Source: a bacterium (GTDB taxonomy: Bacteria > UBA8248). From it: a stretch of 64,000 nucleotides of DNA. Below the pieces are notes generated by a model. That model was given only the letters and a program-made list of their open reading frames with translations, was not told where the DNA came from and made no database searches. Below are positions 1 through 64,000 of the stretch, one piece after another. Within the stretch, counting starts at the first letter, position 1. Each line of letters begins with the position of its first letter. Both the position numbers and the translations under genes were made by a program. The stretch is taken from positions 3,072,001 to 3,136,000 of the forward strand of contig OZ253442.1 of the NCBI GenBank assembly GCA_965261085.1, read 5' to 3'.

Positions 1-45
1 CACGCGCCGGGCCGCTTTCTCATCGAAACCTGGGGGCTGACTCAT
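1..45 (-). CDS. 5' end of a gene running off the left edge (MSQPPGFDEKAARRV...), product unknown
   Basis: ATG at 45 (minus) with a purine-rich upstream stretch; frame open to the window edge; only 15 codons visible. Confidence 0.35.
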   Translation of the reverse strand, partial: MSQPPGFDEKAARRV

Positions 46-328
46 GCGCCGCTTTCTCTCATACTCACAGATGACGTGACCGAAAGGCCAAGTGTCCTCG
101 TCCGCACCGGAGCAAGTCAAGCGCTTTGGGAGTCTTTCCTTATGCGGTAATTGCCTCATCACACGGCGTCTCGCGTGAGAAATCCTAGAAAATCAACGCC
201 GCTAATCGGGCCGATCTCTCTCGCCTTTTCTCCCGTATGAGCCTCCGAGGCATTGACGCGCGTTTTCACCAGAACCTATAAGCCTAGTGAAAGTATTTTT
301 CGCATCCTCCGTCATCAGTGGAAGTCTC

Positions 329-1525
329 ATGGCCCCATCGAAGATATTCAACGTTTTTGCGATTGCGGGCAGCCACGCCATCAACGCCTTCTACACCCAG
401 CTTCTCATACCCGTACTCCCGCTCATCGTCGCGGAATTTGAGCTCAACTACGTGCAGGCGGGCCTCATCGTGACGACCTACTCGGCGGCGAACAGCGTCT
501 TTCAGTTCCCGCTTTCGTTCATATCGGACTACACCCGCCGCTGGCGGACAGTGCTGTCCCTCTCACTCTTGACCCAGGCGCTGCCCGTTCTGTTATACGG
601 CTACGCGGCGAGCTATTCCCTGCTGCTCTTGTTCGTCTTCATCGGCGGCATCGGGAGCGCGGCCTATCATCCGCCGGCCGTCGCGCTGATCACGCGCGAA
701 CTACCCGGGAGGCGCGGGTTCTGCACGGGCCTGTTCAACGGCGGGGGCGAGATGGGAAACATCATATCGCCCGCCATCGTCGGCTGGCTCGCCGTCTATC
801 TCGCGAGTTGGCGCATGGCGGCGCAGTTCTACGTCATACCCGGCGTCATATGGGCGGCGCTCATCTGGTTTCGCTTTCAGGACCAGATGGGAGAGCGCCT
901 GCCCTTTCGCCAGGCGGCGAGGTCCACTTTCGGCGCCTTGTTCGGCAACAAGCCCTTGATGCTGCTCATCGCCCTCTCCTCGTTCCGTATCATGGGCTTT
1001 CGCGGCTTCATGGCCTTTTTGCCGCTTCTTCTGGCGGAGCAGTTCGGCTTCGACACCAAGGGGGTGGGCTGGCTGCTCAGCGCCTATTTTCTCATAGGTT
1101 CGACCATGTCCATCCTCATCGGCAGGTGGTCGGACAACACGGGCAGGACCAGGCTCATCGTCGTGCTCACCTTCATGTGCGCCATCGCCATGGCCTCCCT
1201 CACATGGGTCTCAAGCCTCACGACGCTGTTGCTCGCGCTTTTCGCCGTCGCCTGCATCCTCACGCCGGTGCCCAGCCTGGTGCTGGCAATCGGCACGGAA
1301 CTGGTGGACGAGCGGGTGCGCTCGAGCTCGGTGGGAATGATCTATGGCTTCAACGAGGGCGCAAGCGCCCTTTCTCCCCTCATCGGCGGCCTCGTGGCCG
1401 AAGCGATGGGGCTCCAAATGGCGTTCACCTTCTACGCCTCGATGTTCATGGTCGGCGGGTGTATCGCCGTCTTCCTGCATAGGCAAAGCGTCTTTCAACC
1501 CCAGGCGCACAGAGGCGGAGCATGA
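329..1525 (+). CDS. MFS transporter (Fsr-like)
   Basis: About 12 hydrophobic segments, motifs SDYTRRWR and GRWSDNTGR, AYHPPA; start could be 287 or 329. Confidence 0.85.
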   Translation: MAPSKIFNVFAIAGSHAINAFYTQLLIPVLPLIVAEFELNYVQAGLIVTTYSAANSVFQFPLSFISDYTRRWRTVLSLSLLTQALPVLLYGYAASYSLLLLFVFIGGIGSAAYHPPAVALITRELPGRRGFCTGLFNGGGEMGNIISPAIVGWLAVYLASWRMAAQFYVIPGVIWAALIWFRFQDQMGERLPFRQAARSTFGALFGNKPLMLLIALSSFRIMGFRGFMAFLPLLLAEQFGFDTKGVGWLLSAYFLIGSTMSILIGRWSDNTGRTRLIVVLTFMCAIAMASLTWVSSLTTLLLALFAVACILTPVPSLVLAIGTELVDERVRSSSVGMIYGFNEGASALSPLIGGLVAEAMGLQMAFTFYASMFMVGGCIAVFLHRQSVFQPQAHRGGA

Positions 1526-2721
1526 GCGGGGCGGGAGAGATCGACGCAAGATCAGGTTCGGTTGCATCGCCACAGGATATCCCCTGGGGTGCGCTCGCCA
1601 TCTTGTTCGCCGCCCACTTCGTGGTGGACGGCACGGTGAATTTCATCGCGCCGCTCCTGCCGCTGATCCGCGAGAAATATCAGGTCTCACTCTCCACGGG
1701 CGGACTGCTCCTCACGTTCGTCTCGATGAGCGCGGCGCTCTCACAACCCGTGACGGCGATTCTGGTGGACCGCTGGCCGGGCCTCCCCTGGCTCGCCGTG
1801 GGGATGGTGGGCAGCGCGCTATTCATCACCTCCATCGGTTGGGCGCCCAATTTCACGGTGCTCACAGTAATGGTCGCCATCGGCGGTTCGATGGTCGGCC
1901 TGTGCCATCCGGACATGGCATCGCGCGCAGGCGCGCTGACGGAACGGCGCAAGGGGTTGGTCGTAAGCGTTTTCATCGCGGGAGGGCGCGTGGGCCACGG
2001 GCTTGGACCCATCATCGCCATCGGCATCGTCTCGCTCGGGGGCATGAAATGGCTCTGGGCGTTCACTCTCGTCGCCGTCGCGATGGCCCTGGCGGTGAAA
2101 TTCGGACTGCCGGAGCCCAAATCGCCCCCCACGAGCGGCGGGAAAGCCTCGATATGGAATTTTGTAAAGGCGCTGCGCTCAGCGGGTACGCCACTTCTTC
2201 TCCTATCGGGCGTCACGATTTGCCGCGCCATCGTGAACATCAATTTCATCAGCCTTCTTCCCTCGCTTTACGCCGAGCGGGGCATGAGCATCTGGAGCGG
2301 GGGGGTGGCCAGCGCCATCATGCTGATCTCGGGCGCGCTGGGCGTCATGGCGGGCGGCGCTTTGGGAGATCGTCTCGGGAAAAAAAACATGATCGTCATC
2401 GGCATCGGGCTCGGGGCTTTCTTCGTCTCCGCCTTTTTGATGGCGCCGCCCGAATGGAGCTTCCCCCTGCTGGCTTTACTGGGTTTCGCCACCTATCTCC
2501 CGATGGGGGTGACGATGGCCTTCGCCCAGCAACTGATGCCCCACAACCGGGGTCTGGCCAGCTCCATCACGCTCGGCCTCTCGTGGTTCATCGCGAGTTT
2601 TTCGGTCTATCCGATGTCCGTTCTCGGCGAGTGGGTCGGGCTGGCCAGCGCCTTCTGGGCCCTGCCCGGCTTTTTCATCGCCGCCAGCGCGTTCGCGCTC
2701 TTTCTGCCGAAAGTCCGGTAA
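1522..2721 (+). CDS. MFS transporter (Fsr-like), coupled to the upstream paralog
   Basis: ATGA overlap; AHFVVD, LCHPD, GALGDRLGKK MFS motifs. Confidence 0.87.
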   Translation: MSGAGEIDARSGSVASPQDIPWGALAILFAAHFVVDGTVNFIAPLLPLIREKYQVSLSTGGLLLTFVSMSAALSQPVTAILVDRWPGLPWLAVGMVGSALFITSIGWAPNFTVLTVMVAIGGSMVGLCHPDMASRAGALTERRKGLVVSVFIAGGRVGHGLGPIIAIGIVSLGGMKWLWAFTLVAVAMALAVKFGLPEPKSPPTSGGKASIWNFVKALRSAGTPLLLLSGVTICRAIVNINFISLLPSLYAERGMSIWSGGVASAIMLISGALGVMAGGALGDRLGKKNMIVIGIGLGAFFVSAFLMAPPEWSFPLLALLGFATYLPMGVTMAFAQQLMPHNRGLASSITLGLSWFIASFSVYPMSVLGEWVGLASAFWALPGFFIAASAFALFLPKVR

Positions 2722-2736
2722 CACCCATGCGCGCAT

Positions 2737-2772
2737 AAAAAAAAGACAGCCCGAAACGAGCCGCCTTTTTTC
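2737..2772. terminator. Possible bidirectional intrinsic terminator between convergent genes
   Basis: A-tract, imperfect GC hairpin, T-tract. Confidence 0.35.
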
Positions 2773-2784
2773 GTTTTACTTCGC

Positions 2785-3423
2785 TTAGGCCGTGACGGCC
2801 TGCTCGGCGAGCAACTCATCGAGCACCCGATCGATTCTCGGCTGCTCCGTCCAACTCGCCTTGTAGGCGATATTCCCGTCCTTGTCGATGACGAAGACCA
2901 TGTTCGGCATGCGCCCGTAGGCGTTCACTACCGCTTCATCGACATCATCCACCAGAACGGGGATTTTCATGCCGAATTCCGCCACCAACTCTTTCGCGTA
3001 ATCCATCTTGTGCTCGAAGGAGGTGTGCTGGGTGTATTTTTTGAAGTACTTGCGCTCCTGCGCGTGCGGTTCCTTGGAATAGACGACGAAGAACTCGACG
3101 TCCTTGTCCTTATAGCGCTCATGCAACTCGTCCATACCCGGCACCTGCCGGCGGAAGGGAGGTCACGTAATGGCGCCGAATTCGAGGACGATGTTCTTCT
3201 CCCCGCGAAAATCCGCCAAATCCACGGTTTCGCCCGTCGTGCTTTGGAGCTTCACCGGAGGCGCAGGCCGGCCGGGTTTCAACTGATCCTCAAACGCCTT
3301 GTGGCGAACCTTTCTGAATCCGCTCATCTCACGCTTGATCATCAAAAACGGATCCAGATACCACATGCTCCACAAGCCCCCCAGAGGACCCGGCGGCCTG
3401 TCGATAAAGTCTTCTTTCCGCAT
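2785..3423 (-). CDS. Deiodinase-like / thioredoxin-fold selenoprotein, 212 aa, Sec at in-frame TGA 3165-3163
   Basis: ORFs 3163-3423 and 2785-3144 share a frame; readthrough gives NIVLEFGAIT-U-PPFRRQ...FFVVYSKEPH, matching deiodinase FGSCTUPPF...YIEEAH; SECIS-like hairpin downstream. Confidence 0.88.
3138..3151 (-). promoter_or_regulatory. Putative bacterial SECIS element
   Basis: mRNA UGA + 11 nt + CCGGC-AGGU-GCCGG hairpin; spacing and AGGU loop resemble the E. coli fdhF SECIS as recalled. Confidence 0.75.
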
Positions 3424-3534
3424 CTAGCAACCTCCTATAGAACGATGAATGGCGATGAAAAAATCAGTGTATTTCCTTTCCGGGTTTTTGTCGATTCGTC
3501 GGCTGAGACGGCCTCTCCGAGACAATACCAGGTG

Positions 3535-4308
3535 CTAGGATGAGCTTGGACCCCTTTCGAACACGCTCCAGTAGACGTCCATCACCCTTCTGAATCCCAC
3601 GCTTTCGAACACGCGCTCGGACGCCTCGTTTCCCGCCACGATGTAGCAATAGGCCGCACGTCCTCTGGCGAATTGCGCCTCGACGAGGGCGGACACCACC
3701 ACGCGCGCAAGGCCCTGGCCGCGGAAGCGCTCCATCGTGTGCAGCATGCCGAGCGAACCGTTCGCATGTACAACAATGTATGAAGCTAGTTCGCCCCCGA
3801 CCCGTATCGCCGCAGTGGACCCGTTCTGAATTCTCGACAGGCTATACGCCTCTCCTTCCTCGTAGGGTGAATTCTCGGCCAGTATCTTCGCGTCCTCGCT
3901 TTTGAGACTTTCGATGCGATGCGTGCTGAACATGGGCCTGAAATCTTCTTTCTCAAGAACGAACATGCCCACGGGCGAGCCCCGGATGAGTTTTCTTCGC
4001 TGCGCCACCGCCTCCTGAATTTCGAGAGGGGTGGAGGAGAGCTTGAGATAGCCCTCACTCCGCTCCATCTGGGCGGAGAGGCGTTCCATCTCTTCGAGTC
4101 TGGTGAGAATCGCCTCAGGCCGCCCCAGCGGCGTGAGCCAGCCGCGCCCGGCGTTCACCGCCATCCGTGGCGCGGCGAGATCATCCACCCAGAGGGAGAC
4201 GGCCTCTCCCCCCTCGGCGATGGCCTCTGCAAAGCGCACCCGAAGCGGCCCCTGCTCGTTTAAGAATTTTTCAAAAGATTCGCTGCCGGGGTTCTCCAAT
4301 CGAAACAA
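3535..4308 (-). CDS. GNAT family N-acetyltransferase (FR47-like C-terminal domain)
   Basis: LHTMERFRGQGLA acetyl-CoA motif; NEASERVFESVGF. Confidence 0.85.
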   Translation of the reverse strand: MFRLENPGSESFEKFLNEQGPLRVRFAEAIAEGGEAVSLWVDDLAAPRMAVNAGRGWLTPLGRPEAILTRLEEMERLSAQMERSEGYLKLSSTPLEIQEAVAQRRKLIRGSPVGMFVLEKEDFRPMFSTHRIESLKSEDAKILAENSPYEEGEAYSLSRIQNGSTAAIRVGGELASYIVVHANGSLGMLHTMERFRGQGLARVVVSALVEAQFARGRAAYCYIVAGNEASERVFESVGFRRVMDVYWSVFERGPSSS

Positions 4309-4428
4309 TTTTCGCTACACTCCCATGCGGATGAAAAAACGCCGTCCTTTCGGAGAAGTGATTATACCCGCTCATCTTCGCGAATGCAGAGACGGGGAAA
4401 CTAAAAACAAAGCGCATCAGGAGAGAAA

Positions 4429-5502
4429 ATGAAGAATTACCGGATCATCACCATCCCGGGAGACGGAATCGGCCCCGAACTCATGGAATCCACCACCGCC
4501 GTCCTCGAAGCCGTGCAGCACGCGGATGAGACTTTAACCCTGAACCTCGAAGAACACGAAGCGGGCGCCGCCCGGTACGCCAAGTACGGAAAACGCATCA
4601 GCGATGAAACCATACAGGCGTGCCGCGAGGCGGACGGCGTCCTCAAAGCGCCGGTCGGGAATCCGGCCGTCCGCACGCCGGAGGGCACCGAGGCGGGGCT
4701 TCTGGGAGGAGTTCTGAGAACGGGGCTCGACCTGTTCGCCAACATGCGGCCCGTGAAACTCTACCCGGGCATCCGGAGTCCCCTGGCGGGCTATGCGCCC
4801 GGCGGCATCGATTACGTCGTGGTCCGCGAGAACACCGAGGGACTCTACGCCTCGCGCGACAAGGGAGTCGGCGGCCCCAACGCCGTGGCCGACACCATGA
4901 TCATCACCCGCCCGGGAGTGGAGCGCGTCGTGAGGTTCGCCTTCGAGCTCTCGCGCAAAAGAGGCGGCGCGCCCGAAGACGGCGTCCGGCGCGTCACCTG
5001 CGTGGACAAAAGCAACGTGCTTCGCTCCATGGCCCTGTTCCGCGAGGTATTTTTTGAAGTTGCAGCCGAGTATCCCGACATCGAGGCGGAAGCGGTGTAT
5101 TCGGACGCCTGCGCCAACCATCTCATCATTCGCCCGGCGCACTACGACGTACTGGTGATGGAGAACATGCTGGGAGATTTACTCAGCGACTTAGGGGGAG
5201 CCACGGCCGGCGGCCTCGGCATGTGCCCCTCGGGGAACATCGGGGAGAAATTCGCCTTTTTCGAGGCGGTTCACGGCTCGGCGCCCGACATCGCCGGAAA
5301 AGGCATCGCCAATCCCTTGAGCCTCGTTCTCTCCGCCGCCCTCATGCTCGCCCACATCGGGGAGAGCGAAGCCGCGAACCAGATAGAAACCAGCGTGTGG
5401 GAAGCGCTCGAGGCTGGGGAGATACGAATCGACGGCAAGGGACGCGCCGTCGACGGCTCACAGGCCATCACCGACGCGGTGTGCGCCCGCGTGAGGGCAT
5501 AA
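4429..5502 (+). CDS. Isocitrate/isopropylmalate/tartrate dehydrogenase family protein
   Basis: IPGDGIGPE, VRENTEGLY, VDKSNV, NMLGDLLSD, FEAVHGSAPDIAGKGIANP. Confidence 0.92.
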   Translation: MKNYRIITIPGDGIGPELMESTTAVLEAVQHADETLTLNLEEHEAGAARYAKYGKRISDETIQACREADGVLKAPVGNPAVRTPEGTEAGLLGGVLRTGLDLFANMRPVKLYPGIRSPLAGYAPGGIDYVVVRENTEGLYASRDKGVGGPNAVADTMIITRPGVERVVRFAFELSRKRGGAPEDGVRRVTCVDKSNVLRSMALFREVFFEVAAEYPDIEAEAVYSDACANHLIIRPAHYDVLVMENMLGDLLSDLGGATAGGLGMCPSGNIGEKFAFFEAVHGSAPDIAGKGIANPLSLVLSAALMLAHIGESEAANQIETSVWEALEAGEIRIDGKGRAVDGSQAITDAVCARVRA

Positions 5503-5504
5503 GT

Positions 5505-6191
5505 CTAGGAAAATCGCTCGCGCAAAAGGGTCCACACGGCGATAAAACCGTCTCGCCAGGTGATCTTCTTTCCCTCGGCGTAGGTGCGGCCATAGTAGGA
5601 AATCGGAACCTCGTAGATGCGCCACTTTGCGGGCTTCAGGATTTTCGCGGTGAACTCCGGCTCGAAGTCAAATCCTTTGGCCCGGATTTGGATGTCCTTC
5701 ACCACCTCGCGCCGGAACATCTTGTAGCAGGTTTCCATGTCGGTGAGCGTGCAGTTGAACAACATGTTGGCCAAAGTGGTCAGCATGTGGTTCCCCACTT
5801 TGTGCCAGAACATGTGCACGCGCTGGGGTTTGCCGCCAAAGCGCGTGCCGTAGACCACGTCGGCCACCCCCTGGCGGATGGGGTCGTAGAGATCGGCGTA
5901 TTCGGCGGGGTCGTATTCCAGGTCCGCATCCTGAACGACGATCACGTCCCCGCTCGCCGCTGCGAAGCCATCGCACAGAGCGGCTCCCTTACCCTCGTTT
6001 TTCTCCCGGTAAATGACGCGCGCACCGTCTTTTTCGATTTCAGCCAGGATCTCCCGGGTGCCGTCCGTGCTGCCGTCATCGACGATGAGGAGTTCGATGT
6101 TCATCGGCACCGCCTGGACTCTGGCGACGATTTCGCGAATCGTGTCCCGCTCGTTGTAGCACGGCATCACCACGCTCAGTAAATCGGGCAT
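5505..6191 (-). CDS. Glycosyltransferase family 2 (polyprenol-phosphate glycosyltransferase-like)
   Basis: SVVMPCYNE, VDDGSTDGT, GKGAAL, QDADLEYDP, TDMETCYK; start uncertain (6191-6239). Confidence 0.92.
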   Translation of the reverse strand: MPDLLSVVMPCYNERDTIREIVARVQAVPMNIELLIVDDGSTDGTREILAEIEKDGARVIYREKNEGKGAALCDGFAAASGDVIVVQDADLEYDPAEYADLYDPIRQGVADVVYGTRFGGKPQRVHMFWHKVGNHMLTTLANMLFNCTLTDMETCYKMFRREVVKDIQIRAKGFDFEPEFTAKILKPAKWRIYEVPISYYGRTYAEGKKITWRDGFIAVWTLLRERFS

Positions 6192-6406
6192 CTGGTCTTC
6201 ATCGTTCACGACAGTTCTCCCCATCTGAGGGTCGAGCACTCCATGAAATCTACGCGGGTATCGCGCGAAAGACTACATGCTCCCCCCCCTACGGTCAATT
6301 TATTTTTCAGGACCAGCGGCTCTCCGGCTTGGCAAGTTCTCCCCTGCGTGAGAATATTCGCCCCCAAGTGTTTTTTCGAAAATTATCCCGGCGCCAGGAT
6401 TACGAA

Positions 6407-7534
6407 ATGCCATCACATCTACTTGAACGAATGAAGACGCTGTGTTCCCTGCCCGGCCCGCCGGGTCATGAGGGCGCCGTGAGAGACGCTATCGCGGAAA
6501 TGGTGAAAGGGAGCGCGAATGAACTGCGCCGCGACCCTATCGGGAACCTCATCGCCTGTCACGAAGCGAACGAGGCGGCGCCGCACCTGCTCCTGGAATG
6601 CCATATGGACGAGGTGGGCCTCATCGTCACGCGCGTGGAGGCGGGCGGCGCGATTCGCTTCGAAAAAGTGGGCCTCGTGGCCGATGCGATTTTCCCGGGA
6701 CGCGAGGTCGCCCTCCTGACGCTGGACGGGAACCTTCACCGCGGGGTCGTCAACGTGCGCAGCGGACATCTCCAATCCTTACAGGGCCAGGAACACCCCG
6801 GCATCGAGGAGATGTGGATAGACTTAGGCGCTTCGGACGATGCGCCGATTCGCGCGCTCGGCATCGAGGCGGGCACGCCGGGCGTGTTCCACAGCCCCTT
6901 CACGCAGCTACCCGGAGGAGCCTGGAAGTCGAAGGCGGTGGACAACCGCTCGGGCTGCGCCCTGTGCGTGGAGGCGTTTATCAACACGGCCAACTCGCTC
7001 TCGGACAAGCTCCGCCTGAGCGCCGCCTTTTGCGCCCAAGAAGAAATCGGCGGACGCGGTGCTTCGGTGCTTTCCGTGGATGAGACGGGAGCCGAACCGC
7101 CCTTTCTCGCCATCGTGCTCGACAACGTGCCATCAGACGGCCCGGGCCGCTCCGACGCGCGCGGGTCGAAAATCGGGGCGGGGCCGGTTTTGAGGAGATA
7201 CGACCACCAGCCCACGAGCCTCTATGGCTACATCACCCCGCCCGAGCTGATTCAGTGGGTGAAAGACACGGCGAGCGACGCCCACGTGCCCCTGCAAGAA
7301 GACGTGTTCGTGGGCACTTTTCTCGATTCCACCACCTTGAGCAAATCCCGGCCGGGCGGACTGCCCACCGTGCCGATCAATCTGCCCAGGCGCTATTCCC
7401 ACAGTCCGGTGGAGACGTTCATGGAATCGGACCTGGAAGCCACAGCAGCGCTCATCGGCGCCCTGCTCCGCTCCGCCGCCGAGGGAGGAGCGCCGAATCT
7501 GAGGCGGGACTATTTATCGCCCTCTGATGCGTGA
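6407..7534 (+). CDS. M42 family metallopeptidase
   Basis: HMDEVG, AVDNRSG, QEEIG, RYSHS metal-ligand motifs. Confidence 0.88.
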   Translation: MPSHLLERMKTLCSLPGPPGHEGAVRDAIAEMVKGSANELRRDPIGNLIACHEANEAAPHLLLECHMDEVGLIVTRVEAGGAIRFEKVGLVADAIFPGREVALLTLDGNLHRGVVNVRSGHLQSLQGQEHPGIEEMWIDLGASDDAPIRALGIEAGTPGVFHSPFTQLPGGAWKSKAVDNRSGCALCVEAFINTANSLSDKLRLSAAFCAQEEIGGRGASVLSVDETGAEPPFLAIVLDNVPSDGPGRSDARGSKIGAGPVLRRYDHQPTSLYGYITPPELIQWVKDTASDAHVPLQEDVFVGTFLDSTTLSKSRPGGLPTVPINLPRRYSHSPVETFMESDLEATAALIGALLRSAAEGGAPNLRRDYLSPSDA

Positions 7535-7571
7535 AAACCTAAGAAGCCCACATTTTGGAGAAAAGAAACCT

Positions 7572-8423
7572 GTGTCGAAAGTGATCCGCGTCGCCCATAG
7601 CCCCGATTCGGACGATGCCTTCATGTTTCACGCCCTGGCGAACGAGAAGATCGCCCAGGGGGCTTATGAATTCATCCATGAACTCCACGACATCGAAACG
7701 CTGAACCAAGCCGCTTTAGAGGGCAAATACGAGGTGAGCGCCATCAGCTTTCACGCATATTGCCACCTGGCCGATCACTACGCCATTTTACCGCACGGGG
7801 CAAGTTTTGGAGATAATTACGGCCCCGTCATCATCTCACGCGAGCCGATGACGCCCGAAGCGCTCCGGGACGTGGAAATCGCCATCCCCGGCCTGCTGAC
7901 GACTGCCTATCTCACGCTCCGCCTGTATATGGGAGGCGAGGAGCCGAAACATCGCGTGGTGCATTTCGACCAAATCATGGACGAGGTGAAAAAGGGAGCT
8001 TCGCCGGCGGGTCTTCTGATACACGAGGGCCAGCTCACCTATGAGGAGGAGGGCTTCCACCTCGTGGAGGATCTCGGCAAGTGGTGGATGCGCGAAACCG
8101 GAGGCCCCCTGCCCCTGGGATGCAACGTCATCCGAAAAGACTTAGGACCCGAGGTCGTGGGCGAGGTGAGCCGACTGCTTCACCAGAGCATCGTCTATGC
8201 TCTCGAGAACCGAGACGAGGCGCTCGACCACGCCATGGCCTACGCCAGAGATTTGCCGCGCGAGAAGGCGGACGTTTTCGTCAGCATGTACGTGAACGAG
8301 TGGACGCGCTCATACGGCGACGCCGGGCGCAAGGCCGTCTCCACCCTGTTGAGCCGCGCAGCGGAGGTGGGCATCATACCCGAAAGGATAGAGCCGGAGT
8401 TCGTATCCTCACCCACTGACTGA
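7572..8423 (+). CDS. mqnD: 1,4-dihydroxy-6-naphthoate synthase (futalosine menaquinone pathway)
   Basis: AHSPDSDDAFMF, DIETLN, LLIHEGQLTY, PLPLG, MYVN; GTG start with GGAG RBS. Confidence 0.9.
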   Translation: MSKVIRVAHSPDSDDAFMFHALANEKIAQGAYEFIHELHDIETLNQAALEGKYEVSAISFHAYCHLADHYAILPHGASFGDNYGPVIISREPMTPEALRDVEIAIPGLLTTAYLTLRLYMGGEEPKHRVVHFDQIMDEVKKGASPAGLLIHEGQLTYEEEGFHLVEDLGKWWMRETGGPLPLGCNVIRKDLGPEVVGEVSRLLHQSIVYALENRDEALDHAMAYARDLPREKADVFVSMYVNEWTRSYGDAGRKAVSTLLSRAAEVGIIPERIEPEFVSSPTD

Positions 8424-8440
8424 AAAGCGGAGGCGGATTC

Positions 8441-8824
8441 ATGCTGGAGGGAATGCACCACATATCCATCAGCGTCGATGACCTGGAGGAAGCGCGCGAA
8501 TTTTACGCCGCTCTACTGGAACTCGCGGAAATCGACCGCCCGAACCTGCCGAATCCCGGCTACTGGTTCCAGGCGGGCGCCTGCCAGCTTCATCTGACGG
8601 GACGCCGGGACCGGGCGAGCGAAACGTCCATTCCGGGCACCGGGGCCGGAGAAACGCATTTCGCCTTCGCGGCGTCTGATCTGGAACCCGTAAAACGAAG
8701 GCTCGAGATTGCGGGCGTGGACGTGAAAGACGGAATCAACACCGGGCTGGGATTGCGGCAACTGTTCTTCAGAGACCCCTCGGACAACCTCGTCGAGGTA
8801 TTCTGCACGCTGGACGAGTCATGA
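8441..8824 (+). CDS. VOC/glyoxalase family protein
   Basis: HHISISVDDL, HFAF, FFRDPSDNLVE. Confidence 0.88.
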   Translation: MLEGMHHISISVDDLEEAREFYAALLELAEIDRPNLPNPGYWFQAGACQLHLTGRRDRASETSIPGTGAGETHFAFAASDLEPVKRRLEIAGVDVKDGINTGLGLRQLFFRDPSDNLVEVFCTLDES

Positions 8825-8828
8825 CACC

Positions 8829-9254
8829 ATGAAACGAAACAGATTTCATCTGGCCGGGGCCGTGCCCTGGCGAAAGATAGAAGATGGGCTGGAAATCCTC
8901 CTCATCACCACGCGCGACAGACCGTTTAGCGACGACCCCTGGTGGATAGTGCCCCAAGGGGGCGTGGAACCGGGGCAAACCGCTCAAGAAGCCGCCATCG
9001 TCGAAACTTGGGAAGAAAGCGGTGTTCGCGGAGTGGCGTCAGACGAGCCCATTGCGCGTTATGAATACGACATCGGCGCGGGCAGGTGTAAAGTCGACAT
9101 CTTCGAAATAGAGGTCGAAGTCGTCGAGGACGACTGGCCCGAGAGCCACGAGAGAAGGCGCGTCTGGCTCTCCGCCGAGGACGCTCTGGAAACCATCTCG
9201 GGAGAAACGCTCCGAAGTATCCTGAGAGAATTCCTGAGGAGAAAGGGACTTTAG
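8829..9254 (+). CDS. NUDIX hydrolase
   Basis: Nudix box GGVEPGQTAQEAAIVETWEESG; WPESHERRRVW. Confidence 0.85.
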   Translation: MKRNRFHLAGAVPWRKIEDGLEILLITTRDRPFSDDPWWIVPQGGVEPGQTAQEAAIVETWEESGVRGVASDEPIARYEYDIGAGRCKVDIFEIEVEVVEDDWPESHERRRVWLSAEDALETISGETLRSILREFLRRKGL

Positions 9255-9946
9255 GGCCTTCGCGCCGCGATGAGCGCGCGGTTGTAATGGAGATACAAGG
9301 GCGCGGCTCTAAAGCCTGCGGCCGCAAGCCACGCGACATGCTCATCCAGGCTTGGGGGGTAATCATCCTTACCCCCGTAGCGCTCGCGATACTCACCGAA
9401 CGTCATCGGCGCATCCACACCCCGGTTCAAACGATTCCACACACGCTCATATTCAGCGGGCAAGTCGTCAAAGCGCGGATCGACCCGATCGAGTATGTAA
9501 AAAGCACCCCCCGGGCGGAGGAGTTCAAACACTTTTTTATAGACCGCCCGCTTCCTGTCGTGGGTAATTTCATGCAAGGCCTGGCTGCTGAAGACGGCCG
9601 CGTAGGGCGCATGGAGAAATTCGACCGCTTCCAAATCGTTCATATCACCTAGAATCGGTTGATATCTCCCCGCATAAGCGCATAAACGCTCCGAGGCGAG
9701 CTTCAACATCTCCTCCGAACTATCGAGACACGCCACCCTCGCATGGGGGATGCGCTCTAAAATGAGGGCTTCCACCTGGCCCGAGCCTGCGCCCAAGTCC
9801 AGAATCCACCCATCCTCCGTTCCCACTCCCTCCAGCAGTGTGATGAGCAGATCGAGTTGATTCGCCCGGTCGGGATTGTCTCGCGCGGCGTTCACCGCAT
9901 CCCAGTTCTGGACGAAACCCTCCTCCCCCCAGGCGTCTTTCGCCAT
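9251..9946 (-). CDS. Class I SAM-dependent methyltransferase
   Basis: ILDLGAGSG, LDSSEEML, ALHE, LRPGG; TAATG coupling to the upstream MmgE/PrpD gene. Confidence 0.88.
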   Translation of the reverse strand: MAKDAWGEEGFVQNWDAVNAARDNPDRANQLDLLITLLEGVGTEDGWILDLGAGSGQVEALILERIPHARVACLDSSEEMLKLASERLCAYAGRYQPILGDMNDLEAVEFLHAPYAAVFSSQALHEITHDRKRAVYKKVFELLRPGGAFYILDRVDPRFDDLPAEYERVWNRLNRGVDAPMTFGEYRERYGGKDDYPPSLDEHVAWLAAAGFRAAPLYLHYNRALIAARRP

Positions 9947-11328
9947 TAAGCGCCCCTGCACGCGCTCATCAAGGCGTTTGCGTCCGGCGCCGTTTCGAAC
10001 GCCACGACGGCCTCCACGGCGGAATCGACATTGCTCTCAGGCAGGACGCGGCGCGCGTTTCCGCGAAACTTGGCTTCGACGTCTTCCCATTCCATCGGGT
10101 TTTCAGGGTTTCCCCAGTTAATGGGTTCATCGCGCTCCAGGACGCGGCCGTCTTTGAGCGTCATCTTCACGCCGCCGTGCAGGTACCTGGGGAAGCGATC
10201 GGAATCCACGCCGGAGCACCGCACCTTTCCGGCCAGTTCGAGTACCTGGGCGTCGCCCAGATGTTTTTCCTCGAAATCATCGAGCGTGGCCCGGCCCTTC
10301 ACCACGTTGACCGCCAGGCAATAGGGCAGGCTGAAAAGCGCCGCATACTGCGTATTGGGCTTTCGCTTGTGTTCGATGGGCTCACACACGATGTGGAGAA
10401 TCGGCTCGGGCGTGATGGTCTCGATCTCATCGATTTCATCGAGAGAGATGCCCGCCTCGCGCACCAGATTTTTCGCCGCATCCATCGTCGCATGGTTAAA
10501 ATGGCAGCAAGGATAGGGTTTGAACGAAATACGCAGCGTCTCCCAGCGCTCGCCGAGTCCGCCCGCCAGGATTTCCGGGTCATAGTCCGGATCGCTCAGA
10601 TGGGTGGCGTAGAGGCCGAACCTGCCCTCAAAGACTTTTCGGGGGCCCATGAACCCGTGGCCAGCCATCTGCGCGGCGGTGACGCCCGCATGAGAGGCCC
10701 AGCCCGGATGAAAGCGCTTCACCCAGCTTCCGTCATCCAGAAACTCCTGAATCCCCGCCGCCTGGCTCCCGCACACGCCGAACGCATTGGCGATCTCCGC
10801 CGGTGCGTGCCGCATCAGACGCCCCATGATGGCGGCCGCCCCGAAAGCGCCGCATATGGGCGTGGCGTGGTAGCCCTCGGCATGAAACGCACCCGGCACC
10901 GCGCCGCCGATTCTGGCGATGACCTCATAGCCCACCACCATGGCCGCGAGGATATCCTCCCCGCTCGCGCCCACGGCTTCACCCGCGGCCAGGGCCGTGG
11001 GCACCACACAGGCGCTCATGTGGGTGATGGAATCCGTATGGGTGTCGTCGAAATCAAGGCCGTGCACGTAGCTGCCGTTCACCATGGCGGCGTGCGCGAC
11101 CGGCAGCTTGTCCCCGTAGCGCCAAACGGTGGCCTGGGGGTTGCCGCCCCAATCGCGCGCCGTTTTCGTCACCGCATCGGCGTAGGGCTCCCGTGTCGCG
11201 GCCAGGCCTATCCCCAGGGCGTCGAGAAGATGGTGTTTCGCCTTCTCGACCACCTGCTCGGGAATGTCTTCATAAGATAAGTTCGCGGTGAAACGCGCCA
11301 GCTTGTCGCTCATCGTTTCCATTTTCAT
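9946..11328 (-). CDS. MmgE/PrpD family protein
   Basis: HGLDFDDTH, GYHAT, KRFHPG, FKPYPCCHFNH, GNPENPM. Confidence 0.92.
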   Translation of the reverse strand: MKMETMSDKLARFTANLSYEDIPEQVVEKAKHHLLDALGIGLAATREPYADAVTKTARDWGGNPQATVWRYGDKLPVAHAAMVNGSYVHGLDFDDTHTDSITHMSACVVPTALAAGEAVGASGEDILAAMVVGYEVIARIGGAVPGAFHAEGYHATPICGAFGAAAIMGRLMRHAPAEIANAFGVCGSQAAGIQEFLDDGSWVKRFHPGWASHAGVTAAQMAGHGFMGPRKVFEGRFGLYATHLSDPDYDPEILAGGLGERWETLRISFKPYPCCHFNHATMDAAKNLVREAGISLDEIDEIETITPEPILHIVCEPIEHKRKPNTQYAALFSLPYCLAVNVVKGRATLDDFEEKHLGDAQVLELAGKVRCSGVDSDRFPRYLHGGVKMTLKDGRVLERDEPINWGNPENPMEWEDVEAKFRGNARRVLPESNVDSAVEAVVAFETAPDANALMSACRGA

Positions 11329-11354
11329 CTCCTGATCTTGAATCCGGCTCTGCT

Positions 11355-12719
11355 CTAGGCGAGATGCGCCACCAGCGCGCTCATCGTCTCCACCTCATCC
11401 AGGCCTGAAATGGCCTCTATCAACGCGTCTTGTGAACCAGGCGGAATCACGCCGCCCGTAATTTGCCTGAACTTTCCCGCCACCATGCCGAAATCCATCG
11501 GGTTTTGAGGTGACCCCTTGGGACCCGCGACACGGATATTGAGTTCACGACCGTCATGGGTGCGAATCGCCACTTTCGCGGGAAAGGTTTTGGGATAGAG
11601 TTGCTCGATCTCGGGGTCCACCGTGAAGCGCGCCCTCCGGGCGAGGCTCACCAACTCCGGGTCGGCGATGCGCTCGGGCGCGAACTGCTCGGGCCCCGCC
11701 TGCCCGTCGGTGAGCGCCACCGCGGCGCAATACTCGATGTTCATCTGCGCGCGGAGCGAACTGACGGGCTCATAGCGCCAGGAGCATTGTTGCTTCACCA
11801 CGCTGTGATTCATGATCTCCATTTCCCGCACGTCATCGGGCGCAACGCCATGCTCCCTGCGCAGAGCGAGAACGGCGTCAATCGTCGAATGGGTGCTTCC
11901 GCAGCAGCAATAGGGTTTGAAGGAAACGCCTTCCGTCTCCCAAAACGCGCCCAAATCCTTCGTCAGAGGTTCGGGATCCCCACAGCCGCTGAATGCCCGT
12001 ATAAAACCCCCGTCCTCGTACTCGAAAATCTCCTTGGGGCCCGTATAACCCCTCCCGGCGAGGGAGGCGGCCATGAAGCCGCTTTGGGCCGCGCGGCCCG
12101 CGTGAAAGCGCTTCGTCTCCGAGCCGTCGCACTGAAAAGCCCATGTTCCCGCACCCTGCGTCCCCGCCAACCCCAAAGCGTTGGCCGTTTGCTCGGGGTT
12201 TAGTTTCATCAGATGCGCAGCGGCAGCCGCCGCGCCAAAGGGGCCGCACAGGCCCGTGAGATGAAATCCTCGCCTACGCACCTCCAGGGCGTCGGCCGCG
12301 ATACTCGCGCGGATCATGGTTTCATAACCCACGGCGCAGGCGGTCATAAAGGCCTCACCACTCGCCCCCATCTTCTCTGCAAGCGGAAAAGCTGCGGCGA
12401 AAACCACCGCACTCGGGTGGAGCTTGGCGCCGCTATGGTAATCATCCAACTCGAACGCGTGCATCCAGGTGCCCAGGCAAAGCGCGACAGGCCCCACCGG
12501 CCCGCGCCATGCGTTTCTCCAGAGGGTGGCTACCGCGTTTCCGCCTTGTTCCTGAATGAAGCCGGACAGTATTCGCCCCGATTCGGTGGTCGTTCCGTAC
12601 AAACCGCAACCGACGGCATCCAGAAAATACTTGCCGATGCAGGCGCGCAAATTATCGGATAAATCATCATAGGAAGTTTCACTGATGAATCGCGCGAGTT
12701 CGCGCGTTTGGCCGTTCAT
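11355..12719 (-). CDS. MmgE/PrpD family protein
   Basis: HAFELDDYH, GFHLTG, KRFHAG, FKPYCCCGSTH, GSPQNPM. Confidence 0.92.
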   Translation of the reverse strand: MNGQTRELARFISETSYDDLSDNLRACIGKYFLDAVGCGLYGTTTESGRILSGFIQEQGGNAVATLWRNAWRGPVGPVALCLGTWMHAFELDDYHSGAKLHPSAVVFAAAFPLAEKMGASGEAFMTACAVGYETMIRASIAADALEVRRRGFHLTGLCGPFGAAAAAAHLMKLNPEQTANALGLAGTQGAGTWAFQCDGSETKRFHAGRAAQSGFMAASLAGRGYTGPKEIFEYEDGGFIRAFSGCGDPEPLTKDLGAFWETEGVSFKPYCCCGSTHSTIDAVLALRREHGVAPDDVREMEIMNHSVVKQQCSWRYEPVSSLRAQMNIEYCAAVALTDGQAGPEQFAPERIADPELVSLARRARFTVDPEIEQLYPKTFPAKVAIRTHDGRELNIRVAGPKGSPQNPMDFGMVAGKFRQITGGVIPPGSQDALIEAISGLDEVETMSALVAHLA

Positions 12720-12728
12720 TCTCTCACC

Positions 12729-13604
12729 TCATTCCTTGGGCAGATACTCTGCTTCTATCGCATGATAGGCGTCATAATCGAGGAGTCGATAGAGTTCCTT
12801 GCGCGTCATCATGTTGTCTTGATAGCCCGCCATCGTGCCCTTTTCCTTAAGTTCATCGAGCAGCAATTCACCCGCCCTGAGCATCACGCGCATGATGCTC
12901 ACCGGAAACAGGACGAGTTTATACCCCATCTCCTCGAAATCCGTTTTGGAGATATGGGGTGTCTTGCCGAACTCCGTCATGTTGGCGAGCAGAGGACCCG
13001 GACAACGCTCGGCATATTCGATGAATTCATCGCGCGTCTCGAGCGCTTCGATGAAGATGACGTCGGCCCCGGCGTCCAGCGCGGCTTTGCCGCGCTCCAC
13101 GGCCTCTTCCATCCCATACACATACTTGGCGTCGACGCGCGCCATGATGGCGAAATCCGGATCCGTGCGATGGGCCACGGCGGCGCGAATTTTCCCTATA
13201 AATTCCTCGCGGCTCACCACCTGCTTCCCGTCCAGGTGGCCGCACCGCTTGGGCAGCACCTGGTCTTCTATCTGAATACACGCCACGCCCGCCCGCTCGA
13301 AATCACGCACCGTGCGCACGACGTTCACCGCATTTCCGTAGCCGGTATCCACGTCCACCACCAGCGGCAGGTCCACGGCGTCCGCTATGTACCTCGCGTT
13401 CATGAGCACTTCGCTAGAGGACGCCAACCCATTGTCGGGCAGACCCGCGAGGGCATTCACTACGCCCGCCCCCGACATGTAGACGGCTTCGAATCCTTTG
13501 GAGGCGATGAGTCTGGCCGTCAGGGCGTCGTGCGCACCGGGGATGATCGTCGCTCCCGGGCGTTCGAGGATTTCTTTGAATTTTTTTCGCACAGAACCGG
13601 CCAT
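12729..13604 (-). CDS. prpB: Methylisocitrate lyase-like enzyme (ICL/PEP mutase family)
   Basis: YMSGAG, VDVDTGYG, IEDQVLPKRCGH, LANMTEFGKTP; start at MAGSVRKK after an AAGGAAGGA RBS; exact substrate not certain. Confidence 0.75.
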   Translation of the reverse strand: MAGSVRKKFKEILERPGATIIPGAHDALTARLIASKGFEAVYMSGAGVVNALAGLPDNGLASSSEVLMNARYIADAVDLPLVVDVDTGYGNAVNVVRTVRDFERAGVACIQIEDQVLPKRCGHLDGKQVVSREEFIGKIRAAVAHRTDPDFAIMARVDAKYVYGMEEAVERGKAALDAGADVIFIEALETRDEFIEYAERCPGPLLANMTEFGKTPHISKTDFEEMGYKLVLFPVSIMRVMLRAGELLLDELKEKGTMAGYQDNMMTRKELYRLLDYDAYHAIEAEYLPKE

Positions 13605-13800
13605 AGGTCCTTCCTTCCCGGACAACGTAGATGAATATGCCATCCGCTCGATGAATTTCTGCGAAAAGTCCGCTTCTTGCCGAACCCCATCTTCGCTATT
13701 GATACGGATGAACTTATCCGCCACCCTGGTTTCGAGGCAAGCGCCATTTATTTTTTCATACCATCTTGTGATCCCGCCAGAGCCTGGAGCCAACCGAGCC

Positions 13801-13831
13801 TTGACAAACAGCCGACGAAAAGTGACATAAT
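13801..13831 (+). promoter_or_regulatory. Putative sigma70 promoter for the TPR gene
   Basis: TTGACA (13801-13806) and TG-A-CATAAT extended -10; the 19-bp spacer is long. Confidence 0.45.
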
Positions 13832-13856
13832 TTGAGCGGCCATTGTGTTTGGCTGC

Positions 13857-13868
13857 GGGGGGGGGGGG
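13857..13868 (+). repeat. G12 homopolymer tract at the RBS position of the TPR gene
   Basis: 12 consecutive G followed by 7 nt and then ATG 13876. Confidence 0.9.
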
Positions 13869-13875
13869 ACGCCGA

Positions 13876-14412
13876 ATGGCGAGTGAATCCGAAGACGTGA
13901 ATTTCAATGAAAAATATAAAGACGAAGCGAGAATCAACTCCGATCTCAAGCACGCCCTGGAGCTTCTGAGCGAAGGAGGCGTCGCCCAATCGAAGGGAGA
14001 CCTCGACAAAGCCATCGAATTGTATCGAAACTCCATCGCCTACTACCCCACCGCGGACGCGCACACCTATCTGGGCTGGATGTACAGCAAGCAGGGCCGC
14101 CTGGAGGAAGCGATCGAAGAGTGCCACATGGCCATCGAAGTCGACGATGAGTTCGGAAACCCATACAACGACATCGGTTGCTATCTCATGCAGTTGGGCG
14201 AACTCGACGAGGCTGCCGGGTGGCTCGAGAAAGCGAAATCCGCACCGAGGTACGAGCCGCGCCATTTCCCCTACATGAACCTGGGACGCATCTACGTGCA
14301 ACAAAAAGAATACGGCAAGGCGCAAGGGGAGATTTACGAGGCCATCAAGCGCGCACCCGAACTGGATAGTCTGAAAAAAAACTTCCTGGAGCTTGTCTCG
14401 CTCCTCAACTGA
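13876..14412 (+). CDS. Tetratricopeptide repeat protein
   Basis: TPR repeats: ADAHTYLGWMY, GNPYNDIGCYL, PYMNLGRIY. Confidence 0.88.
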   Translation: MASESEDVNFNEKYKDEARINSDLKHALELLSEGGVAQSKGDLDKAIELYRNSIAYYPTADAHTYLGWMYSKQGRLEEAIEECHMAIEVDDEFGNPYNDIGCYLMQLGELDEAAGWLEKAKSAPRYEPRHFPYMNLGRIYVQQKEYGKAQGEIYEAIKRAPELDSLKKNFLELVSLLN

Positions 14413-14422
14413 ACATGAACAC

Positions 14423-14453
14423 AAAAAAAGCCGGCCGCGAAGGCCGGCTTTTT
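14423..14453. terminator. Bidirectional rho-independent terminator
   Basis: AAAAAAGCCGGCC-GCGAA-GGCCGGCTTTTT between convergent genes. Confidence 0.88.
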
Positions 14454-14479
14454 CATTTTTTCTTTTTGCCGCTCAAAAA

Positions 14480-14932
14480 CTAGCCGGGAATCTTGTCCCT
14501 CGTATCCTCTTCCATCCATTCGTTTTCCACATAGATCGTCTTTGCGGCGTCCCGGTTGGGACAATTGCCATAGGTGAAGACGAGTTCGGCATCTTCTGTT
14601 TCACTCGGGTTGTAGAGGCCGTGAATCTCACCCGCCGCGCAATAGACGAACGTGCCTGTGGGCACCGTGTGTTCTTCCCTGTCCTCCCCCATCCAGACGA
14701 TAATCGGACCTTTGACGATGTAGAACGTCGCGTCGCATACGTGGTAGTGCCTCTGGTTGCGGCCCTGGGGCGGAATGATGGTGCGCCCCATCGTGATGGT
14801 TTGGGTGCCGGTGGCATTGCTGTCCACGCCCCATGCGATGATGAGGGGCGGTTCATATTTCTTGTCTACGCCGATGGCCGTGGAATCAATGAGACACCAG
14901 CGCTGTTTGGTAGGTGCGGATAAAACAGACAT
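14480..14932 (-). CDS. Cupin domain protein
   Basis: NQRHYH, AAGEIHGLYN; AAGGAG RBS before ATG 14932. Confidence 0.85.
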   Translation of the reverse strand: MSVLSAPTKQRWCLIDSTAIGVDKKYEPPLIIAWGVDSNATGTQTITMGRTIIPPQGRNQRHYHVCDATFYIVKGPIIVWMGEDREEHTVPTGTFVYCAAGEIHGLYNPSETEDAELVFTYGNCPNRDAAKTIYVENEWMEEDTRDKIPG

Positions 14933-15042
14933 GTGAACTCCTTTTGATTGGAGACGATATAAAAATTCCCGTTCTCTCGAAGGCCGCATAATCTAGGCGC
15001 TCGGCTCTCAGAGCGCAAGAGCGGCGATGATTTAATAGAGGT

Positions 15043-16056
15043 TCACCCTTCCAGGAATAGCTGAACCTCGCTCAAAAGCTCCATCCTCCGTTTTTCCAGC
15101 TCCATGAAATGCGTGCCGTCGTTGATGATGACGTAGCGCTTGCCCCGGCTGTTGGAAAGCGCTTTATACAGCCCCCAGGTCTCCGGATCGGCCGAGGCGC
15201 CATCCTGATCACCCCGGATGAGCAGAACGGGACACGTTATCCTGCTCGCATCATAGAGGGGTATGTTCCTCGCCCGATCATATAAATCCGCCAAGGAGCC
15301 GTTCGCCAGCCGAAACGAGGGCGTCTTGCGTTTGGCCCCCTCCGGGTCATAGCGGAGGAGTTCTCGAAAATACGCCTTGAGCACTTTGGGTTCGCGCCAT
15401 TTGTGGTGGGCATTCCCTGGTATATGGCCCCACCAGCGCTTGTGCACGTCTTTTTCCGTGCACCACGACCACGCGCCTCGCCTCGCGTCGAATTCCCCGG
15501 GCTTTGGGGGGTCTTCCATCTGTTTCGCGCGCACGGGATTGTCATAGGCGTAATAGGGCGCATACAGCACGAGTTTCTGCACATGCGACATATTATCGGC
15601 CGCGTAGGCCGGCCCCGTCGTCGTCCCCCACGAACGACCCAGGATGCTGAGCTTGCTCACGCCCCGCCGCTCGCAGATGAAATCGACCGCCGCCTTGATG
15701 TCCCTCACGGCCACCTTGCCGGGTATCGCCGGAGGCTTGCCCCTGGGGTTGACGTGCATCTCCTGCGGCCAGGTCGATTCGCCAAAACCCCGAATCGAGA
15801 GTGCGAAAACATCGAACCCGCGCGAGGCGATGTAATCCATCCAAGAATAGCCTGGAACCGGGAGGTCGTAGGCCACGGGGCCGGGCGCCATCCGCCCGTG
15901 CACGATGAGGAGCGTGGCCTGATCCTCGAATTTTTTCTTGCCTTCGGGGCGTTTTTCCCTCACATGCAGCCTGATGCCGGGATCTAGCGAGTCGATGTAG
16001 TGATCGATTCGCTCCACTCCCCTCGAAGCGGCATTCTTTCGTGGCGAAGCGCTCAA
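15043..16056 (-). CDS. Alpha/beta fold hydrolase
   Basis: LIVHG, RGFGES, GRSWG nucleophile elbow, RGDQD, GTHFM. Confidence 0.85.
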   Translation of the reverse strand: MSASPRKNAASRGVERIDHYIDSLDPGIRLHVREKRPEGKKKFEDQATLLIVHGRMAPGPVAYDLPVPGYSWMDYIASRGFDVFALSIRGFGESTWPQEMHVNPRGKPPAIPGKVAVRDIKAAVDFICERRGVSKLSILGRSWGTTTGPAYAADNMSHVQKLVLYAPYYAYDNPVRAKQMEDPPKPGEFDARRGAWSWCTEKDVHKRWWGHIPGNAHHKWREPKVLKAYFRELLRYDPEGAKRKTPSFRLANGSLADLYDRARNIPLYDASRITCPVLLIRGDQDGASADPETWGLYKALSNSRGKRYVIINDGTHFMELEKRRMELLSEVQLFLEG

Positions 16057-16068
16057 ATCCAGATTCCC

Positions 16069-17016
16069 TTAATTTTTCAGGTGCGAATAATCCCGGTCAT
16101 ACGCGGGCGGCAGCGCGCCTCCCCGCCCCAGAACGACGTGGAGCTTGCCCCATCCCCGGCCCGAATTCCAAAACCCGCGCGTGACGCCCGCAGGCGCCCA
16201 GCACATATCCCATGGCCCGAGAACTTCTTGATGCGAACCCCCCGCCTCATCGACCCAATGCACCGTCCAGTCGCTCTCAAGAGGGATGAAGGCCTCTTCC
16301 AAATCCAGATGATCATGCAGCGGAGCGCCCGAGCCCACCCGGTTTTCGTTGATGACGACGGAGAACTCTCCCTCCGGCAGGGATGGAGGCGGACCCACAC
16401 CATCGAGTTCACCGCCCACGTGTCCCACGTAGCGGCGAATCCCCCGCACTCCCTCTGGCAGAGAGGCTTCATAGTAAACCTGGAAATTCATGGGGCATTC
16501 ATCATAACGGACCACCTGGGTGAGGGGATCGACGAAAGAGACGCTCTCGCTCCCCGCGCCCTCCCCTTCTCCCTGGAACACGGGCGGCTCGTACGCGCCG
16601 CGCCCGTGAATGTAGTAGAGAAAGCCATCCTCATCCCCGGAGTTTCTGTAACCGCGCATGACGCCCGCCGGCATCCGGATGGCGTCGTAGCGTCCGAGTT
16701 CCACTGTCTTGATTTCCCCATCGCGCGCATCGACCCAGAAGACTTCGAACGCGCCTTCCCACACCATGAAAACCTCCTCGAACCCGTGGCTGTGCAGCGG
16801 AGCGCCGTTTCCGGGAGGCGCCATCACAATACCGTTGGCGAATTCCCAGCCGGGGAGCGCCGCTTTCGGCTCTTTTTCGCGAGGTCCCCCGATATAACGA
16901 TAAACAGCCCGGTGATGCCCCTGCTCGCGCGCATCGGGAGACGAGTCCCAATCGGGCATGATCTCGGCGAAATGGACAATCGTGGTGGGTACGGCTCTGG
17001 AAGTATGTTTCGTCAT
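16069..17016 (-). CDS. Bicupin protein
   Basis: Two repeats: GAPLHSHGFEE...PAGVMRGYRN and GAPLHDHLDLEE...PAGVTRGFWN. Confidence 0.85.
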   Translation of the reverse strand: MTKHTSRAVPTTIVHFAEIMPDWDSSPDAREQGHHRAVYRYIGGPREKEPKAALPGWEFANGIVMAPPGNGAPLHSHGFEEVFMVWEGAFEVFWVDARDGEIKTVELGRYDAIRMPAGVMRGYRNSGDEDGFLYYIHGRGAYEPPVFQGEGEGAGSESVSFVDPLTQVVRYDECPMNFQVYYEASLPEGVRGIRRYVGHVGGELDGVGPPPSLPEGEFSVVINENRVGSGAPLHDHLDLEEAFIPLESDWTVHWVDEAGGSHQEVLGPWDMCWAPAGVTRGFWNSGRGWGKLHVVLGRGGALPPAYDRDYSHLKN

Positions 17017-17041
17017 CTTCAGCACCTCGCTGGTTATAAGG

Positions 17042-18397
17042 TCATGGAAGCGTCGCGTTTAGATACACGCCTTCCGCCTCATACGCCTCATCGAGCAGGA
17101 CGACAGGATGCACCACCCGAAGGTCCATGTCCCGTTCGCGGGCGCCGAATGCGATTTGAATCTGACAACCAGGGTTGCCCGTGCAGACCACGGGCGCCTC
17201 AGAATCTTTCACGTGCCCCATTTTCCTGTCGAGAAGCTGCATGGAAATTTCCGTCTGCGTGAGATTGTAGCTGCCGGCGGAGCCGCAGCACCAATCGCTC
17301 TCCTTGAGAGGCACCGTCTCGACGTTGCGGATCGCGGAAAGAACCTCGAGCGGCTCCTTGCGAACCTTGAGCGCGTGGAAAAGATGGCAGGGGTGGTGAT
17401 ACGCGATTTTCCGGGGCGAGGGGTGCGCCGCTTCCCGGACGCCGATTCTGGAGAGAAACACGGTGACGTCCATCGCCTTGTCGCTGAACTCCTTCGCGCG
17501 GCTCGCGTATACAGGATCTTTCGCGAGCAAATCCTTGTAGTCATGGAGCATGGCCCCGCAGCCGGATACGGCCAGTATAACGGCGTCGAACTCTCCCGCG
17601 TCGATGGCGTCGATATTCTCGCGCGCGAGGATTCTCGCCGCCTCCCTGTCTCCGGCATGGGCTTGCAGCGCGCCGCAGCAGGTCTGCGCGGCGGGGAACA
17701 CCACGCGCACCCCGTTCGCCGCCAACGTGCGTATGGCGGCCCTGTTCACATCCCCGAACAAGGTGGATTGAATGCATCCGCCGAAGAAGGCGACGCGGTG
17801 TTTTTCCTCTCCGATGGGCGCTACTTCGGGGGGAAGAGCCCGCATCGAATAGATGGGGGGAACTTCGGGCATCATGGGTTCGAGCGCGGCCAGTTTTTTG
17901 GGCAAAAGACCCAAACCCCGCACCACGCTCTTCAAAAACGTGGTCTGGTACACTCTCGTGGCCACGCCCGCCAGGTTGAGCAACGTCCTGTTGGGCAGAA
18001 GCCAGCGGAAGAGGATTCTCCTCAAAACCCGCACCGACAAGGGGCGTTTTCTTACCTTTTCGAGTCCTTCGCGCGCCGCCTCTATCAAAGAACCATAGGG
18101 CACGCCCGATGGGCACGCCGTCTCGCAGGCGCGGCAGTCCAGGCAGCGATCGAGGTGTTTTATCACCGTCTCGTTCGGCGCCATCTCGCCGTCCGCCACC
18201 ATGCGCATGAGGTAGATTCTGCCGCGTGGGGAGTCCATCTCGTTGCCGAGCAGCGTGAAGGTGGGGCAACTCGTGCCGCAGAACCCACAGTGGATGCAGC
18301 GCTGAATCATCCGCCTGTCGGGAGCGTCCGGGCCGACGAAGGGATTCTCGTATTCAGGAAAAACCTGCGCGAAACCTACTTTTTCACCTGTCGCCAC
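17042..18397 (-). CDS. glcF: Glycolate/lactate oxidase iron-sulfur subunit
   Basis: CIHCGFCGTSCP and CLDCRACETACP 4Fe-4S motifs; two CCG domains; GTG start. Confidence 0.9.
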   Translation of the reverse strand: MATGEKVGFAQVFPEYENPFVGPDAPDRRMIQRCIHCGFCGTSCPTFTLLGNEMDSPRGRIYLMRMVADGEMAPNETVIKHLDRCLDCRACETACPSGVPYGSLIEAAREGLEKVRKRPLSVRVLRRILFRWLLPNRTLLNLAGVATRVYQTTFLKSVVRGLGLLPKKLAALEPMMPEVPPIYSMRALPPEVAPIGEEKHRVAFFGGCIQSTLFGDVNRAAIRTLAANGVRVVFPAAQTCCGALQAHAGDREAARILARENIDAIDAGEFDAVILAVSGCGAMLHDYKDLLAKDPVYASRAKEFSDKAMDVTVFLSRIGVREAAHPSPRKIAYHHPCHLFHALKVRKEPLEVLSAIRNVETVPLKESDWCCGSAGSYNLTQTEISMQLLDRKMGHVKDSEAPVVCTGNPGCQIQIAFGARERDMDLRVVHPVVLLDEAYEAEGVYLNATLP

Positions 18398-18411
18398 TTT
18401 CCTCTCCCACT

Positions 18412-19791
18412 TTACATCCGTCCCACGAATCGGCCGGGACTCAAAATTCCCTTCGGGTCATATGTTTTCTTTATGTTCCGCATCACCTGCAGCGCGGCAG
18501 GCTCGAGCGCGTCCTCACCCCATACGGATATTTGCCCTTTAAGTGAATCCGGCCCGGAATCCATACGCAAGTGAACCGAGCGGGCTTGCGCTTCATCCTT
18601 CCCCTCCCTACACAGAGAGGAGAAGACGCGCCATGCCTCAAGCGGAGAGGATTCCGCATCCTCGGGCGAGAGCCAGCACCTCAAAACCCCGCTGCCCGCG
18701 TGCGCCGAGGTGGCGTAACGATATTTTCCCGCCTCGGCGGCGCGCCTTGTCGCCTCCGCAAAGCGGGGCAGTTGATCGAGACGACCCGAAGCCCTGAGAG
18801 CGAGCGCCTCGGAGTCTGAGAAATCTTCCCCCGGAGGATCGGCCAAAACTCGGCCCAGGCGCGCGGTGTCCTCATCACCAAACCGCACAATTTCGCCCCC
18901 GCCCTCTTTCACGAGAATTTCCTCGAAACGGGCCAGTTGATCCTTCAACCCCTCTTCGAAATCGCCGAAAGAAGCCGCGAGGCACACGGGGCCGGGCAAG
19001 GCGATTCCGCCCTCCGATGCCAGCGAGGCGATGCGCATATCGTTCAAGACCTCCGCCCACACGGGCATAAGAGGCGTGGCCATCAGCGCCCTTGCGGCCT
19101 TGAACGCGGCATCGGCGGACCCGAAACAAGCAGCCCTAGCCCCGATATGCTCGGGGGCCTTATACAGGCGAATCGCCAACTCGGTGACGACGGCCAGTGT
19201 CCCCCAGCTTCCTGAAAGGAGGCGATTCATGTCGTAGCCGGTGACGTTTTTCACAACCAGCGCGCCATAGGTGTGGGTCGCACCGTCGGCCAAGGCCACC
19301 TTCATGCGCATCACGCGGTCGCGCGCCTTGCCCCAGCGCACCCGCATGGGACCCGAACGATCCGCGATAATAGTCCCCCCCACCGTGGAGGTTCCCGGAT
19401 GCGGAGGGTCAAGACCCGCCGTCTGTCCCTCGACACCCGTCAGCATATCGAGGCTCTCGACGCTCATCCCCGCCTCCACCACGGCGGTAAGGTCGTTTTT
19501 CAGAAACTCCACCGCCTTCGACATGCGCTCCAGGGAGAGCGCCACGTCGTACCTCTCGGGCGCATACCCCGCTCCCCTTCCCGTGCCCCCTCCCCAGGGA
19601 AATACGGCCAGACCCGCTTCGTTCGCACGCGCGAGAACACGGCATAGGGCTTCATGATCGGCGGGACTCACCACCACCGAGGGCGTTTTGCCCCCCAGTT
19701 TGAACGACTCCGCCCTATCATCGGAAAAGAGATCGGAATCGCCTAAGTCTGCTTCTACGGATTGGGCGAACGAATCGAGTTTAAGGGCCAT
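18412..19791 (-). CDS. glcE: Glycolate oxidase FAD-binding subunit
   Basis: WGGGT, VVKNVTGYDMNRLLSGSWGTL, DPKGILSPGRF. Confidence 0.88.
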   Translation of the reverse strand: MALKLDSFAQSVEADLGDSDLFSDDRAESFKLGGKTPSVVVSPADHEALCRVLARANEAGLAVFPWGGGTGRGAGYAPERYDVALSLERMSKAVEFLKNDLTAVVEAGMSVESLDMLTGVEGQTAGLDPPHPGTSTVGGTIIADRSGPMRVRWGKARDRVMRMKVALADGATHTYGALVVKNVTGYDMNRLLSGSWGTLAVVTELAIRLYKAPEHIGARAACFGSADAAFKAARALMATPLMPVWAEVLNDMRIASLASEGGIALPGPVCLAASFGDFEEGLKDQLARFEEILVKEGGGEIVRFGDEDTARLGRVLADPPGEDFSDSEALALRASGRLDQLPRFAEATRRAAEAGKYRYATSAHAGSGVLRCWLSPEDAESSPLEAWRVFSSLCREGKDEAQARSVHLRMDSGPDSLKGQISVWGEDALEPAALQVMRNIKKTYDPKGILSPGRFVGRM

Positions 19792-19798
19792 GGTTTTC

Positions 19799-21244
19799 CT
19801 ACTTCGTCATCCCGCCGCCCATTCTGGCGACGCCGGCGCCGAGAGCAACCGGGAACACGTTGTCCTCATCGGGTATCAGTTTACCGGGGTTCATCATGCC
19901 GTCCACATCGATGGCGTCACGTACGCGCTCCATAATCTCGAGCGTGGGTTCATCGAATTGGTCTTTCATCTCCCTGATCTTCTCGATTCCGATGCCGTGC
20001 TCGCCCGAGAGCACGCCCCCCGCCCGTATACATGCGCGCAGCACCTCCGCCCCGCACTCTATCGCCCGCTCCGTCTCCCCGGGCACTTGATCGTCGAACA
20101 AGACGTTGGGATGCAGGCTCCCGTCTCCGGCATGAAATACGTTGGTGATGCGCAAATCAAAACGGGCGGCGATTTCATCGAATTCCTCCAGCACCTGCGC
20201 CAGTTTCGAGCGGGGAACCGTGCCATCCAGACAATAATAGGCAGGAGCGATCACCCCGAAGGCGCCGAACGCCTTTTTCCGGCCCATCCAAAGGCTCTCG
20301 CGCTCCTCTTCGGTCTGCGCGATCCGGAACGAAGAGCAATTGTTCTTCTCGCTCACCTCGCGAATGAGGGTTTCGAGCGGTCTGATGGATGACGGCAGGC
20401 CGTCGAGTTCGATCAGCAAGACGGCCTCGGCATCCTTGGGATAACCCGCCTGCACCACCATCTCGACCGCCTCTATGGTGTAGCGATCCATCAACTCCAT
20501 CGCAGCGGGCACTGCCCCCGCCGCAATGACGTCGCTCACCGTCCGGCACGCATCCCCGACTTTCGTAAAACACACGAGCATGGTGCGCACGCTTTCGGGG
20601 TTGGGCGTGAGCCTCACGGTGAGTTCCGTGATGACGGCGAACGTGCCCTCCGAACCGATGAAGAATCCGCGCAGGTCGAAACCCGGCGTCTCCTCCCCGT
20701 CCGCACCGAGATGCGCCACCTCGCCCGTGGCCAGGACGACTGTCATCTCCATGATGTGGTTCGTCGTCATCCCGTACTTGAGACAATGCGCGCCGCCCGA
20801 GTTCTCCGCCGCATTGCCGCCGATGGTGCAGGCCGCCTGGCTGGAAGGATCGGGCGCATAGTGAAAACCATGCGGCAGGGTTTCGCGCGAGAGATGGAGG
20901 TTCACGACCCCCGGCTGCACGCGCGCGAGACGGTTTTCGTAGTCGAGTTCCAAAATCTTGTTCATCCGCGTGAAGACGATGAGTACGCCGCCCGGCAGGG
21001 GCGTTGCGCCTCCCGAGAGACCCGTGCCCGCTCCTCTGGCGATCAGGGGTACCCGGTATTCGCGGCAGATTTCGACGACTCGCCGGACTTCCTCGGTGCT
21101 CTCGGGCAATACGACGGCCGATGGCACGCCTTTGTAGATCGTGAGTCCATCGCAATCATACGTCCTGAGCGCTACCGGATCGGTGTGGATGAATTCCTCC
21201 CCCACCGCTTGCGTCAATTTTTGAATGAACTCGGCGCTATTCAC
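19799..21244 (-). CDS. glcD: Glycolate oxidase subunit (FAD-linked oxidase)
   Basis: RGAGTGLSGGA, APDPSSQAACTIGGN, HAGDG, GEHGIG, NPGK. Confidence 0.92.
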   Translation of the reverse strand: MNSAEFIQKLTQAVGEEFIHTDPVALRTYDCDGLTIYKGVPSAVVLPESTEEVRRVVEICREYRVPLIARGAGTGLSGGATPLPGGVLIVFTRMNKILELDYENRLARVQPGVVNLHLSRETLPHGFHYAPDPSSQAACTIGGNAAENSGGAHCLKYGMTTNHIMEMTVVLATGEVAHLGADGEETPGFDLRGFFIGSEGTFAVITELTVRLTPNPESVRTMLVCFTKVGDACRTVSDVIAAGAVPAAMELMDRYTIEAVEMVVQAGYPKDAEAVLLIELDGLPSSIRPLETLIREVSEKNNCSSFRIAQTEEERESLWMGRKKAFGAFGVIAPAYYCLDGTVPRSKLAQVLEEFDEIAARFDLRITNVFHAGDGSLHPNVLFDDQVPGETERAIECGAEVLRACIRAGGVLSGEHGIGIEKIREMKDQFDEPTLEIMERVRDAIDVDGMMNPGKLIPDEDNVFPVALGAGVARMGGGMTK

Positions 21245-21269
21245 CTCAACCCCTCGCGACGCTTCCTGA

Positions 21270-22643
21270 ATGACGAAAAACCCTTTAGGGTGTCGCCATT
21301 ATACCCATGCTTCAGAAAAAAACGAAGAGAAAGGCGACTTCTTGGACAAGTCCGGCGGTTCCACTCCGGTTTCCGGCTATTCCGCCAGACCCGGGCGAGC
21401 GAGCGGTTTATATTATGGATGGGTGATCGTCGGCGTATCGTTCGCCACCATGGCCTTCCACCTGTCGGCCAGTTTTTCTTTTTCCCTGTTTCAGGTCCCT
21501 CTGATTGAAGAATTCGGCTGGAGCAGAGGCGCCCTGGGCGGCGCATTCGCCGTGAGCATGAGCCTCTACGCCATCTGTAATCCCAAGATGGGCTCCATCC
21601 TGGAGAGAAAAGGCCCCAGGGCCCTGATTCCATGGGGTTCGGTCTCGATTGGCCTGGGGCTCATGCTGGGCTTTTTCATCTCATCTCTTTGGCATGTGTA
21701 TCTTTTTATTGGTGTTCTAATCGGCCTGGGGCTTTCGATGAGCGGCTTCGTGACGCACAGCGCGCTCCTGCCGCGATGGTTCTTCAGAAACCGGGGTCTG
21801 GCGGCGGGCATCGCCATCTCTGGCATCGGCATCGGCTCATTCATCCTGATGCCCACCATCGAAAGACTCATCGCCAACTTCGGCTGGCGCTACGCCTACC
21901 TGATTTTCGGCGCCTCGATACTTCTCATCATCCTGCCACTCAAATTACTCCTGCTCAGAAATCATCCCTCCGACGTCGGTCAGAACATCGACGGCGCGTC
22001 AGACGAAGAGGCCGCCGGGTTTCCAAAACCACCGGCCTTCCGCTCCCAGAATGTGGGAGAAGTATTCCAGCGAATAAAAGGGGAGAAAAATTTCTGGGCT
22101 TTGACGATCCTCGTTTTCGTCATCGGCCTGAACAACAACACCATCTGGAGCCAGCTCCAGATATTCTTCGTCGACGCAAATTTCAGCACCGCGTTCGGCG
22201 CTTTCGTCTTCGGGCTCACGGGCGCCATCCGGATTCTCGGCAGCGTGGTCCTGGGTTGGGCAAGCGATCGCATACCGCGCAAAAGGGCCCAGGCCATCGC
22301 CCTTTTCCTGGGGGGCGTCGGCGTCCTCGTCTTGCTTCTCGTGCCTTATATGGGCAACGGCGTCGTCTTCGCCTTTTTGTTCGCCGCCATTTACGGCTTC
22401 GGCGTCGGCGGCATGACGGCATGCTATGCGGCCATGACCGCGGACGCCTACGGCGGACGCTCGTTCGCCGTCATCATCGGATTGCTGGAAATCTCTTTCG
22501 GCCTGGGAGGATTAATCGGCCCTCCTATGGCGGGCTTCATGTTCGACTACACGGGAAGCTACGTGCTGCCTTTCTGCATCGTGATCATCTTCCAGGCGGT
22601 CGCGCTCCTCGTCTGTCAATTCATCTACAGCACCGAGAAGTAA
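21270..22643 (+). CDS. MFS transporter (OFA/MCT-like)
   Basis: YYGWVIV, EFGWSRG, WFFRNRGLA, GWASDR; start may be TTG 21342. Confidence 0.88.
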   Translation: MTKNPLGCRHYTHASEKNEEKGDFLDKSGGSTPVSGYSARPGRASGLYYGWVIVGVSFATMAFHLSASFSFSLFQVPLIEEFGWSRGALGGAFAVSMSLYAICNPKMGSILERKGPRALIPWGSVSIGLGLMLGFFISSLWHVYLFIGVLIGLGLSMSGFVTHSALLPRWFFRNRGLAAGIAISGIGIGSFILMPTIERLIANFGWRYAYLIFGASILLIILPLKLLLLRNHPSDVGQNIDGASDEEAAGFPKPPAFRSQNVGEVFQRIKGEKNFWALTILVFVIGLNNNTIWSQLQIFFVDANFSTAFGAFVFGLTGAIRILGSVVLGWASDRIPRKRAQAIALFLGGVGVLVLLLVPYMGNGVVFAFLFAAIYGFGVGGMTACYAAMTADAYGGRSFAVIIGLLEISFGLGGLIGPPMAGFMFDYTGSYVLPFCIVIIFQAVALLVCQFIYSTEK

Positions 22644-22653
22644 GACCCATCTC

Positions 22654-23931
22654 ATGAGACAAAGAAAAAACACCCGCCCCTGGATTTACTACGGGTGGAT
22701 AATCGTCGGCACGTCTTTCGTCACCATGGCGTTTCATCAAGCGGCGCGTTTTTCTTTTTCCATCTTTCAGGTTCCCCTGATTCAAGAGTTCGGCTGGGGG
22801 CGAGGCGCCCTGGGCGGAGCCTACGCCCTGATGCTGGGCAGCTACGCGCTGTTCAGCCCCATCATGGGGAACCTGTTCGACAAAAAAGGAGCGCGAGCGA
22901 TCATGCCCTGGGGTTCGGTGTTGGTGGGCACAGGTTTCGTCCTGGGCTATTTCATCAGCGAACTCTGGCACGTCTACATCGTCCCCTGCCTGTTCGTGGG
23001 AATCGGGATGGCGCTCAGCGGCTTCGCGCTGCACAGCGCTATCATGCCGCAGTGGTTTCAGAAAAAACGCGGCTTCGCCACAGGGTTGGCCCTCTCCGGC
23101 AGCGGGACGGGAATCTTGCTTTTCATGCCGCTCATCGAATGGTTCATCGCCACGAAAGGCTGGCGATTGACCTACCTGATTTTCGGCCTGGCCGTGCTGT
23201 TCATCGTCGTCCCCATCACGGCGTTACTGCTCAGAAAAGGGCCCGAGGAAGTGGGCCAATACATCGACGGAAGATCTCAACCTCCGTCCGATTCACCCCC
23301 AAAACCAAGCACAAAATCGCCCAGCCCACCTTTACTCAAGGTATTTCGCCAAGTTTATAAGGAAAAAAATTTCTGGACGCTCCTCATCGTCGTGTTCTTT
23401 ATCGGGTTGAACAACAATTCGATATTAAGCCAACTCCAGCTATTTCTGGTCGACGCCGAATACAGCACGGCTCTGGCGGCCTTCTTTTTCGGGATGCTGG
23501 GCGCGATCCGGATGCTGGGCACCTTTTCAGTGGGCTGGCTGAGCGATTCCGTCGGCAGGCAGCGCGCCCAAGCCCTCTCCGCCTTCATCACGGTTTGCGG
23601 GATCGGGGTTCTGCTTTCCATTCCCCATATACCGCATAAGATTTTAATGGGCTGGATTTTCGTCCTCGTCTACGGAATCGGCCTCGGGGGGATGAGCGTG
23701 TGCCACTCATCCATGTCCGCAGATGCGTTCAGAGGCCCCACGTTCGGGGCCACCATCGGGCTGCTCGAAATTTTCTTTGGTCTCGGGGGATTCATCGGCC
23801 CGCCGCTGGCGGGTTTTATTTTCGATTATACGGGAAGCTACATGATCCCCTTCGTCGGGATATCGGTCGGCCTGCTGTTCTGTATCTTCATGTGCCTGTT
23901 CGTCTATGAAACGCCGCGAGGAGCCTCGTAA
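22654..23931 (+). CDS. MFS transporter (OFA/MCT-like), tandem paralog
   Basis: YYGWIIV, EFGWGRG, WFQKKRGFA, GWLSDSVGR; visibly similar to the upstream gene. Confidence 0.9.
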   Translation: MRQRKNTRPWIYYGWIIVGTSFVTMAFHQAARFSFSIFQVPLIQEFGWGRGALGGAYALMLGSYALFSPIMGNLFDKKGARAIMPWGSVLVGTGFVLGYFISELWHVYIVPCLFVGIGMALSGFALHSAIMPQWFQKKRGFATGLALSGSGTGILLFMPLIEWFIATKGWRLTYLIFGLAVLFIVVPITALLLRKGPEEVGQYIDGRSQPPSDSPPKPSTKSPSPPLLKVFRQVYKEKNFWTLLIVVFFIGLNNNSILSQLQLFLVDAEYSTALAAFFFGMLGAIRMLGTFSVGWLSDSVGRQRAQALSAFITVCGIGVLLSIPHIPHKILMGWIFVLVYGIGLGGMSVCHSSMSADAFRGPTFGATIGLLEIFFGLGGFIGPPLAGFIFDYTGSYMIPFVGISVGLLFCIFMCLFVYETPRGAS

Positions 23932-23943
23932 GCGCAGCGGGCA

Positions 23944-24768
23944 TCAAAAAGGTCGGCTCAACACCTCCAGGGCTTCGGCCGCTTTCGCCCTGTCTCCTTC
24001 GATGCGCAGAGCGCCCGTTTTTTCTTTATCCTCCAGACTCGCCCGGCCCGTAGTGAGCAAGACCAGATCACTCCCGCGGCATACGATGCGCGCGTCACAA
24101 TCCGCAGGCTCTGAAAACACGATTTCGGGATCACCCTTCAAGACCCGCAGCGCCCATCTTCGCTCAGGCTCGCTCGTCTCAAAGCAGATGGTTCCGCTGA
24201 AATCCCTATCCCCCCGCGCCCTGAAAAAGATGGGGAAGCGCTCCGGCAGGCAATCGACGGCCATGGGCAGTGATGGGGGGTGCAGATCACCATCAGGCAG
24301 ATTCCGGATATCCCAATCGTGGAGGATCAACTCATACAGCCTTTGTCCGGGAAACGTGCGAACCGGACACGGCGCGAGCCAATGCCAGGCTTCTTTATCC
24401 AAATCATCGGGCCGAATCGCCTCGAAGACTCCCTGTAATCGCCACACCGCATCGGCAAAGACATCTATACGCTCATCGGCGGAAAGCGCTGCGAGTTCAT
24501 CCCCTATTTTTTTCCGGTACGCCCAAAACGATTCTAAATCCGTGGCGCCAAAAGGCATTTCCAGACGCCCGGCGGCCCCCGGGGGAATGACGTGCGCATA
24601 GAAACGCGCGCCTAGCGTCATATGCGCCACCACGTCGGCCACAGACCAGCCCGGACAGAACGTGGGCGCGCGCCACTCCTGCTCACTCAAATTCCGCAGG
24701 GTTGCAATGAACCTGTGGTTTTCCTTCGCCACCCAGGATAAGACGCGAACAAGGGAATCCATAGTCAT
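23944..24768 (-). CDS. Maleylpyruvate isomerase (MDMPI/DinB-like) family protein with C-terminal SCP2-like domain
   Basis: PTFCPGWSVADVVAH, ELILHDWDIR, LRIEGD. Confidence 0.82.
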   Translation of the reverse strand: MTMDSLVRVLSWVAKENHRFIATLRNLSEQEWRAPTFCPGWSVADVVAHMTLGARFYAHVIPPGAAGRLEMPFGATDLESFWAYRKKIGDELAALSADERIDVFADAVWRLQGVFEAIRPDDLDKEAWHWLAPCPVRTFPGQRLYELILHDWDIRNLPDGDLHPPSLPMAVDCLPERFPIFFRARGDRDFSGTICFETSEPERRWALRVLKGDPEIVFSEPADCDARIVCRGSDLVLLTTGRASLEDKEKTGALRIEGDRAKAAEALEVLSRPF

Positions 24769-24923
24769 GAAATTCAGCTCTTGCGCCCGGTTACAGGAAA
24801 ATCCAAGTACCCGCGCTCACGCATATCAACGCAAGAAGAAGAAAGAACTTTGGAAGATAACGGCTTTGAGAATGAATCGAGGCTTTTCAGCCAACCGTTC
24901 AGAAATGCGAAATTTCATCGGCA

Positions 24924-25976
24924 TCAGGAGAGCATGGCCACTTTGAGTTCGCTTGCGATTTCCGTCACTTGTTCCCATACGCCATCCCCCACCGGAATTC
25001 CCTCTCTCAGCCTTCTTTCCTTTTCCCTGAAGCTCCGCTCTCCGGGCACGCGAATCTCCTCCACACCAGGGGCTTTGCGCGTATTCTTGACCTCGGCGAC
25101 GTGGGCATCCACCATCTCCCTGAACACTTGAGGATCCCCGAAAGCGGAAGGGTCGATAGCGATGAACAAATCCCCCTTGTCGTAATGTCCATCGCGCACC
25201 GATTGGGTGAGCGGCTTGCCGACTTTCGCTCCGAGCAAAGGCCCCGCCAAAAGGCCTATCAACAGGCAGAGACCATAACCCTTGTGTCCCCCGAAAGGCG
25301 CAACCGCGCCCGCGGCGGCCGTTTTGGCATCCGTCGTCGGCTCCCCATCCGGCCCCACCGCCACGCCTGCGGGAATCGGCTCTCCCGTCACGCTCGCCTT
25401 GAGGATCATCCCGAAGGGAATCGCACTCGTCGCAAAATCGAGAAGAACAGGTTCATCTGCGCCCGTGGGAACGGCAATCGAAAAAGGATTCGTGCCCAAA
25501 AGGCGCTCTACTCCCCCAAAGGGATGAACAAGCGGCTGCGTGAGGCCGGCGACGATTCCCACGCAGCCGGCCCGGGCAATGCGCTCGGCGTAATAGCCCG
25601 TCATGCAGATATGATCGCTGTTCACGACGCCCACGGTGCAGGAACCCGCTTTTTCCGCCTTTCTGGCCGCCAGGCTCGCACCATAAGTCGCGCCCACGGG
25701 CCCCATGGCGCGATCGCCTTCCACCAACGCGGTCCCCACCCGCTCGTTCACGATATGGGGCTTGGCCCGGGCGTTAATCATTCCGCTCTGGATTCTTCTG
25801 ATCATATTCGGCAGGCGAATCAGACCGTGGGTGGAATATCCTCTGAGATCGGCTTCTATCAATACATCGGCCGTCGTCATCAATTGTTCGTGCGAACAAC
25901 CCACGGCCGCCAGAATACGCTCCATCAAATCGCGCAAGGCGTCCGCGTTGACGATGCGCTCTTCATTTTGACTCAT
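24924..25976 (-). CDS. Ldh_2 family oxidoreductase (ComC/AllD/YbiC-like)
   Basis: ADLRGYSTHG, LGTNPFS, LDFATS, FGGHKGYGL, RVPGE. Confidence 0.9.
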   Translation of the reverse strand: MSQNEERIVNADALRDLMERILAAVGCSHEQLMTTADVLIEADLRGYSTHGLIRLPNMIRRIQSGMINARAKPHIVNERVGTALVEGDRAMGPVGATYGASLAARKAEKAGSCTVGVVNSDHICMTGYYAERIARAGCVGIVAGLTQPLVHPFGGVERLLGTNPFSIAVPTGADEPVLLDFATSAIPFGMILKASVTGEPIPAGVAVGPDGEPTTDAKTAAAGAVAPFGGHKGYGLCLLIGLLAGPLLGAKVGKPLTQSVRDGHYDKGDLFIAIDPSAFGDPQVFREMVDAHVAEVKNTRKAPGVEEIRVPGERSFREKERRLREGIPVGDGVWEQVTEIASELKVAMLS

Positions 25977-25994
25977 GTGCGGAAAAACCTTCCC

Positions 25995-26504
25995 TTACAG
26001 ATCGGGGTGGGGTGCAGAAACGCTCGGCTTCGTTACGCGCATCATCCAGCAGTAGATTTCTATCCGGTTTCCATCCGGGTCCAGAAAGTAGAACGCATGG
26101 CTCCCGCTTCCCCCGATAAACCCGTTCTCATCCAGTCCTTCATGCGCATGCACATAAGGGCCGGAGACGAACTCCACGCCGCAGGATTTCACATGCTCCT
26201 GGGCAAGAAGCCAATCTTCCCGGTCATCCACCTCAAATGCGATATGGTGCAGCCCCACGTCCGTTCGATTCTCGGAGTCCGACGTCGTCAGTCCCGCTTT
26301 CACGGCGTCTTCCGCCAACTCGAAAAGGACCACCGTGTGGTGTTTTTCTGCGCAGCGTATAAAACAAATCGGCCGGAAAAAATCGGGCGGACCCCATTTT
26401 CCCGTCAGCTTGAGCCCTAGCACATCCCGGTAAAACTTGATGGAGCGCTCCACGTCACTCACGTGGATTCCGATGTGGCCGAGCCGCGCGATATTACAAC
26501 CCAT
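25995..26504 (-). CDS. VOC family protein (extradiol dioxygenase-like)
   Basis: LGHIGIHV, HH, LHHIAFEV, YFLDPDGNRIE. Confidence 0.85.
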   Translation of the reverse strand: MGCNIARLGHIGIHVSDVERSIKFYRDVLGLKLTGKWGPPDFFRPICFIRCAEKHHTVVLFELAEDAVKAGLTTSDSENRTDVGLHHIAFEVDDREDWLLAQEHVKSCGVEFVSGPYVHAHEGLDENGFIGGSGSHAFYFLDPDGNRIEIYCWMMRVTKPSVSAPHPDL

Positions 26505-26650
26505 GCCTTCTCCTCCCGAGACGAATGTATTGCGGAAAAATTTTGTTTGCCTTTAAGAGTGACGCATCATACCATGCATGCGTTTGGTTGGCGCACGCTG
26601 GTCTATGTTTCCACTCATGCCGCTTTACCTTTACATGAAAGGCCTTTTGA

Positions 26651-27478
26651 ATGCCTAAAAAAACGGGTTTTACAGCAATTTCACTTTCGGGAGCAATGAT
26701 ACTCACCGGGGTATTCCTGCTCCCATTTCTCGGTATCCCTCAAAACCATAACCCCGCATTCGCGCTCGCCTCCGAAACGTCAAAACCAAACCCCTCTCCC
26801 GCCCATACACTTGTGGCGCAAAACATCGACAAAACCCAAATCGAGAAAATCATCAGAGAATACCTCATCGAAAACCCGGAAGTGCTCGAGGAGGCTATCC
26901 AGGCCTTACAGGCAAAGCGACAAGCACAACGCCAAACTATGGCCCAGGCCTCTATTCGGAAAAACAGGAAACAAATCTATGAGGACCCCGGAGACCCCGT
27001 GGGCGGGAACCCCAACGGGGATGTGACGATTGTGGAGTTTTTCGATTACCGGTGCGGGTATTGCAAACGAGTGGCCCCCGTCGTGGAGGAAGCGCTCGCG
27101 AAAGACAAGAAAATCCGGATCGTCTACAAGGAATTTCCCGTGCTGGGCCCGAATTCCGTATTGGCGGCCCAGGCGGCGCTCGCCTCGCGCGCGCAGGGCA
27201 AATACATAGCTTTTCACAAGGCCCTCATCAAGGCCAAAATCTCTTATGATGAAGAGAGCATCATGAAAATCGCGACCGCCGTGGGCATCGACACGGCCCG
27301 CCTGAAAAAAGACATGCGGGCGCCTCGCATCCAGACCCAGATAGCCAAGAACCGCACCCTGGCGCGTTCCCTGAGTATACGCGGCACACCCGCCTTCATC
27401 GTCGGGAAACAAATCTTCCCGGGTGCGCTCACGCCGGCCCAGCTTGCCCACATGATTCAAGCGGCGAGAAAGAACTAA
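26651..27478 (+). CDS. DsbA family (Com1-like) protein
   Basis: N-terminal signal, EFFDYRCGYCK, KEFPVLG, RGTPAF. Confidence 0.92.
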   Translation: MPKKTGFTAISLSGAMILTGVFLLPFLGIPQNHNPAFALASETSKPNPSPAHTLVAQNIDKTQIEKIIREYLIENPEVLEEAIQALQAKRQAQRQTMAQASIRKNRKQIYEDPGDPVGGNPNGDVTIVEFFDYRCGYCKRVAPVVEEALAKDKKIRIVYKEFPVLGPNSVLAAQAALASRAQGKYIAFHKALIKAKISYDEESIMKIATAVGIDTARLKKDMRAPRIQTQIAKNRTLARSLSIRGTPAFIVGKQIFPGALTPAQLAHMIQAARKN

Positions 27479-27483
27479 AACGA

Positions 27484-27517
27484 AAAAAAGCCCCGGAGAT
27501 AACTCTCCGGGGCTTTT
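27484..27517. terminator. Bidirectional rho-independent terminator
   Basis: AAAAAAGCCCCGGAGA-TAAC-TCTCCGGGGCTTTT. Confidence 0.9.
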
Positions 27518-27532
27518 AAACCACTCTAAAAT

Positions 27533-27985
27533 TCAGTCTACCGTCACCGAGCCCATCAACATTCTGCGGTAATCCCACCATTTCCACTTTTTGGGCGCCA
27601 TCGTGATGCGCACGCGTATTTTCTGCGCGATGGGCGTTTTCACGTAATTCGCCCACATATCGGGCCCGAAGAAATGATCCACCACGCTTTTCAACCCCTC
27701 GTGGTCGGTTCCCATCACCTCGGAGATCTGCGCCACCCCCTCCACGACAACGGCGCGAAATGGAGCATTCTCATCATCAATGCAAATGGAAAACGCCGGG
27801 TTTCGTTTCAAATTCCTCACCGAAACGGAATCCTCTCCCGTGCTGATGAAAAAACTCGCATCCTCGGGATTGAACAAATACAAAAGCGGAATGACGTGCG
27901 GCGAACCATCCGCATTCGTGGTGGCGATTCTCGCCATGTGGGGTTCTTGTAAAAATTCATCCATCTCTGTCGGGCGCTCGGCCAT
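27533..27985 (-). CDS. Pyridoxamine 5'-phosphate oxidase-like flavin/F420-binding protein
   Basis: ARIATTNADGSPHVIP, RNLKRNP, VVVEG. Confidence 0.85.
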   Translation of the reverse strand: MAERPTEMDEFLQEPHMARIATTNADGSPHVIPLLYLFNPEDASFFISTGEDSVSVRNLKRNPAFSICIDDENAPFRAVVVEGVAQISEVMGTDHEGLKSVVDHFFGPDMWANYVKTPIAQKIRVRITMAPKKWKWWDYRRMLMGSVTVD

Positions 27986-28124
27986 TTTCCATCTCCTCTC
28001 AAAAAGTCATAATGCTATAAATAATGTGCATCTCACCGTTATTTCTGAAATATCCTTATCTTTTCCATCACAAAGCCAACGCTCCGTCTGTCTGGAAAAT
28101 AGCCCTAAATGATAACGGAGTCAT

Positions 28125-30737
28125 CTACCCTTTCACAATAAGGTTCACTAGACGACCGGGCACGACGATGTGTTTCACAATCTGTTTGTCGCCTATGTAG
28201 CCGGCCGTGACGGCTTCCGCTTTTTCTTTGAGTTCATCCTCCGGCGCATCCGGCAGCGCCATAAACGTACGCCTCGTCTTTCCATTCACCTGTACGGCGA
28301 ATTCTTTCTCCTCGGCGGCGATAGCCGCCTCGTCCACCTCCGGCCACGCCTCCCGAAAGAGACTCACCTCTCCCGCGCCCCCGCCGAGAGCCTGCCAGAG
28401 TTCCTCCGCCACATGGGGCGCCATGGGCGCCATACAGCAAAGCAGAATCTCGGCCGCCTCGCGCTGCGCCGCATTCTCGGCCCCAGCCTCCGCGCGAAGA
28501 GACGTGGCCAGTTCCATGACGCGAGCCACCGCCGTGTTGAAAGAAAAGGAATTTTCATAAACTTCCGTCACCGCCTTCAAGGTGGCATGGGCATCGCGTC
28601 TTAATTTTCTTCCTGATGCGGACAACCCACTCCCGTCTCCAGAATAGGATTCCGATTCGCGCCAATCATCGAGCCGCTCCGCAAACGTGACCCAAAGCCT
28701 TTGCAAAAATCGGTGCACGCCGATCAGGCCGTCATCGCGCCATTCCTTGGAGCGCTCGGGAGGACCGATGAACAACGTATACAGCCGTCCCGCATCCGCC
28801 CCGTATTTTCCCGTGCATTCTTCAATCGAGACCCCGTTCATCTTCGATTTGCTCATTGAGGCCATCTCGGCGAACACCTTTTGACCGGCCTCATAGCCGC
28901 TGCCGCTGGGTCCATCCGCCGTAACGACCAGAGATTCTTCATTCACGTCCTGATAAGGCACCCAGACGCGACCGCGCGCCTCGGCTACGTGATAGGCCAT
29001 CCGGCACACCATCCCCTGGGTGAAGAGGTTTTCAAACGGCTCCTCAAAAGAAACGAGCCCGAGATCGTAAAGCACCTTGGTGAAAAACCGCGAGTACAGC
29101 AGGTGCATGACGGCATGTTCGGCGCCCCCGATGTACTGTGTCACGGGCAGCCAGCGGTTCACGTTTTTCGACTGGAATACGGCGCCATCGTCTCGCGGAC
29201 TCACATACCGCATGTAATACCAGGACGAATCCACAAAAGTGTCCATCGTGTCAGTCTCACGGCGGGCGGGCCTGCCCGTTTTCGGGCTGATGACGTTCAC
29301 GAAATCTTCACTCTGACTCAGTGGATTCCCCCCCCGGCCCGTGAATTCGACATCGCGCGGGTGCATTACTGGTAGATGTTCGTCCGGCACCGGGGTGATG
29401 CTCCCGTCTTTTTCATAAATAACGGGAATCGGCACCCCCCAATAGCGCTGACGTGAGATGAGCCAATCTCTCAGCCGCCAGTTGATGGTCTTATCGCCAA
29501 GACCCTTTTCCGCGAAATAATCGATCATCTTGGGATACGCTTCGCGGTTCGGCTGCCCGTCAAAAGGACCGGAATTCTCCATTACACCATCTTCGATGTA
29601 TGCCTCCTCCATCGTGGCCCCATCGAGCCCACCTTCGGGATGCTGGATGACCACTTTGACGGGGATGCCGTATTTTCTCGCGAAAAGAAAATCACGCTGA
29701 TCGTGCGCGGGCACGCCCATGACGATGCCTGTGCCGTATTCCATCAGCGCGTAATCGGCCACCAGCAGGGGTACGCGCTCTCCATTGACGGGGTTGATGA
29801 TGAAATGCCCCGTGTCGACGCCCGTCTTCTCACTCTCCTCACTCATACGCTCCGCGGCGCTTTGGGCCTGCATGGCGTCTACGGCCTCGCGGATGGAATC
29901 CGCCCGGGAATTCCCCTCGATCAATTGATCGATAAGGGGATGCTCTGGCGCACAGACCATGAAGGTGACGCCATAGACGGTATCCGGCCTGGTGGTGAAT
30001 ACAGAGAGCGTCTCGCCGGTCGTTTCGAGTTTGAAGTCGATTCGCGCCCCCTCGCTGCGTCCCAGCCAGTTTCTTTGTTGTTGCTTGACGTGTTCGGGCC
30101 AACCAGTGAGACCATCCAAATCGTCGAGCAGGCGCTGTGCATAATCGGTAATTTTCAAGAACCACTGGCTGAGCCAGCGTTTTTCCACCTTGGCGCCGCT
30201 GCGCCAGGCAATACCATCGTGAATCTGCTCGTTCGCAAGAACGGTGTTGTCCACCGGGTCCCAATTGACGAGGGCCTCGCGCTTGTAGGCCAAACCGGCT
30301 TCGAGCATTTTGAGGAAAATCCACTGCGTCCATTTGTAATAACCTGGATGCGCTGTGGAAATCTCGCGCGGCCAGTCATACGCGAGACCCGCCATACGGA
30401 GTTGACGCCTCATGTTGTCGATATTTTTTTTCGTCCAGGCGGCGGGATGGACACCCGCATTGATGGCGGCATTCTCCGCAGGCAGGCCCAGGGCATCCCA
30501 GCCCATCGGGTGTAAGACCTCGAAACCACGCATCTTTCGGTAGCGACTGATGGAGTCGCCCATCGTGTAGTTGCAGGCGTGGCCCATGTGCAGATCGCCA
30601 GATGGGTAGGGGAACATCATCAAGGAATAGTAGGTTGGCTTACCGCCGGGATGATCGGAGGTCTCGAATATCTTCTCCTCCGCCCAAAGATTCTGCCATT
30701 TTTCCTCATAATACGATGGACTATATTCGCCGAGCAT
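28125..30737 (-). CDS. leuS: Leucine--tRNA ligase
   Basis: MFPYPSGDLHMGH, FTTRPDT, VPAHDQRD, DWLISRQRYWG, SMSKS, VPGRLVN. Confidence 0.97.
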   Translation of the reverse strand: MLGEYSPSYYEEKWQNLWAEEKIFETSDHPGGKPTYYSLMMFPYPSGDLHMGHACNYTMGDSISRYRKMRGFEVLHPMGWDALGLPAENAAINAGVHPAAWTKKNIDNMRRQLRMAGLAYDWPREISTAHPGYYKWTQWIFLKMLEAGLAYKREALVNWDPVDNTVLANEQIHDGIAWRSGAKVEKRWLSQWFLKITDYAQRLLDDLDGLTGWPEHVKQQQRNWLGRSEGARIDFKLETTGETLSVFTTRPDTVYGVTFMVCAPEHPLIDQLIEGNSRADSIREAVDAMQAQSAAERMSEESEKTGVDTGHFIINPVNGERVPLLVADYALMEYGTGIVMGVPAHDQRDFLFARKYGIPVKVVIQHPEGGLDGATMEEAYIEDGVMENSGPFDGQPNREAYPKMIDYFAEKGLGDKTINWRLRDWLISRQRYWGVPIPVIYEKDGSITPVPDEHLPVMHPRDVEFTGRGGNPLSQSEDFVNVISPKTGRPARRETDTMDTFVDSSWYYMRYVSPRDDGAVFQSKNVNRWLPVTQYIGGAEHAVMHLLYSRFFTKVLYDLGLVSFEEPFENLFTQGMVCRMAYHVAEARGRVWVPYQDVNEESLVVTADGPSGSGYEAGQKVFAEMASMSKSKMNGVSIEECTGKYGADAGRLYTLFIGPPERSKEWRDDGLIGVHRFLQRLWVTFAERLDDWRESESYSGDGSGLSASGRKLRRDAHATLKAVTEVYENSFSFNTAVARVMELATSLRAEAGAENAAQREAAEILLCCMAPMAPHVAEELWQALGGGAGEVSLFREAWPEVDEAAIAAEEKEFAVQVNGKTRRTFMALPDAPEDELKEKAEAVTAGYIGDKQIVKHIVVPGRLVNLIVKG

Positions 30738-30814
30738 GAATTTCCTCAATTTTTCGATATTCGTCTCTAAAATCTCCAGGCACGCGCTCCGCCTGCCTCA
30801 AATATTTCCTTTTC

Positions 30815-31246
30815 TCACAGGTGTGGCCCCTCCCCGATGGGCGCGGCCTCCTCTTTTAGCTTCTCGATAATTTCAGGCGGAATGCGTCCAGGTCTTCCGT
30901 GCGCATCGGTTCTTGCATGAAGCGTATAGCCTCTCACTAAAATACGCCTTTCCTGCTCCACCAAATAATCAATCCGGACGCGGACGCCCTCGGGCTCTCT
31001 GAACCAGCCGGTGACTTTCACCTCACCATCATACTTAGCACCTTCCTTATACCGGCAATGGCTCTCAACGACGGGAAAAAAAATCCCGCGATCTTCCAGT
31101 TCCCCGTATGGAAATCCGATTTTGCGAAAATACTCGGTTCTAAGCTGCTCGAACCATACATAATAGACCGAGTGGTGCACCACGCCCATCTGGTCGGTTT
31201 CGACATACCTTACACGAAAATCGATGGACAGAGCCAAGCCGGACAA
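30815..31246 (-). CDS. Acyl-CoA thioesterase (YbgC/4HBT family)
   Basis: RVRYVETDQMGVVHHSVY. Confidence 0.9.
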   Translation of the reverse strand: MSGLALSIDFRVRYVETDQMGVVHHSVYYVWFEQLRTEYFRKIGFPYGELEDRGIFFPVVESHCRYKEGAKYDGEVKVTGWFREPEGVRVRIDYLVEQERRILVRGYTLHARTDAHGRPGRIPPEIIEKLKEEAAPIGEGPHL

Positions 31247-31258
31247 ACCTATGGTTGG

Positions 31259-32626
31259 TTATGAAAAAAGAAACAAACGGGCGATGTTGAAGTAGATCCA
31301 AAGCCCCAGGACATCGACTCCAGTCGTGACGAAAGGCCCCGTCGCCACGGCTGGGTCCACCCGGAAACGGTGAAGTACGAGCGGCAAAAACGATGCCAGA
31401 AGAGCAGAGAACATCATCACTACACAAATCGCGAGCCCCACGACGAAACCCAGCCAGGCGACGGAAGAGAATTGATACGTCGCCAACAATCCCAACAACA
31501 GGCCATAGCAAATGCCCAGAAGCGTCCCGACGGCCACCTCTTTCGAGATGACGCGAACCCATGATTTCGGATCGATGCGCCCGGTCGCCAAGCCACGCAC
31601 GACGATGGTCGCGCTTTGTGTGCCCACGTTGCCCGCCATGCCGATGATCACCGGCATGAAGGCGGCGAGAGCCACAATTTTGCTCAATTGGTCTGAATAT
31701 TGATGAATCAGTTGAGCGGCGAGAATACCGCCCAGCCAACTGAAAAACAGCCAGGGGAAACGAATCCATGCAAGACGCCTAGCGGAAAGCGATGTCACCT
31801 CATCCTGATAGGAATGCGTTCCCGCCATCTTCAAGATGTCCTCGGTCGCTTCTTCTCTGATTACGTCGAGCACGTCATCCACCGTGATGATCCCGACCAG
31901 AACATTGTCGTCATCCACGACTGGGATGGCCAGAATGTTGTATCGCGAGACAACACGTGCGATGTGCTCCTGGTCGGCATGCACGCTTTCGCTCCAGACA
32001 TTGGTGATCATGATTTCAGACAAGGTCTTGGATGGGTCCGCCAGCAAGAGTTGTCGCAAAGTAATCACGCCTCTCAGGCAACCATTCGAATCGATGACAT
32101 ACACATAGAAAATGTAGTCCACCTCGCTGGCTTTCCGCACCCGCGAGATCGCCTCATCCACCGTGATGTCCTCGTGAAGGGCCACGTAAGAATCCGTCAT
32201 GATGGCGCCTGCGGTTTCCGGCAAATAAGCCATCATGTCCTGAATGGCTTCCGTTTCCGGCGCATCGAGGAGCGCGACGATTTCCTGGGAACGCTCCTCG
32301 GGCAGGGTTTCCAGAATATATCTCGCGTCGTCGCTGTCTAATTCCTTGATGAGTGGGACCACATCTTCATTCGACACCGGCTCCAGGAGTTCTCGAACGA
32401 TATGAGAATCCGATTCCGTGAGAATCGAGGCGCGATGCTCCTGGTTTCGAACGAGGGAAAACGCCTCTTGGCGTTCTTCGGGAAGGAAATGCTGAAAAAT
32501 CTGCGCCACTTCGGCCGCGTGCATTTTTTCCAGCGCATTGGAGAGATTGGCATCGGCCTTATGTCTCAAAAGCCGGCGCACCATGTCTTCTACGCGAAGA
32601 AGTCTCGGATCACGCTCGTTCACCAT
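31259..32626 (-). CDS. mgtE: Magnesium transporter
   Basis: N-domain, CBS pair, GIITVDD, GNVGTQS, DPAVATGPFVTT..D. Confidence 0.95.
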   Translation of the reverse strand: MVNERDPRLLRVEDMVRRLLRHKADANLSNALEKMHAAEVAQIFQHFLPEERQEAFSLVRNQEHRASILTESDSHIVRELLEPVSNEDVVPLIKELDSDDARYILETLPEERSQEIVALLDAPETEAIQDMMAYLPETAGAIMTDSYVALHEDITVDEAISRVRKASEVDYIFYVYVIDSNGCLRGVITLRQLLLADPSKTLSEIMITNVWSESVHADQEHIARVVSRYNILAIPVVDDDNVLVGIITVDDVLDVIREEATEDILKMAGTHSYQDEVTSLSARRLAWIRFPWLFFSWLGGILAAQLIHQYSDQLSKIVALAAFMPVIIGMAGNVGTQSATIVVRGLATGRIDPKSWVRVISKEVAVGTLLGICYGLLLGLLATYQFSSVAWLGFVVGLAICVVMMFSALLASFLPLVLHRFRVDPAVATGPFVTTGVDVLGLWIYFNIARLFLFS

Positions 32627-32825
32627 GGTTGGCGCCCCAGGAAATCACGCAAACACAGCGTCCAAAAGGGCGTAGAGTCTATTGGACACCATAGGGAGTG
32701 TCAATCATCTTGTGTTACGGGCGAACATAGCATATCTTGGGGTGGGATTGTTGGTTGCGTCGCCGGGTATGTTCACTCGCGCGGCCATCATGATATCGCC
32801 CAACTACTCTGGGGAGTGCCTCACT

Positions 32826-34541
32826 ATCGCTAGACTTCATGGTCGCCTCACCGGGCTGAAGCCCAAGCAAATGAAGGTTTTGGAAAGGGTTTACCGCCGG
32901 AAGGTGCCCCCCGATCAATTCATTCATTTAGAGCTCGGTCGTGAATTGGCGCTTCTGTCTCATAAAATCTCGCGTCAGATCGGACTGCTCATTGATCGCC
33001 TAGGCGTAGTGCGCTACGTGATTATCGGCGATGCAAAGGGAATCGAAATACCGGAGCTCGGCCGCGCACGCGCCGGAATGGCAAGACTCAGAGGCCTTCG
33101 GTGCGTTCATACACACTTAAACGCCTCCCCGCTGTCCCAGGAAGATCTAACGGATATGGCCCTCCTCCGTCTCGACGCAATGGGGGTTATCGAGGTGCTG
33201 GAAGACGGGAATACGGGCCGCTTCCACATGGCGCACATCACTCCTCGGCCTCCCGATGAAAACCACCACGATAACGGCAACGGCGCATTCGTGGAGAATC
33301 GCGCTCCCTGGGAAATTCAGTCATTCCCCAATCTCGAATCGAACCGGATTAACATCGAAGCTCTCATCAACTCCTTAGAAAGTGAATTCTCCCGCCTCCA
33401 AAAATCATCCATCCAACTCGAAGAGGGAGAGCGCGCCTTGCTGGTGCATCTCGACACGGGGCAGAATACGAACCGCTCAGCCGAAATCGAGTTTGAAGAA
33501 CTGGCTCTTCTCACACGCGAGGCCGGTTTCATACCTTGTGGGAACATTCTACAGCGCCGAAAAAAACCGGACCCTCGTTTCGTCATCGGCAAAGGCCGGC
33601 TGGCCGATGTCCTGATGAACTCGATGCAGGTGGGAGCCGAGGCGTTGTTCTTCTCCAAGGAGTTGACGCCCTCACAAATTAAAAATTTAGCTGATTTCAC
33701 CGATCTGAAAATTCTCGACCGGACACAGATCATCCTCGATATCTTTGCCCAAAGTGCCAAGAGCCGCGTGGGAAAACTTCAGGTGGAACTGGCTTTATTG
33801 CGATATACCCTGCCCCGCATCTCCTCCCAACACACGGCCCTGAGCAGACTCACCGGCGGCATCGGCGGCAGGGGACCGGGTGAAACAAAACTGGAAATTC
33901 ACCGCCGCCGCGCATTCGAGCGCATTCGCAGGGTGGAGAAAGAACTCGAAAATCTACAAAAAAAACGCTCTCAGGGCAGGCAACTCCGCCAGCGTCGTGA
34001 AGTACCGGTTCTCTCTCTGGTGGGCTATACCAATGCGGGGAAATCGACACTGCTGAACGCCTTAACGAATAGCGAGGTAATCGCCGAGAATCGACTCTTC
34101 GCCACCTTGGACACATCAAGCCGAAGGCTCAGGCTCCCTCGCGAGCAAGAAGTGATTATCACGGACACCGTCGGTTTTATTCACGACCTCCCCCAGGAAT
34201 TGATAGGAGCTTTCCGCTCCACATTGGAGGAACTGAGTGAAGCGGACCTCCTCCTTCATGTGATTGACGCCTCATCCCCACATTGTGAGGACAACCTCAC
34301 GTCGGTAGAGAAAATCCTGGCAGATATTGGGCTGAAAGACACGCCTCTCATTCGGGTTTTTAATAAAATGGACCAGACGGATGATATCCGCCTGGCCAAT
34401 CTGTGTCGTCGATTCAACGGCATCGCCGTGAGCGGCATAGACCCCGAGAGCCTTCTTCCCCTGGTGGAGGAAGCCGCGCACCGCCTATCGAGCATGGACA
34501 AGCATGATGATATGGAAAAATACGAACAAATCGCAAACTAA
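32826..34541 (+). CDS. hflX: GTPase HflX with N-terminal extension
   Basis: LRCVHTH, DRTQIILDIFA, GGRGPGE, GYTNAGKST, LFATLD, DTVGF, NKMD; start uncertain (ATC 32826 vs ATG 32790/32871). Confidence 0.92.
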   Translation: MARLHGRLTGLKPKQMKVLERVYRRKVPPDQFIHLELGRELALLSHKISRQIGLLIDRLGVVRYVIIGDAKGIEIPELGRARAGMARLRGLRCVHTHLNASPLSQEDLTDMALLRLDAMGVIEVLEDGNTGRFHMAHITPRPPDENHHDNGNGAFVENRAPWEIQSFPNLESNRINIEALINSLESEFSRLQKSSIQLEEGERALLVHLDTGQNTNRSAEIEFEELALLTREAGFIPCGNILQRRKKPDPRFVIGKGRLADVLMNSMQVGAEALFFSKELTPSQIKNLADFTDLKILDRTQIILDIFAQSAKSRVGKLQVELALLRYTLPRISSQHTALSRLTGGIGGRGPGETKLEIHRRRAFERIRRVEKELENLQKKRSQGRQLRQRREVPVLSLVGYTNAGKSTLLNALTNSEVIAENRLFATLDTSSRRLRLPREQEVIITDTVGFIHDLPQELIGAFRSTLEELSEADLLLHVIDASSPHCEDNLTSVEKILADIGLKDTPLIRVFNKMDQTDDIRLANLCRRFNGIAVSGIDPESLLPLVEEAAHRLSSMDKHDDMEKYEQIAN

Positions 34542-35211
34542 TCTTAAAACTGAAAGAAAATTTCTCTTTTTGTCTATTTTGCTGATGGGCTTTCTGGCTG
34601 GAGGTTGTGCTGGAACCGGTCTTTCGTCGAAAGATATCTGGGAAAAGACGAAATCTACCGCTCACTCCGCATACATCAAGACCCAGCGAGCCGTTACGAA
34701 CACCCTGATCTCCATAGGGAAATATCAGCGAGAAAACGCAAACAAACAACAAGCTAGCAGCGAAACAAAAAATACGAATGACAAAAACGCAAAAAACAAA
34801 ACAAAAACCACTCCCCGGCCCTCTGAAACACCCCGTTTTCAGGATCGGTTTCCATCCAGAACTCCGTCTGTGATGGAAGAAAACCTGAGTCACGAAAAAA
34901 CTCGGTAGACCACCAAGGGAATCACACAGGGAATCACACAGGGCGAAAACTCAAGAGAAATGTTTTTGGCGCCACGCTCGCCCATGGCACCGGAAGAATT
35001 TCGACAACGCATCCGAGAGATCGAACTAGAACGAATTCGCCCAAAAAACCCTGAGAAGAAACGCAGGCTGGCTCATGAGCGGAGGAAATGAGAGCGAATG
35101 TTAAGCAAAGCAAAACAAGAAGAAGCCATTATCCAGGAAATGAATCAACTACGTTGCCGGTTGAGAGAATTACAAAAAGATTTCCTTAAAACCCAAAAAA
35201 CCAACAGTTAG
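34504..35211 (+). pseudogene. Lipoprotein-like gene with coiled-coil C-terminus, interrupted by in-frame TAG (34906) and TGA (35089)
   Basis: Signal peptide/lipobox (LAGGC); the same frame continues past both stops with helical, charged sequence to TAG 35209-35211. Confidence 0.55.
34916..34943 (+). repeat. 12-bp tandem repeat AGGGAATCACAC x2 plus partial
   Basis: Direct inspection; encodes GITQ GITQ in frame. Confidence 0.85.
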
Positions 35212-37943
35212 GGAGTTAGCCTGTTTTTAGAATTACCCGATACCGTCACCAGGCATTCTTTACTCGGCTTCATGAAATGACGCGCGGCTTCTCTGACGGA
35301 ATTCATATCCACCCGTTCAATTTGCCGTTTTGTTTCTTCAAGCGTTTCCCAACCCAAGCCATGGACAAATCTGCCCGCCAGGTCGGCCGCTCTCGCATAG
35401 GCCCGCTGGTGACTGCGAGACAACCCTCCAATGAGATAAGACTTGGCCCGGTGGAATTCCTCATCACTGAGCCCTTGGAGGCTAACACGGGCAATTTCTT
35501 GCCGCATGAGGTCAATAGCGAGTTTTTCCTTACCCGCAGGGGTGGCCGCATAAATAGAGATGGGGCCCGGGTCTTGAGATTCATGAGAGGAAACGCTCAC
35601 ATCGTAGGCAAGGCCGCGCTTTTCTCTTAGTTCCAGGAATAGTCCTCCGCCCTGACTTCCCAGGGCTGCCGTGATGACGGCAAGCGCATGCCTTGCGGGA
35701 TCGTGAAAAGTCGTTCCCAAAAAAGACATATGGACATGGCTTTGCGACACTTCATCAAGCACATATGAGCGAAAACGCCTCCTCGAAAGACTTCTGGGCG
35801 GAGCGGGCTGAAGGACAGGCGTTTCCCGCGGAGCGCCTGCGGCCCAAGGCGTCAGCATTTCGGGGAGATACTTTTTCAAATACGAGACGTCGAAATTGCC
35901 GGCTACTGCCAGGACTAAATTCGCAGGCGATGTCCTTCTTCGCCATTCTCGCCTCAAAATCCTTTGGTTGAATGCGGCTATCGTCTTGGGAGTTCCAAGA
36001 GGATGGCGGCCCAATGGATGTTTTCCATATAAAAGCTGATACCCCTTGAGTCGGCAGCATTGCCCCAGATCATCGAGTTCGCTGTCGCGCTCCGCATTCA
36101 GCTCCGCCCGGGCGAATTCAACATCATCCTCATCAAAAGCGGGCGCAGACATGACCTCCACGAATTTTTCCATCACTTCGGGCAAAACTGCGCTGAGGCC
36201 AGAAGCAGTCAGCCCGAATGTAATTCTCCCGGCAAATCCATCGATACTGGCGCCCAAACCCTCCACCTCTTTCGTATGGACGAACGATGAACAATTCTGG
36301 GTCGCTATGGGAGCTACCGACATCATCAGGGCATGCAGCCCGCCCTGTCGGGCGGATTCATTTCTTTGCCCTCCGAGGAATACGGCCCGTAAAGAGAAAA
36401 CAAGCGGGCCGCCGTCGGGCAGCATGATCAAATACCCGCCACCGGGAAGTTTCGTCTCTATGGGTTTGTTCTTGGCTTTGGAGCGCGTTGTATTTTTGAC
36501 ATAGCTCCTTTTTTGTGAATCGACGCGAGTACAACCCAATGCAGCCGATATTTTCGCTACACCCCGGTTTCGATTCGCGTCGTTTCGTTGTTCCTCAAGA
36601 TTATTTTCGAATCCGTTCCATATCGCTTTTCGGATTCTTCGCACACCGACTCCTGGTGCTTCCCCCTTGGGCAAAAATACGCCAGCGGTCAATCGTGAAG
36701 GCGTTAAATATCGCCTCGCCACATCCGAGACATCATTCGCATTAACATCCATCACCATTTTCATGTACTTCAAATAATAATTCGCGTCCCCGGTAAGCAA
36801 CTCCGAATAACCCGCCACACGGGCGCGACCCGTCATGCTTTCGCGCCTGAATTCCAAACCCGTCAAATAATTCATACGTACCTTATCCAACTCACTTGGG
36901 CTTGCCGGCTTTTCCTCGATGATTTGTTTCGCTACCTGGAGGATATGTCCGGCGGCCTTCTCGACGTTTTCCGGTGCCGTATACCCGCCCAGGAAAAACA
37001 GTCCCGGCCCTCCAGACAAACAGGTGTCTGCAGAAACATCAAACATCAAGGAGGTGTCCATACAAAGATGTTCATATAGGCGGGAGCTTTCGCCCGCTCC
37101 GAGAACGATGCCGAGCACCTCTAGCGCGGGAGCATCCCGGTGGGTCAAAGGAGGAATTTCGAAGGCAAGATCGAGGTGCGCCGTTCCCGTGCGGCCACGC
37201 CGCACAACGATGCGCGGCCCTGCTTTCAGGGGGGCCGGCCCGGGAACTTTCGGCATTTTTCTGCGCCCGGGTTTCGGCCACTTGGTAAGCAATTTTTTTT
37301 GCCTTTTCTTCAAAATAGATTTGATTCTGGCAACATCGAAGGCACCGGCAAACACCAGGACGGCCGATGAGGGCAAATAGAGTTTCTCGTGATATTTTCT
37401 CAATTCTCCCGCATTTATATTCTTCAGCGTTCGCCGCGTGCCCAAAATAGCGCGGCCATAAGGGTGCCGATAGCCGTACGCCTCACGATAGAGATGATAT
37501 TGAAGCAACTGGTCCGGTTGTTCATAAGTGCGATTCAACTCGGAGAGGATGACCTGTCTTTCCTGGCGAACTTCGCTCTCCTCAAATCGTGGCCACCAAA
37601 GCGCATCGAGGAGCGCTTCCAGACACCCCTCGAATTTATCCGGCATCGATATCAGGTCATAATGGGTCGATTCGCTCGTCGTGTAGGCGTTAATGTCTCC
37701 ACCAGAAGACTCGGCCAGCGAAGCGAGTTCCCCTACTTCCAAATTTTGGGAACCCTTGAATATCATGTGCTCTAAAAAATGGGAGATGCCCTCGAGCGGG
37801 TCTGTTTCCGTGAGGCTGCCAACGCGAAACCATGCCTGCACGCTCACGGCGGGAGCTGTGGAATCCGGCAGGAAAAGACAGGCTGGGCCTCCCTTTACCC
37901 GGGAGACGAGAGGTTTTATATCTTTTGTGAACTCTTCGTCCAT
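35208..37943 (-). CDS. M16 family zinc peptidase (pitrilysin-like, two halves fused)
   Basis: HFLEHMIFKG (HxxEH), NAYT, HPYGR, LREKRGLAY. Confidence 0.9.
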   Translation of the reverse strand: MDEEFTKDIKPLVSRVKGGPACLFLPDSTAPAVSVQAWFRVGSLTETDPLEGISHFLEHMIFKGSQNLEVGELASLAESSGGDINAYTTSESTHYDLISMPDKFEGCLEALLDALWWPRFEESEVRQERQVILSELNRTYEQPDQLLQYHLYREAYGYRHPYGRAILGTRRTLKNINAGELRKYHEKLYLPSSAVLVFAGAFDVARIKSILKKRQKKLLTKWPKPGRRKMPKVPGPAPLKAGPRIVVRRGRTGTAHLDLAFEIPPLTHRDAPALEVLGIVLGAGESSRLYEHLCMDTSLMFDVSADTCLSGGPGLFFLGGYTAPENVEKAAGHILQVAKQIIEEKPASPSELDKVRMNYLTGLEFRRESMTGRARVAGYSELLTGDANYYLKYMKMVMDVNANDVSDVARRYLTPSRLTAGVFLPKGEAPGVGVRRIRKAIWNGFENNLEEQRNDANRNRGVAKISAALGCTRVDSQKRSYVKNTTRSKAKNKPIETKLPGGGYLIMLPDGGPLVFSLRAVFLGGQRNESARQGGLHALMMSVAPIATQNCSSFVHTKEVEGLGASIDGFAGRITFGLTASGLSAVLPEVMEKFVEVMSAPAFDEDDVEFARAELNAERDSELDDLGQCCRLKGYQLLYGKHPLGRHPLGTPKTIAAFNQRILRREWRRRTSPANLVLAVAGNFDVSYLKKYLPEMLTPWAAGAPRETPVLQPAPPRSLSRRRFRSYVLDEVSQSHVHMSFLGTTFHDPARHALAVITAALGSQGGGLFLELREKRGLAYDVSVSSHESQDPGPISIYAATPAGKEKLAIDLMRQEIARVSLQGLSDEEFHRAKSYLIGGLSRSHQRAYARAADLAGRFVHGLGWETLEETKRQIERVDMNSVREAARHFMKPSKECLVTVSGNSKNRLTP

Positions 37944-38168
37944 ATCGCCTTGAAATTTCTTGAACCAGCATGAAATAGGCCTATTTTCGCCCATGTAACT
38001 GATTCGACTTCACCTGAATCCAGAATTGGCGAATCTCTTGACTTCTAGCGAACGGAGCGTATCATCTCCCTCTGGTAAAGTCATTCAGAAATGATGCCGA
38101 GAGATTTTGAAGCCTCACGCGAAAAAATTCCATAAGAGACTATCGCCAATTTGAAAAGAGGATAACTC

Positions 38169-38510
38169 GTGGAACATATCAAAAGGCATGTTTTCGTCTG
38201 CATCAACCAACGCCCGCCGACTCATCCGATGGGCTGTTGTCAGAGCAAGGGCAGCATCGAAGTCGCACAAGCGATCACAGAGGCCATTGGCTCGAATGAC
38301 GACCTCGCTGCGGATACGGCCATGGCGGGCGCGACTTGCCTGGGTCCGTGCACGATGGGCCCCACCCTGGTCGTCTACCCGGAGGGCGTCTGGTACACGG
38401 GCGTGAAGGTAGAGGACGTTCCTGAACTGATAGAGGAACACCTGAGAAACGGCCGCCCAGTCGAGAGACTGCGTCTGAGGCTGCCCGGAAACGTCGAAAG
38501 CGACGACTAG
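38169..38510 (+). CDS. Thioredoxin-like [2Fe-2S] ferredoxin
   Basis: HVFVC...CC...CLGPC..GP.LVVYPEGVWY. Confidence 0.92.
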   Translation: MEHIKRHVFVCINQRPPTHPMGCCQSKGSIEVAQAITEAIGSNDDLAADTAMAGATCLGPCTMGPTLVVYPEGVWYTGVKVEDVPELIEEHLRNGRPVERLRLRLPGNVESDD

Positions 38511-38531
38511 AATGAAAATGGAGACTGCTCG

Positions 38532-38804
38532 ATGAGCCGTGGGCTGGTGATGCACTCGAAAGACAATGTGGCCACCGTGCTGGAGGACATCGCCTCCGGA
38601 CAAAGCGTGGAAATCGAAGGTGGTGAGAAAACGTTGATGATTTGCGCGACGGAAACGATTCCTTTCGGCCACAAGATCGCAATGGGCAAGATTCGCTCGA
38701 ACGCGAAAGTGCTCAAATACGGCGAGGTCATCGGCACCGCTACACAAAACATATCCGCCGGTAGCCACGTTCACGTCCACAACATCAAGAGCACCAGAGG
38801 TTAA
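38532..38804 (+). CDS. UxaA/SuyA-type SAF domain small subunit
   Basis: DNVAT, IPFGHKIA, KYGEVIG, HVHVHN. Confidence 0.9.
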   Translation: MSRGLVMHSKDNVATVLEDIASGQSVEIEGGEKTLMICATETIPFGHKIAMGKIRSNAKVLKYGEVIGTATQNISAGSHVHVHNIKSTRG

Positions 38805-38806
38805 GT

Positions 38807-39985
38807 ATGCCCAGAAAAAAGGGCACCCCAACTTTCTGGGGCTACAGAAGGCCTGAGGGTCCTCCGGGCGGCCGAAATCATCTCGCCATTATCAGCGGGA
38901 TGGACAATTCAAACCCTATTGTCCGTAGAATCGGCTCATTGGTGCGAGACGCCACCCCTGTGAACACATCGTTCGGACGCGCTCTGATGGGTGAGGACGA
39001 GGAACAGCATTGGCGGGTAATGGGGCACACCGCTGCGCACCCCAACGTAGGGGCAGCCATAATCGTGAGCCTCGAACCCAAGAGCGCGAACGCCATCGCG
39101 GAAGTAGCCGCGAAAACATCCCCCTGGATGCCGATAGAATCCGTGAATATCCAGGAAATCGGGGGAACTCTCAGCACCACTTCTCATGTCGTGGAACTCG
39201 CCACCAAACTTTCCGCTCATCTTGCATCCGCCAAACGCGTCCGCTGTGAATTGGGCGAACTCACCATCGGCGCGGAATGTGGGGGCTCCGATACGACCAG
39301 CGGCGTCATTTCAAACCCCGTGACGGGAATGGTCGCCGATAAAGTCGTAGAGGCGGGGGGCTCGGTCATCTTTTCCGAAACATTGGAAATTGTGGGGGCC
39401 GAGCATCTTCTCGCCCGCCGGGCCGCAGACAGAAAAACGGCGCGGAGAATCATCGCTGCCGCCAAACGCGCCGTCGATTACGCCGAAAGCATCGGCGTCG
39501 ATTTCATCGGCTCGAATCCGGCGCCCGATAATATCCGGGGTGGACTCTCATCCATTGAGGAAAAAAGCCTGGGAGCCATCAAAAAAGCGGGCAGCCACCC
39601 CATCGTCGAGGTCGTCGGCGTGGGCGAGCGCCCCTCGAAGAAAGGCACCATATTCGCCGATGCCCCTTGCGCCGGCGTAGAAAACATATCTTCGCTCGCA
39701 GCCAGCGGAGCGCAAGCGATTATTTTCTCGACCGGCATCGGGAATCCGATCGGACATCCCATTTCTCCCACCATCAAGGTGACCGGAAATCCCCGAACCG
39801 CCCGGACTATGGCCGAGAACATCGATGTGGACATCAGCGGCGTCATGGAAGGGAGGATGCGCATCGATGAAGCGAGGGATTTGCTCGAAAAAGAACTAAT
39901 CGCGGTGATGAGTGGAAAACTCACGACATCAGAACTGTTGGGAGAGACCGAACTCACGGTCAGCCGGGCCGCACTAAGCCTCTAA
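38807..39985 (+). CDS. UxaA/GarD/SuyB-type large subunit (dehydratase or sulfo-lyase)
   Basis: GYRRPEG..GRNH, HPNVG, ECGGSDTTSG, GGLSSIEEKSLG, FSTG. Confidence 0.88.
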   Translation: MPRKKGTPTFWGYRRPEGPPGGRNHLAIISGMDNSNPIVRRIGSLVRDATPVNTSFGRALMGEDEEQHWRVMGHTAAHPNVGAAIIVSLEPKSANAIAEVAAKTSPWMPIESVNIQEIGGTLSTTSHVVELATKLSAHLASAKRVRCELGELTIGAECGGSDTTSGVISNPVTGMVADKVVEAGGSVIFSETLEIVGAEHLLARRAADRKTARRIIAAAKRAVDYAESIGVDFIGSNPAPDNIRGGLSSIEEKSLGAIKKAGSHPIVEVVGVGERPSKKGTIFADAPCAGVENISSLAASGAQAIIFSTGIGNPIGHPISPTIKVTGNPRTARTMAENIDVDISGVMEGRMRIDEARDLLEKELIAVMSGKLTTSELLGETELTVSRAALSL

Positions 39986-40031
39986 AACCTGTATTTGCAC
40001 TCACCTCAGCGAACAAAAAGAAGCCCGCAGC

Positions 40032-40544
40032 CTAAAAGCCCATTCCCACGATGAGTCGATTCCAGGCATTGATGAGCGCGATGGCGCCGAGAAGTTCCAC
40101 TATCTGCGCTTCTGAATAGTGCGCCTTCAGCGCTTCAAAAGTCTCATCGGAAACACTCACCCCCTGTGTACTTTCCTCACAAAGGCGCATCGCCGCTTTT
40201 TCCGGCTCATTGAAGACGTCGCTTGCGGAACCCTCTTGCGCGGCTTTTGTCTTCTCATCGCTCACTTTGTGCATCCTTGCCATGTTGGAATGCATGTTGA
40301 TGCAAAAATGGCATCCGTTGAGCACCGATGCGCGAATGTTCAGGACCTCCTTGAAACCGACCTCGATCTCTCCCGGACCATCCGCCACCGTGGTCAAGCT
40401 CAATAAAGAGCGCAAGAAATCGGGTTTATGGGCCAAAGCCTTCACCGGCGGAATCACGACGCCGAACTGCTTTTTCAGATTCTCCATGATACGTTTCGCG
40501 GATGCTTCCGCCTGCTCGGGCTCTAACTGGGAAATCCGTGGCAT
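40032..40544 (-). CDS. AhpD-like / carboxymuconolactone decarboxylase family protein
   Basis: SVLNGCHFCINMH CxxC...H motif; INAWNR. Confidence 0.9.
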   Translation of the reverse strand: MPRISQLEPEQAEASAKRIMENLKKQFGVVIPPVKALAHKPDFLRSLLSLTTVADGPGEIEVGFKEVLNIRASVLNGCHFCINMHSNMARMHKVSDEKTKAAQEGSASDVFNEPEKAAMRLCEESTQGVSVSDETFEALKAHYSEAQIVELLGAIALINAWNRLIVGMGF

Positions 40545-40777
40545 TCCATGCTCCTTAAATTGATTCGTCCGGGTATATGCTTGCGCACGAGAGATACGCC
40601 CATTCCACCGATATTTACGTCACCTGGAGGGTACTGGTCAATGAATACTTTGAAATCACTCCGTTAGCGCCATGAACCCGAATGAGCGCAAGCGCAAAAC
40701 ATCTTCTTTTGCTAAACTGTACTCCTGTGAATTTCATACTTTCCGCAGCATTCGCCTTAAACGAGTGGATGAATCCT

Positions 40778-41605
40778 ATGAACAAGCAGATTTCTTTACG
40801 AGAAGCCGCTTCACTCATCAAGGAAGGAGATGCGATTAGTCCTGGCGGCACTCTTCTGCATAGGACCCCTGCCGCCCTCGTGCGCGAAATTGCGCGCTCA
40901 GGCATCCGGCGTCTCACACTCATCAAGCCTTCTCCCGGCTATGACGCCGACCTCCTTTGCGCCGCAGGCGCCGTCGAGAGGGTCATCAGCGGCATCGTTA
41001 CGTTTGAAGCGGAATTCGGATTAGCGCCCCATTACAGAAAGGCGATTGAGAAGGGGTTGACCGGCCTCACCGAACACGCCTGAGCCAGCGTTCTCGCTGG
41101 GCTGCGGGCCGCAGCCTACGGCGTTCCTTTTCAACCCGTTCGCGGATTTGATGGGAGCGATATTCCGGAACACAGCGGTATTTTCACGATTGAAGACCCC
41201 TACACGAAAGAGGAACTGTATGCGATTCCCGCCCTGAAGCCGGACTGGGCATTGATTCACGTTCAAAAATCAGATGTACAGGGTAACGCCCAAATCCTGG
41301 GTAACCGGCAGTTCGACGTTGAAATGACGCGCGCGGCGCAAAAAGGAGTCATTCTCACAACCGAGAAAATCGTACCACCCGAAGAAATCGCATCAGAACC
41401 CGAGAGAACCACCATACCGGGTTTTCTCGTCAAAGCTGTCGTGGAAACACCGGGCGGGGCCTCGCCTTGTAGCTGCCACCCATACTATGAGGTGGACAAG
41501 GATGAAATGGGTCGTTACCTAACCCTGACCCAGAGCAAGGATGGCCTTCAAGAATATCTTGCCAGTACCGACCGGACACACACGCAAGACGCAGTGGGAA
41601 GATAG
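40778..41605 (+). CDS. Family I CoA-transferase-like (GctA/IpdA-type) subunit A, putative selenoprotein (U102, TGA 41081-41083)
   Basis: ORFs ending 41083 and 41605 share a frame; the intervening codons give conserved GLRAAAYGVPFQP...EDPY...IPALKPDWALIHVQKSD..GN; SECIS-like hairpin downstream. Confidence 0.8.
41095..41123 (+). promoter_or_regulatory. Putative bacterial SECIS element
   Basis: UGA + 11 nt + CGCUG-GGCUGCG-GGC-CGCAGCC-UA-CGGCG hairpin with G-initiated apical loop. Confidence 0.6.
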
Positions 41606-41607
41606 CG

Positions 41608-42360
41608 ATGGGCAATCGCCTGGCCTTGTTGCCTGAACACGTGATTCGCGCTGGAAACCAGATGGTCGTCACCCTGTCGCGCCTCATCGAAGATGGTGAC
41701 AAGGTGTTCCACGGGGTCAACTCCCCGCTTCCCATGGTTGCGATTTTTCTGGCAAAAAAACGACACGCCCCCAACTGCACGCTCATAGAAGTCGCGGGCT
41801 CGGTGGACCCGAAACCACGCTTCATGCCGAACAGCACGGCCGACCCCGAACTCTGCCATGGCGCGGCTTCCTTGTTCTACAACCCGGACACGTATGATCT
41901 TTTTGCGCGTGGTGAGATGGACCTCGCTTTCCTGGGCGCCGCCCAACTCGACAAGCAAGGACGAGCCAATATGAGTTATATCGGCGACCCGTTCCACCCG
42001 AAAGTAAGGCTTCCCGGTGGAGGGGGAGGCGCCGTCATCATGCCCCAGGTGAAACGAACCGTCATTTGGAGAACGGTGCACGACAAACGATTTCTCGTGC
42101 CTAAGGTCGATTTTTCGACGCAATCCGGAAACCTGAGTCACGTGGTGACACCCATCGCCTTGTTTGAAAAAAAATCAACAGGGCTGGAACTCGCCAGCGT
42201 CCACGCCGGCCACTCGATGGATGAAGTCGTCGAGGAAACCGGGTTTGATCTGCATTGCCCAAGCGTTGTAGCGCAAACTCCCGCGCCGAGCGTCGATGAA
42301 CTAAACGCCTTGGAGGAACTCGATCCGGATGGTGTGCGGTTTTCAGAATTTCGTGTATAA
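41608..42360 (+). CDS. Family I CoA-transferase-like (GctB/IpdB-type) subunit B
   Basis: FLGAAQLDKQGRAN, RLPGGGG, H..RFL..VDF.T; starts 2 nt after the subunit A stop. Confidence 0.88.
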   Translation: MGNRLALLPEHVIRAGNQMVVTLSRLIEDGDKVFHGVNSPLPMVAIFLAKKRHAPNCTLIEVAGSVDPKPRFMPNSTADPELCHGAASLFYNPDTYDLFARGEMDLAFLGAAQLDKQGRANMSYIGDPFHPKVRLPGGGGGAVIMPQVKRTVIWRTVHDKRFLVPKVDFSTQSGNLSHVVTPIALFEKKSTGLELASVHAGHSMDEVVEETGFDLHCPSVVAQTPAPSVDELNALEELDPDGVRFSEFRV

Positions 42361-42445
42361 GTCGCGCAACTTTGATTGAAACGGTAATCCCCCACTCGCC
42401 ACATGATGTCGAGGTTTTTAGACACGATGAATTCCGGAGAATTTG

Positions 42446-43087
42446 ATGAATCGCGAATTGATGAATCACCTGAAAAACTATTCAGCCTGTCAGGCGGCGG
42501 ACGCCTTTGACAAATTAAAAATCAGAGGCCACATGCCCGACATCATCCTGTTGTCCCCCGATCCTGATTACCGGATGGTGGGAGAAGCCCATACCGTTCG
42601 GATGGTTCCCGCCGGCGGCGGCCCTCTGCCCAAACGCGAGGCGCACCATATCGACGCGGCGCCTGAGGGGAGCATCGTCGTCATAAGCATCCCCTCTGGG
42701 GTGACGACGGCCAACTGGGGCGGAATGATGAGCACGCGAGCGAAAGTAATGAAACTTGGCGGAGTCGTACTGGACGGCAGAGCCAGAGATCTAGAAGAAC
42801 ACCGCCAGATGGGATTCCCCGTGTTCGCCAGAGGGGTCTCGGTTCACGGCAGCGGCGGGTATACGGTTCCCATCAGTGTAGGAGAGCCGATCAATTGCGG
42901 GGGCGTCACGGTAAGGCAGGGAGATATCATTCTGGGAGACGTAAACGGTGTGGTCGTCATCCCCAGGGAAAGGCTCGAAGAAGTCATCGACAAGATGGAT
43001 GAATTGGCGAAAATCGAAGAAAAAATCATTGCGGAGCTCGAAAAAGGCGCGAGCATCGGTGAGACGTTCGCCAAGTATCGAGACTAG
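42446..43087 (+). CDS. RraA family / HMG-CHA aldolase-like protein
   Basis: ADAFD, NWGGMMS, DGRARD, GDIILGDVNGVVVIP. Confidence 0.9.
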   Translation: MNRELMNHLKNYSACQAADAFDKLKIRGHMPDIILLSPDPDYRMVGEAHTVRMVPAGGGPLPKREAHHIDAAPEGSIVVISIPSGVTTANWGGMMSTRAKVMKLGGVVLDGRARDLEEHRQMGFPVFARGVSVHGSGGYTVPISVGEPINCGGVTVRQGDIILGDVNGVVVIPRERLEEVIDKMDELAKIEEKIIAELEKGASIGETFAKYRD

Positions 43088-43219
43088 CCCGAAACCACGA
43101 CAACCACCTGAAAACGCAATTTCATAAAACCTACTCAAAAAAAATTTCTGCCTGGCAGCAACAGATGAACCTGATATAATGCCAATGTGATTCAAAAAAT
43201 CCGCCCTAGATACATTCCG

Positions 43220-43882
43220 ATGAACTTAAAAAACACTCCGTCGCATATTGTTCCCTTGCAGGTTCTTATCGTTTATCTCGTTTTTTCCATCTTCCTGAGT
43301 GGATGCAGCTTTATACCCTCGCCGATAAGTCCTCATATCCAGAGTGAGAATTTCTACGGCATCGCATCGTGGTATGGAAATCCCTACCACGGACGCAAAA
43401 CAGCAAATGGCGAAACCTATGACATGCACGCGCTCACGGCCGCGCACCGCACCCTGCCTTTTGGTTCAAGAGTACGGGTGCGAAGAAACGACGACGGACG
43501 GGAAGTGGAAGTCCGGATTAACGATCGCGGTCCCTTTTTTATTAACCGAGTTATCGACCTCTCACAAGAGGCCGCTCGTAGAATCGGCATGTTGCGCAGT
43601 GGCACCACCGAGGTTCACATCGAACCCCTCTATGTCCCCCGAGAATTGAACCCGAAATGGATGATCCTGGTGGGCGGGTTTACGGAAAAACCAGAGGCGC
43701 AAGAATTCGCCGATTATTTTCACGGCAATGGCACGATCTCAGAGATTCGACCCGGCTGGCACGGGAACTACAACCACTATCACGTGCAGATCAAAGGACT
43801 GGGCCGTGAGAGTAAAGCAAAGCGATTGGCAGAAAGGTTGCAGCGAAACGGGTACGGGGCATTTATCGTAAGAGCGAAATGA
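43220..43882 (+). CDS. rlpA: Septal ring lytic transglycosylase RlpA family lipoprotein with SPOR domain
   Basis: Lipobox LSGC; GIASWYG, TAAHRTLP, RINDRGPF, IDLS. Confidence 0.9.
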   Translation: MNLKNTPSHIVPLQVLIVYLVFSIFLSGCSFIPSPISPHIQSENFYGIASWYGNPYHGRKTANGETYDMHALTAAHRTLPFGSRVRVRRNDDGREVEVRINDRGPFFINRVIDLSQEAARRIGMLRSGTTEVHIEPLYVPRELNPKWMILVGGFTEKPEAQEFADYFHGNGTISEIRPGWHGNYNHYHVQIKGLGRESKAKRLAERLQRNGYGAFIVRAK

Positions 43883-43887
43883 ACAAC

Positions 43888-45960
43888 TCAATCCCTCTGG
43901 AGCGCTCGTTCGATAGCGCTCAGATCCGTAAGCGGCTCTTTACATATGAAATTTTCGCACAGGTATACAGTAGCTCGTCCATCCACCATGAATTTTCCAT
44001 CGAGCAGGGGCACTTCGATGTCTGTTTCTGCATCTGATGATTCCGACTTCAAAGCCAAAATTTTATTGGGAATAAAGCGCGAATCAACGGCCCTGAGAGT
44101 TGCGCGCGTATCTTCTGAGTCTCTCTCGCCGACAACCACCACCTCCATCGGGGAATCGAGATAAAAGTCCAACGCCACCAGCATCATGTGGAAGGCGGCC
44201 GGTGCGCGGTCCAGGTATTCACCAAACGAGCGCAAAACACCCAAGCCGCATTCCGCGAATTCCGTCTCGCCCGACAGCTTCGCCAATTTCAGCAAACCCA
44301 GCGCCGCCATTGAGTTGCCGCTTGGTATCGCGCCGTCTTGCGTCATCTTCTTTCTAACGATGAGCCGTTCATGGTCGTGGGCAGTGAAGAAGAATGCGCC
44401 CTCCTCGTCATCCCAATAGCGCGATATCATCTCCCTCGCCAAATCCGAGGCCGCTTGAATCCATCGAGGCTCGAAACTTGCTTCGTATAAATCCACCAGA
44501 CCCACGATCAAAAAAGCATAATCATCTAGATACGCGTTGAACTTGCTCACGCCTGCCCGGTGACTCCTCAGCAGGCCCCGCTCATCGCGCATGTTGTTCA
44601 AAATAAAATCCGCCGCCTTGCTCGCCTCTTCCACGTAGGGTGGGTGCTCCAGAATTCTGCCCGCCAAAGCCATCGATCCAATCATGAGTCCGTTCCAGCT
44701 CGTGAGAATCTTATCGTCCAGGCCAGGCTTCACGCGCCGCTCGCGCTCGGCAAAGAGTTTTGCGCGTCCCCTTTGCAAAATATCAAAGAGGTCCTCTTCT
44801 GTGATTCCCAGTTCTTCGGCGAAAATGCGGGGTGGTTTCTGGATGAACAAGGCGGAAGTTTTCCCCTCGAAGTTCCCCTCATCCGTCACGCTGTAGAAAC
44901 GGCAGAAAATGTCCGCTTCATCCTTGCCGAGAATCTCTTCTATCTGCTCAGGACGCCATACGAAGAACTTGCCCTCCTCGCCCTCGCTGTCGGCATCCTG
45001 CGCAGAGTAGAATCCGCCGTCCGGGCTGGTCATTTCACGCAAAACATAATCAAGCGTATCCGCCACCACGGAGCGATAAAACGCGCTTCCCGTCGCCTGG
45101 TAGGCCTCGAGATACACCCTGGATAAAAGACCGTTGTCATAAAGCATTTTTTCGAAGTGCGGGATGAGCCAGTAAGCATCCACGCTGTATCGGTGAAACC
45201 CGCCGCCGAGTTGATCATACATCCCGCCCAACGCCATCCTCTGGAGCGTTATCTCGACCATCTTCAGTAGTTCCTGATCCCCGGATCGTCTCCACTTTCT
45301 CAAAAGCAACATCAACGCCATGGAAGGTGGAAATTTTGGAGCTTGCCCAAAACCACCCCAGGTAGAGTCGAATCGATCCTTCAGTTCTTGCGCGGCTTTG
45401 TCGATCCATTCCGCTTTCAAATCACCTTTTGTGGATGCAACGACTCCCATTTGCTGCAAATTCGCCGTTAAGCTTTCTGCATTATCCTGCAAATCCTCTT
45501 GTCTCGTCCGATAAACTTCGGCCAGCCTCAAGAGCACGTTTTTGAAGCCGGGCCTGCCCCATTTGTCATGTGGGGGAAAATATGTGCCCCCGAAAAAGGG
45601 CCGTAAGTCCGGGAGCAGGAAAACACTCATGGGCCAACCACCTTGGCCCGTCATCATCTGCACCGCCTCCATGTAGATCCCATCGATATCGGGACGCTCT
45701 TCGCGGTCCACTTTAATGGAGACGAAATGCTCGTTCATGATTTCAGCGATTTCCTCATCCTCGAAACTTTCATGCTCCATCACATGGCACCAATGGCAGG
45801 CAGAATAGCCGACAGACAGAAAAATGGGCTTGTTTTCTTCTCTTGATTTGCGGAGCGCATCCTCGCCCCAGGGATACCACTGCACCGGATTATATTGGTG
45901 CTGCAAGAGGTACGGGCTCGTCTCCTGCGCAAGGAGGTTCTTCCGCTGGGGCTGATTCAT
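43888..45960 (-). CDS. Thioredoxin domain-containing protein (YyaL/SSP411 family)
   Basis: SPYLLQH, CHWCHVM, KVDREERPD, PHFEKMLYDN. Confidence 0.95.
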   Translation of the reverse strand: MNQPQRKNLLAQETSPYLLQHQYNPVQWYPWGEDALRKSREENKPIFLSVGYSACHWCHVMEHESFEDEEIAEIMNEHFVSIKVDREERPDIDGIYMEAVQMMTGQGGWPMSVFLLPDLRPFFGGTYFPPHDKWGRPGFKNVLLRLAEVYRTRQEDLQDNAESLTANLQQMGVVASTKGDLKAEWIDKAAQELKDRFDSTWGGFGQAPKFPPSMALMLLLRKWRRSGDQELLKMVEITLQRMALGGMYDQLGGGFHRYSVDAYWLIPHFEKMLYDNGLLSRVYLEAYQATGSAFYRSVVADTLDYVLREMTSPDGGFYSAQDADSEGEEGKFFVWRPEQIEEILGKDEADIFCRFYSVTDEGNFEGKTSALFIQKPPRIFAEELGITEEDLFDILQRGRAKLFAERERRVKPGLDDKILTSWNGLMIGSMALAGRILEHPPYVEEASKAADFILNNMRDERGLLRSHRAGVSKFNAYLDDYAFLIVGLVDLYEASFEPRWIQAASDLAREMISRYWDDEEGAFFFTAHDHERLIVRKKMTQDGAIPSGNSMAALGLLKLAKLSGETEFAECGLGVLRSFGEYLDRAPAAFHMMLVALDFYLDSPMEVVVVGERDSEDTRATLRAVDSRFIPNKILALKSESSDAETDIEVPLLDGKFMVDGRATVYLCENFICKEPLTDLSAIERALQRD

Positions 45961-46032
45961 GAATTCCTCATATGAGTGGATGACAAACCGCTAGCCACAA
46001 AAGGATGCCTGCCCTAGGGTATGGGAGAATGC

Positions 46033-46536
46033 TCAACGAAACAATTCCGGCTGGGGAGCTGTTTGCGTGTGTGTCTCCACACGCCCGTCTCCCCGAATAT
46101 GCGATATGTTTGCACCGCAACTCTCCACCCAGGCCGCCGATATCAGATGGAAGCGATGACAATTTCTCGGATTCTCCTCCGCGCAGAGAATCGCCGTGGG
46201 CGTTTTTTCTACCAGCGCTCTCAGGCGCTTCATGGCGCGGGTGAAATTCTTACTAAGCCTTACTTTCATCCAATCGATACGCCCTTGGGCATCGAAAAAT
46301 TCTGGATTTTTTGTGAAATCGCGTTTGCCTCCCAATGCATCTCCTTCCCAGATGTATACGATGTCTCTCGATGAGAGACCCTGGTCCATTTTTTCCCTGC
46401 TGAACTGGGGATTTCTCCTGCTGTAGGGGATGCTGCGCACATCCACCACACATGCGATACCGTGGCGACTCAGCAAGTCCAGGAATTTCTCCTCGCTGTG
46501 GTTGCTGTGACCTATCGTCCAAAGCGGGTGCTTCAA
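46033..46536 (-). CDS. DUF488 family protein
   Basis: TIGHSN, VDVRS.PYSR, LCAE....CHR; TTGA coupling to the M20 gene. Confidence 0.88.
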   Translation of the reverse strand: MKHPLWTIGHSNHSEEKFLDLLSRHGIACVVDVRSIPYSRRNPQFSREKMDQGLSSRDIVYIWEGDALGGKRDFTKNPEFFDAQGRIDWMKVRLSKNFTRAMKRLRALVEKTPTAILCAEENPRNCHRFHLISAAWVESCGANISHIRGDGRVETHTQTAPQPELFR

Positions 46537-47873
46537 ACGAGGCCCCCCATGAGAGTCGCCGCAATCTCGCACCCGCGATGAAAAATCTCTACGTCGATAT
46601 TCTCATCCGGAGCATGAGCGTTCGAGTCCGCATTGGCGAGAGGGAACCAGACGGACGGAATGCCTAAGTCCCTCGTGAACATGCTATCAGGAACGCTGCC
46701 GCCGAAGTTAGGATAAATGACAGGTTCGATCCCGTAACCGCCGACGGCCTTGATCACCTTTTGCACATAAGGATCGTCCGCTGGTGTCTTACTGGCGTCG
46801 AAGGTGGCCAGCTTGCGCACTTCGATGTCATTGAAACCTTCTGCTACCAAAAAAGAGCACACATCATCAAAAAGCCTGTTCGGGTTCTGTTCCACCACAA
46901 GGCGAAAATCCAGCTTCGCGCGCACAGAACCCGGGAGGACCGTTTTCATGCCATCGTGAGAATATCCCCCCTGAAATCCACAAATATTCAGGTTCGGCTG
47001 GGTGAGAGATTTCACATAAAAAGAGGACAGATCTGGAATCTGAGCGGCTCCCTCTCCGATAACGGCCCGAAGCTCCGTTTCCGGGTCAGGAATGCCCTCC
47101 AGCGCATTCTTGTCCGCATCGCCAACCTGGAGAACGGCATCGTAAAACCCGGGCACACGCACCCTCCCATCACCGTCGCGTAGACATTGCACGGCCTCCA
47201 TGAGACGCCAGAATGGATTCGGGACCGGTCCGCCGTAAGTCCCGGAATGGAGGTCTTTCCCGACGCCGTGAGCCAGGAGTTCGATATAGAGCAACCCCCT
47301 ACAACCTAAAGAGAGTGTTGGTCTGCCCGATGGGTGCAAGGAACCATCTGAAGAGCAAGCGATATCGGCTTTCAACAATTCTTTGTTCGCCTGTATGAAT
47401 TTCCTCAAGTTGGGAGAACCCATTTCCTCTTCGCCCTCTATCAAAAATTTGAGGTTGATGGGCATTTCCGTATTCGTCTGGTGATAAGCCTGCACCGCCT
47501 TGATTTGGGCGAAATGCTGGCCTTTGTTGTCTCCCGCCCCTCGGGCGTAGAGGCGGCCATCGCGCACTTGAGGCTCGAATGGTTCGGAACTCCAGCCCTC
47601 GGCCATGTCGGCCGGCTGAACGTCATAGTGACCATAGATCAGCAAGTTCGGAGCATTCGGAGGCCCTTTCACTTCCCCGTATACGAGAGAAATACCCTCC
47701 GTCGGAAGGATCTGCGCCTCGATGCCTGCGCTGTTCATCAATCCCGTCAAATGCGCCGCCGCCTCCTCGACACCGATACCCAACGTGCTGATGGATGGCA
47801 TTCGTAGGTATTCAATGAGTTCCGCCAGACTCTGCTCCCTTCTCGCTCGCAGAAAATCAATCACCGCCGACAT
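46533..47873 (-). CDS. M20/M25/M40 family metallo-hydrolase (dipeptidase-like)
   Basis: YGHYDVQP, RGAGDNKGQ, EGEEE, DLHSG, NAHAPDE. Confidence 0.93.
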   Translation of the reverse strand: MSAVIDFLRARREQSLAELIEYLRMPSISTLGIGVEEAAAHLTGLMNSAGIEAQILPTEGISLVYGEVKGPPNAPNLLIYGHYDVQPADMAEGWSSEPFEPQVRDGRLYARGAGDNKGQHFAQIKAVQAYHQTNTEMPINLKFLIEGEEEMGSPNLRKFIQANKELLKADIACSSDGSLHPSGRPTLSLGCRGLLYIELLAHGVGKDLHSGTYGGPVPNPFWRLMEAVQCLRDGDGRVRVPGFYDAVLQVGDADKNALEGIPDPETELRAVIGEGAAQIPDLSSFYVKSLTQPNLNICGFQGGYSHDGMKTVLPGSVRAKLDFRLVVEQNPNRLFDDVCSFLVAEGFNDIEVRKLATFDASKTPADDPYVQKVIKAVGGYGIEPVIYPNFGGSVPDSMFTRDLGIPSVWFPLANADSNAHAPDENIDVEIFHRGCEIAATLMGGLV

Positions 47874-47997
47874 TCCACTCTCCTTTGCAACAAGCTATAT
47901 TCGCCAAGATGTTGCCGAAATCGTTCACCTGGATTATTCTCAGAGATGGCATGAACCCGCCAAATTTTTTTGCCGCCGCGCAAAAATTGGATTTCGC

Positions 47998-49008
47998 ATG
48001 ATTCGATCTGTTCTTAGCATAATTCATCGCTTCTTCAAGGTCATCCGCGTAAGGTGGCTCCTGCTTTTCATGCTCGCCATGCTGATGGTGACAAGCTGTG
48101 TCCGGCCCCGCACCTCAGGTCTCGTTCCTGCTCCTATCGGAAGCTACGACCACCAAGAGAGCTATGTCGAATTACCATCGAGCATTGAAACCGCTTCGAT
48201 AATGGGATATCTGGTGCGTCCTGCAAAAAACGAGAGATACCCTTGCGTGATATTGCTGCACGGGAAAGGCGGTTGGTGGCGGGCATATATCCGCTACGCT
48301 CGAAAGCTCGCAAGCCATGGATTCTCATCCTTAATCATCAATTATTACTCCGTGCACCAAGTGGACCTCGAAGGCCTTACGACACCATTCGTCCAACGAA
48401 AGGTGAATTTCGAACGCCAGAATGAAGACATCAACCGAGCCGTTTCCGCCTTTGCGAAAAGCGCGCATTGCATGCAAAACAAGGCCGGTCTCATCGGATT
48501 CTCCCTTGGCGCGGACAAGGCGTTTCGCGCGGCCGCGTCACTTCCGGTCGTGAAGGCCGTGGTAGCCTACTATGGTCCTTATGATTATGCGTCTTTCATC
48601 AAAAAGCGCATCAACGCCGTGGTTCTCGCCCTGGCGACCGAGGATTTGTTGCGCTGGAAGAAATATCTGGAATTTCACAGCCCCGCCAACAAGATACAGA
48701 ACACAAAAGCTTCGACCTTGATGTTTCATGGTGTGGCGGACGGGATAATTCCCGTCCAACAATCATTCGCAATGATGAAAAAGCTGCGCGAGAGAGAATC
48801 GGGTTATGCTGAATTGAAACTTTACGAGGGCACCGGCCACAATTTTATTCTGAGAAGGAGAACTCCACGGGAAAGAGAAGATTCGATTCGACGCGCATTG
48901 ATTTTCCTCAAAAGCCACCTTTCTCAAACCCGGGAACGGCCTAAAGCACAAGATAAGGACGAAAAACGAGTAAATCTTCATCCTGAAAACAATAAACAAG
49001 AAAGTTGA
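47998..49008 (+). CDS. Dienelactone hydrolase-family lipoprotein
   Basis: Lipobox VTSC, LLHG, GFSLG, FHG.AD, GHNF. Confidence 0.8.
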   Translation: MIRSVLSIIHRFFKVIRVRWLLLFMLAMLMVTSCVRPRTSGLVPAPIGSYDHQESYVELPSSIETASIMGYLVRPAKNERYPCVILLHGKGGWWRAYIRYARKLASHGFSSLIINYYSVHQVDLEGLTTPFVQRKVNFERQNEDINRAVSAFAKSAHCMQNKAGLIGFSLGADKAFRAAASLPVVKAVVAYYGPYDYASFIKKRINAVVLALATEDLLRWKKYLEFHSPANKIQNTKASTLMFHGVADGIIPVQQSFAMMKKLRERESGYAELKLYEGTGHNFILRRRTPREREDSIRRALIFLKSHLSQTRERPKAQDKDEKRVNLHPENNKQES

Positions 49009-49014
49009 CTGATT

Positions 49015-51240
49015 ATGGATACGACACCAGACGGCAGACATGGCAAGAGTGAATCCTGGATTCGTGAATGGATAGGCTGGACTGAACTCACTCCCGCCGG
49101 GAACGTGGAAGCGGGCGCATCGGGTACATGGACAATCACCTACCACGTTGGCAGATATGGGGTGGACGATGGCGGGACAATCGTCCTCTCGCGTCGCTTC
49201 GCCAGCGATTGGGCCAAACCCCAAACCGATGCGCCCGGTGAGCTCCATTATGCGAGCGCGAACACGAGCGGGAGCGCCTCCCTGAGGATAAGGTGGGACC
49301 CGAAATCGAACATCAGGCCCTGGCAGCAAGGCTTGGCCATCGATGTATTTGATAGTTATCTGGCGGAAGGTGATACGGTAACCATCGTTCTGGGAGACCA
49401 AAGCGGAGGCGGCGCGGGAACACGGGCTCAAACCTTTTGCGAAAAGAATTTCCGCTTCCGGCTTTTCGTCGATTGTTTCGGCTCGAACCGCTTCATCGAA
49501 GCGGCCGATACGCCCGCCTTTTCCATCGTCCCGGGAAAACCAGCCCGCCTCGTCATCCATGGCGCAACCGAACAAACGCCAAACGAGACTTCCTGGATGC
49601 AAGTGAAACTCGAGGACATCTGGGGTAATCCGTGTCATGGTATAGATGCGGAAGTCTCGCTCACCGCGGAAGGAGGAACCTGCGAGGGCTTGCCCCAGAC
49701 CCTTCGATTCGAGTGCGAAAAACATGCCGTAGTCCGTTTGGAGAATTTATGCTGGGAATCCGGAAATTGGGGACGAATACGAGGCGACGCAAATATCGAC
49801 ATCCCCCCTACCTACAGCAACTACGTGCGAGGAATGGAGAAAATCCACCAATGGAAACCATTTTGGGGCGATCTCCACGGCCAAAGCGAAGAGACAGTAG
49901 GCACGAATACCGTGGATAATTATTTCGCCTTCGCCCGCGATATGGCCGGAGCGCAATTTTCTTGCCACCAAGGAAACGATTTTCAAGTCACAGAGAAAAC
50001 CTGGAACGCCATTCGCGCGGCCACGAAGAAATACAATGAGCCGGGGCGCTTCGTCACATTCCTGGGGGTCGAATGGTCAGCCGTGACGGGCATGGGCGGG
50101 GACAGGAACGTCATGTACCTAGGCGATGATGGGCCCTTGCACCGAACCAGCCATTGGCAAATAGATGATTGGGATGACCAACAAACAGACCGATACCCCC
50201 TAGACGCCCTCTACGACGCTATGGGAGGGCGCCGGGATGTCACGCTCATTCCTCACATCGGGGGTAGGCGAGCAAGTCTGGACTATCACCACACAGAGCT
50301 CGAGCGCGTCATGGAGATATACTCTTCCTGGGGACGATTCGAATGGTTTGTGGAAGAAGCCCTGGAAAAGGGCTGGCGCGTGGGCATCACGGCGGGGAGC
50401 GACGGACATAAGGGACGTCCGGGAGCCAGCTACCCGGGCGCCGCTATTTTCGGGGTCTATGGCGGTTATATTTGTATCTATGCAGAAGAACTCACACGCG
50501 AGAGCCTGTGGGAAGCGATTCAGGCGAGGCGCGTCTATGCAACAACGGGGAAGAAAATTCATCTTTCCTTTTCGGCTGGAGATCATTTTATGGGAGAGGA
50601 ATTTGAATCCACCACTCCTCCTGTGTTCAAAATGCGTGCAATGGGAGAATGCGGTATCGAGTCGATAGAATTCAAACGCGCTTCGGAAACTATTTTCTCT
50701 TATCGTCCGAAAGATGCAGCCGCCCGAAATTCTGATTGGTTCCGTGTCTCCTGGAGCGGCGCCCGCATACACCAGCGCAACCGCCAAACGCACTGGCACG
50801 GCGGTTTGCGGGTTGATAAAGGAAAGATTGAAGAGCCCAGAAATTGGCAAGTGGACAACCTGGAAGAAGGAATCCAATCGGTTGATGAGCGGAACTTACG
50901 GTGGTTGAGCCGCACGACCGGCGATGCGGACGGCGTCGAGTTCCGCCTTTCGGGCGGAGAAGACACAATGCTCTTTTTCGAAACCGATGTCGTTTCTTTT
51001 GAGGTAAAACTCGATGCGATCGGCGCCGTTCCTTATGTGGTGGGCGCAGGCGGCGTTCGCCAACAGGTGGAAGTGCAGCGCATCAGCCCGATTCCTGGTG
51101 ACCCTGGTGCGAACATCACGTTTAACGTCAGTGAAAAAGATTTCCACGATGGATGGAACCCCTATTTTGTCAGGCTGATGCAAGAAGATGGGGCATTGGC
51201 CTGGAGCAGCCCCATTTTCGTGAAAAAGGGTGAAAAATGA
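49015..51240 (+). CDS. DUF3604 domain protein (PHP-like metallohydrolase)
   Basis: WGDLHGQS, HQGNDF, GVEWS, IPHIGG, GSDGHKGRPG, AWSSPI. Confidence 0.85.
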   Translation: MDTTPDGRHGKSESWIREWIGWTELTPAGNVEAGASGTWTITYHVGRYGVDDGGTIVLSRRFASDWAKPQTDAPGELHYASANTSGSASLRIRWDPKSNIRPWQQGLAIDVFDSYLAEGDTVTIVLGDQSGGGAGTRAQTFCEKNFRFRLFVDCFGSNRFIEAADTPAFSIVPGKPARLVIHGATEQTPNETSWMQVKLEDIWGNPCHGIDAEVSLTAEGGTCEGLPQTLRFECEKHAVVRLENLCWESGNWGRIRGDANIDIPPTYSNYVRGMEKIHQWKPFWGDLHGQSEETVGTNTVDNYFAFARDMAGAQFSCHQGNDFQVTEKTWNAIRAATKKYNEPGRFVTFLGVEWSAVTGMGGDRNVMYLGDDGPLHRTSHWQIDDWDDQQTDRYPLDALYDAMGGRRDVTLIPHIGGRRASLDYHHTELERVMEIYSSWGRFEWFVEEALEKGWRVGITAGSDGHKGRPGASYPGAAIFGVYGGYICIYAEELTRESLWEAIQARRVYATTGKKIHLSFSAGDHFMGEEFESTTPPVFKMRAMGECGIESIEFKRASETIFSYRPKDAAARNSDWFRVSWSGARIHQRNRQTHWHGGLRVDKGKIEEPRNWQVDNLEEGIQSVDERNLRWLSRTTGDADGVEFRLSGGEDTMLFFETDVVSFEVKLDAIGAVPYVVGAGGVRQQVEVQRISPIPGDPGANITFNVSEKDFHDGWNPYFVRLMQEDGALAWSSPIFVKKGEK

Positions 51241-51962
51241 CGGAAGACAAGCTCCCTGCTTTAGATGAGAACTGGCAACGGGCACTGGCCATCGTGGCGC
51301 ACCCTGATGACATGGAATTCGGGGCATCGAGCGCAGTCGCCAGATGGACGGCGCAAGGCAAGGAAATCTCCTATATCCTCATGACGAGTGGCGAGGCGGG
51401 TATTGACAGCATGTCGCCGGAGGAGGCAGGCCCTGCGAGAGAAGAGGAAGAAATAAAAAGCGCCGCAATCGTCGGCGTGGAAAAGGTGGAATTCCTGGGC
51501 TACACGGATGGGGTCATCGAGTACAATCTGGACTTAAGACGCGATCTCGCCCGAAAAATCAGAAGATACCGCCCTGAAATTTTGATCACTCTTTCCCATC
51601 ACCTCACCTGGCCAGGTGGCCCTTTGAACATGGCGGATCACCGCTGGCTCGCATATGGCGTGATGGACGGAGGACGCGATGCGGGCAACCGCTGGATTTT
51701 TCCAGAGCTGTTGGATGAGGGTTTGGAGCCCTGGACAGGAGTTCGTCAGGTTTTACTCAGCGGTTCCCCAAGGCCTACGCATGCCGTAGACATCAGCGAA
51801 TACCTCGAGAAAGGAATCACATCCCTACAAGCACATAAACTCTACATCGACAATCTCGCACAAGGCTTTGATGCCGTCGGTTTCCTCACTCAGGCGGCCC
51901 TCGAAACAGGTAAACGTACCGGATTTCACTATGCGGTATCATTCGAGGCGATCTCCATATAA
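51237..51962 (+). CDS. PIG-L/LmbE family deacetylase
   Basis: VAHPDDME, TSGEAG, REEE, ADHR. Confidence 0.92.
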   Translation: MTEDKLPALDENWQRALAIVAHPDDMEFGASSAVARWTAQGKEISYILMTSGEAGIDSMSPEEAGPAREEEEIKSAAIVGVEKVEFLGYTDGVIEYNLDLRRDLARKIRRYRPEILITLSHHLTWPGGPLNMADHRWLAYGVMDGGRDAGNRWIFPELLDEGLEPWTGVRQVLLSGSPRPTHAVDISEYLEKGITSLQAHKLYIDNLAQGFDAVGFLTQAALETGKRTGFHYAVSFEAISI

Positions 51963-52080
51963 TTTCTAAAAAAATTACTTGCCAAGGCTATCTCTTCTCA
52001 ACTGAATTGGGTAGTATTCGCCTGCGGTTGGGCCATTATGCCCTTTATCTTATTGATTTATACATCTAACGAGGAAATGA

Positions 52081-53025
52081 ATGCTTGACGATGCAACAAA
52101 ACAAGAACTGAGAGAAAAACACTACAACGCAACAGTCATGGATATCGTCTGGCAGCATGAGACGCTCGCTTGTTTTCGCGTAAAGCCCGATTTCGACTTT
52201 CCCCAATACAAATCAGGTCAATATACGACTCTGGGCCTGGGTAACTGGGAGCCTCGGCACGAAAACGCCGTCAAGGAAAAAGAACTCGACGAGAAAAGAA
52301 TCAGGCGAGTGGGCAGGCGCGCTTATTCCGTGTCCCATCCGGTGGTCAATGAAGCGGGAGAATTATATCCACCGGAAAATTTGGATTTCCTGGAATTTTA
52401 CATCGTCATGGTCATCGGCGAGGAAGGTGAGCCCGCGCCTCTTCTCACCCCAAGGCTTTTTCTCCGGAAAGCCGGCGATCGCGTTCACATGGGACAAAAA
52501 TTCACCGGTGAATACACGCTCGATTGCATGAACGATATTCGGGATGACGAAAACTCTCTCGTCGTCTTCGCAGGCACGGGGACGGGAGAGGGTCCGCACA
52601 ACCATATGATATGGGAGCTTCTTCGCACGGGCTACAAAGGCCAAATCGCCAGCATCAACGTCGTGCGATACAAAAACGACCTCGCATACGAACCCCTCTA
52701 TAGAGAACTCGAGAAGAATTACCCCACCCTCTCATATCACGCGCTCACCACGCGCGAGGCAGATACCATACACAACAAAGTGTATGCGCAGGATTATCTG
52801 GCCTCGGGCGCATTTGAGGAAAACATCGGCCGCAAGATGGACCCTTCGAACACGCATCTGTTCTTGTGCGGAAACCCCGCCATGATCGGCATCCCCAAAG
52901 TTCGTGAAGGCAACAAGATATGGCCGGAAGGCGCGCGGGGTGTTATTCAGATCATGGAAGATCGCGGCTTCACGATGGACTATGGCCGGACGAAGGGAAA
53001 CATTCATTACGAGAAATACTGGTAA
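52081..53025 (+). CDS. Ferredoxin--NADP(+) reductase
   Basis: GQYTTLG, RRAYS, GTGTG, LCGNPAM, C-terminal EKYW. Confidence 0.88.
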   Translation: MLDDATKQELREKHYNATVMDIVWQHETLACFRVKPDFDFPQYKSGQYTTLGLGNWEPRHENAVKEKELDEKRIRRVGRRAYSVSHPVVNEAGELYPPENLDFLEFYIVMVIGEEGEPAPLLTPRLFLRKAGDRVHMGQKFTGEYTLDCMNDIRDDENSLVVFAGTGTGEGPHNHMIWELLRTGYKGQIASINVVRYKNDLAYEPLYRELEKNYPTLSYHALTTREADTIHNKVYAQDYLASGAFEENIGRKMDPSNTHLFLCGNPAMIGIPKVREGNKIWPEGARGVIQIMEDRGFTMDYGRTKGNIHYEKYW

Positions 53026-53081
53026 GACCTGCGTTTCACACATCACCTCGGCGCAAGTAGACGCGATAAGCAGGAGAACCC

Positions 53082-53861
53082 ATGCCCGATTTCATTTATG
53101 AAGCCGAGGGCGCACTTTCCACCTTGAAGTTCAACAGAAAAGATGTTCGCAACGCCATCAACGAAGAAATCATGCAGGGCCTCTCCGATACTCTCGACAT
53201 CCTCGAAGCATCGCGCGATCTAAGAGCCGTCATCCTCACAGGCGCGGGCGAGGAAGCATTCTGCTCGGGTGGCGACCTGAAGTGGCTCCAGTCTTTTGAA
53301 TCTCATGATGAGGGAATGGGCATGAGCAGGCGCATGCAGGGAATACTGGGGCGCCTGTCTGCGCTGCCGGTACCCGTCATCGCCGTTTTGAATGGATACG
53401 CTTTGGGCGGCGGGACCGAAATCGCCATGGCCTGCGACATGCGGATCATGGAAGAACATACTTACATGAGTTTCAAGCAAGCTCGCGTAGGTCTCATGAC
53501 GGGCTGGGGAGGCGGCGGGCGCCTCCTGCGTGCCATCGGATATGGGCGGGCGATGGAATTATTGACCACATGTAAAGAGTTGTACTCGGAAGATGCGCTG
53601 GAGATGGGACTCGCCAATGCCGTAGTCCCAAAAGGAGACGGGCTTCGTGTCGCCAAAGCGATGGTGAGAGAAATTTCCAAAAGCGCTCCGGGAGCAATCC
53701 GTTCGATAAAGGAATTGCTCTTATTCGGATTAGAAAATACACTAGATGAAACGACGAGCCAGGAATCATCACGATTTGCGGATCTTTGGGTATCAGAAGA
53801 TCATGATGAGGCGGTAAAAGCATTTTTTGAAAAGCGAAGCCCCGTTTTCAAGGGGAGATAA
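53082..53861 (+). CDS. Enoyl-CoA hydratase/isomerase family protein
   Basis: AFCSGGDL, ALGGGTE, ACDMR, GWGGG. Confidence 0.92.
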   Translation: MPDFIYEAEGALSTLKFNRKDVRNAINEEIMQGLSDTLDILEASRDLRAVILTGAGEEAFCSGGDLKWLQSFESHDEGMGMSRRMQGILGRLSALPVPVIAVLNGYALGGGTEIAMACDMRIMEEHTYMSFKQARVGLMTGWGGGGRLLRAIGYGRAMELLTTCKELYSEDALEMGLANAVVPKGDGLRVAKAMVREISKSAPGAIRSIKELLLFGLENTLDETTSQESSRFADLWVSEDHDEAVKAFFEKRSPVFKGR

Positions 53862-53868
53862 GCACGAA

Positions 53869-55455
53869 ATGACAAATGATCCTCAGCCGGTAAAAACACG
53901 CTCAGGCCTCGCCGTTGAAAATACCTACTGTCCTGAGGATATGCCCCAGAACTATAACCCGGGCAAACCAGGCGCCTACCCTCTCACGCGCGGCATTCAC
54001 CCCGAGATGTACAGGAAACGTCTCTGGACGATGCGCCAGTATTCTGGATTTGGAACCGCCGAAGAAACGAACCAGCGATACCGCTTTTTGCTCGACGAAG
54101 GAAACACCGGACTATCCGTCGCGCTCGATCTCCCAACCCAACTGGGACTCGACAGTGACGATGCAAGGTCAGCCGGCGAAGTCGGTAAAGTCGGCGTTGC
54201 CATCGACTCACTTGCTGATATGGAAACCATTTTCCAAGGCATCCCGCTCGATAAGATCAGCACGTCTTTCACCATTAATTCAACGGCCGCTATTCTATAT
54301 GCCATGTACATTGCGGTTGGGAAGAAACAAGGTGTTTCGCCCTCTCAGCTAACCGGCACCATTCAAAACGACATTTTGAAAGAATACGTTTCTCGCGGCA
54401 CATGGATATTTCCGCCCGAGCCATCTCTCAGGCTGATTGTCGATACCATTGAATACGGTGTGAAAAACACCCCGAGGTTCAACACCATTAGTGCTGCGGG
54501 CGCTCATTTCAGAGATGCAGGCGCAACTGCCGTCCAGGAAGGCGGCTTTACCCTCGCAGACGCAATCGTCTACGTGGAAAGATGTCTGGAGCGCGGACTT
54601 GATATCGACGAGTTCGCCCCCAGGCTCAGTTTTTATTTTTACACCCACATGGATTTTTTCGAAGAAATCGCCAAATACCGCGCCATGCGGACGCTTTGGG
54701 CCAAAATCATGCGGGAGCGCTTTGGCGCCAAAAACGAGAGAAGCTGGCTTTTTCGCTTCGGCGTCGTTTGCGGCGGCAGCACGCTCACCGCGCAAGAACC
54801 CGAGAACAACATCGTCCGAGTCACCTACGAGGCGCTGTCCGCCGTGCTCGGCGGCGCCCAAACCATCTTTACTTGTGCATATGATGAAGCGCTCGCGTTA
54901 CCAACTGAGGAAAGCGCTCTCCTCGCCCTGCGCACTCAGCAGATCATCGCTCATGAAAGCGGCGTGCCCGACGTGGCGGATCCTTTCGGTGGCTCACATT
55001 ATCTGGAAAATTTGACTGCTCGTATGGAAGGCGGGATGGCGCAAATTATCGAAGATGTGGAAGAGCGCGGCGGCATGGTCGAGTGCATCCAGCAGGGCGT
55101 GGTGCAAAGGTGGATTGCAGAGAGCGCTTTCCGCTGGCAAAAAGCAGTGGATGCACAAGAACGGACTATCGTTGGCGTCAATAAATATGTGCGTGAAGAG
55201 CCCCCTGCTCAAGAGATATTCACGACTGACCCTAAACTTGAAGAACGTCAGAAGAAACAGCTGAATAAATTGAAGTTAGAGCGAGATTCCTCGCAGGTGG
55301 AGAAAAGCCTCAAGCGACTCGATGATGCCACCAATGGAGATGTAAATCTCATGGAAGCAATTTCCGAAGCGGTGGAAGCATATGCCACTATCGGGGAGAT
55401 AACGGATGTGCTGCGCGGGGTTTTCGGAGAGTTTCAAGAGCCCGTGGCTTTCTAA
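53869..55455 (+). CDS. Acyl-CoA mutase large (substrate-binding) subunit, methylmalonyl-CoA mutase family
   Basis: WTMRQYSGFG, GLSVALDLPTQ, GTIQNDILKE, DEALALP; no B12-binding domain. Confidence 0.92.
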   Translation: MTNDPQPVKTRSGLAVENTYCPEDMPQNYNPGKPGAYPLTRGIHPEMYRKRLWTMRQYSGFGTAEETNQRYRFLLDEGNTGLSVALDLPTQLGLDSDDARSAGEVGKVGVAIDSLADMETIFQGIPLDKISTSFTINSTAAILYAMYIAVGKKQGVSPSQLTGTIQNDILKEYVSRGTWIFPPEPSLRLIVDTIEYGVKNTPRFNTISAAGAHFRDAGATAVQEGGFTLADAIVYVERCLERGLDIDEFAPRLSFYFYTHMDFFEEIAKYRAMRTLWAKIMRERFGAKNERSWLFRFGVVCGGSTLTAQEPENNIVRVTYEALSAVLGGAQTIFTCAYDEALALPTEESALLALRTQQIIAHESGVPDVADPFGGSHYLENLTARMEGGMAQIIEDVEERGGMVECIQQGVVQRWIAESAFRWQKAVDAQERTIVGVNKYVREEPPAQEIFTTDPKLEERQKKQLNKLKLERDSSQVEKSLKRLDDATNGDVNLMEAISEAVEAYATIGEITDVLRGVFGEFQEPVAF

Positions 55456-55581
55456 CCATCTCACCACGCCCGTCCGCTTGCCCGACCGGGCAAAACACGG
55501 AATAATCACCATCAAGAAAAATAACCAAAAATATGAATTCAGAATCCTAAATGGCATATTCATCGGAGGTATGCAGAAAAA

Positions 55582-57450
55582 ATGTGGACAGACGCCAAAA
55601 ACGGGAACAACTCGGCAACTGATTACAAGTACAGAAGCGCTACTGTTGATCTCGACAGTGGAAACATCACGATCGAAGATAAATTCTGCGGGGATTTGGA
55701 AGATTTTCTAGGCGGGATCGGCAGAATTTTCAAGATTCTTTCCCACCACGATGTATCCGACCCCTACGCCCCCTCCTCCCCTCTCGTCATGGAGCTTGGC
55801 TGTTTTTCTGGTACAAACCTGATGACGGGGTTACGGGCTTTCTTTGGCGGCTATAGCCCGCTCAAGAGCACGCTCGCCGGTGCGCCTTCGGCCATGTATT
55901 CGGCGGGCTCCGGTAAATTCGGAACCAAGGTAGCCTGTGCCGGTATAGATGAAATCATCTTTACCGGCAGAAGTGAAAAGCCCGTCACACTGGTGATTAA
56001 GAGCGATGCCCTCGGCGGTCCTGCTCACTTGGAACTCGTGGATGCCGCACCCCTCCTGGGCAAGGATTCGCATGAGAAAATCATGGCGCTCGCCGGTGAA
56101 TATGACGACGCGCATTTCGCCGTTATCGGCCCGCCGGGGGAGAATTACGAAACGAACCGCATGGCCTCCATCGTCTTGAGCACGGAAAACCAGCTTAAAA
56201 CGAACGAGTGTAAACCGAGATTCTGTGGGCGTGGGGGTTTTGGAGGCGTAATGGGCTCCAAAAACCTCATCGCCATCGTCGCGCAATCGCCCGACGACAA
56301 GTCAGCCGTCACGAATGTCGTCAAAGAAGCGAACAAGGTCATCTCCCGAGGCGCCGGCTCTAAAAACTATCGCGATGCCCATAAAGCAGATGGCGGCGGC
56401 GGCACATGGCGAAATATCGCGGGTCTACACCCCATGGGCTGTCTGCCCGAGAGAAACTTCTGGGCTCCGGGGAATGATGATGCAGTGCAACTCTATCGCG
56501 GCAGTTTTGAAGAACCCTACGTGATTAAGGATGAATCCTGCTTCAAATGCGGCATCGCGTGCCACAAAAACATTTACGACAGGCCCGAAGGAGAAACTGC
56601 CGAAGGAAGAAGAGCCAAAAAAGGTAAATTCAGGGTCAAGTTCGACTATGAGCCACTCGATCTCATCACGGCGAACTGCGGCGTCTACGATGCGGAAGAA
56701 TCTCTCGAGCTCGTCGAACTGGGTGACCGCATGGGCTACGACGCCATCAGCCTGGGCGCCACCGTCAGCTACGCGATGGAGTGGAATGAGGGAAATCCCG
56801 ACAAACCCGTGCTTGACGACATCCGCTTTGGCGATGCCAAAAAGATGGACGAATTGATCCGAAAAGCAGCAGCGGGTGAGTGTGAAGAACTGGCGCAAGG
56901 CACTATGCGCCTGGCCCAGCAATGCGGCGACCTTTCCTTCGCCATGCAGGGCAAAGGCCTCGAATACCCGGCCTATCTGCCCGAAACCAACCCAGGCTAC
57001 CCTTGGGCGCTGGCCGGTGGCCACATGAGCATGCGCACGTTCTTGCTTCTCATACTGGATGGCCAGCAAACAGATATCGATTATTGGGAAAATGCCATCC
57101 TGAACGGCATCTACTATACGAGGGATGACCTCATCGGCACCTGTAAATTCGCAGGCGCGCCCAATGAAAATATCGTCGATAGCTTAAACGACATGTTCGG
57201 CCTCTCCTTGACGGAAGAAGACGTAAACCAGGCCATTAGACGCTCATACTTGAGAGGGCGTTTGCTGGAGAAAAAAGTGGGCTATACCGATGAGGAATAC
57301 GATGTGCCCTCCCGCGTGTATGAAGGGGCGAATGAAAACGTCAAAATGCCCAGCTTCATGACGCGCGAGTTCATGGATGAACTGAAAAAACGAACCGAGG
57401 CGAATTGGGACAGGCTCACGGAGGAGGAAGGCATCGCCCTTCCCGCCTAA
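55582..57450 (+). CDS. Aldehyde:ferredoxin oxidoreductase family (W/Mo-pterin)
   Basis: SPL, GRGG.GGVMGSKNL, CFKCGIAC, DRMGYD, GTCKF. Confidence 0.88.
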   Translation: MWTDAKNGNNSATDYKYRSATVDLDSGNITIEDKFCGDLEDFLGGIGRIFKILSHHDVSDPYAPSSPLVMELGCFSGTNLMTGLRAFFGGYSPLKSTLAGAPSAMYSAGSGKFGTKVACAGIDEIIFTGRSEKPVTLVIKSDALGGPAHLELVDAAPLLGKDSHEKIMALAGEYDDAHFAVIGPPGENYETNRMASIVLSTENQLKTNECKPRFCGRGGFGGVMGSKNLIAIVAQSPDDKSAVTNVVKEANKVISRGAGSKNYRDAHKADGGGGTWRNIAGLHPMGCLPERNFWAPGNDDAVQLYRGSFEEPYVIKDESCFKCGIACHKNIYDRPEGETAEGRRAKKGKFRVKFDYEPLDLITANCGVYDAEESLELVELGDRMGYDAISLGATVSYAMEWNEGNPDKPVLDDIRFGDAKKMDELIRKAAAGECEELAQGTMRLAQQCGDLSFAMQGKGLEYPAYLPETNPGYPWALAGGHMSMRTFLLLILDGQQTDIDYWENAILNGIYYTRDDLIGTCKFAGAPNENIVDSLNDMFGLSLTEEDVNQAIRRSYLRGRLLEKKVGYTDEEYDVPSRVYEGANENVKMPSFMTREFMDELKKRTEANWDRLTEEEGIALPA

Positions 57451-57470
57451 GATCATCAATATCAAAACAA

Positions 57471-57510
57471 GAAGACGTCTCATCAGGTGCTTCCTGGCGG
57501 GGCGTTTTCA
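57471..57510 (+). terminator. Possible intrinsic terminator after the AOR gene
   Basis: Imperfect hairpin GACGTCTCATCAGG...CCTGGCGGGGCGTT followed by T-rich tail. Confidence 0.45.
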
Positions 57511-57549
57511 TTTCATCAAACCCTGTTGAATTCTCTGGCTACGTGGAAT

Positions 57550-58254
57550 CTAGATACCCCGCTTGTCCCCCCACAGCATGACATGCAGCCTGGGAGTGAA
57601 GCGAAAGCCTCGATTCATCGAAGCCTCCGCCAAGGCGAACAATCTGTGCTCCATCTGCTCGCGTGTTTTGCCACCCGGGGATATGATGATGCGACTTCGC
57701 GGGAAATCACCAAGACCATATTTTTCAAGAACTACTTCGATTTCATCGAGTTCATCCGTCCGGTGAACCACGAATTTGAGGTAGGGTTCTTTGGCCTGGC
57801 GAAGCCAGTCAAGGGTTTTCGGCTGTTTTTCCTCTGATATTTGGGCCGACTGTAGTTTAGGCGAGACATTCCACTGATTCACTCGCTTGAGGGCGTCTTC
57901 AGGTGGCGGAATGTGCCCGGCCGTTTCCACTTCCACTCTCAAGCCTGCACGATGAAGCGACTCGATAAGCACTGAAAATTGCGGGGATTCCAGAGGCTCT
58001 CCCCCTGTCACCACCACTTGGGCGCCTTCGTGTTCCTCGCAAAAATCCAAAATTTCGGAAAGCGTTTTTTCTTCCAGCGGAGGACCCGCCCATGAATACT
58101 TCGTGTCGCACCACACACAGCCCACTGAGCAGCCCATCAGGCGAATAAATACTGACGGCCGGCCGATGGTGGCCCCTTCTCCCTGCAAAGAGAAAAAAAG
58201 CGGATCCGCGAGTGGTACCTTCAAATCCGCTTTTCCCTTTATTTCGATCATCAC
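57550..58254 (-). CDS. queE: 7-carboxy-7-deazaguanine synthase (radical SAM)
   Basis: FFSLQGEG, FIRLMGCSVGCVWCDT, VTGGEP, VSPK, RLH..LWG. Confidence 0.9.
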   Translation of the reverse strand: MMIEIKGKADLKVPLADPLFFSLQGEGATIGRPSVFIRLMGCSVGCVWCDTKYSWAGPPLEEKTLSEILDFCEEHEGAQVVVTGGEPLESPQFSVLIESLHRAGLRVEVETAGHIPPPEDALKRVNQWNVSPKLQSAQISEEKQPKTLDWLRQAKEPYLKFVVHRTDELDEIEVVLEKYGLGDFPRSRIIISPGGKTREQMEHRLFALAEASMNRGFRFTPRLHVMLWGDKRGI

Positions 58255-58329
58255 GCCAAGTCCGCTTCTTCGCTTTTGGTCCGCAAATTCTCAACCCGAG
58301 AGCAAAAAGAGCGAGAACCTCCGGATCAA

Positions 58330-58617
58330 CTACCCCAACGCCGCCGCAACGATAAGCGCCACGCCAATGAAAATCGCGCCCACGACGATTCCGACCGCCC
58401 TGTTTTGATCTTTCGACAGCGCATCGTTCACCGAGAATGGCGTGATCCACTCGAATATCTTGTAGCCGATCATCAGCAAAGCGATGCCGATCAGGCCATA
58501 GACAATCGAAAGAAACAGACCCGTGCCGACCCCCATGCGAGGCGCGCCTTGGGCGAGGGCCACGGTGGGCGTCATCAGACTCAAAGCGGCTGGAATCGCG
58601 AACTTTTTCATGTGCAA
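58330..58617 (-). CDS. DUF350 family membrane protein
   Basis: YKIFEWITP, NRAVGIVVGAIFIGVALI. Confidence 0.85.
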   Translation of the reverse strand: MHMKKFAIPAALSLMTPTVALAQGAPRMGVGTGLFLSIVYGLIGIALLMIGYKIFEWITPFSVNDALSKDQNRAVGIVVGAIFIGVALIVAAALG

Positions 58618-58642
58618 ACTCCTTGTTAAGTGAAGGAAAGGC

Positions 58643-59074
58643 TCAACGTCGAGACATCATTCTCAAAATAAAAATCAGGATGAGGGGAAAGAGAAGCATC
58701 CGGCCCAGACCGAATAGACCAAGCCCGCCGAATCCCCATCCCCCCAGAAGCCCCAAACCCATGCCCATGCCAAAGCCACCCAACCCGCGCCGCCCAGCAG
58801 ACCTTTGGCCGTAGCCCCGGCCATAGCTTCGTCTTGAAAAAGAACGCGCGCCGAAAGAACGCGCTCGCCCGAATCCGCCAAACGACATGCCGCCGCCGAA
58901 GCGTCTGGCCTCCGCGATGGATGGATGAAGCACAAGGGCGGCAGTGATGGCGGAGATGCCCACGGCGCCGCGCACGATGGGCGGCAGCGAAACGGAGGCA
59001 AATGTAATGAATGCGCCCGCAACAATGGCTGAGAGATAGCAAACAGAGCGAAACAAATACGGCGTTGTTTTCAA
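58643..59074 (-). CDS. Gly/Arg-rich membrane protein (Tim44-protein-like N-terminal features)
   Basis: AEARRFGGGMSFGG, Gly-rich hydrophobic C-terminus; start uncertain. Confidence 0.55.
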   Translation of the reverse strand: MKTTPYLFRSVCYLSAIVAGAFITFASVSLPPIVRGAVGISAITAALVLHPSIAEARRFGGGMSFGGFGRARSFGARSFSRRSYGRGYGQRSAGRRGLGGFGMGMGLGLLGGWGFGGLGLFGLGRMLLFPLILIFILRMMSRR

Positions 59075-59151
59075 TGCGGCCTCGCATCAGGGGCGGTCAA
59101 AACGACGGAAGCAGCCTAGCAGGGCGCGCGCAATTTCTCAATCACTCGTTT

Positions 59152-59931
59152 TTAGTCCCATTTCCTGCCCGGCATGTGATTATAGACGCTATTCAGGATG
59201 CCGCCATCGATATCGAGGCGCGAAGCCGTAATCCAATCGGATTCCTCGGAGAGCAAGAACAAGATGCCGTGCGCGATATCCACGGGCTGGCCCACACGGC
59301 CAAGGGGCGTCACGTCGCTTCTGCCTTTTTTGATTTCAGGGTCTTGCAGATAGGCGGTGAGCGGCGTTTCCGTATGGCCGGGACAGACGGCGTTCACGCG
59401 AATTCCCTTCCGCGCCCATTCGATGGCCAGCTGTTTGGAGAGCATGATGATGCCCGCCTTCACCGTGCTGTACGCGCCCGACATCCCGTAAGGCTGAACC
59501 CCGGCATTCGAGGATAAATTCACCATAACGCCCGGCCTTTCGTTCTCTATCAGCCAGCGCCCCGCCGCCTGCCACATCAGGAACATGCCCGTAAGGCCTA
59601 TATCCAGCACCATCTTCCAACTCGCCAAAGACAAATCGACCAAAGGGGCGGGGTCCATCTTGATGGCGCAGTTCACCAGATGGTCCAGACCGCCGAACTC
59701 GCTCACCGCGCGCTCCACCGCCGCCCGGCAAGAAGCCTCATCCGTCACGTCGAGCCTTTCGAATACCGCTTTATCCTTCCCCAGCTTGGCTTCCAGTTCG
59801 ACGCCCAACTCCTCGTTCACGTCGCCGATGAGAACGCGCCCGCCCTGCTCCACATACATTTCACACGTCTTGGCGCCGATGCCCCGGGCGCCCCCCGCTA
59901 CGATGCAGACATCTCCATCAAAACGGCCCAT
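59152..59931 (-). CDS. SDR family oxidoreductase
   Basis: GGARGIG, YSTVK, RVNAVCPG. Confidence 0.93.
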   Translation of the reverse strand: MGRFDGDVCIVAGGARGIGAKTCEMYVEQGGRVLIGDVNEELGVELEAKLGKDKAVFERLDVTDEASCRAAVERAVSEFGGLDHLVNCAIKMDPAPLVDLSLASWKMVLDIGLTGMFLMWQAAGRWLIENERPGVMVNLSSNAGVQPYGMSGAYSTVKAGIIMLSKQLAIEWARKGIRVNAVCPGHTETPLTAYLQDPEIKKGRSDVTPLGRVGQPVDIAHGILFLLSEESDWITASRLDIDGGILNSVYNHMPGRKWD

Positions 59932-59946
59932 GTTCCACCTCCTCTC

Positions 59947-60753
59947 TCAAGTCGTTTTATAGTCTATTTTCCTGCCGCCCCAGTTTCGCCCGGGCGTATG
60001 AATCATCTTGCTCTCCACCTGTCCCCCGTCGATTGGCAGGTTCGCCGCCGTGATGTACCTCGCCCGATCCGAGAGCAGGAACACGCAGCCTTCCGCGATA
60101 TCCTCAGGCGTGGCCACGCGCCCCATGGGCACCACGGCGGCGCGTCCCGCCGCGAGCTCCGGGTCCTGGAACATGGCTTCCGTCATCGGGGTGCGCACCT
60201 GGCCCGGAGAGACGGTGTTCGCGCGAACGCCGCGCCCGCCCCACTCCACGCCGAAAAGCTTGCTGAGCATGATGGCTCCCGCCTTGCACACGCTGTAAGC
60301 GCCCGCGAGGGGGTAGGTCTGCATACCGCCGATGGAGGACACGAAAACAATAGACCCTTGCCCCTTGTCCAGCATTACCCTTCCCGCCGCCTGAGCGCAG
60401 AGGAAATAGCCCTTGAGGCCGATATCCATCACCATGTCCCAGTCGTCCTCGGGCAGGTCTTCCAACTTTCCCGGCACGAGCTTGATCGCGCAGCAAACAA
60501 GGCTGTCTATCGTTCCGAAGGCGTCGATGGCCTCCGCCGCCATGCGCTCGGCATCGGCTTTTTTCGAGGTATCCATCTCGATCAGGAGCGCCTTGCCGCC
60601 TTTCTCCTCGACCATGGAAACCGTCTCGGCCGCGGTTTCGGGGTTGATGTCGGCCACGGCGACGTCCGCTCCCTCGGCGGCGGCGAGGACGCACGTGGCG
60701 CGGCCGATGCCGCTGCCCCCTCCCGTCACGATGACCTTCTTGCCTTCGAGCAT
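59947..60753 (-). CDS. SDR family oxidoreductase, tandem paralog
   Basis: TGGGSGIG, YSVCK, RANTVSPG. Confidence 0.93.
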   Translation of the reverse strand: MLEGKKVIVTGGGSGIGRATCVLAAAEGADVAVADINPETAAETVSMVEEKGGKALLIEMDTSKKADAERMAAEAIDAFGTIDSLVCCAIKLVPGKLEDLPEDDWDMVMDIGLKGYFLCAQAAGRVMLDKGQGSIVFVSSIGGMQTYPLAGAYSVCKAGAIMLSKLFGVEWGGRGVRANTVSPGQVRTPMTEAMFQDPELAAGRAAVVPMGRVATPEDIAEGCVFLLSDRARYITAANLPIDGGQVESKMIHTPGRNWGGRKIDYKTT

Positions 60754-60964
60754 GGTGAAAAATCCCCCAAAGATTGATTATTCAATATGTTATGACTCAT
60801 CAAAGCGATATGGACGGCATCATACGCGAGAGTCGCCTCCCGGGCCAGCCTCATCCGGTCCGCTCGTGAATGAATTATATATCTATATAGATAACAATAT
60901 GTTACCGCATATATATGATATTTATTCGAGGGTCCGGAGGCGCATTTTTCTTATCAGATAAACA

Positions 60965-60999
60965 TCGTCAATTTATCGAAAAACGTCGTGAATTTATCG
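60965..60999. promoter_or_regulatory. Direct repeat TCGT(C/G)AATTTATCG x2 (21-bp period) in an AT-rich region upstream of the SDR pair
   Basis: Copies at 60965-60978 and 60986-60999; 14-bp palindrome at 60880-60893 nearby. Confidence 0.45.
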
Positions 61000-61192
61000 T
61001 ATTTTATCGAATTGTTCATTTTAGATTTTTGATTTTGGATGGATTCGCCGGCGCCGCTCACGCCCGCCCGAGGCGTCTTTCCCGCCTCGCGCTCCCTCCC
61101 GCGCTTACAAGAAGGGAGCCGAACTATACGTGCGCGCCCGAAATTCCCCTGCTCCGCAAATGCGGGCAAATGCGCGCCGCCGCACGGACGCA

Positions 61193-61618
61193 TCACTCTT
61201 CGTTCCCGTCTGGCGCTTGAACCCGCCACACCTGAATGAGCGACCCGACGATTCCCCTCGGAGCCGGCAATATCGTGATGATGAAAAACAAGCCGATGAC
61301 CAGAATCGCCCGTTCGGTATGTTCGCCCAGAAAATCGTTCAGGTAATGCACGAAGCTCGCGCCGACGAAAGGCCCGACGAGCGTTCCTAGCCCGCCGACG
61401 ACCGACCAGATGACAATTTCTCCCGAGTGAATCACGTCCATCTGCTCGGTGCCGATGATGCCGTTTTTCAGCAGGGCCAGCACCCCCGCCGCCGAGGTGA
61501 AGAATCCCGAAACGGCCGTGTTGAATATCTTATAAGCGTTCACGTTATAGCCGAGATAAGCGACGCGCCGCTCATTCTCGCGAATGCCCATGAACACCAG
61601 TCCGACGGGCGGGATTTG
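61193..61618 (-). pseudogene. 3' fragment of a branched-chain amino acid ABC permease (LivM-like)
   Basis: GIRENERRVAYLGYNV, VVGGLGTLVGPFVGA, PRGIVG; N-terminal half replaced by unrelated AT-richer DNA. Confidence 0.8.
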
Positions 61619-61715
61619 AGTATCTCGATTATTCTCAGGATACAACCATACAAATTGACAATCATCACCCACCGTCTCATAAACGATGGAAACAAAAACG
61701 AAGAGGAGAGATGAA

Positions 61716-62660
61716 ATGCCAATACCAGGTTGGCAGGATTGTATGCTCCCGGCGCTTGAGGCTCTTGGCGATGGAAAGGAAGCGCACAAAAACAGCGTGA
61801 TTGAAAGGGCGGCCCGTTCCCTGAAAATTACGCCTGTCGAACTTAAAGAAGAATACTCCCGTTCGCGTAATCCGATATTCGCCAATCGCGTTGGTTGGGC
61901 GATAACAGACTTGAAATTCGCCGGGTTGATAAAAAGCCCGCGCCGGGGCGTGTTCCAAATTACGGAGGAAGGCCGGAAACTGTTGGATGATCGGCCCTCT
62001 CAGGTCAACGTTAAATTTCTCATGAAGAACTATGAGCTATATCGGAAATCGCAAACAAAGGATGCGAAGCTGGCACGCTCAAGAAAGACGCGGAAAATAG
62101 AGGATGTGGAGACGACCATAGAAGCCGGCACACCCGAAGAACGAATTGAGCAAGCCGCCGAAGAAATCAGAGCGGCGCTCGAACGTGAACTCCTGGAGAG
62201 AATCCATTGCGCTCCGCCTGATTTTTTTGAAAGACTGGTGGTCGATCTCCTTGAGGCGATGGGTTATGGCGTAGGCGAACACGAGGGAAGGCCTGGAGAC
62301 GGAGGAGTGGACGGCAAGATTCGGGAAGATGCCCTAGGCCTCGATGAGGTCTATGTTCAGGCGAAAAGATACGCTCCGAAAAACAGCGTAGGAAGTCAGG
62401 AGATAGACGCATTCGCCGGGGCGCTCGACATCAAGGGAACCAACAAAGGGGTTTTCTTCACCACTTCGACCTTCTCACCCGCCGCCCGGAGACACGCCGA
62501 GGCAAGCTCCAAAAAGATTGTGCTCATAGATGGAGAAGAACTCGCCAGCCTCATGGCGCGGCATTCAGTTGGGGTGCGCGAGAGTGAAGGCATCGCCTTG
62601 GTGATCGAGCATGTGAAGCGCATTGATGAGGATTATTTCGATTTAGAGGGTGGCTCGTAG
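61716..62660 (+). CDS. mrr: Mrr family type IV restriction endonuclease
   Basis: Mrr_N (NRVGWA...RRGVFQIT); FFERLVVDLL..MGYG, DGGVDG, VQAKRY, LIDGEEL, DYF. Confidence 0.93.
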   Translation: MPIPGWQDCMLPALEALGDGKEAHKNSVIERAARSLKITPVELKEEYSRSRNPIFANRVGWAITDLKFAGLIKSPRRGVFQITEEGRKLLDDRPSQVNVKFLMKNYELYRKSQTKDAKLARSRKTRKIEDVETTIEAGTPEERIEQAAEEIRAALERELLERIHCAPPDFFERLVVDLLEAMGYGVGEHEGRPGDGGVDGKIREDALGLDEVYVQAKRYAPKNSVGSQEIDAFAGALDIKGTNKGVFFTTSTFSPAARRHAEASSKKIVLIDGEELASLMARHSVGVRESEGIALVIEHVKRIDEDYFDLEGGS

Positions 62661-62716
62661 GTTTACAGTTGGGATTGAGTGGCTGGTTATGTGGGCTTGA
62701 GTTAGAAGGATAGCGA

Positions 62717-63304
62717 ATGAAAAAACCACAAATGGAAGATCCTGATGACTTGCCCGATTCTCTTTGGGAAGCCATCAATGGGCGGCTTTGGCATGCGACC
62801 TCGACCGAGGGGCTAAAAGGAATATTGGAAGCCGGGAAAATAAGAATAGGCAATCGCTACAAGAACGCGTTGTGTCGTCACTTAGGCTGTGTAAGCCTCT
62901 TTGATTTCGGGCCGACTGCAAAGCATTACGAAGGCCAGTTTAACAACTGGTGGGGTTGGTTCGGTCATCAGCAAGATTCAACAATGGCCGTATGGCTTGA
63001 GATTGATCGTGTTGCCACGGCCAACAAAGTTTATGACGCAGGGGAAATACATAGAATTTCGAAAGACAATCTCAAGAAACAGTTGATCCCCGGAGTGGAA
63101 GCTGGCCATAAAGGCCCAATTCCCCTTGATGTCTTGAAAAGCGCGTTGCTGATCTACCGATATGATTTGAATAGGTTCAAGCGTTTCGAGGAAGTTGATG
63201 AAGTCCTTATCCGCCAAGCAATTGATTTTAAAAAATCGTTGCCTCCACCTCCTCCGCTTCATCCTCTAGAAATTGCTCGAAGACTCTCAGCATCGAAATC
63301 ATAA
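62717..63304 (+). CDS. Hypothetical protein, possible ADP-ribosyltransferase-like fold
   Basis: 195-aa ORF; LWHATS..GLKGILEAGKI resembles the H-x-T start of ART-like folds; fold is speculative. Confidence 0.6.
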   Translation: MKKPQMEDPDDLPDSLWEAINGRLWHATSTEGLKGILEAGKIRIGNRYKNALCRHLGCVSLFDFGPTAKHYEGQFNNWWGWFGHQQDSTMAVWLEIDRVATANKVYDAGEIHRISKDNLKKQLIPGVEAGHKGPIPLDVLKSALLIYRYDLNRFKRFEEVDEVLIRQAIDFKKSLPPPPPLHPLEIARRLSASKS

Positions 63305-63484
63305 AAACAAGGTAAACTAAAAGTAATATACAATGTGTGGACACGGGGGTCTCGTCCTAAACCACCTGCTCGATTTCGGAATTTCGCCCTTGTCTTATCG
63401 TCGGATTCCCGTGGAGGAAGAAAAACAAAGCCTCGAGGGGGAGAAAATAAAAACTCCTCACATGAAGCGCATTTGACTCCTCCC

Positions 63485-63655
63485 TCAAACAGGAATGTAC
63501 GCCCCTCTAAATTCCAGCAGATCATCACGCCGGGGGCTGAAAATCTGGAGGTACTGGGAGCCGTCCTCAAGCGCCTTGAGCCATTGCTCGACGTTCGACT
63601 TGCGCACCGCCACATCGCCCGCGCCGACTTCACGCGCGCCTTCGCGAGTCTCTTT
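63485..63655 (-). pseudogene. Cupin C-terminal remnant
   Basis: Startless frame reads EVGAGDVAVRKSNVEQWLKALEDGSQYLQIFSPRRDD, like cupin GD...PSNV.H..ALED....IFSP.R.D. Confidence 0.5.
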
Positions 63656-63695
63656 TCATGGTTCGCGAATCATCGCCTACTTGCCGGGCAATACC

Positions 63696-64000
63696 TTAGG
63701 GCATCACCTTAATCGAGATGGTCGCCGACCACTTCTTGCCGTAGGAGCGGTGCAGGCCGTCGGCGAACTGCATCGTGAGCGTATAATCCCCGGGAGCAAG
63801 CTTGAGAGACGCTTCCGTCTGTCCCTTCCCGTAGTGCGGGTGCATGGCGTCGGTGGGTATCACCTTGCCTTTGCGCATGGAACCTCCGTTGATGATAATG
63901 TGATGATGCCCCGTTCCCTTCACCACGCCGCCCGAGGGCTTGATGGTCATGCCCGCAACGCCCATCGCGACTTTCACGGGGCTTTTCACCTGCGCCCCGT
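63696..64000 (-). CDS. DUF4399 domain protein (5' end beyond the window)
   Basis: TGHHHIII, HYGKGQTEA.L.L.PGDYTLTMQFADGLH. Confidence 0.85.
   Translation of the reverse strand, partial: GAQVKSPVKVAMGVAGMTIKPSGGVVKGTGHHHIIINGGSMRKGKVIPTDAMHPHYGKGQTEASLKLAPGDYTLTMQFADGLHRSYGKKWSATISIKVMP

Follow-up and report, generated by a model that had tools for sequence, protein, structure and literature searches.

The closest described relatives of the enzyme considered here are heterodimers built on the family I CoA-transferase fold. Glutaconate CoA-transferase (GctAB, PDB 1POI) carries its catalytic Glu (Glu54) in the beta subunit. AibA/AibB of Myxococcus xanthus (PDB 5MZW-5N03), a 3-methylglutaconyl-CoA decarboxylase, works on a CoA ester without being a transferase; where glutaconate CoA-transferases have their catalytic Glu, AibB has a Cys (Cys56), and residues at such sites can be dispensable (PMC7756340). 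IpdAB, which opens the ring of COCHEA-CoA by hydrolysis in steroid catabolism (PDB 6CON, 6CO6, 6CO9, 6COJ), is likewise an alpha/beta heterodimer, and PMC5380842 describes its beta subunit as also lacking the classical catalytic Glu. With respect to selenium, the bacterial selenoproteins known so far almost all have redox functions, and a thioredoxin-like fold is frequent among them; most catalogued families combine a UxxC or CxxU motif with a thioredoxin fold or an AhpD-like one. The main text of BSepDB reports 48-54 selenoprotein genes for MAGs labelled Nitrospinota.

Here, a two-gene locus encoding a heterodimer of this fold, with a predicted selenocysteine (Sec) in its alpha subunit, was analyzed within the window, the whole 64,000-nucleotide stretch of bacterial DNA under study. 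Its features and those of its surroundings are as follows (coordinates of the window):

2788-3423, minus strand: deiodinase-like selenoprotein ORF with a TGA at 3163-3165 in FGAIT-U-PPF
38532-39985, plus strand: upstream gene pair, a 90-aa ORF (38532-38804) followed by a UxaA/GD_AH-type dehydratase large subunit (38807-39985)
40032-40544, minus strand: divergently transcribed AhpD-like/CMD-family protein with a CHFC (CxxC) motif (TIGR00778, 41 bits, above cut-off)
40778-41605, plus strand: subunit A (alpha), GctA/IpdA/AibA-like CoA-transferase fold, 275 codons including the predicted Sec102
41081-41083, plus strand: UGA predicted to be read as selenocysteine, codon 102, motif E99-H-A-U102, at the start of helix 102-114
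41099-41117, plus strand: putative SECIS hairpin, GGGCUGCG-GGC-CGCAGCCU, within the coding sequence (codons +6 to +12)
41468-41476, plus strand: Cys231-Ser-Cys233 of subunit A, Cys231 being specific to the Sec lineage
41608-42360, plus strand: subunit B (beta), 250 aa, with Val62 where classical enzymes have the catalytic Glu, and with an intact RLPGGGG Gly loop
41854-41856, plus strand: Cys83 of subunit B, a residue characteristic of B subunits paired with Sec-type A, 5 residues past the position aligned to AibB Glu72
42443-43087, plus strand: RraA-like aldolase/decarboxylase-family gene downstream of B (family scans)

The reading frame of subunit A contains exactly one internal stop, the TGA at codon 102 in the protein context TEHA-U-ASVLAGLRAAAYGVPFQP, and terminates with TAG (41603-41605), while subunit B opens with ATG 2 nt past that stop. 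A first-pass annotation of this DNA had described the same layout, with a single in-frame TGA, no other lesion and a second subunit following at 2 nt. PF01144 (CoA_trans) covers nearly its whole profile in both subunits (1.5e-21 for A, with 77 bits, and 4.7e-19 for B); the names given to the proteins in the Protein Atlas are generic only.

The AF2 model of subunit A (pLDDT 95.5) places U102 at the opening of helix 102-114, and a Foldseek search with this model returned IpdA as the best structural match (TM 0.89, 31% identity). By sequence, AibAB is the closest solved relative (115 bits for AibA and 119 bits for AibB); GctA and IpdA were also matched by A, the sequence scores for IpdAB being modest at ~100 bits (A) and ~25 bits (B). 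In the gap-free alignment to IpdA, the U102 column holds E in 6CO6 and 6CO9 and A in 6COJ, the title of which reads "IpdAB E105A COCHEA-COA complex". The TGA therefore falls, as initially proposed, on Glu105 of IpdA, which we take to be the catalytic residue. IpdAB thus has its functional residue in the alpha subunit at the exact column of U102, differing from the present pair in having Glu there instead of Sec, or of the Cys found in the surrounding clade; at this same column AibA has Gly and GctA has Ser. The steroid-ring catabolic context of IpdAB also has no counterpart among the neighboring genes, and the substrate surely differs from that of IpdAB.

Subunit B has lost the residue on which classical transfer depends. 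Val62 (in IEVAGS) aligns to the AibB position of Cys56, which varies among the deposited chains (C, A, S or V), and AibB Cys56 and Glu72 correspond to Val62 and Ala78 here; the catalytic Glu54 of the GctAB beta subunit is likewise absent. An alignment of 121 B rows shows no Glu at the classical position, which is occupied by V in 81 rows and by I in 39 and falls in a gap in one. The adjacent E61 is not conserved, and R134-L-P-G-G-G-G is. This Gly-rich loop, which serves as an oxyanion or CoA loop, is common to GctAB and other family I CoA-transferases, as are the fold, the subunit organization and the Pfam family. With only Val or Ile at this position in the 120 sequences aligned there, the enzyme is very probably not a classical CoA-transferase, a view that the first-pass annotation had already taken from the missing beta Glu.

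Of 61 genomes searched, 29 hold full-length relatives interrupted by a single TGA, at 30 places in total. In all 30 of these orthologous places, which range from 63 to 100% identity and are kin amounting to one evolutionary origin, the TGA lies at aligned codon 102, and four of four paralogs in these loci have TGC instead. Among 120 database homologs, the residue at site 102 is Cys in 93, Glu in 12, His in three, Ser in two and Gly in one, the other nine ending just after the site; in a search of 50% representatives, Cys occupies the site in 29 of 150 aligned rows with the query counted in. The tabulation gives the Cys/TGA pairing that the first-pass annotation had named as support for Sec. 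Both halves flanking the TGA are kept under protein-level conservation, and no restart codon 3' of the TGA is conserved among the orthologs, in which codon +3 is GTT, GTA, GTG, ATC or ATT. A complete set of Sec machinery was found in the genome, comprising tRNA-Sec (selC), selA (579 bits), selB (384 bits) and selD (336 bits); selD carries a TGA of its own (Sec-containing), and selB was detected in 28 of the 29 genomes that hold the TGA form. The deiodinase-like ORF, which the first-pass annotation had cited as a second selenoprotein in the window, was also recovered. An RNA-library contig spans the TGA with the codon unchanged, which is weak evidence because DNA may occur in such libraries; RNA-library contigs over the locus are short pieces only. 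Considering the conserved TGA, the Cys in homologs, the hairpin constrained at the RNA level (see below) and the complete Sec machinery together, the TGA at 41081-41083 is almost certainly a genuine Sec codon, as judged from comparative sequence data. Features shared with catalogued bacterial selenoproteins are the UGA with a downstream hairpin, the existence of Cys homologs and a Sec-rich lineage (the lineage being deduced from the source names of near-identical proteins); the UxxC and CxxU motifs of those families are absent here.

Three other accounts of the codon were considered and rejected: sequencing error, as the same TGA occurs at 30 independent places; another genetic code, as A terminates in TAG, the genome has its own Sec system and the TGA of selD fits Sec; and a split gene, as the TGA is followed by no conserved restart codon.

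A conserved GC hairpin (41099-41117) begins 15-16 nt past the TGA, with its loop ~23 nt past the UGA, and is preceded by a smaller hairpin that is not conserved. Eight of its pairs are retained in 15 of 15 aligned sequences, the sole changes being U-A to U-G and G-C to G-U, both compatible with wobble pairing. Synonymous codon entropy within the hairpin is 0.11 bit compared with 1.02 elsewhere, making it the lowest-entropy 7-codon window among the 151 codons examined; the TGC paralogs have lost this hairpin. The folding energy of the 60 nt 3' of the TGA is unremarkable for such GC-rich sequence (z = -1.44), so the case for the hairpin rests on conservation; as no double compensatory change was found at any pair in the 15 aligned sequences, the structure is backed by sequence freezing and not by covariation. 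An Rfam scan of 41040-41180 produced no SECIS-type match and three chance-level hits only. The hairpin is presented as a putative bacterial SECIS. Of the interpretation offered by the first-pass annotation, the Sec assignment, the Glu105 equivalence, the missing beta Glu and the second selenoprotein are all supported, as is the presence of a GC hairpin after the TGA; its spacing of 11 nt is not, the conserved stem lying at 15-16 nt. Its further proposals, Sec as nucleophile or base for hydrolase or lyase chemistry and a non-redox role, are treated here as hypotheses.

Subunit A, paired with a beta subunit that lacks the catalytic Glu, belongs to an uncharacterized clade of GctA-like alpha subunits with the signature E-[HN]-[AS]-C, which separates from the types with E, H, S or G at the site with an SH-aLRT of 99 in a quick tree. 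Among the Cys-type rows of A, E99 is present in 92 of 93 and C102 in all 93. A adjoins B in 80 of 80 Burkholderiales Cys-type loci. Four of the eight Burkholderiales loci scanned have the gene order family III CoA-transferase, enoyl-CoA hydratase (ECH), A(Cys), B and AMP-binding ligase, and in the other four at least one of those operon genes is missing among the ORFs scanned. The pairing with an enoyl-CoA hydratase resembles the logic of the AibAB pathway, where the order is hydratase plus AibAB. The operon context of the Cys type thus points to an acyl-CoA lyase, hydrolase or isomerase similar to IpdAB or AibAB. No CoA ligase or hydratase was found beside AB in the window itself.

Following this reasoning, we propose that the UGA is decoded by the SelA, SelB, SelC and SelD of the genome, aided by the in-frame hairpin 15-16 nt downstream. 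The product falls in the GctAB/IpdAB/AibAB branch, as the alpha partner in a heterodimer of family I CoA-transferase fold. As the catalytic Glu of beta is lost, the classical mechanism of CoA transfer would not be available to it. The Sec, for which sister enzymes have Cys, lies at a helix start, at the alpha active-site position equivalent to Glu105 of IpdAB. Binding of an acyl-CoA is suggested by the retained Gly-rich loop and by the presence of Cys-type relatives amid CoA-activating and enoyl-CoA hydratase genes. The selenol or thiol could then catalyze a step of lyase, hydrolase, decarboxylase or isomerase type, most likely by nucleophilic attack with a transient Se-acyl or Se-alkyl adduct. 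Cys83 of beta, Cys231 of alpha and the neighboring AhpD-like CxxC protein may keep the selenol reduced or resolve an oxidized form. That a catalytic Sec acts on an acyl-CoA is, on the sequence data, an evenly balanced proposition. The explanation as a whole, a Sec-containing non-transferase of the IpdAB/AibAB branch using selenol catalysis on acyl-CoA with the cysteines and the AhpD-like protein guarding the selenol, is the one we favor with some reserve. A bolder version, which we regard as doubtful, would make this the first selenoenzyme of CoA-transferase fold, with Sec as a covalent, non-redox nucleophile on a CoA thioester (forming a selenoester or Se-Michael adduct) and with Cys83-beta, Cys231-alpha and the AhpD-like protein as a dedicated relay for selenol protection and repair.

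A selenoprotein of CoA-transferase fold is absent from the available text and tables of PMC9312934 and PMC13188914 and from the available main text of BSepDB, the supplements of which (such as Table S2) might list it, and has no model among NCBIfam. Within these catalogues, then, there is no prior description to set against the novelty suggested by the first-pass annotation, and the Sec-type enzyme seems to represent an uncatalogued selenoprotein family. If Sec does operate in the active site of a lyase or hydrolase of this fold, the chemistry that recruits selenium would be wider, and the Sec/Cys site would mark the catalytic residue of a widespread, uncharacterized clade annotated as "glutaconate CoA-transferase", the members of which are probably not transferases. 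Should the nucleophilic reading be true, it would imply a new chemical use of Sec and a function for the large Cys-type clade of Burkholderiales and many other bacteria. Public annotation splits the gene in two; many records could be repaired by means of a family model that has U in column 102.

The strongest alternative, which we still consider rather unlikely, is a redox selenoenzyme in which U102 and Cys83-beta (perhaps with Cys231 or Cys233 of alpha) would form a selenenylsulfide center in the old CoA pocket, reducing or exchanging a CoA-linked disulfide, persulfide or other oxidized sulfur compound, with the AhpD-like CxxC protein recycling it. Cys83 of B is present in 29 of 29 Sec-type loci having a B gene, compared with Ala in 79 of 83 other loci (L, M, T and C once each), and Cys231 of A occurs in 30 of 30 Sec-type sequences versus 7 of 92 of the Cys type. 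The AhpD-like CHFC gene adjoins Sec-type A across several genera (loci L037-L040, L042, L043 and L046). These three elements, which accompany the Sec form, suggest either a redox role or redox maintenance and leave room for a redox component; a redox function would account for them no less well than maintenance. The position of U102 at a helix N-terminus in the model, as is the case for redox-active Cys and Sec residues, would agree with such a function, as does the redox nature of most known selenoproteins (PMC9312934 and PMC13188914). Conversely, the Cys-type sisters lack Cys83-beta, are found in plain acyl-CoA operons with ligase, hydratase and family III transferase, and have an AhpD-like gene within 7 kb in just 9 of 80 Burkholderiales loci and adjacent in none. 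Furthermore, we know of no redox member of the CoA-transferase fold. The co-evolving cysteines and the AhpD-like neighbor offer a testable case of an enzyme adapting to a change from Cys to Sec.

The remaining alternatives fare worse than the redox enzyme. It is improbable that Sec102, Cys231 and Cys233 of alpha together with Cys83 of beta act as ligands, one of them selenium, for a metal ion or Fe-S-type cofactor in a new catalytic center: the Sec lineage does have four chalcogen residues, two of them newly acquired along with Sec, but they match no known metal-site motif, Cys233 is common in relatives without the other residues (77 of 93 sequences with Cys at 102, namely the query read with Cys and 92 Cys-type homologs), and maturation genes were not seen nearby in family scans of the neighbors. 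Very improbable is a true stop in a gene that is broken or naturally split into polypeptides of 101 and ~170 residues. Databases do show two fragments only, a 101-aa cluster with 50 members and proteins of 166-167 aa, but the orthologs have TGA at this codon without exception, with TAA, TAG and sense codons all absent, and the protein-level conservation of both halves, the missing restart codon, the hairpin frozen at synonymous sites, the Cys of homologs and the Sec machinery speak against termination. An ordinary family I CoA-transferase with Sec or Cys just lining the pocket might be suggested by the match to Pfam CoA_trans, by conservation of the Gly-rich loop and by source names such as "3-oxoadipate--succinyl-CoA transferase". 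It can be dismissed with similar assurance, given Val or Ile at the beta Glu position in 120 of 121 rows (one gap) beside a Glu that is not conserved, a decarboxylase (AibAB) and a hydrolase (IpdAB) as nearest solved relatives, and the family III CoA-transferase and ligase already present in Cys-type operons.

Apart from the AhpD-like, RraA-like and UxaA-like proteins, the neighbors of AB in the window include an RlpA and a DUF255 protein; the 90-aa ORF at 38532-38804 is taken, from its size and place alone, as a SAF-like small subunit. Association of the UxaA-type pair with AB is variable; L037, L038 and L046 have it, as do 7 of 80 Burkholderiales loci. An RraA-like gene follows B in L037-L040, L043 and L046 and in 0 of 80 Burkholderiales Cys-type loci. 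In L041 and L045, a CoA_binding_2 gene adjoins a tandem arrangement of A(Sec), B and A'(Cys).

The frame at 40778-41605 contains a single in-frame stop, the TGA at 41081-41083 (codon 102, hereafter U102; context TEHA-U-ASVLAGLRAAAYGVPFQP), as the first-pass annotation had described, and ends at a TAG (41603-41605). Subunit B follows as a 250-codon frame from the ATG at 41608. Pfam CoA_trans covered nearly the full profile in both products (1.5e-21 for A, 4.7e-19 for B); both scored below threshold for the NCBIfam 3-oxoacid and acetate CoA-transferase subunits, and neither matched an NCBIfam selenoprotein model.

Features of the window discussed in the text
2788-3423, minus strand: deiodinase-like selenoprotein, TGA at 3163-3165; NF038285 at 110 bits, under cut-off; also ResA-like
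38532-39985, plus strand: small 90-aa ORF and UxaA-type dehydratase large subunit, upstream of AB, in some loci only
40032-40544, minus strand: AhpD-like gene
40778-41605, plus strand: subunit A
41099-41117, plus strand: hairpin GGGCUGCG-GGC-CGCAGCCU, kept in 15/15 aligned sequences (of the 30 TGA-bearing orthologs)
41608-42360, plus strand: subunit B

A six-frame search of 61 genomes (the window's own and relatives) gave a match in 48. Full-length relatives with one TGA were found at 30 places in 29 genomes, at 63-100% identity and all within the window's own family; a TAA near the match end was additionally counted in two of these 30 rows. When the fetched loci were examined using tblastn, the TGA stood at aligned codon 102 in 30/30, and TGC occupied this codon in the second (paralogous) copies of L041, L044 and L045 and in the L047 copy. 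Column 102 of 120 database homologs held Cys in 93, Glu in 12, His in three, Ser in two and Gly in one; the remaining nine were proteins of 154-170 residues that start right after this column, and the 50%-representative search also returned a 101-residue protein that ends right before it. The pairing of TGA with Cys that the first-pass annotation named as support for selenocysteine (Sec) was thus found. In public records (cluster look-up, P0133, P0013 and P0043) the gene is present as fragments only, comprising a 101-aa N-terminal piece (50 cluster members) and "hypothetical proteins" of 166-167 aa from the C-terminal part, with annotated starts on non-conserved codons. Record names are "CoA transferase subunit A, partial" or "hypothetical protein", and the sources are MAGs labelled Nitrospinota or Tectomicrobia. 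A split gene is unlikely because no start codon 3' of the TGA is conserved among the orthologs; we regard termination at the TGA as a minor alternative. A metatranscriptome-library contig from a related strain spans 40945-41278 with TGA and hairpin unchanged, which is weak evidence as such libraries can hold DNA. Overall, we have little doubt that the TGA is a real Sec codon.

The downstream hairpin had been placed 11 nt after the TGA; the conserved stem instead begins 15-16 nt after it. Substitutions in the 15 aligned sequences were limited to U-A to U-G and G-C to G-U, with no double compensatory change. Across all 30 orthologs, synonymous codon entropy averaged 0.11 bit over the stem's seven codons and 1.02 bit over the 105 other conserved degenerate codons; no other seven-codon window among the 151 codons examined was as low as the stem. 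The hairpin is lost in the TGC paralogs. Its folding energy is by itself unremarkable, and the region had no match in Rfam.

The Sec machinery expected under this reading was recovered from the window's own genome: tRNA-Sec, selA (579 bits), selB (384 bits) and selD (336 bits). The latter lies outside the window (G000:C1:3459-4421, minus strand) and has one in-frame TGA; SelD is itself a selenoprotein in this genome. Of the 29 genomes with TGA-form A, selB was present in 28 and not found in G034 (91% complete). The second selenoprotein proposed for the window was also upheld: the deiodinase-like ORF has its TGA in FGAIT-U-PPF, shortly upstream of a GC hairpin (CCGGCAGGUGCCGG). A full-text literature search yielded no relevant link of selenocysteine or selenoprotein to CoA transferase and, in keeping with the first-pass suggestion of a new selenoenzyme, no CoA-transferase-type entry occurs in the text and tables of selenoproteome reviews PMC9312934 and PMC13188914 or in the BSepDB main text. 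The same BSepDB text counts MAGs labelled Nitrospinota among the bacteria richest in selenoproteins, which makes a new Cys-to-Sec family there plausible and a little less unexpected.

Sequence comparison gave the decarboxylase AibA/AibB (115/119 bits), glutaconate CoA-transferase (GctAB) and the COCHEA-CoA hydrolase IpdAB as the nearest relatives of solved structure. In the AlphaFold model of A (pLDDT 95.5), U102 opens helix 102-114 directly after strand 96-99, and the best structural matches were IpdA (TM 0.89), GctA and AibA. The proposed placement of U102 on IpdA Glu105 held in a gap-free alignment, the column being Glu in 6CO6 and 6CO9 and Ala in 6COJ ("IpdAB E105A COCHEA-COA complex"), whereas AibA has Gly and GctA Ser. 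Across 150 aligned rows (query plus 149 matches of the 50%-representative search) the column held E in 59, C in 29, N in 20, G in 13, H in 7 and others; it behaves like a position in the active site that determines specificity. In B, Val62 aligns with a position that differs among deposited AibB chains and that PMC7756340 identifies as Cys56B, the residue that took the place of the catalytic Glu found in glutaconate CoA-transferases. This classical Glu position was V in 81, I in 39 and a gap in one of 121 B rows, with Glu in none; conservation is absent at Glu61, one residue earlier, but holds for R-L-P-G-G-G-G. AB therefore lacks the catalytic hallmark of classical family I CoA-transferases and groups with repurposed members, as first proposed; a classical transferase is a minor alternative.

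On the best reading, AB would carry out a lyase, hydrolase, decarboxylase or isomerase step on an acyl-CoA, with a catalytic selenol at the IpdA-Glu105 position. The U102 selenol (thiol in sister enzymes) would serve as catalytic group on acyl-CoA, most likely by nucleophilic attack, while extra cysteines (Cys83 of B, Cys231 of A) and the AhpD-like protein would protect or regenerate it. Cys83 was present wherever a Sec-type locus includes a B gene (29/29; the L042 locus stops short of B); of the 83 other loci, 79 have A at residue 83, and L, M, T and C occur once each. Among database B proteins, those with 58% identity or more have Cys83 in 72/72 cases and the more distant ones in 0/48. Cys83 lies five residues past the counterpart of AibB Glu72, which PMC7756340 describes as an active-site residue. 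Cys231, which adjoins a widespread Cys233, is found in 30/30 Sec forms versus 7/92 Cys forms. As the Sec-type loci are kin, these patterns represent one event held constant and not many independent ones. The main competing explanation, in which U102 and Cys83 form a couple with a true redox function, is fairly unlikely; a metal site is a minor alternative.

In a quick maximum-likelihood tree of 100 rows, thinned to every second Cys-type row to limit its size, the 30 Sec forms grouped together (SH-aLRT 84) with the Cys-type proteins as their sister group, and both types split from E/H/S/G-type relatives with support of 99. Cys-type paralogs (46-54% identity) are kept in the same genomes as Sec forms. 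The window and other genera of the family share a block of a divergent AhpD-like/CMD gene (motif CHFC; TIGR00778 over cut-off), A(Sec), B and an RraA-like gene.

Among Burkholderiales Cys-type loci (L050-L129), A adjoins B in 80/80, with RraA-like genes in 0/80, AhpD-like genes in 9/80 (adjacent in none) and the small-ORF/UxaA pair in 7/80. Of eight loci scanned with Pfam, four had the full order family III CoA-transferase, enoyl-CoA hydratase, A(Cys), B, AMP-binding ligase (e.g., L071:5099-10078), and in the other four at least one of these genes was missing from the scanned ORFs; a TctC-type binding protein (4/8) and an IclR regulator (2/8) lie nearby or upstream in some. As this pathway already has a CoA-transferase and a ligase, it needs no second transferase, which by analogy with IpdAB and AibAB supports an acyl-CoA-transforming role for AB. 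We know of no assigned pathway for this operon, which offers a good entry to substrate finding in culturable strains.

The small-ORF/UxaA pair, split like sulfolactate sulfo-lyase SuyAB, occurs near AB in this lineage and in Advenella-like Burkholderiales (L069, L071, L073-L075, L077 and L083), and may reflect a recurring functional link. Genus g2 has three loci; the two that were scanned, L041 and L045, both showed A(Sec)-B-A'(Cys) followed by a small CoA_binding_2 protein, beside hydantoinase A/B, SDR and RidA genes. A Cys-type second A without its own B directly follows Sec-type A and B at L041:4585-7401, L045:4567-7445 and L044:4361-6798 (all minus strand, one genus), and alternative alpha subunits sharing one beta are a possibility. 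G006 carries two near-identical Sec-type loci (C8:999548-1000372 and C1:42516-43337), which, given its contamination figure of 16%, may stem from two strains in one bin. A weaker partial match at G016:C3:194088-194543 (residues 110-262, 40% identity, one TGA inside) could be another recoded or broken relative.
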